A DNA stretch of 63,745 bases, the filler included, from Olpidium bornovanus S191 (taxonomy: Eukaryota; Fungi; Olpidiomycota): NCBI GenBank assembly GCA_017911155.1. It is 28 parts of 28 records of this genome, joined end to end, with 100 filler letters (N's around TTAATTAATTAA, not from the genome) between each part and the next. Parts side by side here need not be neighbours in the genome. Positions count along the whole stretch, not along the records: positions 25,729 to 27,825 come from JAEFCI010013457.1; 27 more parts are not named here. One strand, written 5' to 3'. Every line of letters starts with the position of its first letter. The first letter of the stretch is position 1. The notes under the pieces are model-generated. The model was given only the letters and a program-made list of their open reading frames with translations. It was not told the origin of the DNA and did not search any database. The translations under genes were made by a program, and so were the position numbers. Of this stretch, positions 1-63,745 are shown one piece after another.

Positions 1-429
1 AGGGAACCTGCCTGTAATTGTCGCGTAAAATATCGACTGGGCTTGTGCTCCTGCCGACTGGTCTGCCCGATGTCCCATTAACAGTATCACAAACGCCGAG
101 GAGTGTCAGGGTCAAAGCATGCCCAACCGAGGCAAAGCGGAATTGACAAATAATTCTACCTGAAAAGGCCTGGTGACGACAATCTACGAAGCGGCTTAAC
201 TACGCAGACTGACACAAGGGTTATACGTGGGTGCGTTGCGGCGGCCGATTACGCCGCGGGTCTGCTTATCTGGAGGCGCGGGTTAACATACGACGCGAGG
301 CGGCGCTGCGAGGGAATAAACGCGGCCATTTTCTGGAAGTAGTGCCCGCGTAGCGCTCGAAACGCGTACCGGGAAGCTGTGGAGACGCGACATGCCACGT
401 CGAAAACAAGATGCATCAGGGGGTGCCTG

Positions 430-1093
430 CTATTGTCGCCGTTGCCGCTGCTGCTCGTGCTTCTGCGCCGGTACTATTCCGGGATCCGCGGTCAGAGCAG
501 GACCCTGCATTATAGGAGTCGAACGGGCAAACCCGGCCAGGGAAAAGCTGTCAGATTCCGTCGGAAAGAAGCGTGGAATTGCGTAAACGAGTCCATGTTC
601 ACTCGCGGCGCCTACCCTCTCAAGCACAGAACGTATACACGACCTGTGAACATAGACCGGCTCCTCGTTTGTGAACGTCTCGAATTCTGCGAGGCGGCGC
701 GAACACGTTCCGATTGAGGAAGCTGCCGCACAACTCCATATTGAACAGTGAGACGGCCTCAGCCGCGGCCAGTGGTCTATACAACAGGTCATACCTCGCA
801 GGACGCAGGCCCCTGCCCGTTCAAGCATCAAAATGGCCGATATTGTAACCGGCAGAGCTGTATGCGAGAGCGCCAGATTTGAGACCGGCATTTTTCCGAT
901 GAGATCCGTTGGAGCGTCCTCTAATAAAAATGAAAACGTTCCGCGAGCGGCAAACACCCTCACCGTCGTGGACGCCGACAACCACGACGCTCTCAAAATT
1001 GACCAAACTCCGTTCGATCCAGTCAGCATAGTAGTCGCACCCGTTGATCAGCGTAACGCTTCCGGGGTACGTCTTGGCCGGGCGGGCGGGCAT
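430..1093 (-). CDS. Spliced multi-exon protein of unknown function (5' end uncertain)
   Basis: GT-AG introns with compatible phases join exons ..-964, 857-795, 686-644 and 547-430. The product reads ...DWIERSLVNFESVVVVGVHD-ALPVTISAILMLERAGACVLR-EFETFTNEEPVYVHS-FSLAGF... The family is not recognised. Confidence 0.45.
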
Positions 1094-2043
1094 GGCGGGC
1101 GTCTCCACGCAGATGAATTGAGCCGGTTCTGGCATCTCGTCGCCGGCGCTCTCCCGCGCTGCCTCCGCGCTTCTCCCATGCTGCTGCTGACCGCTCCAAC
1201 GCTGGCGGACCGGCGAGTCCCCGCGCTCGCGGCCCCTGCGCTGCTGCCGCTGGCCGTCCGCGGCGCGGCCAGAGACGTGCTCCCGCCGCGGGCCGGACCG
1301 CGGCGGCGCGGCGGCAGGCGGGCAGACGTTTCCCTGCGCGCCGCCCGAACGGCCGCCGCCGCGCGCGGGTGACTGCGGCGGCGGCGGCAGCCCCAGGGAC
1401 GCCGCGGCCAGGACGGGGAAAACGGTCAGAGCTCCCCGGCGTTCAGGACCGGGGAGGAGGGGGGGCCGGGGGGGAAGTCTCTGACTCGAAAACCCGGCGA
1501 GCCGGCAGACGGGCGGTTTCCGCGTTCGGACAGGTTTTCGCTCGTCCGGACGTGGGGTGTTCGTTCGTCCGGACGGGGAAGCGGTGGCGGCGGAAGAACC
1601 CCGCGGCGGGCAGGAAACGAAGGTGAACGTGGTGGGGCTGCCCCAAACGCGACCCTCCGGCCGGTCCCGCCCGCCGCACGCCGCCCGCAGCAGCAGCAGC
1701 AACCCGCTGGGCCGCCCGAGCGCGGACCGCGCCCGAGATCCACCGAGCTCAAAGACGCCGTCCGCGACATCCGCGGAGGAGGCCCGGCCCCGCCCATATC
1801 CCGTTCTCCGGGATGCGCGTCGTCTGAGCGACCCACCCGCCTCGATCCGCACAGGGAGACCAATAAAGACCAACCGACGCCCGCGGCGCAATGGACGAAC
1901 ACCGCTCGCGACCGAGACCAGCCAGGCTCGATCGCAGACGCGACTCCTCGCGCCGCTCTCGCCCGACCGCGAGGCCTCTGCGGCCCGCGGTAGCCGGGCC
2001 TGCACCCCCTCCGGAATGTAGCCTCTTTTGTACGCATGCCAGT

Positions 2044-2077
<34 letters not shown>

Positions 2078-2108
2078 AAAAAAAAAAAAAAAATTGGTTT
2101 AAAAAGGA

Positions 2109-2151
<43 letters not shown>

Positions 2152-2155
2152 GGGA

Positions 2156-2255
2156 NNNNNNNNNNNNNNNNNNNNNNNNNNNNNNNNNNNNNNNNNNNNT
2201 TAATTAATTAANNNNNNNNNNNNNNNNNNNNNNNNNNNNNNNNNNNNNNNNNNNN
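2156..2255. other. Artificial contig-joining linker (44 N + TTAATTAATTAA + 44 N), first of 27 identical copies
   Basis: Identical 100-bp linkers start at 2156, 6264, 8096, 11828, 15297, 16895, 18416, 19700, 21504, 24302, 25629, 27826, 29659, 32462, 35390, 36784, 38416, 40870, 44597, 46699, 50768, 52511, 54852, 57179, 58791, 60339 and 62222. TTAATTAATTAA is the standard all-frame stop spacer. Confidence 0.99.
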
Positions 2256-3810
2256 CCCTTATGAGAAGGGCAACTTGCCAATACCCTGCCAGCGGGAGGT
2301 GTAGTGGAAGATTTAACGGATATTGTCACGCCAGGGATTGGTGCAGGCGGATGCGTGCGTGAGAAAGAAGTGCATGCGAACGAAGGCGATATCATCCTCA
2401 TGTGACGATGGCCATGCAACGATGTACAGGCAATTGGTCAGCTGAGCACAGCCATAAAAGAGCAGCTCCACTCTACAGAGCCCATTTACTAACAACCGTT
2501 GATCGCTTTTGTCAGCCTTCTCGGCGCAATGCCTCGCCCATGTCGCTCCGTGGAAGCCAGGCTGCATTGCGGTTTGGCCCCAACCGGAACATTAGCGATG
2601 CGCATCAATCATCTCCAGTCAATGGCCCTGAATCAGATCGACTGCTCACATTTCCTGCTCCACACTGACGAGACTCGTCAAAGCTCGCCACTGGGAAGGC
2701 AGCGCTTCGTACATGCAAAACCGCGCAGGGTCTGTGTGACAGTGATGAACATCACTGGACGACAACTGATTACGCAGCCACGCGCCCTCTCTGAAAAATT
2801 ATCGACCCCATTTGCACTTCGGCACCGCCGCTGAGAGTCCAAGTGTGTTTTGGCGGTGTTTGGGGCGTTCGGGCGAAAGGGCTCGTCGGCATACTCCGAT
2901 TCTCTGAAGTTTAAGGCTGGATAAGGGAAAAAGAGGCAAAGGGGAGGAAGAAGGGCGCGCCGTGACGCGTGATTAGGGGCGTGAACACTTGATTACGGTT
3001 GAGCACGGCGGCGGCGAGGCGCCGCGGGCGGCCTTGGCAAGGCCAGAAGGGGTGGGTGTATGGTCGCAGGAGCCTAGCTGCGGGCAACGTGTTGCGCAGG
3101 CTCCTCGTTTTCTGCACTTGCCGGCGCGGGAACATGGTCCGTCGACTAAAGGCTTGCCGTGCCACGTGAGCGCCTTCGCGCTCTGCGGGGTAAGATCCTG
3201 ATATTAGCCTGGTCCCCGTTTGTCATAGGCTTCCCTTCCCCCCCCCCCCTCGCGACGGCCGTCAGCCGCCCATATCTGGCCACCCCGACAACGCGGCAAG
3301 CAGAGAGCACAGGCCAACCTGCATCGCGGACCGACTGCCGGACGTCCGACTTGAGAGGAAGTACGAGGACTCCCCCCGAAGGGAAGGCCGTCCGCAAAGA
3401 GTGCGCTCGTAAGGAGCGTCCGGGCAAGCCAAGACTCGGCGGCAACCGAAGGCGGGCTGCTGCCGTCCCATATCAACCGACCCAAGCCGGGAGAGCCCGC
3501 CGGCTTGGCGAAAGCAAACCAAGCTCTCGAAGGTCGAAGTGACTTATATTAAATCCGCGCCGGCCAGCGCATTTATCTTCAAATCGCCTGCAAAAAATAA
3601 TCAACTTCAACGCACAGTGTTGCATGTCAGGAAATTCACTTCGGAGCAGCCGTGTGCCGAAATCGCAGTTCTGCACAGTTTTCTGGCCAGCCCCGAGTCC
3701 GCAGCCTCTGATTGAGACACCATCGGGCTTGAATCTGACCCGCGCTGGGGGCTACTGCTCACCCTGAAACTACAAAATTCCACAAGTGACTCTTTTGCTC
3801 AGCCGCCAAG

Positions 3811-6191
3811 ATGATGCATCAACCACTCCCAAATCGGCCTCAGGATTATTTTTACGGTATTTCCGCTGTTCAATCCCTGATGAGCCGAATCTGCAGTTGT
3901 GTCTCGACCACTTCGATACCTTACAATCCGGCACACCGTCTTTGTAGATGGCGTCTATACCGTCTCGTCAAGAAAAGACCACGTCAAGCAGATGACCGCG
4001 GCGCAGACTCATACCATGGTATGATAACGCGGAGAGTTTGAAAGTGGCGGGAGTTAGCTTCCGATCGTCGCCGTGATTCTGCATGCAGACCACTCCTCAT
4101 CGAGCTCAAAAAATCTCGACGGTTAACGGAAGGTCATCGTGCCGGAGTACCGCAATATGTTTGCCAGAGCGCTTAATTATCCGTCGGCGCACGTTGAGTA
4201 CCGCGGGCACCCTCTGCCGCGAAACTTCGGCCAAAACCGACTTGAACTTCGGCGGGGCGACCCGCAGGTAACGGGCATGAACCGGTTCAAATACTTCCGC
4301 AAGCCGTTCGTCCCGTTTCTGTCGCCCTCGGGAGGGCAGGTCGTCTACGCCAAGCGAATTGCAAAAAAGGACGCGGCAGCGGCGCGGGAGCAGCAGCAGC
4401 AGCAGCCGCGGGCGCCGAGTCCACTCGTTAAGACTGTTGCTGTGCAGACCGCGTACCGCGAGAGTGGCACCCAGACCGATCCGTACTCTCCGGATTACGT
4501 CATACCACCGGGGACCCAACCTGAGATCCTCGCACTTGCCACACTGACCTGGAACGCGGGCCTCCCAGCGGGCGTTGCGGAGCTTGACATGATCGAGCGC
4601 GCGCGGGCGAAAAGGGCATGGGAGGCCACCCTCCCGGAGGTCACCGACGAGGCCTCGTTCGAAAAGAGGTTGAGAATGATGGAGGAAATGGAGCTGAGGG
4701 AGTGGACAGAGCGTGAAGCAGAAATCAAAAGGCAAAGATTGCAATATCCCTGTGTTTTCCCAAACACCGGCGTCAAGGATTTTGCCTGAAAATCACACAT
4801 TTCTTGATTATTTCCATGCCCCGCTTTGCAATCAGACTGCAGGAGGCTCGTTTGGATATACTAACAAAATTGATCCGCAAGCGTGAAGTGGAAAATGAGG
4901 AGCTCAACAATGAGCGCATCGAAAAGATTTGGCAAAAGAAGCTCCAGGAGCGGGACAGCCTGCACGAAAAGATTGAGCGAAAGCGCATCAAGGGTATTCC
5001 TGTCTCTCATGTTTTCCAGCTTTGCAGGCCTCCAAATGTTCTCACTGAGAAATTGGTATCTAGCCTTGCGAATGCTTGACGAGAGGCGAAAGAACGTTGA
5101 CAATATCATCGAGCGGAGGGACATAATTGCTGATTACGCCAACTACACTTCGAGGGTATATGCGCCCAAAGCGAGAGACGGGATTTTCCGTGATCAGGCG
5201 GACGGGACCCTTCAGCTGCGGGACACTGGCATGATGACTTTCGATGGTCGGAATCCCGTTGAATATTGCCTCTATTATATGTTGACAAGGTGCGCTGATC
5301 GTTCTCTGTTTGTTTACCAGGTCTCGAACACATTGAATCGACCATACCGGAGAATCTTTCGAAACCAGATTACTCTATCCCAACCCATCAGGCTTTCCCC
5401 ACTCCGTCAGCGCGGCGGGAGCTGCACATGCAGGAACGGTTACGCCTCATGGACCAAAAGCTCAAGGAGCGCAAGGCTCAAAAGACGCCAGATAAGCCCC
5501 CACTCAAGTACGCGCGCCGGATTGAGAAACCCGTTCAGCGGCCCTCGACTCCGAGGACAAGATTACCGTAAGACGTCGGGTCGTCTAGCGCCATGCTGAC
5601 ATGGGTGAATCAGAGGTGGACGGTGTATGAATCCGAATCGCAAAATATGTTTCCCAGAGATGATCCAGAAGAGGATGATAAGCATATTGCGGCCGTCTCT
5701 CTCCAACGTATAATCCGCGGAAGATTCGCGCAGAACCTGATGTACCAGGGTAAGATCGCCCACGTACTTTGCCAGCGGATCAGCGCGTTCGTTCGCCCTT
5801 TTTGGGCGTGTGCCCACACTCAGGGTTTTTCGTTTTAGGGAAGGAGCGTCGACTACAGCTTATAAATGAGCTAAGGACCCGCAGGACGGTGCAGCGCGCG
5901 GAGGAGGAGGCGGCAGTCGCCAGCAGCAGCGCTGCTGCCGATGCTGTTGCCGCGCGGAGAGTGAAGTCAGCGGGCGCCTCGAGCGCGCGCTCGTCCGAGG
6001 CCAATTCGCGGCCGTCGAGCGTCCCAACCAGCGTCGACTCACCCAGCAGCGGGACCTCCGAAGAGGCTTTTGAGGCCGGAGGTGACCGTAGTGCCTCCGC
6101 GGGTACCGCCCGGTCCGGCCAATCTGTAGGCGATCGCCCGCAGCATGGGGCAGCCGAATCGGACTTGATGGCGAGAGCTAGGGAACTTGAG
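3811..6191 (+). CDS. CFAP91: Cilia- and flagella-associated protein 91 (MAATS1/AAT-1), 3' partial, at least 8 exons
   Basis: Motifs NRPQDYFY|DGVYTVSSRKDH, VTGMNRFKYF, QTAYRESGTQTDPYSPDY, PEILALATLTWNAGLPAG, IERARAKRAWEATLP, IEKPVQRPSTP, IQ-like SLQRIIRGRFAQNLMYQGKERRLQLINELRT. Exons about 3811-3856, 3948-4018, 4133-4731, 4836-4993, 5064-5246, 5321-5567, 5658-5749, 5839-6191. Confidence 0.92.
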
Positions 6192-6943
6192 GTATGTTCG
6201 AAATTTCGCCCTGTGCTGGCTCTGACACCATCAGTGCAGGGCAAAAGCGAAAGAAAAAATCGCNNNNNNNNNNNNNNNNNNNNNNNNNNNNNNNNNNNNN
6301 NNNNNNNTTAATTAATTAANNNNNNNNNNNNNNNNNNNNNNNNNNNNNNNNNNNNNNNNNNNNCAGTTTGCTAAATTATGCCCCCCCGATGCGAAACAGA
6401 TGTGCAAAACATTCTGGGAAAAGGGATCCTGCCCGTATGGTCAGAGATGTTGTGTAAGCTTGAAGGAGGGCTTCCGTTAAAGAGCCGTTTGCCTGGCCTC
6501 TTTGTATTGGCTGCTTCTGACCGTTGTGCATTCCCTGGCATTCCCTCAGTTCATTCATACCGCCGTACCCTCCGAGCACGGATCAATCTTCATCCAATCT
6601 CGCGCTGTGCAAAGCACCGTCAACTCAATCTCCGTAACGGGCAGTGCGGCGTCTCTCAAGAGCCCTGCGGCGCCGAAAGATGCTGCTGGTTTGTGCTTGA
6701 TCTACTGCGTGCGCATGAGGTCATGCTGAATTAATCACTGACCGATCACTGACCGTCTTGCACGCATGCTCCTCCCGACCCACCGAAATCAGATAAGAAG
6801 CGAGACTCTAGCCTGCCGTTGTACGGCCTGTACACTCAGGAAAGCGATGCCGTAAACGCCACCATCAACGCGAACGCCGACCCAGGGGCGAAGTTGGTTA
6901 CGTGGTCGAACCCGGTTTCGCCATCAAACGTCGAAACGACCGG

Positions 6944-6990
6944 GTTCGGCGGAGCCGTCCGCGAGTTCGGCGGAGCCGTCCGCGAGTTCG
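6944..6990. repeat. Perfect 21-bp tandem duplication (GTTCGGCGGAGCCGTCCGCGA x2.2)
   Basis: Read directly from the sequence. Confidence 0.85.
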
Positions 6991-8195
6991 ACGGGCGGGC
7001 GCGGCGTGAGAATCACGCTGGACCAGAAAAAATTGCCGCCGCCGCGGGAGACGTCTCGGCGCCCTCATCGCAGCGTTCTTCGCGGGACGGTGGGGCGGGG
7101 CCGGTCGGCGCGTGCGGAACGTGCGGTTTCAGGGACCCCTGCGCCGCGTGCGTGTTCGCGTTGCCCGCCGCCGCCAGGGCAAATGACGTCGTCTCCCCTG
7201 GAGACGGCCACGTGTACGCCGGCACTGCGCAAATCGCAGGTCAGCATCCGCAGCAGCTAAACCAGGCTCGGGCGGTGCGCAGGGCCTCTTTTGCCGACAG
7301 CGGCGTCAGGCGTCTGCCCGTGTTCCAGAGCATCCAGCACTGAAATCCGGGAGCGCTACGCGCTAGGTTCCTTCCGTTTCCGGCTGCGGCACGAAAAGGT
7401 TCCTTTCCTGCAGCGGAAGTTTCCAACCAGAAGCACCACTTCTTCTCCCCTTTCCCCACCACCCTCCCGAATCTTTATTTAGCTCATATTCCGTTTTCTT
7501 GGCGGAGGATTTCAAAATTGTTTAAGTCTCCGCGCCCTTCGCCTAGATATGGCCCCGGTTTAAACCGCCCCCCCCCCCCCCCCCACCCCCCACCTCCCCC
7601 TTTTTATTTTCCCTTCTTTTATGTGTCTCTCTCTCTCGATATTAAGCCAAATCACGACATACAACTTCGCTTAGACCATCTGCGATGCACGTATTTGTTT
7701 CCCACATCGTAGGGCCGCACCCCTAAACCCGATCGCCCCCCTCCCCTTCCCCCCTTCCTAAAATGATTTAACGGCATATATTTGCCGACACGAGACGCGC
7801 ACGCGGCCGAGAGCGGGGGCATCCCGGCATCGGACAGTTGGTGGTGCGACGAAACTGCCCGGAAACACTCCGGGGAACAAACTCCGACTGCTCCGCTTTC
7901 TCTTCCCCCACCACCCCCAGCGCAGCGCGACGTGTTGCGCGCTCCTTTTGCCGAACGACCGCGAGGTTCCGCGACGCGCCTATCCCCCCCCCCTTCCCCG
8001 CGTTTCCCCCCCCCCCCCCCCTTCCCTTTTTTCCCCCCCCCCCCCCCCTTTTTTTTGGGGGGGGGGGGGGGGGGGAAGGGAAGGGGGGGCGGGGGNNNNN
8101 NNNNNNNNNNNNNNNNNNNNNNNNNNNNNNNNNNNNNNNTTAATTAATTAANNNNNNNNNNNNNNNNNNNNNNNNNNNNNNNNNNNNNNNNNNNN

Positions 8196-8306
8196 CATGT
8201 TCCGTATTCCATAGCGACCATAAAACTGGGTCGGTGGAAATGATATTCCATTCCGTAACAGAAAATGTTCCATACCGGAGGATTCCATATCAGAGGGAAG
8301 ACTGTA
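8196..8306 (-). mobile_element. Terminus of a pogo/Tigger-like (Tc1/mariner superfamily) DNA transposon
   Basis: The minus strand reads TA|CAGTCTTCCCTCTGATATGGAA..., a TA target followed by a CAGT-start end. Five sub-terminal TAYGGAA motifs follow. Truncated at the contig start. Confidence 0.5.
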
Positions 8307-8638
8307 CAGCAGAGCAACCCTTTTTTGTCGTCCGCAAGGGCCCCAGCTGCAGGGGGGGGGGGGGGGGGGCCGGCAAAACGGTAGTATCGCGAGAGCGGCC
8401 AAGTGTGGCCCAGCCAGCGACAGGGTGAGACCGACCGGCACCAAAGTGTCCGATAAGGAAGGGTTTGTGCGGAGGCCACCACCCGAAGGTGCCGGTTCCG
8501 GCCAACAGGTCAGCTCGACCCGGCGCCGCAAACGCGCCGGAGAACCGGGACGGTGGTCACGACTAAACTCAGAAGAGCGAAACGACGACGACGACGCGGA
8601 CGGCGCGGGGGGCAGAACCGCAGCGGAGCAAAGAACCG

Positions 8639-8677
<39 letters not shown>

Positions 8678-9184
8678 AAAAAAAATGTTCCCTCTGTTCT
8701 GGTCCGTTTTGCGCCGGGGGTCGGTTGGGGAAGTGGGTGGGGAGTGAGGGGGAGGAAGCCAGGGGCGGCCGCCCTTAATCCCCGGAGGTTTTTTTTTTTT
8801 TTTTTTTTTTTTTCTTGTTTCTTAGATCGCGAAAGGGGTGCGCGCGGCGAGGAGCGCGGTCCGTTCCGGCCGGGCCGGGCGGGGGGGGGTTCGCGGCCGA
8901 GTGCCGACGGGCGCCAAGCTGCCGGTCACGTGCCGGCCCGGGGTGAGGAAAGGTGGGAAGGTGGGAGGGGGGGCCAGGGGAAGCGTGGAAGCTCGCGGTT
9001 TGCTCGGCGGGAACGGCGACCGACGGGAGGAGGAACACTGGGGAAAACTGGGTGTGCGTGTGTGTGCGTGTGTGTTGGGGCCAGGGACGCGCAGAAAAAA
9101 GCCCCGTTTTTTTTTTTTTTTTTTCTCTCTCTTCAATATCTCTCTCTCTGTCTCTCTCTCTCTCTTCCTGCTCTGCGCTTTTTC

Positions 9185-9218
<34 letters not shown>

Positions 9219-9431
9219 CTCCTCCTCCTCCTCCTCCTCCCGCCCCCGCCTCCTCCTCCTCCTCCCGCTTCGTCCCGAGCTTTCCCACGTCCTGAGATCT
9301 TCCCCGCCGGGGCGGGGCCTGCCTGCGTCTGGCCGCGCGCGGGTGTGGGGTGGAGGGGGAGCGGGAGGGGAAGAGGCGGATAGAGGGCGGGCAGACCGGG
9401 GGCGCGGGCCGAAACCCGAAAATAACGCCAA

Positions 9432-11066
9432 ATGACCATATCCTACGACAAATGGAACACCCTTGACGAGTACACGTCTTCAGGATCAGACTCGGACGCG
9501 GGGCGCGGCGGCGGCGGCCCCGCCGCTTCGCGGAGGAGCGGGAAGCGGCAGAGAACGAAACGGACCCGGCGGCGCCTGCCGCCGGGTTTTGGCAGCGCGC
9601 TCGCCGGCCGCAAACCCGTCAAGTTCGTCACCGTCCCCTGGGATCCCGCCTCAGGTAAACCCGGCCGGAGCGAGGCCGCCTGTCTTCCTTTCCCCCCCCC
9701 CCCCCCCCACCCCACTTCCGCCCCGCCGCCTGACGACTTTTGGCCTGCTGCAAAAATCATCCAGAAAAAGTGCGCTGGGCGCTCGACCGGCATTCCGTTG
9801 CGTACGTCGAGCACGCGTGGCCCTGGGGCCTGCACCTCGCCGCGACGTTACCTTACTCCGATCCGCCGCCGTCGCGGCAAGTGACGTGGACGCCGATAAT
9901 GGAAATAGAAGACGGCGAGGTGAGCGCAAGTTCGAGGAAAGCTCCGGCGATAACGCGGGCGTTGGCAACGAGAAACTGCGCTTCCGAAATCAACCATGAG
10001 TTTAAAAAGTTCTGGGGTCGAAAATCTGACCGCGCAGGTTTTCAAACGCAACACAACCGATATGATGCTCTGGTTGTACTCCCGCTCTCTATGCGCCAAC
10101 GAGAGGATGTACGCACCCGATAGCGCTGCTCTCGAGCTTGAACAATTCCTCGACGAGCACCTGGCCCCGGCCGCCCGGGTCATTTTCTATCACGTTGTGC
10201 TCTCCGATCCTTGCCTCGTCCGCGAGTGCCTCTTCGACGTCATCCATCTCGACACGCACAAGTCCCTGTTCCGTCTCGCGTGGCCGCTGCTGCGCATCGC
10301 GTTGATCAGGCACTTTGGCCTCGGAAACAAGAGCGCGATCGAGGAGGCGTGGGAGGCGGTGGAAAGGAGCTTTGCGAAGGTGGAAGAGGCCCTTCACGCC
10401 GCCGGCGGGGCGGGGTACCTCTGCGGCAATTCGTTCACGGCGGCGGACCTCACTTTCGGCGCTTACGCGGAATTCGTCTTGTTCCCAAACCAAACGGACC
10501 ACGTCACGACCAGCGAGACCATCCCCGTCGCGTTTCCCGCCACCTCTCGGCTCCCGCCCGACGTGTGCGAGAAGGTCGTCCGGCTCCGAAGGTCGGCCGC
10601 AGGGAAATATGCTTTCCAGCTGTACCGCTCCGACCGCGACATCTGCACCACCGGCAGCCGCCCGAGCCGTTACGAGAAATCGGCCCGCCCGTGGTGGAGC
10701 CGGTGCGAGCTCCTCCGCAACGCCGTCTACGGGTCGGTCGCGGCAGCGTCCGCGTCGGCCGCGCTGCTTTTCGCGATCTGCGGCCCGCTCCTGGCGTCCG
10801 TAATTATCGCGCTGGCTTGCGCCGCTTTCGCCCTCTACGCCTCCAGATCGCCGAGGTTTGAGACGATCCGCCGTCGCGCCGGCCAGCTCCGCTTTCTGAT
10901 TTTTGGGAAGTGGGAGGCCAAACCGGACCCGCCGGCGGATCCAAAGCCGCCGCCCGAAACCCCGTCAAAAGATACCGCCGCGTCGGGAGTCGACCCCCCC
11001 GACGTACCACGCGAGGGGTCCGAAAGCAAAGGTGCGCCGCAGCTACCGCCGGCTGATCAAGCGTAA
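9432..11066 (+). CDS. Glutathione S-transferase-like protein (GST_N3/GST_C2 type) with C-terminal hydrophobic anchor; complete, 3 exons
   Basis: Exons 9432-9654, 9765-9919, 10038-11066. Motifs VPWDPAS|EKVRWALDRHSVAY, LEQFLDEHLAPAARVIFYH, GYLCGNSFTAADLTFGAYA, LRRSAAGKYAFQLYRSDR. A hydrophobic stretch follows (AALLFAICGPLLASVIIALACAAFALYA). Confidence 0.75.
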
Positions 11067-11078
11067 CCAGGGAATAAC

Positions 11079-11111
<33 letters not shown>

Positions 11112-11552
11112 CTGCTCCTTTGCCCCGTGTGACACTAGTCTAGAATGGATACGCAGCGTAGGCTTTTCCTGGTTCGACGGGTTTATTATAACGGGGCTCG
11201 AACGCGCATTGCACCAGGGAATGGCCGAGGTTTTTTCCAAATTCCATTCTGCGAACGTCCGAAGCATCCGACCGTTTGGCGCGTGCCCACGGGCAAAGTT
11301 GCTCTCACCCCTCCTGCTTCGCGGTGGGAAATGTTGACTTTGTCGCAAGCATCGTGAAGAACGGAGCAGGTGTAGTCCGCAGTGACACGGGTCGAGCGGT
11401 GTGACGCGGTTGCGGAGCGAAGGTGACAAGGCGGAGCGAAGTGACGAGTGAGCAGAGAGCGCATAATCGGCAGGGCGTGGGGCGAAGCAAATGTCGACTA
11501 CAAATGTGTAATACATATGTACGCGCGCCAGAAAAAGCAACGCATTCAAAGC

Positions 11553-11590
11553 GGGGAATTAGCTCAGATGGTAGAGCGCTCGCTTAGCAT
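11553..11590 (+). tRNA. 5' half of tRNA-Ala (anticodon AGC); 3' half absent
   Basis: GGGGAATTAGCTCAGATGGTAGAGCGCTCGCTTAGCAT matches eukaryotic tRNA-Ala(AGC) through the anticodon (11586-11588). No T-arm or acceptor 3' strand is found before the contig end. Confidence 0.75.
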
Positions 11591-11781
11591 GTTTGCGGGG
11601 GCGCCCCAGCCGCGTCCTCCGTCCCGTCGAACCCCCACCGCCGTCTTTTCTGCTCCATTTCGATCGTGAGCTCGACCACGAGCTGCCAATCGTCCGAGCA
11701 GCCGTCTGGCGCGCGTGGGGGAAGGGAGGGGAAGGAAACGGCAGGGGGCCGGGGAAGCGGGGGGGGGCGGTTTTTTTTTTT

Positions 11782-11812
<31 letters not shown>

Positions 11813-12904
11813 GGCGCCGCCCGCGCCNNNNNNNNNNNNNNNNNNNNNNNNNNNNNNNNNNNNNNNNNNNNTTAATTAATTAANNNNNNNNNNNNNNNNN
11901 NNNNNNNNNNNNNNNNNNNNNNNNNNNACGCTCGAGCCAGCAGTTCGCGGGATGCGGTGGCAGAACTCGGGGATCTTCACCCTGTAACGGGTGCCCAGCC
12001 GCACGCAAAATGTTACACCTTTCCCATCCGAAGCATCTCAAGATCATGCGAAGGACTTGCAAAGTTTTGTACATTTCCCCTCCAACCCACAATCCTCTTT
12101 TTTATGTCAGCTTCCAGGCCCTTGAAGAGTACTCCAATCGTCGCGACGTCGCTTCCGAACGGCCACAATCTAGACCGTTCGGTGCTTTCATTCACGGGAG
12201 AGGGGGGAGGAGGAAGGGGGGGGGAGTGTCAAACTGCACTCCGCAACCGGGTCGGCAAGGCTTATATTTCTGGGCCAACCTTCAATAGAACCGTAATGCA
12301 ACGCAAGAAAAAAAAAATGGGGAAACCACGAACGCAGGCACAACCCGCGGAATAATCTACACATGAAGGCCCAATCGCGTTAAGAAACGATGAGGTTCTG
12401 CGCGCAAGGACAAAAACCGCTGTCGTTGCTTTCCACCAGCGCGACCAAGCCTTCGTAGACACTGCCGCGCCGCGCTCTTCCCGCTGCTCGACGGTTTCCG
12501 GCTGCTCCCCACCGACAAGCGACAGGCAAGGCACAGCCAGCCTTTGGCGCGCTTTCCTGCCGCCGCCTTCTTCCCGGCGGCCACACTGCCGGGCTTTCCT
12601 TTCCTGAGACTGTCGCCGCCTTCCGATCTGCGTGCCGATCTGCTTTTTCCCCTGGTTGTTCTGAGTCACCAGGTCCCCCCGCATTTTCCAATATTTTTTT
12701 TTTTTTTTCGGCCTCAGCCGCTGATGTGCAAACTATTTTGCGAATTGGGCGTGCGTTCGTAAATTCTCCCCCCAGAAGAAAGTTTTTTTGAGTTCTTCCG
12801 GCACCTGCGCGTTTCGGCGCCCCCCGCCGCCCGCCGTCAGCAGCCCCGCCCGGCTCATTTGCCTCGTTCGCCCGCCGCCTCACCCCGCGCGAAAAACGGG
12901 ACGG

Positions 12905-15296
12905 ATGTTCCCGCGTCTGACCGACGAGGAGATTGCCCGGCTGTACCCGGCGGACCTGTCGCTGAGGTGAGGACCGGCTGCCGCGGGCGCCCGCGTAACC
13001 CCCCACCGTCCCCGCCCCGCCTCCCCGCAACTCCGCCCGTGGAGAACCCGAACGGAACTCGTCCTTCCACCCCAGTGCTAAACGTCTGTTCGACTGTGTT
13101 GTCGCTCACAATTGGCTCGACCGCGTCGACTTTTATCCAGACTCGTTCAAGTCGTTCACCGGCATGGTATCTCGGCCTCGCCTACGCTTACGTTTGCCGC
13201 GGGCTGCCCGGCTTAGCGTGGCGGAGTGCCCCGTCGCGTTTAAGGACATGGGGAGATCACGTTTCGGCTGTCGCTGATGTGTGAACACTCTTTTGACGGC
13301 AGGAGAGCGCACTCCCATCCGAAGGCGCCTGGAAAACCTGATTCCGGTGGGGACCGTTGTGGCGCCTCGACAAACCCGCGTTGCGAACACGCCCGATTCC
13401 CAACCGTCGATCTAACCTCGGTTTTCCGTGACCTCAGCCGAACTGGCGGATGTGCTACGCGGCGAGCGGCCTGCACTCGGTGGTGCTGCAGCTGCTTCAC
13501 GAGCCGCGCTCCGGCATCGAGGAGCCGCACACAGGCGCACACCCCGCCCACGAAGGGGCGCCCCCGAAGTTTTTGTCCGGCGGGTCCAGAGCGCAGTACC
13601 GGAGGATACTCGAGACTTTTCCCGAGAAGAAGAACGGCACAAAGAACCAGCTGGTCACCGTGATTGAGCAAGGCGGATGGTGGGGCCACAAACGGAGCGG
13701 GGAACTGGCCGACCTGCAACAGGGAGCTTGTCTTCCTGTTGTCGAACGGCGCCAGATCGTGCGCTTCATTTCCCGCGCGATCGAAGGGAATGGGAGCGAG
13801 TGGTGACGAACGCGGAGCTCCATGCCTGAGGTGCTTGTACGCATCATTGCGCCCCTTGGGCCTCGCCGGTGTTGCACCCCTGCCGAGTTTTCCTTTGCTA
13901 AGAAACTCTGCGGCCTTCGCCCAGTACATATTGTTTTCCCCTCCGATTCATTTCGTTCAACATTCTGGCTCTCATTGACCGGCTTGCTAACGTCTACACC
14001 GTAATTCTTTCACGACCTTCCCACCGTTCATCGCTTGTCAACAGCTACTACGGACAGCTCACAGACAAAGGTAGATAAGATGCGCAGCTGCCTATTCCCA
14101 CTAGATGGCAGCGGAGTAACTATGTGGAAATGGTGGACTCCGGACCAGGGAGATCTTCGCTCAGCAGATCAGGGTCGAATCTTCGTGCGCTATATATCGA
14201 CCGCTTGGGCTTGCTACCGCCTATCTTGGAAGAGGGAGACAAGAGAATACGGAAGGCTTTGTACTTGCGGTCGACGGTGAGGGGTTCCAGCCATTGCATT
14301 GTGATGGCCGTAACGAGATTTGTTATTTGGGTTTGTTACTTTCCGCCATAAAGTGCATTAATTCTGCTGGGAATAAAGGATTACGCGAGAACGTTTGAAT
14401 CCCTTCAGCAGCTTGTAACGTCGGGGATGTACCCCCCAAGCAAACGCGATCCACTTTTTGTCTTCGACATCCACACGCGGTATGACGCCGTATCATGAGC
14501 CGTACAAGAATTATACGACATTTCCGTCCCTAATCCATTGCGCTGTTTCTTCCACATATACCGCCGTCAGTGCGAACGAGGAAGATAATATGTTTGCAGA
14601 CGGAAACTGCAGGTCGGCGCTGCGGGCAGGCTTCTGCATGCGGCCTTTGCGACTGCAACAACACCTGGGAACTAATCAAGAGAGCTGAAACCTCAGGTAC
14701 CTCCGCAAGCTTATTAAACAGGCAAAGATCGCCTCCAAGGAGGAGATGGAGCCGAACATAAAACGTCTGCAGGAACGTTTCAAGGACATCATACCCGATC
14801 TGAGCCTCGAAGGTGACCCCAACATACTTGACACGTTCGACACGTTCACAGCAGGTTGGCATATGCGACTTGTTTGTTAAGGGACGACGCTATTTGGCGC
14901 GTGAACTCTGTATGGATTAGCACATGATTTTAAAAAATCTTGGTTCTGTGTTCCCTACAGCCGCCGCCCATGACGTCCCACTCCCCGCCGGCGTGCAAGC
15001 CAACGACCTACTGGACATAGAAAAGATCGTGACGCACCAGTGGTTCACGAGCCTGATCAAGTCTGCTGAAATGCGGAGGTTATGGATCGGGCGGCTCGTC
15101 GAGGAGATCTCGCGGAAGATGAACGCTGAAGCGGAGAACAAGGGAGATGGACTGCGGATGGCAGTGTACAGCGGGCATGACTCGTGAGTTCTGCGTGGGC
15201 GGTTGGCAGGTACTGGTGTTTGGAGCGGAGACGAATGATTTGGGGGTGGCTTAATCAGGGTGTGTTCTCTTCTGGATGCGGACAGGACGATAGCAC
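12905..15296 (+). CDS. Histidine acid phosphatase (His_Phos_2, ACP6-like), 3' partial, many exons
   Basis: Spliced catalytic motif LVQVVHRHG|ERTP, then GQLTDK|GR, LYLRST, YARTFESLQQL and proton-donor motif RMAVYSGHDS|T. Confidence 0.88.
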
Positions 15297-15573
15297 NNNN
15301 NNNNNNNNNNNNNNNNNNNNNNNNNNNNNNNNNNNNNNNNTTAATTAATTAANNNNNNNNNNNNNNNNNNNNNNNNNNNNNNNNNNNNNNNNNNNNCCCA
15401 AAGATATTCACGAGCAGTCTCACTACCATTTCGGCGGGCCGGCAACACGCGGGGCCCGAACCACTGATAACCCGGAAACTCTTCGCCAAAACTTCCGAAA
15501 AAATTCGCCGCATGCTTTCTTCACGTTGATGCGCGGAACGGCTGAACCACAAATGAAAATTTAAAGCCCTGCT

Positions 15574-16487
15574 CTATTTCTTCCCGCCCGCCTTCTGAGA
15601 CTTCATAACCTGGGACTTTAGGACCTTCTTGACAATCTTCTGCTCTTCAATTAGAAAAGCACGGACAATCCTGCGTGGCCCCGCAATCCGTTAGTCTACA
15701 CAGATTTTGTCCCTATCGCAACCGTCTCGCCGCAGCGCATATAAGGAACGTACCGGTCGCGGACGCACTTGCCGCAACGGGACCCGCCGTAAGCCCGCTG
15801 GACAGTCTTCTGGCGTTTAGAGATCTGGGCGTACTCGTGCGGCCGGAGGGCAGGGATCTAACGGCACAAAAGAGGGCGTGAACGGCAGGTGGCGTCAAAT
15901 CTTTCTGCTGCATAATAATTTTTATGATAATAAAACGTCGCGACGGGGCGGAGCAACTTCGGCGGGAAACGGCAAGACGAATCACTCGGAATCCCTACAC
16001 CCGGAAGCTTGATGCCGCAGTCCCCGCACTTCGGCGCGGTGCCCGGCTTCTTTATGTGGTGGTAGACGAGCCTTCCACCTGTGTTCGGGGCGAGGAAAAG
16101 CGTCGCGCGGCCGTGGTCAGCCGGGTCAAAGGAAAATCCCCGGGGCTGCCTGGCGCATCATCCGCATCAGGCAGCTCGCTTGCATCTCAGCCAAAAAGTT
16201 GTAGCCTCTCGTCGGGGGCGCACCGCAAGCTGCCGGTCAGCAGGAGCCGACGCCATGCCACGACCTCTCCCTCGCCAAGCAAGCGCCACGACACCAACTG
16301 CCGGCAGTCTGCGCTTCAGGTTCCACAGCGCCCCGCCGCTTTCGGAGGGTGGCTTTTCCCCCGAATCCCAAGCCTCGGGCGTTCTTCGGGAAAGCCCCGG
16401 CCGCCTACCTGGCGTCTTGACCACGCGAACGCGGTTAGACTTGGTGTTGTAGGAGAGCCGGCGGCGGTAGGTGAGGCGCTGAGCCAT
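15574..16487 (-). CDS. RPL34: 60S ribosomal protein L34 (eL34), complete, 4 exons
   Basis: [27 protein letters not shown]|[26 protein letters not shown]|[35 protein letters not shown]|[20 protein letters not shown]...KK*. Confidence 0.97.
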
Positions 16488-16629
16488 TGTCGTTCGCGGC
16501 TATTTCTCGCGGCGGCTGCGGCAGTCGGTTTCCACGCGGGCGGTGACGGACACGCCCGCCCAAAGGTTTCAGTCCGCGGCACGTCGACACCGGGGGGGGG
16601 AGTGGGGGGGGGGGGGGGGGGGGGCGGGC

Positions 16630-16660
<31 letters not shown>

Positions 16661-16812
16661 GCGCAGCGCGAGGCGGGACGAAGAGAGAGGGGAGAAGGAT
16701 CAGCTTCTTGCTTTCCGAAAAACCCGCCTGGCCGCGTCTTTTTTTTTTTCTTTCTTTCTTTCTTTTTCCCGTCCAGTCCTATCCCGAAACGGGGGGCCGC
16801 CTCTGGGGAGGA

Positions 16813-16894
<82 letters not shown>

Positions 16895-17057
16895 NNNNNN
16901 NNNNNNNNNNNNNNNNNNNNNNNNNNNNNNNNNNNNNNTTAATTAATTAANNNNNNNNNNNNNNNNNNNNNNNNNNNNNNNNNNNNNNNNNNNNCATGTT
17001 TATGTACAATCAAGGGCCGCGAGAAAACCATTGACCCTTCCGTTCGTCTCCTCCGGC

Positions 17058-18154
17058 TCACAACCACCTCAGGTACGTCCAGAGTCCCGCGCTGGCGAGG
17101 AGGGGCATAACGAGGTTGTCATCGAAGCCGCCGATGTTGATCAGCTCCGCGAGTCCTGCGATGACGCCGCCCACAACGGTGAGGCGGCCGAGGGGGACGT
17201 CCGGTCGGGCGGGTGTCCAGGAAAGGTCTTGGTCGGGCAACGCAATGCGCGTCCAGAACGCGTGGGTGATGGCACAGCCCGCCAGGCAAGCGGCCAGCGT
17301 TCCTGCCAGGGACTTTTTGTTCGGGAAGCGCGGCGTTAGGTGCCCAAACATTTTGCCGAAGAGGGAGGCAAGAGGGTCACACCAGCTAAACGAGGGGGTT
17401 TCGGGCCGTCGAGGAAGAGATGGAACGCCAGGCGTTTAGCAATTGTGAAGAGCCGACATGCCCTGTCGCGAGCCCTTGGAAAGCTCCAGAAGAGGTAACC
17501 ATACGCCTCACATCATGGATGTTTCTGTCCCTCCCTTCACCTTACCCCCACATTCTCCAACGTTCCGTTCCACACAAACTCGTAACTTTTTCTTCCTCAC
17601 CTTAGGTAGCATATCGACACCACCGCGATGTCGACCGGAAAAATAGCTAGAACCAGCGCCGTGCCGAGGAGGTAGTATACCGTGCCGTTGACCCTGGACA
17701 ACGTCTTCTCAGGGCCGCGCATTAGGAATCCGAACAGGCGCACATAAAGGGCGTTGAAATGCGCACTGCGCGCGCGGGCAACCTCCGCCGCTGACGCAAC
17801 CAGGAAGGAGGCGAAGAGTACCCGGGAAACCGAGCCAGGGTCTGTAGGGCGGCGGTAAGCCGCGATGGTCACAAAGCCTCGCGAAAAAAAAAAAAAAATC
17901 GACGCGGGTGAGCAGTGCTGGCGGCAGAGAAACCCAACGCAAGGAAAAAGAAACTCGGCCTACCGATGCTCCTGCAAACGGCGGGACACGATCCGGATAA
18001 AGGGGCCAGGCGTTAGAAGCGCGGCTGCTTCAAAAGACGCCACGCCGAAGCCGCAACGTATTTCTCATTTTCCGCAACTTGCTCGATCGCCCGCTGGCGA
18101 CAACGACGGACGGTCGCCAACCACGACTCACATGTGGAACAATTTTCGTGGAAC
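17058..18154 (-). CDS. DGK1: CTP-dependent diacylglycerol kinase Dgk1, 5' partial
   Basis: VPRKLFHM|SI|GFVT, FGFLMRGPEK..VNGTVYYLLG, FPVDIAVVS, FGKMFGHLTPRFPNKKSLAGT, GGFDDNLVMP (CTP_transf_1 signature). Confidence 0.9.
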
Positions 18155-18333
18155 CTGCAGAAAAATATTTCACCGCGGAGCAAGCGGCCCGGAAAAGAAG
18201 GGAGGGAGTGGGGGTGAGCTTGACTGGTGCTATGCCCCGACCCTCCCGCCAAGTAGGAGAAGACGCGAGGCGGCGTAAAGCGACCGGCGCCCCGTACCCG
18301 CCACGCGCCTGCCAAACGTGCAAGTTTCCGTTT

Positions 18334-18384
<51 letters not shown>

Positions 18385-19813
18385 CCCCCCCCCCCCCCCC
18401 TTTTTTGGGGGGGGGNNNNNNNNNNNNNNNNNNNNNNNNNNNNNNNNNNNNNNNNNNNNTTAATTAATTAANNNNNNNNNNNNNNNNNNNNNNNNNNNNN
18501 NNNNNNNNNNNNNNNCATGCGACAAGGGACCCTTGTGATGGAAAACCCCTGCAGTCCCTTTGACACCGGATATATTCGGAAAGATGTGGCTAACTGAGTA
18601 CAGATATTGCTGCACCTTGCTCCTACGCGGGTAAGATAAAGACCGACGCGCATCGCGGTACATATATAAAGCGACCCTGCCACAAGCTGCCCCCGCCCTG
18701 CGTCCCGCCGCCGCGCGCGCGCGCGGGTAAAACTTCTACCCCAGCCGCGCTTGCCTTCCGCTTCCGCTTCCAAAAACCGACAGGGCGGGAGAACGGTTCC
18801 GCAGAGGTTCCGAAAAGGCTACCCCAGGCGCGCTTGCCTTCCCGCTTGGGCTTCCAAAAACCGACAGCGCGCCGTCGCCTGCGAGAATCCACGCCTGTCG
18901 GGCGCCGTCACCTCCGAGAATCGCGCCAATGCACCCCTTGTCCCGCGTTTTCTGGGGTCGCGCCGCCGGGGAGTGTTCTTGTTTTCGCGCCCTCGAGTTT
19001 CTTGGAAGAGCCGACGACGGGAAACACCGGTTTAAATACCGTTTCCCCGGGAGGCGGGACCACGACTTCCCAGATCTGTCCCTGCAGGAAATGGTAAATC
19101 TAGGCTTTTGCTACGTCGACGCCCGGCGGCTGTGGCAGCCGCGGGCCGGCGACAAAGGTACAAAGGATTTGCCGATCGTGGACCGAGCGCTGCGGAGGGA
19201 CGGAACATATGGGTTGGAAACCCTGAACTGGTACGCAACTACAATGTTGAATTTCGAAATAAAATCTCGCCTTACGCTGATCTTTCACTACAATTTGATT
19301 TGCCGTGATCTCAAAGGACGTGGCGAGACGGGAGCTTGAGAGCGAGGCCGATGAGGTTGCGGCAGCCGGCAACCCCGGCCAGGAAATTGGCCAGCCCGCC
19401 GAGATTCCCACTCCCGCGCCCGCTCCCGTGTGCGAAAACGCCGAAGACCTAACGCAAAAGTTTGCATTCCAAAACCTCCGTCAATTTCGCTTCTGTTCCA
19501 CCTAAATATTTTCCGCTTTTTTAGACGGCGAAGAGCCCAAGCCGCTCTGGTTGAGCGTGAAAGGCTTCGCAATGCAGGTCATGTTGCCGCGATTTTGGTA
19601 GGTCAACGTGAATAGATCCAATTAAACGACACCCATATTGTCCTTCAGATTGTATAACACCATTCGGTCATCTTCCAGCCCCCCCGCAAGCGCGCTCGAN
19701 NNNNNNNNNNNNNNNNNNNNNNNNNNNNNNNNNNNNNNNNNNNTTAATTAATTAANNNNNNNNNNNNNNNNNNNNNNNNNNNNNNNNNNNNNNNNNNNNC
19801 ATGAAACTATTGC

Positions 19814-19983
19814 GTCCCCGGGTAATGCACAGTTTGATTTTGTGCAAAACACCAGTAGGTGGGCTCGCGTTCATACAACTTCGGATAACGGGGATTACCA
19901 GGGTTTTAACGTAATTTATAATTGTCACGTCCGTCGAACGCCTACGTAAACAGTCTATGATACAATGTGCGTTACCCGGGGAC
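19814..19983. repeat. 170-bp element bounded by 18-bp inverted repeats (17/18 match); possible MITE
   Basis: GTCCCCGGGTAATGCACA (19814-19831) vs TGTGCGTTACCCGGGGAC (19966-19983). No target-site duplication seen. Confidence 0.5.
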
Positions 19984-19998
19984 CTTTTTGCCCCGCTC

Positions 19999-21297
19999 TC
20001 AACAGCACTGCGCCGGCAGCAACCCCTTGACAACGGCGCCCTGCGTCGTCTTTACGCCGTGCTCCATGCCAAACAGAATGCCTCGGGCGTCCGTGCGCGC
20101 CTCTCGGCCCCAAGCAGCGTTGGCGCCTGCGCCGTCCTTGATGCTGCCGGCTCGCGCGGCGATGCCTAACATTCCGCGAATTGCCTCGTTCTCAGCCAAA
20201 AGCCGCGAGATCAGCGACTCCCTCTCCGCGTCCTCGGCCGCCGCCGCGTCCATGGCGTCTCGCAGCGTGTCCCCGATCTGCCGCATCGCTTCCCGGAGGG
20301 CGGCGTTCTCTGCAGAGAGCTCCGTCTGGGCGTTCCTCTCCGTCTCGAAGACTTGCTCCGCGTCTCTTTTCGCACGCGCTTTCTCTTCCAACGCCGCTTG
20401 CTGAAAAGGAGGGGAAAAACGTACCGTCGCGTCCGCGGGATAAAAAACAAAAAAGAGAGGTCGATAGGGTCAACGTCCCGTCTTTTCGGCACAGGACGCC
20501 GAGATCGTCGAATTTATTGCAACTGCAACCCGGACGTGGGCCCCGCACCGTGTGTGCTCTAAACCGCTGCATGATCACGTCGATCGCTTGTTCGTGCTCC
20601 CGAACCAGAGCCGACAGCTGGGTATTCTCGGCCATCAGCGCGGCGTTCTCCTCCAGCAGCCGAAAGTGCTCTGACGGCAGCTGCTCCGGAAACGGCAGCG
20701 CAGGTCCCGCCTGCCTGCGACTTTCGCTTGCGCCCGGTTTGGAGAGGAGAGAGACGGCTCTTGCGTCCACGACTTTGAGCTCTGCGGGGCGGCGGCGGGC
20801 ATATCCAACGTAAACAAGTGACGGATTCCCTCCCCCCCCCTCTCCAAAATAAAAAAGAACGTGCGCCGCAGTATTCCGGCCACCTTCTGGGCCCGCAGCA
20901 TCCCGTTCCAGTGCGTTCGCTCCAGATCGCGCGGCCTGTTACGCAGCGCGAGGACGGTGGCAAAGCGTCTTTCGCGTCAGTTGTATCTTTTCTGCCAGGC
21001 AACCACGCCAATGGGTTCTCCGGGTCCGCGGGGCGCGCCGTGACCGAGGTGCCACTCTTTCCTTTTTCCAGCCTTCGCCTGGCCCGCGATACCCACTTCC
21101 CCCGCGTTGCCGGACGGCCCCGATGATGACGCCAGTTCCCGTCCGTCCGGCGATTGAGGCGCCCCTCCTCCCGAACCCTCCCAGGCCACGATCCTCGCCC
21201 GCTCGCTGATCTCCTTCGCGGCGGCGCTGTTCGCCTCCAGCTGCCTGCCGAGGTGCTCCGCAAGATCCAGCACTCGCCGAAACGCCGCTTGCTCCAT
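19999..21297 (-). CDS. SIKE/FGFR1OP2 (Far3-like) coiled-coil protein
   Basis: N-terminus MEQAAFRRVLDLAEHLGRQLEAN, then ENTQLSALVREHEQAIDVIMQRFR and LLAENEAIRGMLGI, which resemble the SIKE family pattern. Multi-exon. Confidence 0.55.
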
Positions 21298-21312
21298 AGC
21301 GTTTCCCGTCCG

Positions 21313-21345
<33 letters not shown>

Positions 21346-21393
21346 TTTTGCCCCCCCCCCCCCCCCCCCCCCCCCCCGCCCCCCCCCCCCCCC

Positions 21394-21466
<73 letters not shown>

Positions 21467-23036
21467 ACCCCCCCCATCCCCGCCATGCCCGCCATGCCCG
21501 CCANNNNNNNNNNNNNNNNNNNNNNNNNNNNNNNNNNNNNNNNNNNNTTAATTAATTAANNNNNNNNNNNNNNNNNNNNNNNNNNNNNNNNNNNNNNNNN
21601 NNNGGGGCGACGGGGGGAGCGGGGCGCCGAGGTCTTCTCGGCGGGGCTCCTCGCGGATATAAAAGGCGTTCGCTCCCCGGCCAAAATCACGTCCCCAGAC
21701 CCCCCACAACGCGGCGCTATACCGCGTTCCCCCCAAGACTTCGACAAGACCGCACTCTCTCTCTCCCTCGCCGACAACCCATATCCCTCCCCTCCACCTC
21801 GCCTCTCTACCCCACGCGCTCGGGGATCAGGAGGCCTCTCTCAGAAGAGGCCCGAGCGAAAATAAAGAAAAGAAAGCACCCCCGCCCCGCCACACTCACA
21901 AGCGGCGAGGACTGCGCGTCCTCGCGGACCCGGTGCGGTCCCAGGGCTCGGCGGATCGGGCAAGGCCACCGGCAAGCCCTGGGGTTTTCCCGGAGAACCG
22001 CTTCGGCGCGCGCGCGTCGGCAGTCCGGTGGGCCGGCTGCACCTCACATCGACGCGGCGCGAATCTTGGTAAGTTGTCCGCCTCGTTTGATTTCTCCTTT
22101 TTTTGCGCTTCTTGCATTCTGGGAAAAAAACAATTGTTTTGAGCTCACGTTGTTTCGTTCCGACTCTCACACAGATACTACAAAAGGCCTTGTAAAAGTC
22201 CGGCGATCTATTTTTCCCGGCTGGCCGCGGTTTTCCGGGAGCTTGCCGTTCCCCAGGGTCAAGGGCCGGTGGCTGCCGTCCGCGGGCGGCCTGCGGGCCG
22301 GGACCACCGGGTGTACGCTGCCGCTTGGGCCGGTGCTCTCGCTCTCCCCGCCCCGGCCGGATGCCGGGGCAGCGCGCTCCTGCCCCCCCACCTCACGTAG
22401 GATCCGCCTCCCCAAGGTTTGTCAGATAGGCCCCCCTTTCCCTCCCACCCCTGCACGCCTCCCCGCACACCCCCGCACACCCTCGCACACCTCTCCCCAT
22501 CCTCATCCCTCACATCATGCCTCTCCCCTCACTCCGCTCCCCTCACTCCGCTCCCCTCCCCTCTCCCGAACTCGCTCCCCTCTCTTCTCCCATCCTCACT
22601 CTCATCCGTTTCAACCCTCCTCTCGCCATCCCTTCGCCGCCACAAACACCAATGTACTTATATACTTACTTATATAGCGGCCTTTCCTTCCGAACGATAC
22701 CAACTTGATGTTTGTTTTTTTTATCATATTCAAACCCCAAATAAAATCAGAAATAGCCCTCTTACACCACCTCAAAAAATCCCACTCCCGAGTTACCTAA
22801 ATTATAACACCCCTATTGAATCGCATTCTCTTTCATCCATCCTGAATACACCAAACCATTTTGATATAATATATTAACCTTGAACACAAATAATTCCCCA
22901 ACCACTTTTTACCGAATAAAAACTGTACAATTTAATTTTTTTAATCTGACTTGTATCAATGATCAATTTGGGTGCTGCTTAGGGGTGTTGTGGGTACAGC
23001 TGTCTTCGCAAACGGGCGGAGTTAATGGGCCAGGGA

Positions 23037-24123
23037 TTAAGGTGGATAAAGTGCGGCGAAGGAGGCGCAACAAACAACGTATAAAATGTTGGCAGGAGGA
23101 AGCGCCGCAAGAAGCGCGATGATGGTTTCCGGCAGCCCTTTACCAAAGAACGGGATCCCCCGGCAGGCTCTCCAAACGCATTTCGGTGCGCAGCAGCCTT
23201 GGGTTTGTCGCTCTCGCGACCGCAAAGCGCTCTTTCGAAACGGGCGATCGCGGTCAGACGACCGGCCTGATTCGCACGCCGTTTCATCGCACCGACGTCT
23301 TGTGGCCGCCCCTCACACACCCCCCCACCCGCCCCCTTTTGCAACGCGGTTATTAAAAACAGTGGAGATGTCCGAAAATGTCGTGAGCGTTTTTCTTGCG
23401 AGAAGAAGGTATGCAATTTCCTTAAACTTCAACGGCTTGGTTCTCGATGAGTTCGCAACGGATTCGAATGCCGTTTGGTACGATGATGCACGCCACTGAG
23501 AAGAATAAGTGTACGTATGCGTCGAGCGATTGAAGTGGTCCCGGTTGAGTAATCACGTAAAACGTCGTTTTCGTGATTCCTCAAAATCACCCGCTGGCTG
23601 CTGTTTCCGTCAATTAATTACAAAAAAGCTGTTTGTTCATTCCGTTAACCTCTGATAATGTTATTAACGGGAGGGTTTCCCAAAAAAAGCTGTTTGTTCA
23701 TTCCGTTAACCTCTGATAATGCTATTAACGGGAGAGTTCACCGCCGAAAGGGGCTAATGCCACGGCGATCAAGCAAAAAAGTAAAGTGATGCCCCGAACG
23801 GGAAAGTAATAGCTGACCACCGCATCAAAGAGCTTCCGTCGCCGTCCCTGAAATGCTCGTACGAGGCCTCTTTGAAAGCGCTGCCTGCAAAACGCGCAGC
23901 AGAACGCTTGGTTTTTTTTCTTTTTTTGGCTACGCCGACAACAGGGACTTTTGCCGAAGGCTTTTCCCCTTTTTTTCGCACCCCAACGATGCCGCATCCG
24001 AACAGGATATATCGCATAGTACGAGAGCAGGAGGATCCTGTGAATCAGTTTACTTTCGAAGTCATACATGCCGGTTGTGGCCGTCGCGCTTGTTTCTGAG
24101 CTCGCCAGAGAGACCGCTGACAT
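23037..24123 (-). CDS. Putative multi-pass membrane protein of unknown function (spliced)
   Basis: Hydrophobic exon segments LIHRILLLSYYAIYP, VVSYYFPVRGITLLFCLIAVALAPF and IPFFGKGLPETIIALLAALPPANILYVVCC*. The exon chain is only partly resolved. Confidence 0.35.
23622..23734. repeat. Near-perfect 52-bp direct repeat, period about 61 bp, probably intronic
   Basis: AAAAAAGCTGTTTGTTCATTCCGTTAACCTCTGATAATG(T/C)TATTAACGGGAG occurs twice with one substitution. Confidence 0.9.
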
Positions 24124-24401
24124 TCGGCGTGATACATCTTCTGTTCTGCTTTTTTTTTTGTTGCAGCTGGCGGCATACAATTTTTTTTTTTCGTTTTTTC
24201 AATGTTCTATCTGAATGGACAGAACCAGCCGTACTGGGCGCCCCGGTGCTATCGTCAAGTGCATTGACGGATAAGGGAAGGCAGACGGATAAGCCGGATA
24301 ANNNNNNNNNNNNNNNNNNNNNNNNNNNNNNNNNNNNNNNNNNNNTTAATTAATTAANNNNNNNNNNNNNNNNNNNNNNNNNNNNNNNNNNNNNNNNNNN
24401 N

Positions 24402-25628
24402 CATGGCACAGGAAAGCTGTTTGTGTGAGCGCGGGCCCGCGAGGCGATTGTGCGCACATTTTGTAAATTTCAACCGCATTTAGAAGCCTCGGGAAACATC
24501 AGGGCAAACAAGCGAATTCCACGGAGCGCACCGAGGAACATCCCCTTGTCCGTGTTGGCCTTTTCGGCAATGAGCTTAGCTTGCTTCAGCTCCTCCGCGT
24601 TCGCCCTCTGCTGCGTGATGTCCCGGAGAACGACGATGGTGGCCGCTTCGCGGTCGCCGCTTTCGCTATTGCTGATGTTGGCCTCCGCGAGGAGCGGCGG
24701 CAGGCCCTGGCAGCGGCGAACTAGCAGCTCGCGGACGCCCGATCCCTGGATGAAGCACCGCACGTCGTCGCCGGAGCTGCCCCCGGCTGTGATGATCTGA
24801 TCAACGAGCGACTGGCGGACAGCGAACGTGGGCCTGCCGGTCCGGTGGCTGCCGGACTGCAAGGAAAGAGAAGATTCCGGCGTCTGCATCGCGGACACCG
24901 ACGTGTCGGTATCGTCGACTCCTGTTTCGCTCTTTTCGCTCCTGAACTCTGGCCGGCTGAAGAGGTCCGAGGACGTAAGGCCGAGCAATCGCGGGCGGTG
25001 GCCGAACAAGTCGAAGGCCGCCTTATTGTAGTGGCGAACACGCCCGTACACGTCAAAGACAACGAGCGGGTCTTGTACGCAAGTTTTAGCAGGACCAAAA
25101 TCGAAGCATCGCAGTGTCAACTTTCACCGGACATCGGAACCGAGGGGCCAGAGGTAGAACATGCCAACGGAGGACCGGCGAAATGTGTGCACAGCCGTAG
25201 GCATTACCAGCAATTGCTTTGAGGATGGTATTGGCGCTTGCTTGCATCCGCGTAAATTCCAGCATCATGACCTTCTTCTCCTTGGCCGACAGTCTCGCTG
25301 TCCTCCTCGCGTGCAGGAAGCGCTCGGTGAACATGTTGGCAAGGAACGCAGAAGTGACGGTGATGAACACTGCCGCGACCGCCACGAACCAGCCGTTGGC
25401 GTCCACGTAGCGGATGTACCGGCGGCACTGCAACACCCAGGGTGAAGTCCCGTCGGCCCTGCCTCTGACGTCCAGTATTACCTTGTCATACTGGAAGCTA
25501 GCTTGTGGCATGAAGGGCTCGCTCGCGGATCCCGAGCTGTCTGGGTCTCTGGAGTTGAACACGACGTAGTCGCGGAATACCACGCGCGCTGCCAGCTCGG
25601 TATCCTGGTCCGTGACAGCACCCCTGAC
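24402..25628 (-). CDS. Sensor histidine kinase fragment: extracellular (CHASE-like?) end, TM helix, PAS, start of HisKA; partial at both ends
   Basis: TM WFVAVAAVFITVTSAFLANMF; PAS DPLVVFDVYGRVRHYNKAAFDLFG...IVVLRDITQQR; coiled coil ELKQAKLIAEKAN; H-box KGMFL|AFLCH(E) via intron 24531-24417. Exons 25628-25208, 25071-24532, 24416-24402. Confidence 0.88.
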
Positions 25629-25793
25629 NNNNNNNNNNNNNNNNNNNNNNNNNNNNNNNNNNNNNNNNNNNNTTAATTAATTAANNNNNNNNNNNNNNNN
25701 NNNNNNNNNNNNNNNNNNNNNNNNNNNNAGCGGGGCCCCCAAACCAGAAACGCCAAGGGGGTTTTTCGGCGACCGCGCCCCTTTTGGGGCCGG

Positions 25794-25841
<48 letters not shown>

Positions 25842-26519
25842 GTCAACGTTCAGACTTCTGCTCCGTCACGGGCATGGAGGGAGATCGCGGAAGTCAAACG
25901 AAGGGCAAAGCCCGACCAGCGGTGGGGCACAATCGCTTCCCGCAGCTGTCGCAGCGGGCACGCCGCCAGAAGCCGCACAAACGCTTCGCACGCGTTTCGG
26001 AAGCTGCTGCGCGGTATCCAGTGCCCAGAAAAAGGGCGTTTCAGGAAGCCGGCGCAACCGGAACGCCGGAAAATCGAAGAATTCGAGAGTGAGCTTATCA
26101 GCGAGCGGCCTCGAAATGCAAATCTGGCCACGCGCCGCCGAGCGGGCGGATCACACCTGCCCTGTTTTCGACCTTCCTTCCACGGTGCTTTTCAAACGGT
26201 CGGATCCCGTAAGCCGTAAGCGGTTGTTTTCGGGCGCTCCGACGAACTACAGCTCCCGAATAAATGCCTCCGGATCACCCGTGCCCGTCGGTTGCCCCAG
26301 TTTGCCGCGCATTCCCATCGAGCAAGTAAATGTTGCAGAGATCCTTTTCGCGTCTGACCCGGTTCTCACCAACGGTGGCGTCTGTACCTCCCGGCCGCAC
26401 ACTTCGAAACGGCAGAAAACAACGCAACGCCACCAAAACGACAAAGAAACGGCCGCCTTGTCAGCAGCTGCGGTCATCCTCGTCAGCCGTTTCTTCCGAT
26501 GGCTACGTGGACAATGTAG

Positions 26520-27200
26520 TACATTGACCCCTCAACGGGGATACCGCATTTAAGCGCCTGTTTCCGGATGAATAACCGCTCATCTCGTTCCTGGAGGCCG
26601 TTATCCAGCAAACCGATTTGTTCGCGCAGGTCACCCGCTCGAAGGCGAAACAAGCCCTGAAACACCCGGGTGTATCGCCTGGCTTTCTGGCTTCCGTGCC
26701 TGGATTGCGCTTCCAGCCCGGTTGAGCTTTCCGTGACCTCTGCCGCCCCCCAAAACAGACAGCTGACTGCCGGGCGTCGCCGTAGTGGGCCATTGAATCT
26801 CTGTACCTCCCCGACGAAAGCGTGAGCTTCGATTAGGTCAACTCGGTCGTTCGGTGCGGGTATCGTTGCGGTAATGGACGACGAGGAAGTCGTCAACTGG
26901 AAGATGCCGAGAGCGGCGCTGACGTACTACTTGGACCGGATCGCATACTATGGTGACCGACCGAGAGCAGCGGGTGGTCCGGCGAGCAACGTCAACGAAA
27001 CATATCTCTGGAGACGGGACTGTTCTCCAGGAGAAGGACGAAGGAGTCGTGGAACTACCATTGTGCAAGGTGCATCGTAATGTCAATGTGCGACTTTTTC
27101 TGGTCCAAGTGCCCGGGCATCCCGGAGGGCCGTCTGTCGTAACGGTTAGTCTGTTCATCCCTCATATTTGGTATGTGCCAGCTCCCACCTCCCAGCTGCG
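26520..27200 (+). pseudogene. Degenerate Rpn-family / PD-(D/E)XK nuclease-family 'transposase' (PF12784-like)
   Basis: Colinear motifs across frames: YIDPST/DTAFKRLFPDE*PLISFLEAVI, AIESLYL, EEVVNWKMPRA (for IVEMQ), YYLDRIAYYG, WNYHCARCIVMSMCDF, LIFGMCQLP (for FIELP). Frameshifts and in-frame stops are present. Confidence 0.65.
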
Positions 27201-27704
27201 AAATTGCCTGCTTCTCCGCTCCGCCAAGCGGGCCCGGTTGATCATCCCTTCGGTCACTTTTTGTCAAAAAGTTGCACGCCATTGCTTCACTCAAAGGGGG
27301 TGGTCAGGAATCTTGTACGTCATGTAAACGACAAAGAGACCGCGGGAAAATGCCGTTCCAGACAGCCACAAGTCGTAGTCCTCACAGTCGGACGGCCTGG
27401 GATGTTCTCGGGCACTCCTCCCGCTCTAATCGAGTGAACCGTTCACGCAGGGGCGTCGCTAAATGCCAGGCAGGGAGCGATATGTCCGACAGGTTTGTTC
27501 CCGTTCTGGACGCCGAGGGAGATGTGCTTCGCGCCGGACGCGAGTGTCTCTCTCCCTTTGAATGATCAGAAGCGGCAGCGCAGCGCAGCACAAGTTGCGG
27601 TCGCCATATATGCTCCAGTGGGTGGCCTGGATCTCTCTCCACTTTGCTGATGCAGGAATATAACACGACGACTCGCGCCAGCCCTCCGCAAGCGCTTGGG
27701 GGAT

Positions 27705-27825
27705 CATGTTCAAAGACAACGACAACCAGCGGAAGTTGGACGACCTCGATCTAGACGACATCCTGGCCCGCGCGGAGCACACGGAGACAATGACCGGCGG
27801 GATCGACTCCGACGGCGGCGCGCAG
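27705..27825 (+). CDS. CHD1: Internal fragment of chromodomain helicase Chd1, just after the helicase domain
   Basis: MFKDNDNQRKLDDLDLDDILARAEHTET...DGGAQ matches the Chd1 motif MF...NQKKLE.L.LD.VL..AE. Homology stops abruptly at the CATG at 27705. Confidence 0.7.
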
Positions 27826-27925
27826 NNNNNNNNNNNNNNNNNNNNNNNNNNNNNNNNNNNNNNNNNNNNTTAATTAATTAANNNNNNNNNNNNNNNNNNN
27901 NNNNNNNNNNNNNNNNNNNNNNNNN

Positions 27926-27983
<58 letters not shown>

Positions 27984-28367
27984 CGCCCCCCCCCCCCCCC
28001 CCCCCCCCCCCCCGTCGCGGGAAAAGGAAGGGGGAATCGACGACGACGGCGAGAGGACCCGAGGAAGCGGGGGCCGGCCGGTCTGGGCTGCGAGGAGAGC
28101 CGGAGAAACGTCGGCTGCGGCGGCGGGGAGGCGCGGACAAGGGAGTCGGGGGAGGGTGGGAGGGGGCGGGGAGAAGGCAGGAAAAATATTAAAAAAAAGG
28201 AAAGAAAGACTGGCCTCTTCCCGCGTCTCTCGCGGCGATCGCGCGCGCAGCCTTTCCCGCCTCCCACCCCCCCCTCTCCTTCCTGCGCGCGCGCTTCTCT
28301 GAAGCCAATCAAACGGGCGCGCATCGCGGCCGACCGAACGCTGATCCCCGGATAAGCCGACGTCAAG

Positions 28368-29588
28368 ATGGCCAAGGCCGAGCCGTCCTTCCGGAAAAGG
28401 GCCCCGCCGAAATCGGAAAAGAACGCCGACGTTCCGTCGAGCGGGGGCGCGGCCGCCGGCCGCGGCGCCGCAGAGCAAGATTCCGCGGCGTTGCGCGACG
28501 TTCCAGCGAACCGGCGGAAGGCCTTGAAGGTGAGAGCGGAACGGCCCAAGGCGCGTTTCTTTGGTTCTGGCGTGATCCCCGGGCGTCGGAGAAACTCGAA
28601 CGAGGCGGGGCAGCGGGGCAGCGGGACCTTCCCTGGATTTCGCGGGAAGCTTCGATTTCGGGGTGCTGGTCTCCTCTTGCCCGGTTTGCCGGTGTTCGCC
28701 GCCGCTCGTCGCGCTAGAACTGCGGATCGCCCCCATCCACCTCCACAGGTTCTCGGCGCGGCCAACGTCATCGACAATGTAACTTCTACAAACGACCGCA
28801 TTCTCCTGGCGGTAATAACTGTTCTTGCGATCCTGACCCGGTTCTGGAAGATTCACGAGCCGGCGCAAGTTGTGTACGTGGCGCGGGGGACTTTGTCGGG
28901 CGACCTGCTTCTCGCTTACACGAAGTTTCGAAAGATAAACCCGTGCAAGCTGCGCCTGATCGAACACCTGACGCTCCGCGAGGACACGCCTTCTCCCGCA
29001 GTTTTGACGAGGTCCACTTCGGCAAGTTCGCTTCCTACTACCTCCGACGGACTTACTTCTTCGACGTGCACCCACCGCTGGCCAAACTCATGCTGGCCGG
29101 CGTGGGGTTCTTCCTTGGTTACGACGGTCACTATGCCTTCGACAGCATCGGCGGCGACTACGTGAAGGAGAACGTGCCCTACGTTGGGCTGAGGTCTTTG
29201 TCTGCTGCCCTCAGCTCTTTCACCGTTCCGTTTGTCTACCTTACCCTGAGGCACTCCGGGTTAGCCAAGGCCACCGCTTCCGTCGGTGCCTTCTTTGTTC
29301 TTTTCGGTGCGTGATATCCGCATAAAATCGTACGCCTCGGTTGACCGGACTGCTTCGGCTTGCGCAGGCCAGAGTGACACCCCGTTGAAAACGTCGGCCG
29401 CTCGCATTTTCTTGTTACCGGAGCCGTTTGCGCACCGCATGTCAGACTCTCTCGATTGACTTTTCTCTGTTGATCCTAGATAACGCTCTCGTCGGCCAAA
29501 CTCGGCTCATACTTCTTGATAGCACGCTGATATTTTTCATGATCGTATGCGTCTATTGCTGGGTACGTTTCTATAAACTGCGTAACCG
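28368..29588 (+). CDS. PMT4: Dolichyl-phosphate-mannose:protein O-mannosyltransferase, PMT4 subfamily, 3' partial
   Basis: TRFWKIHEPAQVV|FDEVHFGKFASYYLRRTYFFDVHPPLAK, NVPYVGLR, DNALVGQTRLILLD. The GKFASYY motif is PMT4-type. Confidence 0.92.
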
Positions 29589-30166
29589 GTATGTGATCAC
29601 TCTTTGCTTATTTTCGTTTCCTGCTCTGCTGGAAAAATGCCGGTGGCGCGATTGACCGNNNNNNNNNNNNNNNNNNNNNNNNNNNNNNNNNNNNNNNNNN
29701 NNTTAATTAATTAANNNNNNNNNNNNNNNNNNNNNNNNNNNNNNNNNNNNNNNNNNNNAGTAAAATACAGGGAAACATTCAGGGGTTCCGACTAAAATAA
29801 GCGAATTCTAACATTTCCTTCATAACACTCGCGCCCCAATGACTCCCGAACTTGGCTCAGCAGTCACGGCTCGTCATGTGATTTGTCCTCCGGCGCCCCG
29901 GGTTTCCTCATCCTCGTTTTGGCTTTCCTCCCGCGGGTCCACAAAGGGACGCTCCTTGTCCAGGTCGAAGTCGAGGACGACTATCGAATCGAGGTTTGCC
30001 TTCATGGTCTCACTACAGAAATGTCTAGAGTGTATTCCTCTTTTTCCGCTGGCGACCATCCACGAGTGGATGCATATTCGAGGTAAAGCCGTTGATGGTT
30101 ACCGATAGTGCTCATCAACGCACTGCTTTGAACGGTTTCCATCGGGCTGCGCGTAGATCACGCGAG

Positions 30167-30633
30167 TATGGTGCAGCTGCTCTAGACTCACAATTTTTTT
30201 ACCCAAACGTCAATCGCTACTGCTACCCACAAAAACAACATATCAAAAAACTCTTTATAGGAATTAAAGAACCAGACTAGATCTACATCCCAGTTAAAAC
30301 GGATTTGAGATTGCTCAACTTTTGACGGAGTAGTAGGCTGACAAAGTTACGTCCCTCTGGTGAAATTTGTATGGGGACCGACCGGATTTGATACGCCCAG
30401 AATTCAACTTGACAAAAAATTTTTATATGGGAAAATTTTTTTTATTAGATGCTGCTCTGATACACGTAGGGAAGCTATCTAATCGTTTTACGGATGCGGT
30501 GATGAGATCTAAAATGTTTTTCGGCACGTAATTTCTTCTCCGCTGCTTCAGCTTCGTGCACATCAAGTTCCCACGGAAATTTTTTTTGAAACCAATTTGA
30601 TACAATTTGTGAATCTAGAGCAGCTGCACCATA
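30167..30633. mobile_element. MITE-like non-autonomous DNA transposon, about 467 bp, 27-bp inverted termini (26/27), possible TA target duplication
   Basis: TATGGTGCAGCTGCTCTAGACTCACAA (30167-30193) vs TTGTGAATCTAGAGCAGCTGCACCATA (30607-30633). The interior is AT-rich and non-coding. Confidence 0.7.
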
Positions 30634-30761
30634 GGTCGAAGGGAGGCGCCTCTGAAAGTGCAGAGCTCGGCGGAGAATTTTTGTTTGGTGGTTGTTGTTG
30701 TTGGTCATTTGTTTTTCTGTTGCGGATGGGAAAAGGCCGGGGGACCAGGGGAAGAAAGGGA

Positions 30762-30796
<35 letters not shown>

Positions 30797-30870
30797 CCGC
30801 TTGAAATCCACGACAAGAGCCCCTTGAACTGCCTCCCTCCCCCTGAACCACCCGCCCGCCTCCGGACAGT

Positions 30871-32461
30871 ATGGCGCCCGCGACGACGGCGGCGACGGCC
30901 GCGGCGAGGAGGGCGCACGCGAGCGGGGTGGCGGTGGAAGAACCCTTTCTGCTGGCGAGATTCTCGTCGCCCGTCCCGTCGGGCGCACGGTGGCCCGGAA
31001 CTGCCGCTGCGCCGGCGAACGCGGCAGCGGCGGCGACGGGCAGGAGGACACCGGGCAAGAAGGGCAAGGGCAGCGCAGCAGCCGCCGCCGCCGCCGCTGG
31101 AGAGGCGCCCCTTGCGCCTCTTGTTTCCCTCAGCGCGGTCGTGGACAACACCGGCATCAACACTGCCGCCTCAACGAGAGCCTCAAGCACCGACGACGAC
31201 GACAGGTGCCCGGACCTCGTGTTGGGCGTCGCCGGCGAGGGGATACACACGTTCAATGTGAGTCCTTTGGGAAGGAGTGGTGCGTGGAGCGCGGCCAAAT
31301 TTCGCCGTGTTTGATGCTGCCGGCTGCTGCGCAGAGTCTTCCGCCCACCCTCGTTTTTTTCCTGCCTGTCCACCTTCGTTGCTTACCCTACTTCCGACGC
31401 TTGCAATGCGTAGACCGCCAGCCAGAAGCGCACCAAGTCGTACCCTGCTCCGCCGGGATTCCGACTCCGAGGTTCGGCCAGGGCGCAGTCGTTCGCGAAA
31501 ACAACGAACATCTACGCTGCTCTGGACGCTGGACCCGTGCAGGACATCGCGGAGGGAGATTCTGGCAGGGTCGTCTGGCGATGGGAGGAGACGGAGAGGG
31601 ACGGCTTCGGGAACAAGACAACAATCAAGGTGCGAGGCACCGCTCGCGAAAAGAAGCAGTCCCGCGGAAGCCAGCGAAACTGTGTTGTCTCGTCGCGGAC
31701 TTGTTGGACCTGACTTCACCTCCTACTGTTTCTTTTTGTGCTGCGCTGCGTTACCGAATTCGTTAGCTGACGAAGCCGATCCATTCACTGGATCTTTCGC
31801 GGAACTTGTCGGACAAGTGCGCGGTGGTGGTGCAGGAGGACGGGTCGCTGACCCTCGTGCTGGAAGACTTTTCGCGAACGGTCGCCTCCTGTGACGCGCC
31901 GCGACCGGGATTACGGGTGGCGTGGAGTACGACGCACCTGTGCGGCGACAACGTTGTCAGGGTGTTCGTTGTGCTCCTGGATCCACGAGGAACTGCCGAT
32001 GTGGCCTGGTACGACGTCGACGCCGAAGGCGCGTCCGTGAATCTCAGCGCCATAGGGGCCGTCCCATCGCAGGACGGCGGCACTGTCGCTGTCGCGTACG
32101 CATTCGAACCCTCGATGCGACAGTTTTCTCTCATTTGTGAGTGTCATTCCATTTGGGAATTGTGTGCTAGTGACGCTGCCGTGGACGCGCGGCACCGACG
32201 CTCCCTAATTTTTGTGGTTGATGGTTTGCTTGTGTAGCGGCCCGCGGGGAGTTGGTTGTTTACAGACTGGACATCCGGCCTGGGAAGGAGGCACCTCACT
32301 TCGAATTGCTGCCTGTAGAGATGCTGCGGATCCCGCTGAACATGTCCGTTGTCAGTGAAGGAGAAACGTCTTTCCCACCGGCTTCGTGTGCCCTCGCCGT
32401 GGCCGGTCCGTCGTACCTGGCCGTTTTAGTGCCCTCGGCACGCGCCCGTTCGGCAGTCGAT
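30871..32461 (+). CDS. NOL11/Utp8-like U3 snoRNP (t-UTP) beta-propeller protein, 3' partial
   Basis: VAVEEPFLLARF, DLVLGVAGEGIHTFN|TASQKRTKSY, IYAALD...RVVWRW resemble the NOL11 N-terminus. Canonical introns. Confidence 0.55.
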
Positions 32462-32561
32462 NNNNNNNNNNNNNNNNNNNNNNNNNNNNNNNNNNNNNNN
32501 NNNNNTTAATTAATTAANNNNNNNNNNNNNNNNNNNNNNNNNNNNNNNNNNNNNNNNNNNN

Positions 32562-32830
32562 CATGCATAGCGACTGGATGACAGTCCGAGTATTGTATTT
32601 TGGTTAAGAGGCGAAGAATGTACTGCTCCTGGTCCAGAAAGAGACCAGTGGCGTGAGTCGTTACGTGCATTCCAAGATTTTGGGTTAAAGGGCAGCCGTC
32701 ACCCGGTTCAAACTTAGCGGCGAGGCGCTGTTCCAAGGATTGAAGGATTGGAAGGCGGGGTCCAGTGATCCCAAGGTCAACAACGTAAATAACGAGTAAC
32801 TCTACAATCTGGGCCGTTCTGATAATGCGT
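32562..32830 (-). mobile_element. Degenerate Ty1/copia reverse transcriptase fragment
   Basis: LLVIYVVDLGITG (YVDD mutated), LAAKFEPGDG, NLGMHV, GLFLDQEQYILRLL...DCHPV follow the RVT_2 consensus. Confidence 0.8.
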
Positions 32831-34098
32831 GTTATATGCAAGGCTCATGCTGTACTGCGGCTGGGTTGTAACGTTTATATTTTCCGCGTCAGGTCCGAGC
32901 GGGATGCTACAGGTGAGGCGACGAGGGCTAACGAGTACGGTGGAAAGGCATTCCCCTGGTTTGTTCGAGTCTGGGGAGTTTGGGAGTCGGCGTGCAACGG
33001 AGCTACGAACGGGAAGGGCGCTATTTATGCTCAAAACGAGCGGAGGGGCAGAACGGCGGCGGTGTTCGTTCCTCGTCCGCGCGGTCGCAGGCGCGGTCGC
33101 GGTCCCTCTCCCGCGCGAGTCGCGGTCCCCACGCGGGGGGGTTCCGTGTTCGCGCGGTTGCGCGCCGGGGCAGTCTCTTTCGCCAAGAATCCAGGCCACT
33201 TTGACCCGTGGGAAGGTACGTTTCGCGAGAAAAAACCCTCGCAACGTGCCAACAACGACTGGAGAATGATGTGACCGCTAGAGGTGTGGGGAAATTGGTG
33301 GGAAGGTACGACCTCCTCACCCGCGACGAAGGAGCGGGTGAGTCGCGGGCAGAAGGGCCGAGCAGAAAGGCCCCGTCATAGCAGAAGCCGCCGCCGAAGG
33401 CGCCCAGCCGTCTGGGCATGGCCCACAGCGACCGCGCAAAAGGCGCACCTACCACCGGCCGCGCCGCAGGCCGCGTACCCTCTGCTCCTTCGGGCGCTAG
33501 CCCTATGGCCTTCTTCGTAGTAATGCGCCCCCATGTTTGAAATAAAATAGACACGTCGCCGCGTATTATCTGACCTGTTGGCAATTGTCAGTCGTCTTAC
33601 AGCTGGCGTTGCATTTGACATGATTTGCCAAATTCCTGCTAAAACCGGTTCACCCATAATGAAATGCACTCTGGGACATCGTTGACACTCCCAATGTTTT
33701 TTGAAAAAAGCATGCCGAATTTCCATCCGCTATGATTAGGGGGTCTGAAATGCGGATGACGGGAGCGTTCGACAGAGTGGCCTCTAGCGTTTCCATAACA
33801 TACCTCGTAATTTTGCGTTGTTCCTGCGAGACTTTTTTTTTTTTTTATTTCGGCCACGTCTGGGCGCTTCCGATTCTGGGTCACCCGCGGCTTTTCTCTG
33901 ATACTTTTCGTGGCAGGCGGACAGACGTTGTGTGCGTGCACGAGCGTGCGGCGGTGCGAAAACATGCAATGGTGGCCGGCACAGAGTGTCTGAAGGCCGA
34001 GGGGCGGAGAAGAAAATAGAAGGAAGCCGGGCGAGCGCGCAAGCAGGTGAGGAGGGGGAGGGGGGAAAGGGAGGGCGGTTGTTCGTTTTTTTGGCTCG

Positions 34099-35091
34099 TC
34101 AGGCGGGAGCTTGCCCGACGCTGGGCTGCTGCTGCTGGCTGTTGCCGAACGGGGTCAGCGAGTACGGCCTGATCGCGGTGGGCGTGGACCTCCTCCTGCC
34201 GCCCTGCAGCAGCTGGCTGAGAAGGGAACGGGGCGCTCTCGCACCGCGCGCGCTCGGCAGGCGGCGGTCGAACGACATGCTGCGGTGGACGGGGCAGTTG
34301 CGCGGGTTCGACGTGCAGACCGGCCGCGGCGGCGGCGGGCGGTGGGGAGCGCGACTGCGGTTTGCGGCCGTCTCCCAGGAAGGAGAGCCGGCGGCGGCCG
34401 ACGCGTTCGCGCCGGCGTCGGCCTGCGGCGCCTCGCGGCGGCGCACAGGGAAGTCCCGCTGGACGACGGCGGGACGGCCCTCGCAGGAGACGGGGGCGGA
34501 ATCGGCAAGCGTCTTTCTCTTCCAGTTGAGCTCGCAGCGGTGGCGGAACTCGTCGAGCAGGCGCCTCGCCTGCTGCCGCTCCCGATCCTCGTCGGCGGGG
34601 GCGGGCTCGGCGGCGCCGTCGCGCGGCGAGGCGCCGCCTCTCGGCGGCTCCCGAGGCCGGCCGCGCGGACGGCGCGGGGGATCCCCGTTCTCTTCGTCGT
34701 CTCGCTCGCTGTCGTCGGCCCTGTCCGAGTCGATGTCAGCTCCGAACAGGAGGACCGGCGGGACCGCAGCGTCGTCCGGGTGGCTGGTCCCGTGCGACCG
34801 CGGCGGCGGAGGCGACGACGGACGCGCGCGCTGGTTCCGGCAGGGAACGTCCACCGGGGCGGCGGCGACCGCAACAGCGGCAGCGCGGCTTGCGCGGCCG
34901 CCGGGGCAGTCCGCGCAAGCCGCACAGCGGCGCCGCGCCCGCCCGGAGCCGCGCGGCGCCCAGGACTCGGCGACCTCCGGGGCCGCCGCCGCCGCCGCCG
35001 CGAAGGGGGCGCTGCGCGCCTGCAGTTTCGAACGCCTCTGTCCGCCGGAGCAGTCGAGCGGCTTGCACGAGGAGCGAGCGTAGGAGGGCAT
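34099..35091 (-). CDS. Hypothetical low-complexity protein (330 aa, single ORF)
   Basis: ATG-to-stop ORF with an acidic patch and short ordered segments (RRLLDEFRHRCELNWKRK, RSLLSQLL). All six frames are open here, so support is weak. Confidence 0.3.
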   Translation of the reverse strand: MPSYARSSCKPLDCSGGQRRSKLQARSAPFAAAAAAAPEVAESWAPRGSGRARRRCAACADCPGGRASRAAAVAVAAAPVDVPCRNQRARPSSPPPPRSHGTSHPDDAAVPPVLLFGADIDSDRADDSERDDEENGDPPRRPRGRPREPPRGGASPRDGAAEPAPADEDRERQQARRLLDEFRHRCELNWKRKTLADSAPVSCEGRPAVVQRDFPVRRREAPQADAGANASAAAGSPSWETAANRSRAPHRPPPPRPVCTSNPRNCPVHRSMSFDRRLPSARGARAPRSLLSQLLQGGRRRSTPTAIRPYSLTPFGNSQQQQPSVGQAPA

Positions 35092-35319
35092 TCCTGGGTC
35101 GCGGCGAGAGGGAGCGGCGACCTCCCCGTTCCCCGCCGTCGTCCGTTTTTGAGTTCGGGGGGGGGGGGCGGCGCTATTTTCGGGCCCTTTTGCGCGGGGG
35201 GGAGAAGGGAAGGAAGGAAAGAAAAGGGGTCTCTCTGAAAAGGGTCAGGGGATGAGGAGGAAAAGGGTCAAAGGAGAAAAAGGAAAGGGGGATGAGAGAG
35301 AGAGAGAGAGAGAGAGCGG

Positions 35320-35353
<34 letters not shown>

Positions 35354-35489
35354 AAAACCCCCCCCCCCCCCCCCCGCCCCCCTCTCCCCNNNNNNNNNNN
35401 NNNNNNNNNNNNNNNNNNNNNNNNNNNNNNNNNTTAATTAATTAANNNNNNNNNNNNNNNNNNNNNNNNNNNNNNNNNNNNNNNNNNNN

Positions 35490-35565
35490 CGATGATGAAG
35501 AGGAACAGCCACACGACGTCGACGAAGTGCCAGTACCAGGCAGCCGCTTCGAAGCCGAAATGCTG
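35490..35565 (-). CDS. cox3: Cytochrome c oxidase subunit III C-terminal fragment, GC-rich with TGG=Trp
   Basis: Translates [25 protein letters not shown], the conserved COX3 last helix. Preceded by C10-AG and truncated by the linker. Confidence 0.88.
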
Positions 35566-36883
35566 GGGGGGGGGACCCGCCAGGCGGAGGAGCGGAGAGA
35601 ACGGAGGTGGGGGGAAGAAGGGCCGGACCGGAAGGGGGGTGGCGCACGACGTCGCACACGCAAGCGGAAGTCCCAGATGTTTCTGGTGCGGGGGCGTAGC
35701 GGGTAACGGGGGGCAGGCGGAAGGCCCCCCTCCTCCCCTCCCGCCGCTTGCTTCCCCGCCGCCCCGCCCCCGCCAGGGTATACAAAGGGGTCGCTTCGCT
35801 CAGTCCCGGCCGGTTTTCTTTTTTTCCCCGAGCCAGAGAGAGAAAGAGAGAGATGGGGTGGGTGGGACAGGAGAGGCAGAGACAGCAAAAAAAAAATTCT
35901 CCGCAAAAAAAAAGCCCCCCAGGCGTCCCGAGCCACCCGCTTCCGCCCCCACCCGGCTCCCGCCCCCACCCTCCGCCCGGATCAACCCCTTCCCCGCCCA
36001 CCACCACCACAACCACCACCGCCCCGCTTCTCCTTCCCCAAACAAAGAAATGGCTCGTCGCAGGTCCGAGAGGCTCGCGGCAGGCGGGCGAACGTGTCGG
36101 GGGACGGAGACGGGCGGCGCACCGTCAGCGCGTGTGGCCCCTTCCGGCTGCCGGGGGCCACCATCGCTCCAGGCGGGCTCGCCATGCTGTGGGCCCAAAC
36201 GCAGCGCAGGGAGCTCGTCGTCCCCGCGGCTGCCGCCTCGCCGCCGAGGAGGAAGCGGCCGCGTGAGAGCGAGGGCGTCGCGTGGGGTGCGGGAAGGGAC
36301 GCCGGCCGTCGTACCAGGCGCCGCGTCAACCTAGCGCCGCTTGCTCCGTCCGGCGCCCCCGCGGCCGCCGCCCTCGCCATCCCCTCCTCCCCTTCCGCCC
36401 CCTCCGCCCCCTCCCCCCCTCCGTCCCCTCCGTCCCCTCCGCCGCCGCCCGCTCGGGCCGCCGCCCGCTCGGGGCCCACCGCCCGCTCGGGCCCCCCACC
36501 GCCGCTGCTATCGCTCGCACGGGGTCCGCCTCCGCCGTCGTCACCGCCCGTTCGGGACCCGCCGCCCTCCGGCCCTCCCCAGCCCGGTCACCGCCGCTGA
36601 CGCCGACGACCTCGCCGCGGATCCGGCGACATCCGACCAGTGAGTAAATGCGTCCACTTTGCCATGAACGAAAAAAAAAAACAAACAAGAAACAAAAAAC
36701 AAAAGCTGATCAAAATGCGCTTGCGCGTCATTCTTTTTACCAACGATCTCACCGACGATGAAGAGGTGCCTATGGATCTGTGCNNNNNNNNNNNNNNNNN
36801 NNNNNNNNNNNNNNNNNNNNNNNNNNNTTAATTAATTAANNNNNNNNNNNNNNNNNNNNNNNNNNNNNNNNNNNNNNNNNNNN

Positions 36884-37950
36884 CATGCATCAAAGCCAAC
36901 AGAGCGCCGAGGGTAGCATTTCCCTCCTCCGCCAGCGACGCGCGGTTCAAAGTGGGATGGCTGGGCGGAACGAGCGCGAGAGAAATTTCCTACATTGTCT
37001 AAAGCTTTTTAGCATGCACCGACGAGACTTCGCGTCGTCGTCGTTGCAAGACTGACCTCAGCGGATGGAGACGGCGAGTGCACGGCGACGATGACCTCCA
37101 TAAGCTTCACTGCCGCGATCTTGATTCCCTCATTCGGTGATGCCTGCAGGAGTTGCAAGGCACGGGCCTTAAGTGAAACGGCGTCGTTCCATATGGCCGC
37201 GTTCTGCGGGTACAGCGCTCTAGAAAATGGAAAAGATCCAAGGAAAATGAAGAGGAGGGAAAATACAGGACGAGGGAGAAATCCGGACCAGCACTCCTCC
37301 CTCCAGAGCACACGTTTCGATGTGGCCAGAGTGGGCCAACGCGCGGCCCCAAAGCAGACTCGACAAAGAACGTACACGTTCTGAAAGGCAAACGGATAAA
37401 TCGCCGTGAAAGCCGCAATAGTGTGCTTGACGACCGCGGGGTTTTCGTCTGACACCAGCCGAGATAACCACGCTTGCGTGTGGGCGAGGACTGGGGTTTC
37501 AAGTAAACAGGGGGTTTAAGCCGAGTGCCTTTTGACAAGAGGTGCAAAGCCGGAAAAATAAGGGCCCCTTGAGCATGAGCGGCGACGGAGAATTCCCTTG
37601 AGGGGTCTAAGCTGCCGTCCTCGGCCGTTCAAAGTGGCCGTCCCTTCCGTTTCGGGCTTCCCCGTAAGCTCCGCTCCCTCGTGCTCACCGGCGGCAGCGT
37701 CCGCAGTGGCGTGCGTCGCCGCAACGGCTTCTCCCGCGAAGGAAGCGGCCCATATCCTGGCGTCGGCGAGACTGTCCGCGGCGAAGGCGAGAGCGTGCTG
37801 ATACACCGCAGGAAAAACAGCGGGCACGGCCTCGGCCAGCGTCCTCACAACCTTCAGCAACTCCATCTTCCCGTCTTTGTCTGCAGCGCTCGCGCCCTGC
37901 AGCAGCCCGAGAGCCTGCTCGCTAGGCGGCAGAGGCAACAAGGAGGACAT
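36884..37950 (-). CDS. Symplekin/Pta1 N-terminal region, 3' partial
   Basis: DENPAVVKHTIAAFTAIYPFAF and WNDAVSLKARALQLLQASPNEGIKIAAVKLMEVIV match the symplekin N-terminal HEAT domain. Confidence 0.8.
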
Positions 37951-38642
37951 TGAAAGCTGGGGCGGAGAGCTCCGGGAATCCTGGCTCGCCGCCTTGGTTG
38001 GGCCTGCGGTGGTGGGTCGCGGGGGGAGGGCGGGGGGCGCCAGTCCCGGCACTGCGTCGTCTCGTTGTTGGCAAATAGCGGTGCAGGAAAGGCCGCAATC
38101 GCTTTGTGCGCACGCGGTGTCACGTGATCTGCACACGCCTTTTTGATCGCTGGTGCGACCCCCCGCTGCATGCGCCAAGACATTCCAACTCCCTGTTCAT
38201 GCAACTCCGACCGCCAAGGGACGAGAAGCTGTGGGCCTTGCAATTCCACCTCGGACTGTCCGGGAACCACAAAACGAGATTGTCCTGATGGTGGTAGCCA
38301 GGCGGGACAACTGCCGTCTAAGAAGCAGCTCTGCATGACCTGAGAGTCTAAGAGGAGATTGATCATAACCCAAGGAGCCGGAATTGCCGGGGATGGAACC
38401 GCGAAGGCAAAGGGGNNNNNNNNNNNNNNNNNNNNNNNNNNNNNNNNNNNNNNNNNNNNTTAATTAATTAANNNNNNNNNNNNNNNNNNNNNNNNNNNNN
38501 NNNNNNNNNNNNNNNCATGATGCCTGGAACGGGAGAAAGGATGGCAGCGTGAACACCGCACAATTGGGCCGTCGAGAACGTCGGAATAAAAAAGAAAAAT
38601 CGAGAGAAGTCGTTCGCCCGAACTTCGAGAGCGATCACGCAC

Positions 38643-40869
38643 CATAAACTCGTTCACCGCGCTCCGGCGGTACTCCTGCGTGTCGCTCTTCCTGGCCGAG
38701 AAAAGGGCGTCCAGCTCGTCGACAAACAGGACCGTGGGCGCCAATTTCGCCGCAAGAGTGAAAACCGCCCGGATGTTCTTCTCGCTTTCGCCCACCCACT
38801 TGGCCAACACGCCCGATAGATCCACGCTCATCATCGTGCACCCGCTCTCACTCGCCACCGCCTTGGCGAGGAGGGTCTTGCCCGTCCCGGGCGGGCCGAA
38901 AAGGAGGATGCCGGAGATCTGCTGGCGGGCGAGCACGCCGCTTGAGAAAAGCTCGGGCCGAATCAGCGGCAGGATTATCGTCTTTTGGATCGTTCGGATC
39001 GCCGCTTCGGGGAGGTGAACGTCGCTGAAACGGGCGTCGATGGATTCTTTGGGAGGCGGGGCGCAGTTGACGGTGGACGAAAAGTTTGGGGTGGGGGTGT
39101 GGCGCGGGCGGGGGCGGGGGCTAAAGTTACTTTCGGTTTTCCCCGGGAAAATCGGTGGCCGCGCCGCACGGATCGTCACCAACGCGCAGAAAACGAGAGT
39201 ACGCGCGCACCTGGCGAAACGACGTTCCCCAGCATCTTCTTCTCGTACCTGTCCAGGCCTTCGATGGCGCTTTCCATCCTGCCCGACTGGACGCCGGCAC
39301 CGCCACTGCAACCACGCGCCGAGTTCTCCGCGTCCTCCTTCCAGGACCCCCTGCCCTTTGGTTTCCTTTCGTTCGACAAGTTTTCGTCCAAGACGACCTG
39401 GTACTTCGGGGGCGAACGCGTCGCGTTCAGGTGGAATTCCACCTCGTCTGGGCCCACGCCTTCAAGGCAATGGGCGATGTCGTCCTCAATTTCGGCGCGG
39501 AGCTGGAGAGGGGATAGGCTCGTGATCTGCACCAGCCTGAAGGCGTGGATGAGGTGCTGAAGGCGAACCGGCTTCCGGTACGAAGCGTTCGCCGCCGGCG
39601 ACGCGGCTGGGTCGCCCCTGCCGTACAGCCTTTCGGCAAGCGCGCCGGTCGCGGGCTTGGCCGCCGTCCCGGCCGCCGTGGCCGCCAGCTTCTGGGCCTG
39701 CGCCGGGGTGAGCAGGTGCTCCGCCAGAAACCTTAGTAATTCGCCGCGGGCCGTCGATTTCGCCGCCCGGGCCGCGATCCACTGGGGGGCGTTTTTTCGC
39801 ACGCGGATCTCCGCCGTACCCTCAGCGCCGAACGGCTGCGGCTTGCGCGCATGGCGCGAGTCCTGGATGTAGTACAATGACCTGCCTCCGGGAGAAACGC
39901 CTGGCGGCTGCGGCTGGCCTGTAAATGGATTGCGGCACGGATACGGCACGTGCAGGTGCAGGCACCGAGTCACGTCCTCCGGGGTTCCGTGCGTGTAGCG
40001 GACGACGTCGTCTAGCCATTTGAATTTCTTCACCCGCGCTAGAGAGACGTCCGTATCCCATGCCGACATCGAGTAGACGATGTATTTGCCGTTCCTCCCG
40101 ACCTTCGCTGACTGCGACACCAGACGGTCGGCGGGCGCTGCAACTGGATACTGCCGAACCTTGGCGTCCTCCTCCTCCTTCTCCACCCATAGTCGCTCAT
40201 CTTCCTCCAGGAGCAAGTCCGCGCCCTGCGCCCGACAAGCTGCCCTCAGATTTGCAAGGTTAACCTCATAAATTCTCCTCCGCTGCCGCTTTTCACAGCA
40301 CTCATCCCAAAGTGCCACGAGCTGCTGGCCGGACGCTGGGAATCCATACCGCGTCAGGCTCGTCGCTGGCGAAAGAAGGACTACCGGGGGAAACTTGACG
40401 TCCGAACACAGGGCGCTCGCTGAGGAATTCCAGCTCTTCCATTGCCCTCAAATTCAGCGGTACTGGGTTGTAGGCGGAACTGCTGCGGTTCAGCTTCGCC
40501 GATTGGGACTTTCGGAAGGCGCACTCGCCGGCTCCATTGACACTGGAGAAGGGGCCGTACAGAGCCACAATGCACACCCGCACGCCTTGCCTGGTAATTC
40601 CCCGGCATCGAGTAAGCAATTGCAGGCATTCTAAACTCAGGGCGCTCCGGAATACTATATGAACTCACGCTCTCTGGCGCTTCACCGCCCGAACAAGGGC
40701 TTCCACAAGAGTGGTGTCTTCCGCGGCGCCGTTCATCCTCTCGACGTCACTAAACACCAATATCCTAGGTCGGTTCTGGTCCCTCTTCGTCAGGATCCCG
40801 CCCCTCTTCACGAAGTCCCTCGATTCCGGCATGGCGACAAGCACGTCTAGCATGGAGTCGAGCACCGAC
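38643..40869 (-). CDS. AAA+ ATPase of the MSP1/ATAD1-spastin clade with long N-terminal extension, partial
   Basis: LDRYEKKMLGNVVSP, FSDVHL, LPLIRPELFSSGVL, Walker A GPPGTGKT, KWVGESEKNIRAVF, Walker B LFVDELD. Confidence 0.9.
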
Positions 40870-41612
40870 NNNNNNNNNNNNNNNNNNNNNNNNNNNNNNN
40901 NNNNNNNNNNNNNTTAATTAATTAANNNNNNNNNNNNNNNNNNNNNNNNNNNNNNNNNNNNNNNNNNNNGGGAAGGACGAGCACGGGATGATACGGTCAA
41001 CGGCCTCCCGCAGCTTTGTTCAAAGCTTTTGCAGGATCAGAGAAAACCACGGAGGTCGGCGCGTTGCTGGCGTCGACAGCAAACCGGGAAACGCGCTGTT
41101 TTCCGCGGGGAAACCTGCCCATGCGCGTAATGCGACTGCGGCCCTCAATCCACGTCAGGCGGGTTAAGCGGGATGTGCGAGAGGGTCGCGAACGAGGAAC
41201 CAGCCGATGCGGGGGATAAAAATGCGCATGCAGCTGCCGCGCCCTGCCTGCTGATACGACGGTTGACGGAGAATTCGCACCGGAAGAAAAAAAAAAAAAA
41301 AAACATAACCGGAAGCAGACCGGGGTCGCACACACCCAACCCCGAAAACGCCGAGAACTTAGGAGCCAAACAAAAAGCTGACGGGACTTCCCCCCTCTCC
41401 CCGCGTCCTCCTCCTCCTCCCTCACAGTCCACGGCGAACGCGACCGGCCGCGTCGCTGGGGGGTTTGTAAGGGAGGGTGCAGAACTCAGCCGCGGGGCTC
41501 CCGATCTCGCGTGCGCCACTGAACGCCCGACGCCCCCGCTGCATGAAAAAATAAAATAAAATCGTGGGCCCCGACGAGAGCCACGGTCTCGTTCAGCCTT
41601 CGACCGCCTTCT

Positions 41613-41643
<31 letters not shown>

Positions 41644-41702
41644 ACCACCACGTCATCAAATTCGGGATTTAGCGGAGAGAGAGAGCATCTGCTCGGTGTG
41701 CG

Positions 41703-43498
41703 ATGGTGAGCAGAGAGCTAAATATGGACGACCTCTCGTGTTCGCAGGTCGATGGGGAAATGGCCGCGCACGCCGCGCGGGAGGTACCAGGAAAGCGTCG
41801 CTCATTTCCTTTGCTTTGCGTGCCTCCCAAGGTGTTGGACCTTGACGTGTGCATCGAGCAGTTGTATGACCGCAAGCTGCTCGCCGAGCCGCTGATCCGG
41901 GAAATTTGCGAGCGGACAAAGGAGTTGCTGATGAGGGAGTCCAACGTTGTCCACATTTCCAGCCCTGTAACAGTGGTGGGCGACATTCACGGGTGAGCGA
42001 ATTCGGGGAGCCTGTAGGGCCCACGTTTGGCCTCTCCCTCGGAACGCTTGCTTTGCCCGACGACAACAAAAGGGTGTGACGACCGCTTTTTGCAGCGTTG
42101 ATGGCCCCGCCGGTTTAACCGCAGGCAGTTCTACGACCTTAAAGAGATCTTCCGGATAGGCGGTTCCTGCCCGAACACCAACTACTTATTTCTTGGTAAG
42201 TGCCGAAGGCGTCGCCTTTCGCCACAACGGAACTACACGCGGATCAAGCCGTCTCTTAAAAAATCAAAATACGAGAAAGTTTCATGACTTCCGTTGACGG
42301 TAATAAAACAGGTGACTACGTGGACAGGGGCCTCTTCAGCGTAGAGACAGTCAGCCTTCTTGTGTGCCTGAAGCTGAGGTACCCGAACCGTGTCCAACTC
42401 GTGCGGGGGAATCATGAGTCACGATCGGTTACCCAGGTCAGCCTGTGGGTTGATGAGCGGAACCCGAAATGATTGTACCTGTCAGCTCACCAGGCCTGAT
42501 AGCACTTTGTGCCGCCTTCCGTTCCATAGACGTACGGGTTTTACAGCGAGTGTATGCGGAAGTATGGCAATGCGAACATTTGGCAGTATTTCACGGATCT
42601 GTTCGACTTCCTCACGCTGAGCGTGGTCATCGACGATTCCATATTTTGCGTCCATGGCGGTGAGCTCTCTTTCCGGTTAAGAGTTAGAAGAATACGTTTG
42701 GACGCCGAAGATTGACCACCGGCGGCTTGCCCAGGTCTCTCACCTTCAATACATACCATTAATCAGATTAAGCTCTTGGATCGATTTCGAGGTTGGTTGG
42801 TCCACTTCTATGCGCCACCAACGCCAAAATGCGCCCGCACTGCTCGAAATACGCCATGTAACACCTTTGTCAAACGCGTTTCACCGTAGAGATTCCACAT
42901 GAAGGCCCAATGGCTGACCTAATGTGGTCTGATCCAGAAGCTGATCGTGAGGACTTTGCCATGTCCCCGCGAGGTGCTGGATTCACCTTCGGCAGCGCCA
43001 TCGTGCGCAAATTCCTCGAGATAAATAACATGCAGCATATACTTCGCGCACATCAGCTGTGCATGGAGGGGTACCAGGTTGGTGAAAGCATCCATTTTTG
43101 TTAGTCGGCACTTTAACGCAGTGAGCGTCGGGTTTCGGCTTCAGACTAAACGGGTTCTCCTCCCTGGCACAACGACGTTGGAGAAGGTACTGTATGACGG
43201 TCGTCTGTCCACCGTGTGGTCGGCACCGAACTACTGTTACAGGTGCGGTAATATGGCGTCTATCCTGGAGGTCGGGCCCGGACTCGAGAGGTACTTCAAC
43301 GTGTTCACGGCTGCCCCTGACAATGAGCGGGATCGGTCCTCACAAGGTTTATCCGGCGGGGAGGTGAGTTTGCGTGAGTGATTTTAAGTGTGAAGCCGAA
43401 GGACTCGGTATTGGCTTTTTAATGCACCTTCCCTGGAGGCTGATGCCACTGTCTGCGGACCGTGTACGTGTCAGGTCCATGTAGAGTACTTTTTGTGA
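41703..43498 (+). CDS. PPG1: PP2A-related Ser/Thr phosphatase Ppg1, complete
   Basis: M|[16 protein letters not shown]|[48 protein letters not shown] and C-terminal VEYFL*. The [14 protein letters not shown] and LCMEGY motifs are Ppg1-type. Confidence 0.92.
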
Positions 43499-45084
43499 GA
43501 TAGTGCGCTGGTGTATGGGGTCGGTGCGCAAGTAGTCAGATGCGATTGAACAACACGATGTTTCGACGTGCATTGATGCGTTATGAGCCTCTGCGCGGTT
43601 TATTTGGGAAAGTCTGTCACTGGCCAGCCCCGGCCTGCAATAACGTCGCCATGCCACACAACTTGTGCGCGCGGCAAAACATTCGTCGGGCAGCGGGCGG
43701 CGTTTTTTTGTTTGATTTTGTGGAGAACAGGAGCGAATCAGGCAGCGCGTCGCGGTGAATTCGTTATTGGATGAATTGAACGACTCGGATAAACCACCGT
43801 TGCGTCTCAGTAATCGGGAAACGGCTCAGCTGGCCAAAAACAAATTGGGTGGGTCTGCTGGCAATGTGACATCTCCATTCTAGCTGTACACAGTGGACTT
43901 CACGGGGACAAAATATGAACAGCAAAACAAAAAGTTCTGTAAAATGGATACAACAATACTGAAGAGTAGACTCTGTGGTAGCAGTTCAGCATCGCTGGAC
44001 AATTCTGAACAGCAGTAATTCCACTTCTGAGCAGCAATAGGTTCCGCACTGTACCACAGGATGTTCAGCGTGGAATGGATTCGCGTGGTCACTTTCTGAA
44101 GGCCGTATTCTTGGCAATTCGGAGGAGTGGGTGCCATTGCGTGTCGTAACGCCGACAATCATTTCGGCCGTTCACACTGATTTGCTTTCCTCAACACCCC
44201 ACCTGAAATGACAAGAACAACCCTTTTTTGAATTTTGCTGTGTATGAGAAGATATGACTGTACAGACAGCTGCATACGCTGTAGTTGCGGACACCCATCA
44301 GCATTTGCATCAAACTGCAGGCTAACATTGGCTTACTCATCACTGCCGCTGTCCTCCTTCTGGAACTCCTCGCTTTTTGCTCAGCCATGGCGATTGTGGA
44401 CCGGAAGGTCCCCCGTCCACATGCCCTCGTCGTGTTTCCAAAGCTCCTTCAGCATCTCATTGAATGGCGCGCAAGAGCGTTGCTTCCTTGCGCATCGCAT
44501 TCCTGCTCAGTCAAGTCAGTCAGCCATGGCCGGCTCTCCATTGTCACAACGCCGCTTACATCGAAGCTCAGCTGGGCAACGTCCGTCACGGCTGAANNNN
44601 NNNNNNNNNNNNNNNNNNNNNNNNNNNNNNNNNNNNNNNNTTAATTAATTAANNNNNNNNNNNNNNNNNNNNNNNNNNNNNNNNNNNNNNNNNNNNGTGG
44701 TGGGCGGGGGGGGGGGGGGGGGGGGGGGGGGTGTGGCGGGGGGGGGGGGGGGGGGGGGCCGCAGCGCCGCGGAAGGTTTTGGCCGAGGCAGGCGAGCGCC
44801 CCGGTGATGGGCCTGCGGCGTATGATGACGCGCGGTAGAGGGGCGTTACGGGACGGAGGAAGCAGCAGATGCGCAATTCGCAATTCGCCCGCCGAACCCT
44901 GTCCGCGGGAAAGAGGGCCCCCGCGTGCACGTTTGAAAAAAAAAAAAAGAAAAAACTTCCCGCTCCTCCTCCGCCTCGCCGGTTCCCCCCCCCCCCCAAA
45001 CCCCCCCCCCCCCCTTCGCCCCCAGCCCCGCACCCCTCTCCGTCTCCCTCTTTCCGCGGTCAAGCGCGGCTGCCGCGGGAAAGC

Positions 45085-46553
45085 ATGGAGTACGTCGCGA
45101 GCTTACGCGCGCTGAACAAGCGCCAGGTGAGTGGGCGGAGAGAGCGAGAGAGAGAGAGAGACAGAGAGAGAGAGAGAGCAGAGAGAGAGAGAGAGAGAGA
45201 GAGGGAAAGAAGAGGCGCGCCGTCGCAGCCGGCGGGAAGAAGAGGGCCCCTCCTTGAGCCCACTCGAGACGGCCCGCAAGTTTTCCCTTCCCCACCCCGA
45301 GCGGAAGAGAACGCAGCTTCCCCCGCCCAGCCGCGGCGCGAGGAAGTTCCCTGCGGGCTCGGCAATACACCCGGCGTGCCGCGACTATGTTTTTCCGCCG
45401 GCGGGGCGCCGTTGCGGAATTTCCAACCCCGCGCGGGGCGGCCGGACCGTCGCCCACCTGACGCCTGTCCGTCACTTTTTTTTTTTTTTGTCGTTATACG
45501 CCCGCGCCACGTTTTTTTCTCTCCCCAAGCTCGCCACGCAGGCGATGGCGTTTCTTATGGTTATGTCGTCCGCGCTGATGATCTACAAGGGCCTGCAGGT
45601 CTGGGGCCGGACAGAGAGCCCGATCATCGTCGTGCTCAGGTGCGGAAAAGGGACCGAACCGGGAGAGGGGCGCGCGTGGGGGAGGGGTGGGGGAGGAGGG
45701 TGGACAAAGGGTGGAGTTTTTTCGCGAAATCGCGCACCGTCCAGGACTTTACCCCGTGTACCGTTTTGCGCGTTTCGCCGGGGGTGGGAAGGGGAAGAAA
45801 GAGGGGGGGTGGGGGGCACCGCTATTTGCCTGTGCAATCGTCGCGACCGGAAGGCGTGGGCCGCGACTTCTCCCGCGGGCTTTGTCTTTTTTTTTTCTTT
45901 TTTTTACCGGAACGGCGGATTCACATCCAACTTTGGGCCAATCGACCTCTTCTGCCCGCTCCGCCCACCAACCGGCCAACGTTGCCCGCGCGCGCGACCA
46001 GCGGGAGCATGGAGCCCGCGTTCCACCGAGGGGACCTGCTTTTCCTCTCGTTGCCCAGGGCGCCCGTCGAGGTCGGGGACATTTGCGTGTTTAAGATCAA
46101 AGACCGCGGGGTGCCGATCGTGCACCGCGTCATCAAAGCGCACAACGAGTGAGTCGAATCGACAAAGAAGAAGGGGGAGGGGGAAGAATAATGAAAAAAA
46201 GAAACGAAGGAAACAAAGAAGAGAAGAAAAAAAAAGGGGGGGGGGAAATGAAGGAAAAAAGAAAGAAGGCCGCGCGTGCACGACGCCGACGCCGTCCGGC
46301 AAGTCGGAAACGAACGCGGACGCGGGCGGCCGCCGCGACAAATAAACTCGGGTCCGCCGTTTTCGCTTGCTGGAGCTTGGGTACCGCCAGAGGGATTTCG
46401 GTTTCTCACCGCTAAAGAAAACTCGTCCAGGAATTCGACGGGTAAGCAGTTCCTTCTGACTAAAGGCGACAACAACCCCGCGGACGACCGGGGCCTGTAC
46501 AATCCGGGTCAGCTTTGGATCCACAAGGAAGACATCGTCGGCTGCGTGACCGG
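45085..46553 (+). CDS. SEC11: Signal peptidase complex catalytic subunit Sec11, 3' partial
   Basis: ESPIIVVL|[41 protein letters not shown]. Confidence 0.96.
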
Positions 46554-47947
46554 GTGAGCGCTTTTTCTTGTGCTCGTTTTGCCCGCCCGGGCGTCGTCGA
46601 ACGCGCGAGATCGCGGCCGCAGGAAGAAGGGGCCCGGTCGCCTCAGACGCGCGCTCATCTCCCGCCATCAAAACCCCGTCCCGTCCCGGCGCGCATGANN
46701 NNNNNNNNNNNNNNNNNNNNNNNNNNNNNNNNNNNNNNNNNNTTAATTAATTAANNNNNNNNNNNNNNNNNNNNNNNNNNNNNNNNNNNNNNNNNNNNAA
46801 CATGTTTTGGAACGCCGGCGGCCGCAGCGCCCCTCGGCATCTCACACCATTCCGCAACACGCGGCGAATTGCGAGAACAAAGTCGGACGAGGCCGGGAAC
46901 GACAGAAGGCGCGCGCCTTACTTAATCCGGACAACTCCATTGACCTCCAATTTCCACCCCGCAGAAAGGACGGAGGCCCCTTGGTCCATTCCTCTGTATG
47001 CCCGGAATGAGATCATGTAGGCAGCGCATACATTTCGGCGCGAGGTAGCCTGTTCAGGCCAATCGATAACCGTTTCAGCGAGCATCCTGCGTAGTAGCGT
47101 AAAATATGGACTTCTTTTGTCGGGAACGCTAATGCGCGCGCGCCGTCACATGCGGCGACCCGGGTTTCGATTGCGGAAAACTCGTTTGGGGGGGAGGGGG
47201 TGCAGGCGTGGAAGAAATAGATATTTGGTGACGGGCGCGAACGGACGCGGGCCAGAACCCCATTTCTCGATGCTCTGGTCGAGAAACGGATTTAGCTTTT
47301 TGCCGACATATCCCGCCATTGACCGGCCGCGGCATATTGGAACCAGAACGAACGATAAAATTCAAGCTGTCGGGCGCTGAAGCAAAAACCCCTTCACCCC
47401 GTCCCCCGCCGCCTCCGCGGTTTATCTACGCATCGGGATGCCCTCTGGCAAAAGGTTGGGAAGCTCTTGCAAGGCTTTCCCCGTAACCGCCTGAACTCAT
47501 CGGCTCCAATGTCGTCACGGCAATTTCGGCTCTTGGAGCAAGCAGACATTCTCTGAGATCACGTCCAAAACTTCCGCTTGGCCGCTTCCAGTTTGGAAAC
47601 CACCCTGTTCCCGGTTCCCGCTGCCAGAAACGTTCATCAAGCGCCGCGGGCCGGGATGCTGACAGGAAGGCTGCCACGCCTGAATTTGCGAGGATCTCGT
47701 CCAATTCTGTTAGTAATGACCGCTGGGAACCTCGCGGCTGCAAGCGCGGAAAATTGCGACGTCGGAGCGAGCGCTTTGTTAACATCGTGCAGGTTGGCCG
47801 GCCGCAGGAATGTTCTTTGGGGCAGAATCATCCGCACGCTTATTTTTGCGCCGTCACGCGCGCTGGGGTACGTTTTGAGGCACGGAACAGCCGCCGCCCG
47901 CCTGCGGCGCTGCCTGCATTGCCAGGGCCTGTCACAATCGCTGCACT

Positions 47948-48980
47948 CCCTGGTCGAACAGCGAAAGCGAACGCCTTGTCAAAATGGTCAACCGCAGATC
48001 GCCGACGCACAAGAAGATTCCTTGGACCAAACTGTCTGTCTATTTTCCGGGGCGAAGCCCTTTTTCTCTAACAGGAAAGATTCGGCGTCAAATGCCACAG
48101 CTGGGAAGCGGAGCCAGTTTCCGGATCATCCAGGTCCGAGAAAACAAGAAAACATTCTGGCTGCCGGTCGAATCAAAAATGCTGGTCAAAGTGGCCAACC
48201 GCATGCTGGAAACCCACGACAGAGTTAGTTGGCGTGCATTGGCTGCATATTTTCCCGGACGAAGTCCCCAAGCTCTTAAAGGCAGATTCTGGGAGGTGGA
48301 ACGGTCGCAGCTTGTTCGCGGAGGCAACACACTCCGCATTTCCAGGGCGTGGCGTCGTTGGTCAGGCGATGAGATCGAACGGCTGAAAACACCCATAGGG
48401 AAACAGCAGAATGAATTGGGTCAGTGTGCCAAAACAAGTTAGAAGGACAGCTCCAGCCTGCCGGGCAAAGGCGAAAGAAGTTGGAGCATGCGAACCTCGC
48501 CTGTTTAGCCCCTTCACGTTAGAGGAGGCGGGCCGCCTCAATGAGATGGTATCACAACGGCTGAAGGCCAGGGGTAAAGTATACTAGGGCGATCTTGCGA
48601 TTGAATTCTTTCCGGAACCGACTCCAGGCACGCTCTACTACAATTATAGGAAAATCCACGCCGAATACAAACCTGAGGTTATTCCATGGGCGCGGACAAA
48701 CCTGCCTAAAAGCATCGGAACGAGGAGAACAATTCAGTGTTGTCAGCTGTTCGGCCATCTGGGCTTCGGACATTCGTGGTGATCGAGGAATGGCACACGT
48801 TTTTCAATGTCCCCGAATTGTTATCAAACGCCTTTCGTATTTAGTGCCCAAGAGGGGTTGGTCTGCCGATGAGGTTTCCGCCGTCGTCAAGTTTGCAAAA
48901 TCGGACGACGGATCCCGCAAAAGCCTTGACGTCTTGATTTCAGGCCGGCCGTACAAGGCTTGTGCGCAGTTGGTTAGTTT
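47948..48980 (+). pseudogene. Intronless, decayed ORF with at least 5 Myb/SANT-like repeats
   Basis: Repeats PWSNSESERLVKMV..IPWTKLSVYFPGRS; FWLPVESKML..VSWRALAAYFPGRSPQALKGRF; RWSGDEIERLK/(frameshift)MNWVSV; PFTLEEAGRL..VY*GDLAIEFFP (TAG at 48585 where W is expected); GWSADEVSAV..ISGRPYKAC. Confidence 0.65.
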
Positions 48981-50089
48981 GCAGGCCTTCTGGCATTTCT
49001 CCGAGGACCGCCTAAAGTATTTAGAAAAAAGCTTGCTCTTTTTTTATTAGTTGGGACAGTTGATGCGGCGTGGCGTAGCACAGGATTGAGAAGTCGGCAT
49101 AGTTTGTTGCGCGAATACCGGGGACCTCTGTCTGTTACTAGCGCGCCCATTGTGTCTCACGCAGACAAAATTTAAAATCTACTATGGTCAATCCAAACGA
49201 CGCCATATTCACTCTTCTCTTGCTGGGAACTCGTTTCGAGACGAGATTGCAACGAGGGCAAAGTGAGCTTGGCGTCAATTGGTCGGTGGCACGACTCAGT
49301 TTTCGTATGCGTAGCTCCCGCGTTGCGTAGCACGGGAGGAATAAACGCGGGCCAATAAATGTGGCGGCACGGCTGCAGATTCTCCAAACGCGCAAAGGCA
49401 GAGTTGCGTAAATAATTCCTTGTGCCTTTAGCAACCTAGTTGCACTAGGAAATACATTCCACTTGCATACTGTGCTTCGCATCGCGGCCCGCTCTCTTGG
49501 ACGCACGTTTTTGTGGGTTTTTGTGGTTCTGCCCATTTAGAGGTGAGTTATGTTGCAGACGGCCTGCTGGAGTTGGGCACCCTTCGTTCGGGCCTCCAGG
49601 TTAACCCTCCCTCTCTTTCAAACAAAACGAAAGCTTCTGGGTAAAAACAGGAGCATTGTCCATAATAGATCCAAACTTATCAACAATTAATAGGGAGCGT
49701 GCGCCCGGGAGTCGCAAGTTCAATGCGACTGCCGAGGAAAGCCGCCCGCGTCGCTTTTTTAACCAAAAGTCGTCTACGCAAAGGAAATTCGACCCCAAAT
49801 CGGGGAATCGAAACAACGGTTGCCCCGGGGAGAGCCTAGCCGTCGGAGCAATTCGGTTTCGGATAACGCTTGGCGTTGGCCGCGGACGTCATTTGGCCGC
49901 TTGATTGGAACAGGTGATCGCGTCGCCCTTGCAGCACGCTGAAGGGTGACATAGGAAAGGAACGAGCGCGTCCCCGTTTGAGGATAGCGCCTGGCGACGT
50001 AGGCAGGCGGAGAGATCGGTCAAAGCGCCCCGATAAGCCTCGCCGGGACCGGATAAAGCGGGCTGCGTTGTCGATGGAGGCTATCGATA

Positions 50090-50720
50090 AAAACTATTGA
50101 TGAGCAAATAATTGAAAAAATTGCGCTCAACAATAGTCGCCAAATTATTAAAGTATAACTACTAATCACCAAATTATATCTATAAGACCTAAACTAATGA
50201 TACGTGTACTATGGAACATCCCGTATAATGTATCAACATTTAATTATATATTGATTTAGTTAATTTCATTCTTACATTTTACCAGTAAGAAATGTTCCGA
50301 CATAGAAATATTTTTAGTCTGTTGAGCTAGCTCCTTAAATGTATATAGTAAGCAAATTCTAATTAACTAAACTCCATTAGTAAGATATATTTATCTATAA
50401 AAAAAAGTATAGGTAATGGATTTATAGACAGTGCAAAGAAAATTTGCAATCACCAGTAAATTTGATATTATTCTGCATACCAGTATTTTATTATAGCATA
50501 ACTAAAGTAGTGGGACAACTGAAGGCGTTGTTGTTCATTATACTGGATCGACCCGGAGACTTAATGATTGGTTCACGTGCCATTGCAAGAAGGGAGCACT
50601 ACGTTCCATCGAAGGAAGGGAACGCTACAGTACAATAACAATAACCAATAATTACTATTGTGCATAGATATTAAATAAGATGCCATCATATTTCAATTCG
50701 AAAGTGTAAACCATTATTTA
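50090..50720. other. AT-rich, apparently non-coding island in a GC-rich assembly
   Basis: Abrupt compositional shift, many TA dinucleotides and no substantial ORF. Confidence 0.7.
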
Positions 50721-50867
50721 TACGGCCGTCATCAACGCCTCCTCCAATATTCGAACGGGAGCGCATGNNNNNNNNNNNNNNNNNNNNNNNNNNNNNNNNN
50801 NNNNNNNNNNNTTAATTAATTAANNNNNNNNNNNNNNNNNNNNNNNNNNNNNNNNNNNNNNNNNNNN

Positions 50868-51136
50868 ACATGACGATGAACACCCACCTTAAGACCGTGA
50901 AAATGACAGTGAAGAACAAGGATCCCGTGACGCTTGACGCCCTGTCAGTCCGAGGCAGTAACATCCGGTACTTCATCCTCCCGGACTCGCTGGCTCTCGA
51001 CACGTTGCTCGTCGACGATACGCCGAAGCCGAAGGCGAAAAAAAGGGATACCGACAAGCCCGGCAGGGGCGGCCGGGGAGGCGGCCGCGGTGGGCGTGGC
51101 AGGGGCGTGAGGGGGCGCGGACGGGGCCGGTTCTGA
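50868..51136 (+). CDS. SMD1: Small nuclear ribonucleoprotein Sm D1, final exon, 5' partial
   Basis: [48 protein letters not shown] followed by an RG-rich tail. Confidence 0.96.
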
Positions 51137-52327
51137 GGAATGCTCTGTGGTTTTCTTTTTTCTCTTAATTTTTCTTGTCGGACGCGGGCATACCCCACCA
51201 CCTGAAACAATCCTATCCTGCGCTCCGGGTTGAGAGGGCGCTGCGCTCTGGAATTTGGTAATTCACGCGTTTACACAACCTTTATATGTACACGAATATA
51301 ACGCAGCAGCGAGACGGACGTTTTCTCACGCGAGGTTGCGAAGCTGTTCTAATCACTTTATTCTGCCGGGATGGCCTTCGGCGCAGAGGTTTCGACTTTA
51401 CGCGTGTCGGCCACCGTGACTAATACGAAATGCCGTGAACACCTTGAAAAGACGTTTCGGCGGTAGTCCGTGTTCGCAGGCGTCCAACGTTTGCAAGAAC
51501 CCGCGGCGATGATGGTCCCTGGTGCGTCAACTCCGCCGTAAGAATTGCCAGCTTGCGCCGACAGGAGACGCTGACGCGTCACCGGCGCCGGGACGCTTCC
51601 CTACTGCTGCTGGACGTCGTTCTAGCCCGCAGCCATCTCCTCCCAGTTTTCGATTACGAGGGCACCACTCCCTGCCTTTCCGCTCTCCCCCCACCCCCGC
51701 AGAGCCGCGGATTGCGGGTGATAGATAGCATGCTCTCCAGAATTTAAGTCGGCTCTTTCAAAAGCGCTCGGATGCCGCCCCGCAGAACTGTCGACCGTCC
51801 GCCGTTTTACGCCCGCGTGGATCCTCTCGGGCGTCCACGTCCTACGTTGAACTGGCGCGGGGATCTTGCGCTGGAGCCAAGGCCTCTGCTCTCGCGATAA
51901 AGAGACCGGCTGATCGCGCGGGACGTGTTGCTGATGAGGCGGTAGTTTGATCACGACGTCTCCGAAACTCGGTGGAGCACCTCATCCACTCACGATAAAA
52001 AAAAACGCTGACAGATAGATGGTTTGTGGCAGTGTGACAGTCTCCTTCGTCTCCGTCTCCGTCTCCGCCGTCTCCGGTTGTTTCCCGGGCCCTTTTTTCC
52101 ATTGCGGGCGGCGGGGGGGCTGGGAAACGGGGGTTGGGGGGTGGGGGAAAGGGGGAAAAAGGGCCGCGCGGGGGGGGCCGTTCGCAACGAAGGAGGGGAG
52201 GGGTGTGGTCCTGGGACTCGGAACCGCGGCGGCCTCTCTTTTTTTTTTTTTTTTTTTTCCGAGCGAGCGGGCGGGCGGGGGCTTTCTTTAGAAAGGGAAG
52301 CGGGCACCGGCTGCTTTTACCAGGAGA

Positions 52328-52364
<37 letters not shown>

Positions 52365-52610
52365 CCCCCCCCCCACCCCCCTCTCCCCCCCCCCCCCCCC
52401 CCCCACCCCCCCCCCTCGTCCGATGAGAACCAGGATGGCAACGCCGAAGGTAAAGAAAGCAAAAAGAATTAACGCGGGCGCGCGCGTCGGGCGAGTCAAC
52501 CCACTTCCGGNNNNNNNNNNNNNNNNNNNNNNNNNNNNNNNNNNNNNNNNNNNNTTAATTAATTAANNNNNNNNNNNNNNNNNNNNNNNNNNNNNNNNNN
52601 NNNNNNNNNN

Positions 52611-53859
52611 CATGTTTCGTAATCGCAGCGGTACCTTTCTTTAGTGCAATATCCAGCTGACCGCATTTAGTCATCAAATCAGTTATCTTGCGGTCTTTTG
52701 CCTCTAGTGTTGTCTTGATTGTCAAAACTTCATCCTTCAACTGGTCAACCTCGGCTTTCTTCGTGTCCAGTTCCCGTAGTTGATCCTGCCTCCGCTCAAT
52801 CTTATCCTCTCCTTTCTCCGTCTCTTTTTTAAGGCGCCTCTTGAAATCTTCGTTCTCGATCGAGAGGGCGGTGTTTTTCCTCAAAAGCTCGTCGCATTCG
52901 ACCGAGATCTGGTCCTTTGACGCTTCAATCCGCACTCGAATGGTCTCGGCCATCTTGAGCTCGGTGGTGAGACGCAGACGCTCCTCTTGCATTTCCTTTA
53001 GCTGGGCGCGGTATTCGTCCACGTTGAACTTGAGGACCCGAACCTCCCCTTCCTCGAGGCGGGCACCGAGAGCGGAGTTCTCGCGGCGGAGCTCATCGAG
53101 TGACCGCTGCAGTCGCCCGCTCACGGCCACCTGCTCCTCCAGCTGGTCACGAAACCGGTCTCGCTCGGCCTGCGCGTCGGCGTTCGCGGCGAGCAGGCGG
53201 TCGCGGTCCCGCTGCAGTCGCTCGCACGCGCTGCGGACGCAGTCCCGCTCGGTTTGGAACTGCTCCGCCCGCTTGCTCGCCATGACCGCTTCCGCTACCA
53301 GCTGGTCCCGCTCTTCGCCGTGCATGTCGTGCAACCGGGCGAAACCCTCCTCTTGGTCGGCCTTCTCCTTCTCCTGGCTTTGGATAGTCAGCTCTTGCAT
53401 CGCCGTCCTCGTCTCCAGTTCTCTCACTCGCTCTTCCAATGCCTGCGCCCATGGTGAGGCCAAAGATTTGAGCGCAAAAAAAAACCCCCCGCGCGCGAAA
53501 ACGATCCACGAGCCGCACGGTCGTGGCCGCAGTCCGGCGTGGAAACAACACCTTCATGTCTTTCCGATGCTTCTCCTGAAGATCAACGTATTTTGTCTTC
53601 AAGTTTCTGATGCCGTCGTTCATAGCGACGGACGTCGGCAGGCTGGAAATTGCGTCCGTGTCTGAGCTCACGCGAGGGCCTGTTCCACGTCTGGAAACGT
53701 GAGAACAATGGTCAACAACGGTGTTTGAAGGAACAACGCAACCGGCAACCGGGGGATGCGTTGCACGGGGTTAGACGGGATACCAACGCACAGGTATCGC
53801 GTCTCTAATTCAAGGAGGTAAATCTGTTGCTGGAGATTCCTGACGTATTCGTCCTCCAC
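52611..53859 (-). CDS. Long coiled-coil protein, partial
   Basis: Exon EDEYVRNLQQQIYLLELETRYL, followed by spliced heptad-rich E/K/Q/R exons, including a 280+ aa open frame (52555..53463). Confidence 0.7.
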
Positions 53860-55289
53860 ACTTCGGTCGACCTTCTTTGCCGGGTCCTGCCGTGAATTAA
53901 AAAGCTTGTTCCTGCGGTTTGGATCATTATTGAAAACTGCCCGGACGAATTTTCAACGCGCTGTCAGTTATTCGTCTGAGCGATGTACGCACCTCGGCGA
54001 CTTCATCCCTGCCATCCGATCCTTCTCAGATAGGTCTCTGCCGCCGAAAGCAACCTGTCCAGAGCCATCCTTTGGGCCTGTTGAGGGCGGGGGACGAACG
54101 TCCGACCCGCGGGTTGAGGGGAGAGTCTCCACATATGCTTCCCCTCCTTGTACGGCCCGGGACATACCGCGCGTCGGGTAACCTCGGCCTAGCGGCGAAC
54201 GAAGCGGGAAAGCCTGGAAGGCGGACGACATCGCTCGGGCTCCACGGGGAACGAACGATTTTGCTGTCAAGCCCGGCGAGTCTGAGGACCAACGGCCCCG
54301 TGCGCTGTTACCTCTGAGCCCTCCACGCTGCTCACATCGGTCTCCCGCAAAATGACGTAATTGCTGTGGTTGATCCGGTTGGAGGAGACTGAGCGATGCC
54401 CAGTCGTAGCCGATCCGGCCGGGATGTTTGGCGCTGCGGGGTCGTCGGGATTCCCCGGGCCGTGGCAGTTCGTCTGGGCACGCAACGCACGCATGGGACG
54501 TGTACACGCTTGGGGACATGGCCACACGCGCACGGGGGCGCACGCCCTTGCCGCCCTCGCACGCGCCGCCGGTGGGCCCGTGGGGAACACAAGCGATCAC
54601 GAGCCGTCATGGCACGTAGCACGCACCGTACGAGAGCATCGAGTCGCTTCTGGGCCGTGCCTTGGAACGGTGCGACGACAGCGAAAAGAAACAATCCCCC
54701 CCTCCTCCCCATCTCTGCCACAAACGTTTGCATGAATCCCTGCCGCGAATCCTCTTGCCAAAAATCTTCCCGGTAGGAGCCAACATTATACTGGCACCAA
54801 TGCAACTGTCAGTTACCACAGTGCCAATGCGCGGAAACTTCTCAAACTTCANNNNNNNNNNNNNNNNNNNNNNNNNNNNNNNNNNNNNNNNNNNNTTAAT
54901 TAATTAANNNNNNNNNNNNNNNNNNNNNNNNNNNNNNNNNNNNNNNNNNNNGCAAGGTAGGAGAGGGGAGGGGGGCGGAACGAAAGCGGGAGAGGGAACC
55001 GCCGTGGGTTGGGGAAAGGTGATCGGCAGCGACAGGCGAGGTTCGTGAAAAGTAATGCGTCTATAGTACATGGACAGGGGGGGTATTGGGGGACCGGTTC
55101 AGTTTTCGTCCCGACGAAAGCCCGCTAGCGTCCCCGAGGGGTTTGCCCGAGAGGTCCTGCTCCCGAAAGGTTTGATTTTCTCCCCCCGATCCTCCTCCAC
55201 CTCTCGTTCCGCGCGTTCATTCTATCGTGCACACGGTACCTGGGCGGGGGGAGGCGCCTGTCGGCTCCCTGAACGCGCGCAAACCCCCC

Positions 55290-57062
55290 TCACTTCCTCG
55301 CGATCGGCGTCGAAAAGCGCGTTCCGAACGAGGCGCCCGTTTCGGATGCCGCGCCCGCCGCGCCGGCGGGGGTGTTCTTGGGCGGCCTGCCGCGGGGACG
55401 TTTCGAACCCGGCGCCGCGGCGGCGACCGCCGACCCCGGCTTGCGCTTGTCCGCGTCCTCGCCCGCGTCGCGGCGTTCGGCCGTCGGTTTGCTCCCCCGG
55501 CCCCCGAAAGTCGCTGCCTCGACCGGCGGGTTCTCTTTTCCCCTCTGCCCAGAGGTCGACGCCGTCGGCACGGCTGTCTGGACCGACGTATCCCCGCCGT
55601 CGTTCACGTGCTTCGAGAGCAAGACTAGCCGGATCGCGCACGCCGAAGGTCGCGAGGGGGCGGTTGCCGCGGCGTCGGCCGCTGCTTCGGCCGTCGACGA
55701 GGACGATTGCTGATTGCGGGGCTGCTGCGGGGCCGCTGAACGGGCCGGTGGCCGCAAGCGACCGTGCAGATATTGGTCGAAGTGCTGGACGTGGTGGGCC
55801 GAGATCCCGGCAATCGAGGAGGTGGGAGCGAATTCGACAACCGATGCCGCGAACGGGCCGCAACCGTCGGCAGTTGGTCGTGACTCTGCCTGCGACTGAT
55901 CCGCCGGGCTCAACGGCGGCGGGGGCTTCGCGAGGACCGCGGAATGATCGGGCCGCCGCTGCGGCGAGGCCAAACCGCCGGCGATCTCCGCGATCCCGCG
56001 GCTTTCGTGCCCGCACCCGACCTCGACGCCCAGCGCCCCGCCGTCGATCTCGAACAAGTCGTCCTCACGCACGTCCAGCCGGAAAGCTTCCTCCTCCTGA
56101 TCGACCTCGGTCGTTTCGCGGGAACGCCGCGCGTGGCGGCGGCAGAGCTCGTTCTCGATGTAGAACGCGCCGTCCATCGGCAGGCTGCCGGTTAATCCCG
56201 GCGAAAGCGAAAGCAACGGTTCGGCCGCCAGCAACGGTTCGGCCGCCAGCAGCGGTTCGGCCGCCAGCAGCGGGACAGGCAGTCCGTTTGACTGCCAGGA
56301 GTGAAACGCGTCAGGATCGGAGGCGCTGCCGCAAGTCCAGGAAGTGTCGTCGTGTTCTTGCTCGCGCGCGGGGGACTCCCGCGCGCGGTGGTTGCCGCCG
56401 GAAGAACAGAAGGCCTGGGCGTCCTCGACACCAGCCGCAGCAGATCTGTCGGGAATGAACCGGGGAGCCGACGACGACGACGACGACGACGACGACGCAC
56501 CAGGCCCGGAGCAGGCTTCCTCCTCCGCTGCTTCCGGCTTGTCGAGACCGGCATCCGCCGCCAACGCTTCGTCGGGGCTCACCAGCACGACGTATCCCGC
56601 GTGCAAAGGCTTCGCCAAGCCGGCAGCCGGCGGCCGAAGCGACGGCGCTGTCGGCGGCGGAAGCGGCGCGCGGGTCGACGCGGGCCGGACCTGTCGGGGC
56701 GGGCCGCCGCCTCCGGCCGACGCTGCGGGATCCGCGGGGTCAGGAGGAGCGAGAGTAACGTTGCTGGGCGACGGGCGGCGCGGCGGCGGCAGCCGCCGGG
56801 GCGCGGGCTGCTGCGACGGGACGCGGCGGAGACCGGGGCGGCCGCGCAGGTCGGGCGGGCGGCGGTGGTGGCGGGGGTGGAGGGGGTGCCGCCGCCGCCG
56901 CCGCCGCCGCCGCTGGTGCTGCTGGTGCTGCTGCTGCGGCAGCTTCAGCGCGGCGGCGTGTACGAGGAGGGGGAAGACGGGCGGCGGCGGGAGGGCGGCG
57001 TTCTTCTTTTTGTGCGGGGTTCCTCTCTCTCGCCGGGTCCTCTCTCTCTCACTCTCTCTCAC
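55290..57062 (-). CDS. Hypothetical disordered protein with a C-terminal AT-hook
   Basis: 590-aa ORF with KRPRGRPPK, an (LLAAEP)x3 repeat and poly-Q/S/R tracts. The start is uncertain. Confidence 0.45.
   Translation of the reverse strand: MRESERERTRRERGTPHKKKNAALPPPPVFPLLVHAAALKLPQQQHQQHQRRRRRRRRHPLHPRHHRRPPDLRGRPGLRRVPSQQPAPRRLPPPRRPSPSNVTLAPPDPADPAASAGGGGPPRQVRPASTRAPLPPPTAPSLRPPAAGLAKPLHAGYVVLVSPDEALAADAGLDKPEAAEEEACSGPGASSSSSSSSSAPRFIPDRSAAAGVEDAQAFCSSGGNHRARESPAREQEHDDTSWTCGSASDPDAFHSWQSNGLPVPLLAAEPLLAAEPLLAAEPLLSLSPGLTGSLPMDGAFYIENELCRRHARRSRETTEVDQEEEAFRLDVREDDLFEIDGGALGVEVGCGHESRGIAEIAGGLASPQRRPDHSAVLAKPPPPLSPADQSQAESRPTADGCGPFAASVVEFAPTSSIAGISAHHVQHFDQYLHGRLRPPARSAAPQQPRNQQSSSSTAEAAADAAATAPSRPSACAIRLVLLSKHVNDGGDTSVQTAVPTASTSGQRGKENPPVEAATFGGRGSKPTAERRDAGEDADKRKPGSAVAAAAPGSKRPRGRPPKNTPAGAAGAASETGASFGTRFSTPIARK
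56212..56273. repeat. 18-bp tandem repeat x3.4, encoding LLAAEP on the minus strand
   Basis: Unit AGCA(A/G)CGGTTCGGCCGCC. Confidence 0.9.
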
Positions 57063-57278
57063 TCTCTCTCCACTCTCGCTCTGGTCTCACTCGTCGTCCC
57101 ACTCTACTCTCTCACTCCGACTGACTCGCTCTCTCACACCCCCCCCCCCCCACGCTCTGGCGGTTCGCGGGCATACGCNNNNNNNNNNNNNNNNNNNNNN
57201 NNNNNNNNNNNNNNNNNNNNNNTTAATTAATTAANNNNNNNNNNNNNNNNNNNNNNNNNNNNNNNNNNNNNNNNNNNN

Positions 57279-57901
57279 CATGGAATCAACGAAGATGACG
57301 AGGAGGTGGAGCTCCCCAAACCAGACGAGGACGAGCTTGCGGACCGGTGCCGGCGGGCGCGGGCTGTGTTCGCCCGGGCTGACCGTCGAGCGAAGCAGCG
57401 TGAAGCCAAGGAGGACCGGGTTGTCATCCTGGAGGCTTGGCGGGACTTCGAGAACGCGTACGGCTCCACTGAGACCAAGGCTGCCATCGCATCTAAAATG
57501 CCCAAGGTGGTCAAGAGGCGCAGAAAAGTCCAGGCCGAGGGCGGTGCTGCCACCAAGGATACAGCAGGGGTTGTGTGGGAAGAGTACTTTGATTACCTGT
57601 TCCCCGACGAGCAGGGTGCCAAACCCGGCCTCAAACTCCTGGCAATGGCGCACGCATGGGCAAAGAAAAAGGTGCGTGTTCATCTTTTGTGTCTGTGTGA
57701 AAATGGGTGATGGCCGCACTTTCGCTAAATTAATTGACTTGTGGAAATGGTTATCCTGGCTCCGCGTTGGTGTTTCTCCTCGTGCAGGCTTCGATCGAGC
57801 AGGCTTCGATCGAGCAGGCCTCCTCATCGACTCCAGCACAGGAGGGGCAAGACACGGACGACTTGGGCGAGCGGAGCTCCAAAATGGCCAGAATCGAATA
57901 A
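57279..57901 (+). CDS. CLF1: Crooked-neck pre-mRNA splicing factor Clf1/Syf3, C-terminal part
   Basis: KEDRVVILEAWRDFE, KMPKVVKRRRK, WEEYFDYLFPDE, LKLLAMAHAWAKKK. Probable last exon ends in TAA at 57899-57901. Confidence 0.93.
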
Positions 57902-58435
57902 CAGGCAACTTCCACAGTGTTCATTGGCATAGTCCTTCTGCGAAAACACTTCATATTTTGGTTGTTTGAGACAAAGTTTAAATCTTCCGTGGGCAACATA
58001 GCCGTGTGCCGTATTAGTGAGACTCAATTGTCTCCTCGTAATTGCTTGATTTCCAATTGGTTCACGTTGCCAGTGAATGACTCCCTTGCAACCGCCCTTC
58101 CACCTTCTTTCCGGGACCTCGCCCAACAGGCGCGCACCAAACTTACGTCGCAACTTGCGTTGTCGAAGGGGCCCATACCGTCCGGCCGCACGCGAACTCG
58201 AGCGCCGGGCGTCGTAGAGCTGCTGCTCTTCCCAAATGCGTGCCTCTCTCCGCCTTCCTTTGGCGGGCGGGGTCGACTCCGACGGACGGGTCGGCAGGTG
58301 CGCGCGCGCGCACAGGACCGCGTTCCGTGTGCGGCCGTGCGGGGAAGGAGCGGCAGGAGCGCCCCCGCAAAATCGTCGCAAGGCGCCCGAACAAAAAAAA
58401 AAAAAAACCACCGAGCCGTGAAACGGGGCCCGCAA

Positions 58436-58790
58436 ATGGACGGCGCGGCGGCCGATACGCCGTCCCTGCTGGACGCGTTGCTGTCCTGCGGCGCCGAGCA
58501 GGGCCGGTTGGATTATGGCGACGACGCCGCGGCGGACGGCGAGGGCGCCGGCCGGCGGCGTCGGCGGCGGCCGCCGGCCCCGTGCCCGGCGAAGTACGCG
58601 CAGCTGCTGCGGTCGGGCGTGCAACACAAGCATTACTCCGCCGTGCTGCACCTCGTGGACCTGTTCGCTTGCTCGGGCGTGGAGCCGCCGCGCTGGGTCC
58701 TGTACGCGACCTTCCGCGACGTCCTCCTGCTCGGCGCGGAGCCGTCGCCGTCCGCCTCCGGGTGGGTGAGGTACCTCCGCGGCGGCGGCG
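58436..58790 (+). CDS. Hypothetical protein, N-terminal fragment
   Basis: ATG after an A-rich leader; KYAQLLRSGVQHKHYSAVLHLVDLF looks helical and ordered; donor-like GTGAGG near the end. Confidence 0.35.
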
Positions 58791-59264
58791 NNNNNNNNNN
58801 NNNNNNNNNNNNNNNNNNNNNNNNNNNNNNNNNNTTAATTAATTAANNNNNNNNNNNNNNNNNNNNNNNNNNNNNNNNNNNNNNNNNNNNACTTCCACTT
58901 TCTTCCATACCTTTTAATAGGGCAACAACGGTCAGAACCAGCACAACGCCACTTTCCGTAACTGCTTAAACACCAAAAAAAAAAAAGAGATCGGCGGCAC
59001 CGAAAAAAAAAAAAGGGAGAGGAAGGGGGGGGGCGGGGGGCGGCGGGGGGGGGGGGGGGGGAGGGGGGGGGGGGGGGTGGGGGGAGGGGGTGAGGCGGAG
59101 GTGAGAAAAACCGGGCCGACCCCGGGCGTTCCGCGGTCAGGCCCTCTCGCAGGACCGCCGCCACCGGCACCGCGAAAGACAAACGTACGCACGCTGGGGG
59201 AGAGCTCTGAGCGAGTGCGCCCGGGAGTTCGGCGGCGGCGACGTCGACGGGTCGAGTCCGTCGC

Positions 59265-59295
<31 letters not shown>

Positions 59296-60262
59296 GTCGT
59301 CACCGGAGTCAATCGGGTCGAACACGCCTTTTCCTTCCCCTTTATCTTCTTCCCGTCCTCCTCCCCGCCTGCCGGCAGCGAAACTCCGGCAGCACAACAC
59401 GTCGCGGAGGGCGGAGAACCTGCTCCGATCGCCCGCGGCGGCGCAGGCGAGGGGCGGGTTGACCTGGTGCGGCGCGCGCCGGTACAGCGTCTTCCGCCTG
59501 CCCGATGGCCGGATCAGCGTGATCTCGCTGACCACGGTGTCGACGACGCAGGTCCTCCGCCGTGGCGGGCCGCCGCCGCCGCCGCCTGCAGGGCCCGCGA
59601 GGAGGCCGGCGACGTCGACTTTTGAGACGCCGTGCTCGTCGGGCAGGCCCGCGGCCGCGGAGTCGTCGAGGCAGGGGTAGGAGTCTCGCATGTCGCCGTC
59701 GTCGTTCGGAAAGCGGGCCGAACGCCGTTTCGCGAATGCAGCCGCAGTCGCAATTGGCGGCCAGCGGGAGGGGGGGGGGCTGTGGCCCGCCCTGGTCGCG
59801 CGACGCGACCCAACCGCCGAGGGGCGACTTGCTCCGGGCAATGCCGTGTGCGGGGGGGCGGCGGGGGCTTGGGCGCGACGAGGGGAGGGGCGAATGGAGC
59901 GAAGAAACGGGGGGGGGGCCGGCGGCGCTTGAAAAAAGGGGGGGGTTCCCCCCCGCCGCGCGTTCCGAGGGGGACCGGGAAACGGGAGGGGGGGGGCGCG
60001 CGCGCGCGCCGTAGCAGCAACCCGGCAAACCGCCCGCCCCCTTCCCCCCGTTTGCAACCGCCCCGGCAGACGAGCGCCTGCGCCACACGGGAGTTTCTTT
60101 CTTGTGTCGAGGAGAGAGAGCAGAGAGAGAGAGAGAGAGAGACGCGCGTTCGTGCGGACGTAACGGAAAAAAACGGCGAGAACAAAAAAAAAAACGACGC
60201 CCTTGCTCTCTCTCCTCACGCGGCCCCCCCTTCCCCCCCCCCCCCCCCCCCGCCCTCCCCCC

Positions 60263-60302
<40 letters not shown>

Positions 60303-61087
60303 CCCCGCCCCACCCCCCCCCCCCCCCCCCCCCCCCCCNNNNNNNNNNNNNNNNNNNNNNNNNNNNNNNNNNNNNNNNNNNNTTAATTAATTAANNNNNN
60401 NNNNNNNNNNNNNNNNNNNNNNNNNNNNNNNNNNNNNNCCCCCCCCCCCCCTTCCTCCCCCCTCCCTCCCCCCTCCCCCCGCCCCGCGAACAGGGCAATT
60501 GCAGCGGAGGTGTGGATGTCCCTTTGTCTCGGAAATCGCTCTGCCGTTTCGTTTCGGTTTTCGGGGTGCATCCCAATCGGCCTGCCGCGCACTGTTTCTG
60601 GGTGCGCGCGGGCGTGTGCCCGTAAGCCGGGCGGTTTATACCGTTTTCGACGCGTCGAGCACGGCGACGACGCGCGGCCAGAGGGCGTCGAACCGCAACG
60701 CTTGGGCGACGGGTTGCCTAACGCCGCGGGGTCAGGCGTGTGTGAGTGTGTAAACGCCTTTTTTTTTTCTCTCCCCCGGAGCAGTGCCGGGAAGGGAATG
60801 GATAAAGGGGGAAATTCTTTTTGTGCGTTTGATCCGCGGGGTGGGTGCCGTGGGTGCCCGGGGGGTGAGTGTCACCGCCCGCAATGAAGAGAGAGAAGAA
60901 GTGCTTCGGCGCAATTTTCCCCGCGGCGATCGGGAAGTGTGGCGTGTTGGTGGAATTGCAGCATTCAGCAGCGGAAGTAAAGCCTTTTTTTTTTTTTTCC
61001 CCTTTCCTGACCCTAAAGGCTTTTTTTTTTTTTTTTTTTTTTTTTTTCCCTTTCCTGCCGGCCCCGCGCGTCGGCGTGCGGCGGCTC

Positions 61088-61100
61088 CTCTTCCGCAAGA

Positions 61101-61165
<65 letters not shown>
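61088..61165. repeat. (GA)n microsatellite upstream of the TAPT1-like start; similar CT/GA tracts near 9130-9220 and 45140-45205
   Basis: Read directly from the sequence. Confidence 0.85.
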
Positions 61166-61167
<2 letters not shown>

Positions 61168-61217
61168 CAGGAGGAAACAGGCCGTTCTTAGCTTGGAGGC
61201 GCAGAGCGGTTGCCGCC

Positions 61218-62114
61218 ATGGCAGGGCGGCCGGGCGCGCAGCCGGTGGCCGCAGAGACCGAGGACAGCCGGCGGCGGCTCGTTGGTGCGGCCGCCGACAG
61301 CCCTTCCGCCGATCAGCTCGGCGGGGCCGCCAAACCCGCTTCGCCGGACACGGCGGCGGCGGGCCGCGTCTCGCAAATGCCGACGCCGTTCCGGCGACTG
61401 CACTCGCGGCTGGCCTTCGGCCCGTTGCAGGGAGAGGAACAGGGTGAAACGGAGGAGAGACATGAGGCCGCCGACGACGTGTACTTCAGTCCCCTGGACA
61501 GCTTTGACAGGAACCCGGTCGCCCTGCGGCTGCTGCGGTCGGAGCCGTCCACCCCGGCGAGCCGGCAGCTCCTAAACCCGGAAGACTACGACGACGACGA
61601 CGACGAGCCGGACACGCCGCCGAACGGCTCCGCGGCGTACGCTTTTGGCGAAGTTCCGTGGGCGAAGTCAAGCTCGTTTGCGTCCGTCGGCTTGTCGGCC
61701 AGCATAACCACGGCGGACGGACGGGCGGCGGGCGTTGCCCTCTTGCCCAACTCCCCTCCGACAACGCCGTCCATGAACAGGTTCCCCGGCCCAATCTTGG
61801 CCTCTACGGCCTCTTGTCCGGAACTACTGTCGCTGTTCGATAACCAGGCTTCGAGCACGCGGTTTTCCTCGCCGTTACGTGAATTGACGTCGATGTCGGA
61901 CTCTCCTCTTCCTCCTCCAGCCGAACAGGCGACCAAGCAGCGTTCTGCGGCCCAAGTTTACAACGGCGCTCCCCTAAAGCCCGCACCGCGAGTTGTCCAC
62001 TCGCTGTGGGACTATCTGAAAGAGGAGATCACGACATCAGACGTGGACGACATCAGCGACGTCAAGGGCGAAAGAGTGAAAAATTTCCTCAACGTTCCCC
62101 GGGATTTCGAAAAG
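61218..62114 (+). CDS. TAPT1/Emp65 (DUF747) ER membrane protein, first exon
   Basis: A long disordered N-terminus is followed by SLWDYLKEEITTSD..KGERVKNFLNVPRDFEK| and a GT donor at 62115. Confidence 0.8.
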
Positions 62115-62478
62115 GTGCGCACTGTCGCCGCGCTGTGCGCAGTTGATGAGCGTCGCCTGTAACGGGGGGGGGGGGGGGGGGGGGGGGGCCCAAAAAGGGG
62201 GGGGGGGGGGGGGTTGAGCGGNNNNNNNNNNNNNNNNNNNNNNNNNNNNNNNNNNNNNNNNNNNNTTAATTAATTAANNNNNNNNNNNNNNNNNNNNNNN
62301 NNNNNNNNNNNNNNNNNNNNNATTTAAATCTTCCGAGCAAACCAGGGGTCCCTGCGCGTTGCGGAGAGACAGCGAGGTTTCGAGGGAAAAATCAAAAAAA
62401 AAGACCGGGACCGGTTAGCCGGGGGATAAAACAAATCGGACGCCTTTTCGTTTTCCTCAGCAAGCCCTTCAAACGTAC

Positions 62479-62902
62479 CGCAAGCCCGTTCCGCACTGTC
62501 GTAAGAGTCAAAGCGAACAATACCAGAGCCTTTAGGCCGCCCGTTGGGCAACTCCAACGCTTCAGCGTAAACGATGTTCCCTGCGCGGCGTTTAAGGAGT
62601 AACCACGTGAACCGCCCCGTCAGGAGCGGAATCTAACCAGACACGCGCGCGGCGGCCGCATGTAGCGCTGGATGCTCACCGCAACTTCTGAACAGATCCT
62701 TCAGATCCTGATTGGTGGTGGTATAAGGTAGCTTTGCGGCGAAACGAACGAGGGCGTAATGTCAGCAAAATCAGCGAAAAGAAACGTGGCCTGCAAGGCG
62801 TCGGCGGGGAGGGCCGTCCCCCCCTGACGAAAATTCTCCGCGACTCACGTTTCCGACGAAAATTTGTAGCCCGGCAAGGTCCGACCCGCCGCGGTGGCCG
62901 TA

Positions 62903-62934
<32 letters not shown>

Positions 62935-63745
62935 AGTATCCCCCGTACCCGCCACCGTAGCCATCGAAGTAGGGTTCAGCGTACCCGTAACCGCCATGAT
63001 AGCCGCCGCCGCCGCAGCCTCCGCCGCCGCCACCGTAGTAACCACCGTAGCCGTAACCGCCTCCGCCGTAGCGGCCAGGGCGCCCGTAGTACGGCGGCGG
63101 AGGGGGAGGGCGTATCATGTGTCGCGGCGGGGGCCGCAACGGCATCTCAGGGTATCTGTCCTGTGGGACACGCAGACGTCGCGCAGAGTAGAGGAGAGAA
63201 GTGAGTATTAAAATTTCGCAACTCGGATGGAGGAGGAGGAGGGAGACAGAGTGGTGGGAGCTGCTGCAGGACAGGTAGGCTCCGTTGGTGCGCCGCCGAC
63301 GCTGCAGCCGGACTCCGACCACTCCTATTCCGCGCGTCCGCCTCAAACACCGACCCACACCCCCGCGCTCCAACTCCCAACAACGCCCTTCCCATCATCA
63401 TGTCCACACCTCTCGAACTTCGATCTTCCGTTCCATCCACTCGTATCCATCAAACTTGGCTGCGTTTGTCGTCAATTTCCCAGCGGCAGGGTGATAAGTG
63501 ACAGACGGCAGGGTCGCTTCAGGATCTTTCGCCTCCCGGCCAACCAAGACGTTCCCTGACCGCTCAGCTTGCTCCCGTCGCCGTCGAACCCACCGTAGCA
63601 GACGCGAGCAAAAGACAAAAAAACCGCAAGAAAGCGAACAAGCGAAAGAAAAAAAAAACTCGAACCTATTGCTTTCTTAGCGTCCGCCGGCGTTTCAAAC
63701 AGAACAGTGCCGTTTCCTTTTGGCCGGCCGTTAGGAAGCATCATG
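62479..63745 (-). CDS. Gbp2/Hrb1 (hnRNP M-like) multi-RRM RNA-binding protein, partial at both ends
   Basis: RNP1-type PNGRPKGNGTVLF and PNGRPKGSGIVRF, FDGYEWMERKIEVRE|DR, a Gly/Tyr-rich linker, QIFVGN|LPYTTTNQDLKDLFR. Confidence 0.85.

What the first reader, a model, noticed from the sequence alone, without database searches (positions are those of the whole stretch)
26520..27200. Bacterial-type Rpn / PD-(D/E)XK nuclease relic, possibly carrying a spliceosomal intron
Seen: six motifs in the correct order across frames: YIDPST, then a +2 slip in G4 at 26537-26540, DTAFKRLFPDE*PLISFLEAVI; AIESLYL; EEVVNWKMPRA; YYLDRIAYYG; WNYHCARCIVMSMCDF; LIFGMCQLP. Established: Rpn/PF12784 proteins begin xDPxxDxAFKxxF...LISFLNAVL, have a catalytic I-E-M-Q motif and a later FIELP motif, and are abundant in intracellular bacteria. 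Seen: a 156-nt insert (26630 GT..CTGAC..TAG 26785) sits where bacterial homologs have only a few residues, and removing it keeps the frame. Inference: a bacterial gene was transferred into the fungal nucleus, possibly from an endobacterium, gained an intron and then decayed (EMQ now reads KMP). The ORF track misses it entirely.
Basis: partly seen in the sequence, partly recalled or inferred. Interest (0 to 1): 0.7.

Follow-up and report, generated by a model that had tools for sequence, protein, structure and literature searches.

The report
Possible dead bacterial-type nuclease gene remnant
A stretch of non-coding DNA next to a eukaryotic CHD1 gene piece weakly resembles the start of a bacterial Rpn/PDDEXK_2 nuclease; it may be a long-dead remnant of a transferred gene or a chance look-alike, and nothing supports an intron or any present function.

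Summary
Only the first block (26528-26650, one frame, PLNGDTAFKRLFPDE*PLISFLEAVIQQT) is clearly unusual. It is the best six-frame hit of my own PDDEXK_2 model (7.5 bits; 0 of 26,000 random 2.1-kb pieces reached it). It is also the only Pfam (PF12784, E 0.36) and NCBIfam (TIGR01784, E 0.062) hit for that stretch.

The downstream motifs are collinear, and an unbiased frameshift-aware alignment picks them, but they are weak: p about 0.008 against shuffles and against real GC-rich DNA. On their own they sit at noise level.

No standard unbiased search reaches significance. A 47-bit hit for an optimally spliced peptide proved to be an artefact, because 35 of 103 shuffled controls did the same.

If real, this is a dead remnant: at least three in-frame stops, at least two frame changes, three unexplained inserts, and the catalytic E-x-Q now reading K-M-P. 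The G4 frameshift is unnecessary and the intron is unsupported.

The contig is eukaryotic, because it carries a CHD1-like exon, so it is not a bacterial contaminant. I put a decayed relic at about 0.5 and chance at about 0.4. Interest is low.

The parts
26528..26650 (+). N-terminal signature block, one frame: PLNGDTAFKRLFPDE*PLISFLEAVIQQTDLFAQVTRSKAK. It aligns to family model positions 9-53. TGA (26525-26527) sits directly upstream, there is no start codon, and TAA lies in frame at 26573-26575.
   Evidence: Best six-frame hit of my own HMM. Frameshift-aware path. Only Pfam hit PF12784 (11 bits, E 0.36, profile 4-41) and only NCBIfam hit TIGR01784 (13.1 bits, E 0.062, profile 3-30). 47% identity over 32 residues to real members. 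0 of 26,000 random pieces reach the score.
26630..26785 (+). It holds in-frame TGA 26723-26725 and TAG 26783-26785. My alignment places the jump at 26651-26791 instead, so its edges are not defined.
   Evidence: No repeat or duplication explains it. Weak donor GTCACC. Four alternative in-frame GT..AG pairs.
26792..26833 (+). IESLYLPDESVSFD, same frame as the N-terminal block, aligned to model 54-67. The final Asp (26831-26833) falls on the family's conserved ..ILD Asp. It is followed at once by TAG 26834-26836.
   Evidence: net contribution about 5 raw bits, less than the jump penalty. No Pfam hit alone.
26862..26951 (+). IVAVMDDEEVVNWKMPRAALTYYLDRIAYY in a different frame, aligned to model 68-97 (IRAKTQNGEKINIEIQLKNQENMEKRSLYY). 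The catalytic I-E-x-Q reads W-K-M-P. R..YY is kept.
   Evidence: HMMER -0.8 bits, at the expected model position, about the 97th-99th percentile of residue shuffles. Pairwise hits fall at the equivalent place in several members. Alone, however, it hits Chromo_shadow in Pfam (E 0.14) and FN3-like repeat proteins in the exhaustive search.
27020..27097 (+). LFSRRRTKESWNYHCARCIVMSMCDF, back in the first frame, aligned to model 101-126 (LYTEQLKKGEDYSKLKKTITINILDF).
   Evidence: HMMER alone gives -2.8 bits, with only MSMCDF reported. No Pfam hit.
27161..27187 (+). I do not count it as supported.
   Evidence: Present but not used by the alignment, which finds nothing convincing beyond model position 126.

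Best explanation
The stretch 26528-27097 (+) is most likely a heavily decayed, non-functional remnant of a bacterial-type PDDEXK_2 (Rpn-family) nuclease gene. It lies in non-coding DNA about 0.6 kb upstream of a CHD1-like exon in a GC-rich eukaryote, probably a fungus.

Shown:
- The resemblance, its order along the family model, the stops and frame changes, the loss of the catalytic Glu and Gln/Lys positions, and the eukaryotic neighbour.
- GC content equal to that of the flanks.

Inferred:
- A bacterial DNA fragment entered the nuclear genome.
- It has drifted neutrally since. About half of the residues are still family-like, roughly a quarter of bases have changed, and there are several indels.

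It does nothing now. It has no start codon and no open frame. There is no evidence that it was ever expressed or spliced.
For: - N-terminal block: top six-frame hit of an independent HMM built from 32 real members (7.5 bits). 0 of 26,000 random pieces reach it, maximum 5.2. Maximum 2.0 in real GC-rich DNA.
- The same family is the only hit in Pfam and in NCBIfam for the contiguous stretch, both at the N-terminal profile positions.
- Whole-piece frameshift-aware score 33.6, against shuffles at 18.8 +/- 2.8: 0 of 1500, Gumbel p about 1e-3. 0 of 368 real-DNA pieces reach it.
- The part downstream of the N-terminal block, tested separately, scores 19.6: 10 of 1500 shuffles, 0 of 300 order-permuted models, 9 of 1168 real-DNA windows.
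- Block scores (39.7 and 47.5 raw bits, against 71 and 128 for true members) fit uniform decay with roughly half the residues retained (my arithmetic).
- The CHD1-like exon on the same piece and the equal GC content argue against a contaminant.
Against: - No unbiased standard search is significant.
- 14% of random 67-residue peptides get some Pfam hit at that level, so across all families the seed is unremarkable.
- The downstream blocks alone are noise-level and resemble unrelated families as well.
- Three inserts (about 141-156, 28 and 57 nt) are needed, and none is explained by repeats or duplication.
- No closer relative or intact copy was found anywhere.
- The family is essentially bacterial (PMC3424549), so the prior for a eukaryotic relic is low.
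Confidence: 0.5

Rival explanations
1. Chance resemblance. Ordinary non-coding eukaryotic DNA happens to translate, in one frame, into a 30-residue string like the conserved N-terminus of PDDEXK_2 proteins. The downstream 'motifs' are what any search across three frames with free jumps will find.
For: - Library-wide E-values are 0.06-0.4, and 20 of 140 random peptides get some Pfam hit at E <= 0.36.
- Optimal splicing of shuffled DNA gives PF12784 hits at E <= 1e-3 in 35 of 103 controls, the best at 3e-14.
- Shuffles reach 31-32 against 33.6 and real DNA reaches 32.7.
- An unrelated 16-residue match to the family's C-terminal motif sits on the opposite strand at 26058-26105.
- The core stretch resembles FN3 repeats and Chromo_shadow as well as it resembles this family.
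- The N-terminal block keeps 56% of a true member's score but the core at most 37%, even after optimisation.
- No relatives were found anywhere.
Against: - For this family the seed is rarer than 1 in 54 Mb of random sequence.
- The separately tested downstream part has p about 0.008 on two kinds of null.
- The blocks are collinear and beat every order-permuted model.
- The product of the two is about 4e-7 per 2-kb piece (my arithmetic).
Confidence: 0.4
2. A once functional, or still functional, eukaryotic gene of bacterial origin that gained a spliceosomal intron at 26630-26785.
For: - GT at 26630, CTGAC at 26763-26767 and AG at 26784-26785, with a length of 156 = 3 x 52.
- Removing the insert brings the spacing between the N-terminal block and the next block close to the family's.
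- Intron gain in bacterial genes transferred to fungi is documented (PMC11291939).
Against: - The donor GTCACC is far from the fungal consensus (established knowledge).
- Four in-frame GT..AG pairs are available.
- Stops remain outside the insert (26573, 26834), and so do frame changes that no splice sites explain.
- There is no start codon.
- No ORF of the piece has any homologue.
Confidence: 0.03
3. Assembly artefact: a bacterial contaminant read or a chimeric join placed next to eukaryotic sequence.
For: A 47-nt poly(A) run at 25794-25840 could mark a join. The source genome could not be found for checking.
Against: A contaminant would carry an intact gene, not one with stops and frame shifts. 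GC is 57% in the stretch and 59% in the flanks. The stretch is contiguous with a CHD1-like exon. No bacterial or metagenomic sequence matches it.
Confidence: 0.03

Closest known systems
PDDEXK_2 (Pfam PF12784) / TIGR01784, annotated by NCBI as 'Rpn family recombination-promoting nuclease/putative transposase'
   Same: The N-terminal signature D-x-x-F-K-x-L-F ... L-I-S-F-L-x-A-V-I falls at the right profile positions. Candidates for the ..ILD Asp, the R..YY motif and the I..I..DF strand follow in the same order. Real members of the modelled family carry that NCBI name on plasmids of Bacillus, Clostridium, Leptospira, Rickettsia and Cardinium.
   Different: There is no open frame and no start codon. 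Stops and frame changes are present, and three extra inserts are needed. The catalytic E-x-Q reads K-M-P, and there is no recognisable HFIELP motif or C-terminal half. It scores below every curated cut-off. It sits in a eukaryotic contig, whereas the family is listed as bacterial (PMC3424549).
RpnA-RpnE of Escherichia coli (YhgA-like, Pfam PF04754)
   Same: They belong to the same PD-(D/E)XK superfamily and share the NCBI name. RpnA is a Mg-dependent, Ca-stimulated non-specific DNA endonuclease that promotes RecA-independent recombination (PMC5350276). This is the only biochemistry known for this kind of protein.
   Different: It is a different Pfam family. No construct from the window hit PF04754, even at E <= 10. 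Nothing here could be active.
Bacterial genes transferred to fungal nuclei, some with introns gained later
   Same: If real, this would be bacterial-type coding sequence inside a eukaryotic chromosome with host-like base composition. Fungal xenologs, endobacterial donors and post-transfer intron gain are documented (PMC11291939; PMC11708051, abstract only).
   Different: Documented cases are intact genes with significant homologues and phylogenies. This one is a remnant with no significant hit, no donor and no evidence of an intron.

Membership tests
PDDEXK_2 / Rpn family (PF12784, TIGR01784) | Conserved N-terminal motif (..PKNDxxFKxLF .. LIxFLNAxL) at the start of the profile | tested here: met
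   26528-26620 aligns to my HMM positions 9-43, Pfam profile 4-41 and TIGR01784 profile 3-30. 47% identity over 32 residues to members. One in-frame stop lies inside it.
PDDEXK_2 / Rpn family (PF12784, TIGR01784) | Score above the curated cut-off on an unbiased translation (Pfam 27.4 bits; TIGR01784 52.1 bits) | tested here: not met
11 bits (Pfam) and 13.1 bits (NCBIfam) for the contiguous stretch. The 47.4 bits for an optimally spliced peptide is an artefact: 35 of 103 shuffled controls also hit.
PDDEXK_2 / Rpn family (PF12784, TIGR01784) | PD-(D/E)XK catalytic core: Asp in ..ILD.. followed by (I/V)-E-x-Q/K | tested here: not met
   A candidate Asp is present (26831-26833), but the E-x-Q position reads W-K-M-P (26898-26909). 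That stretch alone scores -0.8 bits.
PDDEXK_2 / Rpn family (PF12784, TIGR01784) | Later core motifs in order (KRxLYYW, ITINILDF, HFIELPKF) | tested here: inconclusive
   DRIAYY and IVMSMCDF are collinear, with p about 0.008 for the whole downstream part. HFIELP was not found on this strand. A look-alike lies on the other strand at 26058-26105.
PDDEXK_2 / Rpn family (PF12784, TIGR01784) | Single open reading frame of about 260-300 codons with a start codon | tested here: not met
   Stops at 26525, 26573, 26723, 26783 and 26834. At least two frame changes. No ATG/GTG/TTG-initiated ORF covers it.
YhgA-like Rpn proper (PF04754) | Match to the Transposase_31 profile | tested here: not met
   Never reported for any construct at E <= 10.
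Spliceosomal intron (fungal type) | Consensus donor GTRAGT/GTAAGT, branch CTRAY 10-40 nt before YAG, and evidence of splicing | tested here: inconclusive
   The branch-like CTGAC lies 19 nt before the AG, and TAG is the acceptor. The donor is GTCACC, and three other in-frame GT..AG pairs exist. Splicing is not testable without RNA data.

The most novel reading that the evidence does not exclude
A PDDEXK_2/Rpn-family nuclease gene moved from a bacterium, possibly an endobacterium, into a fungal nucleus. It was expressed there long enough to gain an intron and then died, with intact or younger copies elsewhere in the same genome. That would be the first documented eukaryotic lineage of this otherwise bacterial family.
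Probability: 0.04. Interest if true: 0.5.

Novelty: new member of a known kind. Interest (0 to 1): 0.15.

Why it matters
If real, it is one more fossil of bacterium-to-eukaryote DNA transfer, from a family of mobile nucleases common in intracellular bacteria. It could hint at a past bacterial associate of the host. It would not change any concept, and it has no function.

The more useful outcome is methodological. Splicing the best-looking pieces from several frames and then scoring them against the same family yields 'significant' Pfam hits from shuffled DNA about a third of the time. Findings of this type need nulls that repeat the whole procedure.

Tried and rejected
1. The result was PF12784 at 12.8 bits for the spliced construct, nothing for the raw frames, and nothing on the minus strand.

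2. Homologue searches with the reconstructed peptide: 5.8 billion proteins, plasmid tblastn, metagenome and viral contig scans. No relative was found.

3. The optimally spliced peptide scored 47 bits in Pfam. I rejected this as evidence after the same procedure on shuffled DNA gave 35 of 103 hits, the best at 3e-14.

4. Exhaustive phmmer of the unbiased frame-0 stretch against 1.84 billion representatives. It returned only repeat proteins (FN3-like and others) whose scores add up over repeats, and no PDDEXK_2 protein.

5. Identifying the source organism: the CHD1 peptide, nine concatenated ORFs, an exact 26-mer in metagenomes, and an exact-product look-up. All were empty.

6. Looking for transposon ends, repeats or a tandem duplication that would explain the inserts. 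None was found.

7. tRNA and Rfam searches. None was found.

8. Looking for a GC-rich subfamily among plasmid copies. The hits are almost all from AT-rich hosts. Matches on plasmids of listed pathogens were not fetched.

9. The G4 frameshift: rejected as unnecessary.

Full report
WHAT IS THERE

The piece (25729-27825) is 57% GC. It starts with a 47-nt poly(A) run (25794-25840). It has no tRNA or Rfam match. It holds only short ORFs, none with a homologue among 5.8 billion proteins.

Its last 144 bases (27682-27825, + strand) translate to PSASAWGIMFKDNDNQRKLDDLDLDDILARAEHTETM... This matches residues 873-904 of yeast Chd1 (E 5e-4 against all PDB chains). The contig is therefore eukaryotic, and the motif is of the type seen in yeast Chd1. 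No other CHD1 exon lies in the 1.9 kb upstream. The finding thus sits either in a long intron or next to a truncated CHD1 copy.

CHECKING THE OBSERVATION

I built an HMM from 32 non-redundant members. On plasmids the same family is annotated 'Rpn family recombination-promoting nuclease/putative transposase'.

THE N-TERMINAL BLOCK

A six-frame hmmsearch of the piece puts its best hit exactly at 26537-26620, HMM positions 11-43, at 7.5 bits.

- It is 47% identical over 32 residues to real members.
- In 26,000 random 2.1-kb pieces with the same dinucleotide statistics (54 Mb, both strands) the best score was 5.2.
- In 400 kb of real GC-rich bacterial DNA the best score was 2.0. The tail there was about four times heavier than in the random model.
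- Extrapolating at one halving per bit gives roughly 5e-5 per 2-kb piece for this family (my arithmetic).

Two curated models agree on the family. For the contiguous stretch, PF12784 is the only Pfam hit (11 bits, E 0.36, profile 4-41) and TIGR01784 is the only NCBIfam hit (13.1 bits, E 0.062, profile 3-30).

Those E-values also show the limit of this evidence. Of 140 random 67-residue peptides from shuffled copies, 20 got some Pfam hit at E <= 0.36. A seed of this strength to some family is therefore commonplace.

THE DOWNSTREAM MOTIFS

I wrote a frameshift-aware local alignment of the profile to DNA. It uses codon steps, frame slips, stops and a flat-cost jump for long inserts, and I ran it identically on the controls.

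On the real + strand it scores 33.6. The comparisons are:
- Minus strand: 18.5.
- Shuffles: 18.8 +/- 2.8, none of 1500 reaching it, maximum 31.4, Gumbel p about 1e-3.
- Two other penalty sets: 1 of 300 and 2 of 300 shuffles reach the real score.
- Real-DNA pieces: 0 of 368, maximum 32.7.

- 26792-26833, IESLYLPDESVSFD, to model 54-67.
- 26862-26951, IVAVMDDEEVVNWKMPRAALTYYLDRIAYY, to model 68-97.
- 27020-27097, LFSRRRTKESWNYHCARCIVMSMCDF, to model 101-126.

Beyond position 126 the path is plainly spurious, because it runs into the CHD1 exon. LIFGMCQLP is not used.

I then tested the downstream part apart from the seed (26621-27300 against model 44-170). It scores 19.6. This was reached by 10 of 1500 shuffles (5 and 34 of 1500 with the other two penalty sets), by 0 of 300 models with permuted block order, and by 9 of 1168 windows of real DNA. 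So p is about 0.008, with a range of 0.003-0.03.

Taken singly, the blocks are noise:
- The frame-0 stretch scores -0.8 bits, though at the right model position.
- Its best Pfam hit is Chromo_shadow (E 0.14).
- An exhaustive search of 1.84 billion proteins returned only repeat proteins such as FN3 arrays, not this family.
- A 16-residue look-alike of the HFIELPKF motif lies on the opposite strand at 26058-26105. This shows how easily such matches arise.

A CONTROL THAT MATTERED

The peptide spliced along the optimal path scored 47.4 bits (E 2.5e-12) against PF12784, above the gathering score. Doing the same to shuffled, reversed and complemented copies gave PF12784 hits at E <= 1e-3 in 35 of 103 cases, the best at 3.3e-14. 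That score is therefore no evidence at all.

THE INTRON

The 156-nt gap has GT at 26630, CTGAC at 26763-26767 and TAG at 26783-26785. Against this:
- The donor GTCACC is a poor fungal donor (established knowledge).
- Four in-frame GT..AG pairs fit the gap.
- My alignment puts the jump elsewhere (26651-26791).
- Stops remain outside the gap (26573, 26834).
- The other two gaps (26834-26861, 26952-27008) have no splice sites.
- Neither repeats nor tandem duplication explain any of the three inserts.

WEIGHING IT

For this family and this place, chance gives roughly 5e-5 x 0.008 = 4e-7 per piece (my arithmetic).

A true relic that retains about half its residues fits the block scores: 39.7 and 47.5 raw bits, against 71 and 128 for true members. 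It also fits the observed density of stops and indels.

The family is essentially bacterial (PMC3424549). No relative, donor or second copy was found. The prior for such a relic is therefore of the same small order as the chance rate. I put a dead PDDEXK_2 relic at about 0.5 and chance at about 0.4. The intron-bearing gene and the assembly artefact get a few per cent each.

COMPARISON AND VERDICT

The closest known family is PDDEXK_2/TIGR01784. The only biochemistry for this kind of protein comes from the related E. coli RpnA, a non-specific DNA endonuclease that promotes RecA-independent recombination (PMC5350276).

The window meets the N-terminal motif test. It fails the cut-off, catalytic-residue and open-frame tests. 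It can be called at most a remnant, not a member.

Transfers of bacterial genes into fungi, and later intron gain, are already documented (PMC11291939). Even if real, this is therefore a minor new instance of a known kind. Interest is low.

Noticed in passing
window 27682-27825 (+): CHD1-like exon: GIMFKDNDNQRKLDDLDLDDILARAEHTE matches yeast Chd1 residues 873-904 (E 5e-4). A possible acceptor CAG lies at 27679-27681. No other CHD1 exon lies in the 1.9 kb upstream, which implies a long intron or a truncated copy. The peptide is absent from the 5.8-billion protein collection.
   Followed up: partly
window 25729-25840: A perfect 47-nt poly(A) run (25794-25840) is preceded by 65 GC-rich bases. It could be the tail of a retroposed element ending here or an assembly join. 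There is no tRNA, Rfam or repeat match.
   Followed up: partly
window 26058-26105 (-): The minus strand translates to LADKLTLEFFDFPAFR. This aligns without gaps to the family's C-terminal LTDVLEIHFIELKKF motif (model 149-164, 17 raw bits). It is either chance or an inverted scrap of the same remnant. It does not extend.
   Followed up: partly
window 26826-27077 (+), frame 0: This 84-residue stop-free stretch hit four repeat proteins at E <= 1e-3 in the exhaustive search, the best at 1e-12. The scores sum weak matches over many repeats (V..D..V.W..P.A.ITGY, FN3-like). This is a warning about summed scores with repeat-rich targets.
   Followed up: yes
method: Peptides spliced by a frameshift-aware optimiser from shuffled DNA pass Pfam's PF12784 gathering-level E-values in about one third of trials. 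Reconstructed peptides must never be scored without procedure-matched controls.
   Followed up: yes
plasmid collection: The PDDEXK_2/Rpn family occurs on 840 plasmids, mostly Bacillus, Clostridium, Priestia and Leptospira, with a few from Rickettsia and Cardinium. Matches on plasmids of listed pathogens were seen in the table and not fetched.
   Followed up: no
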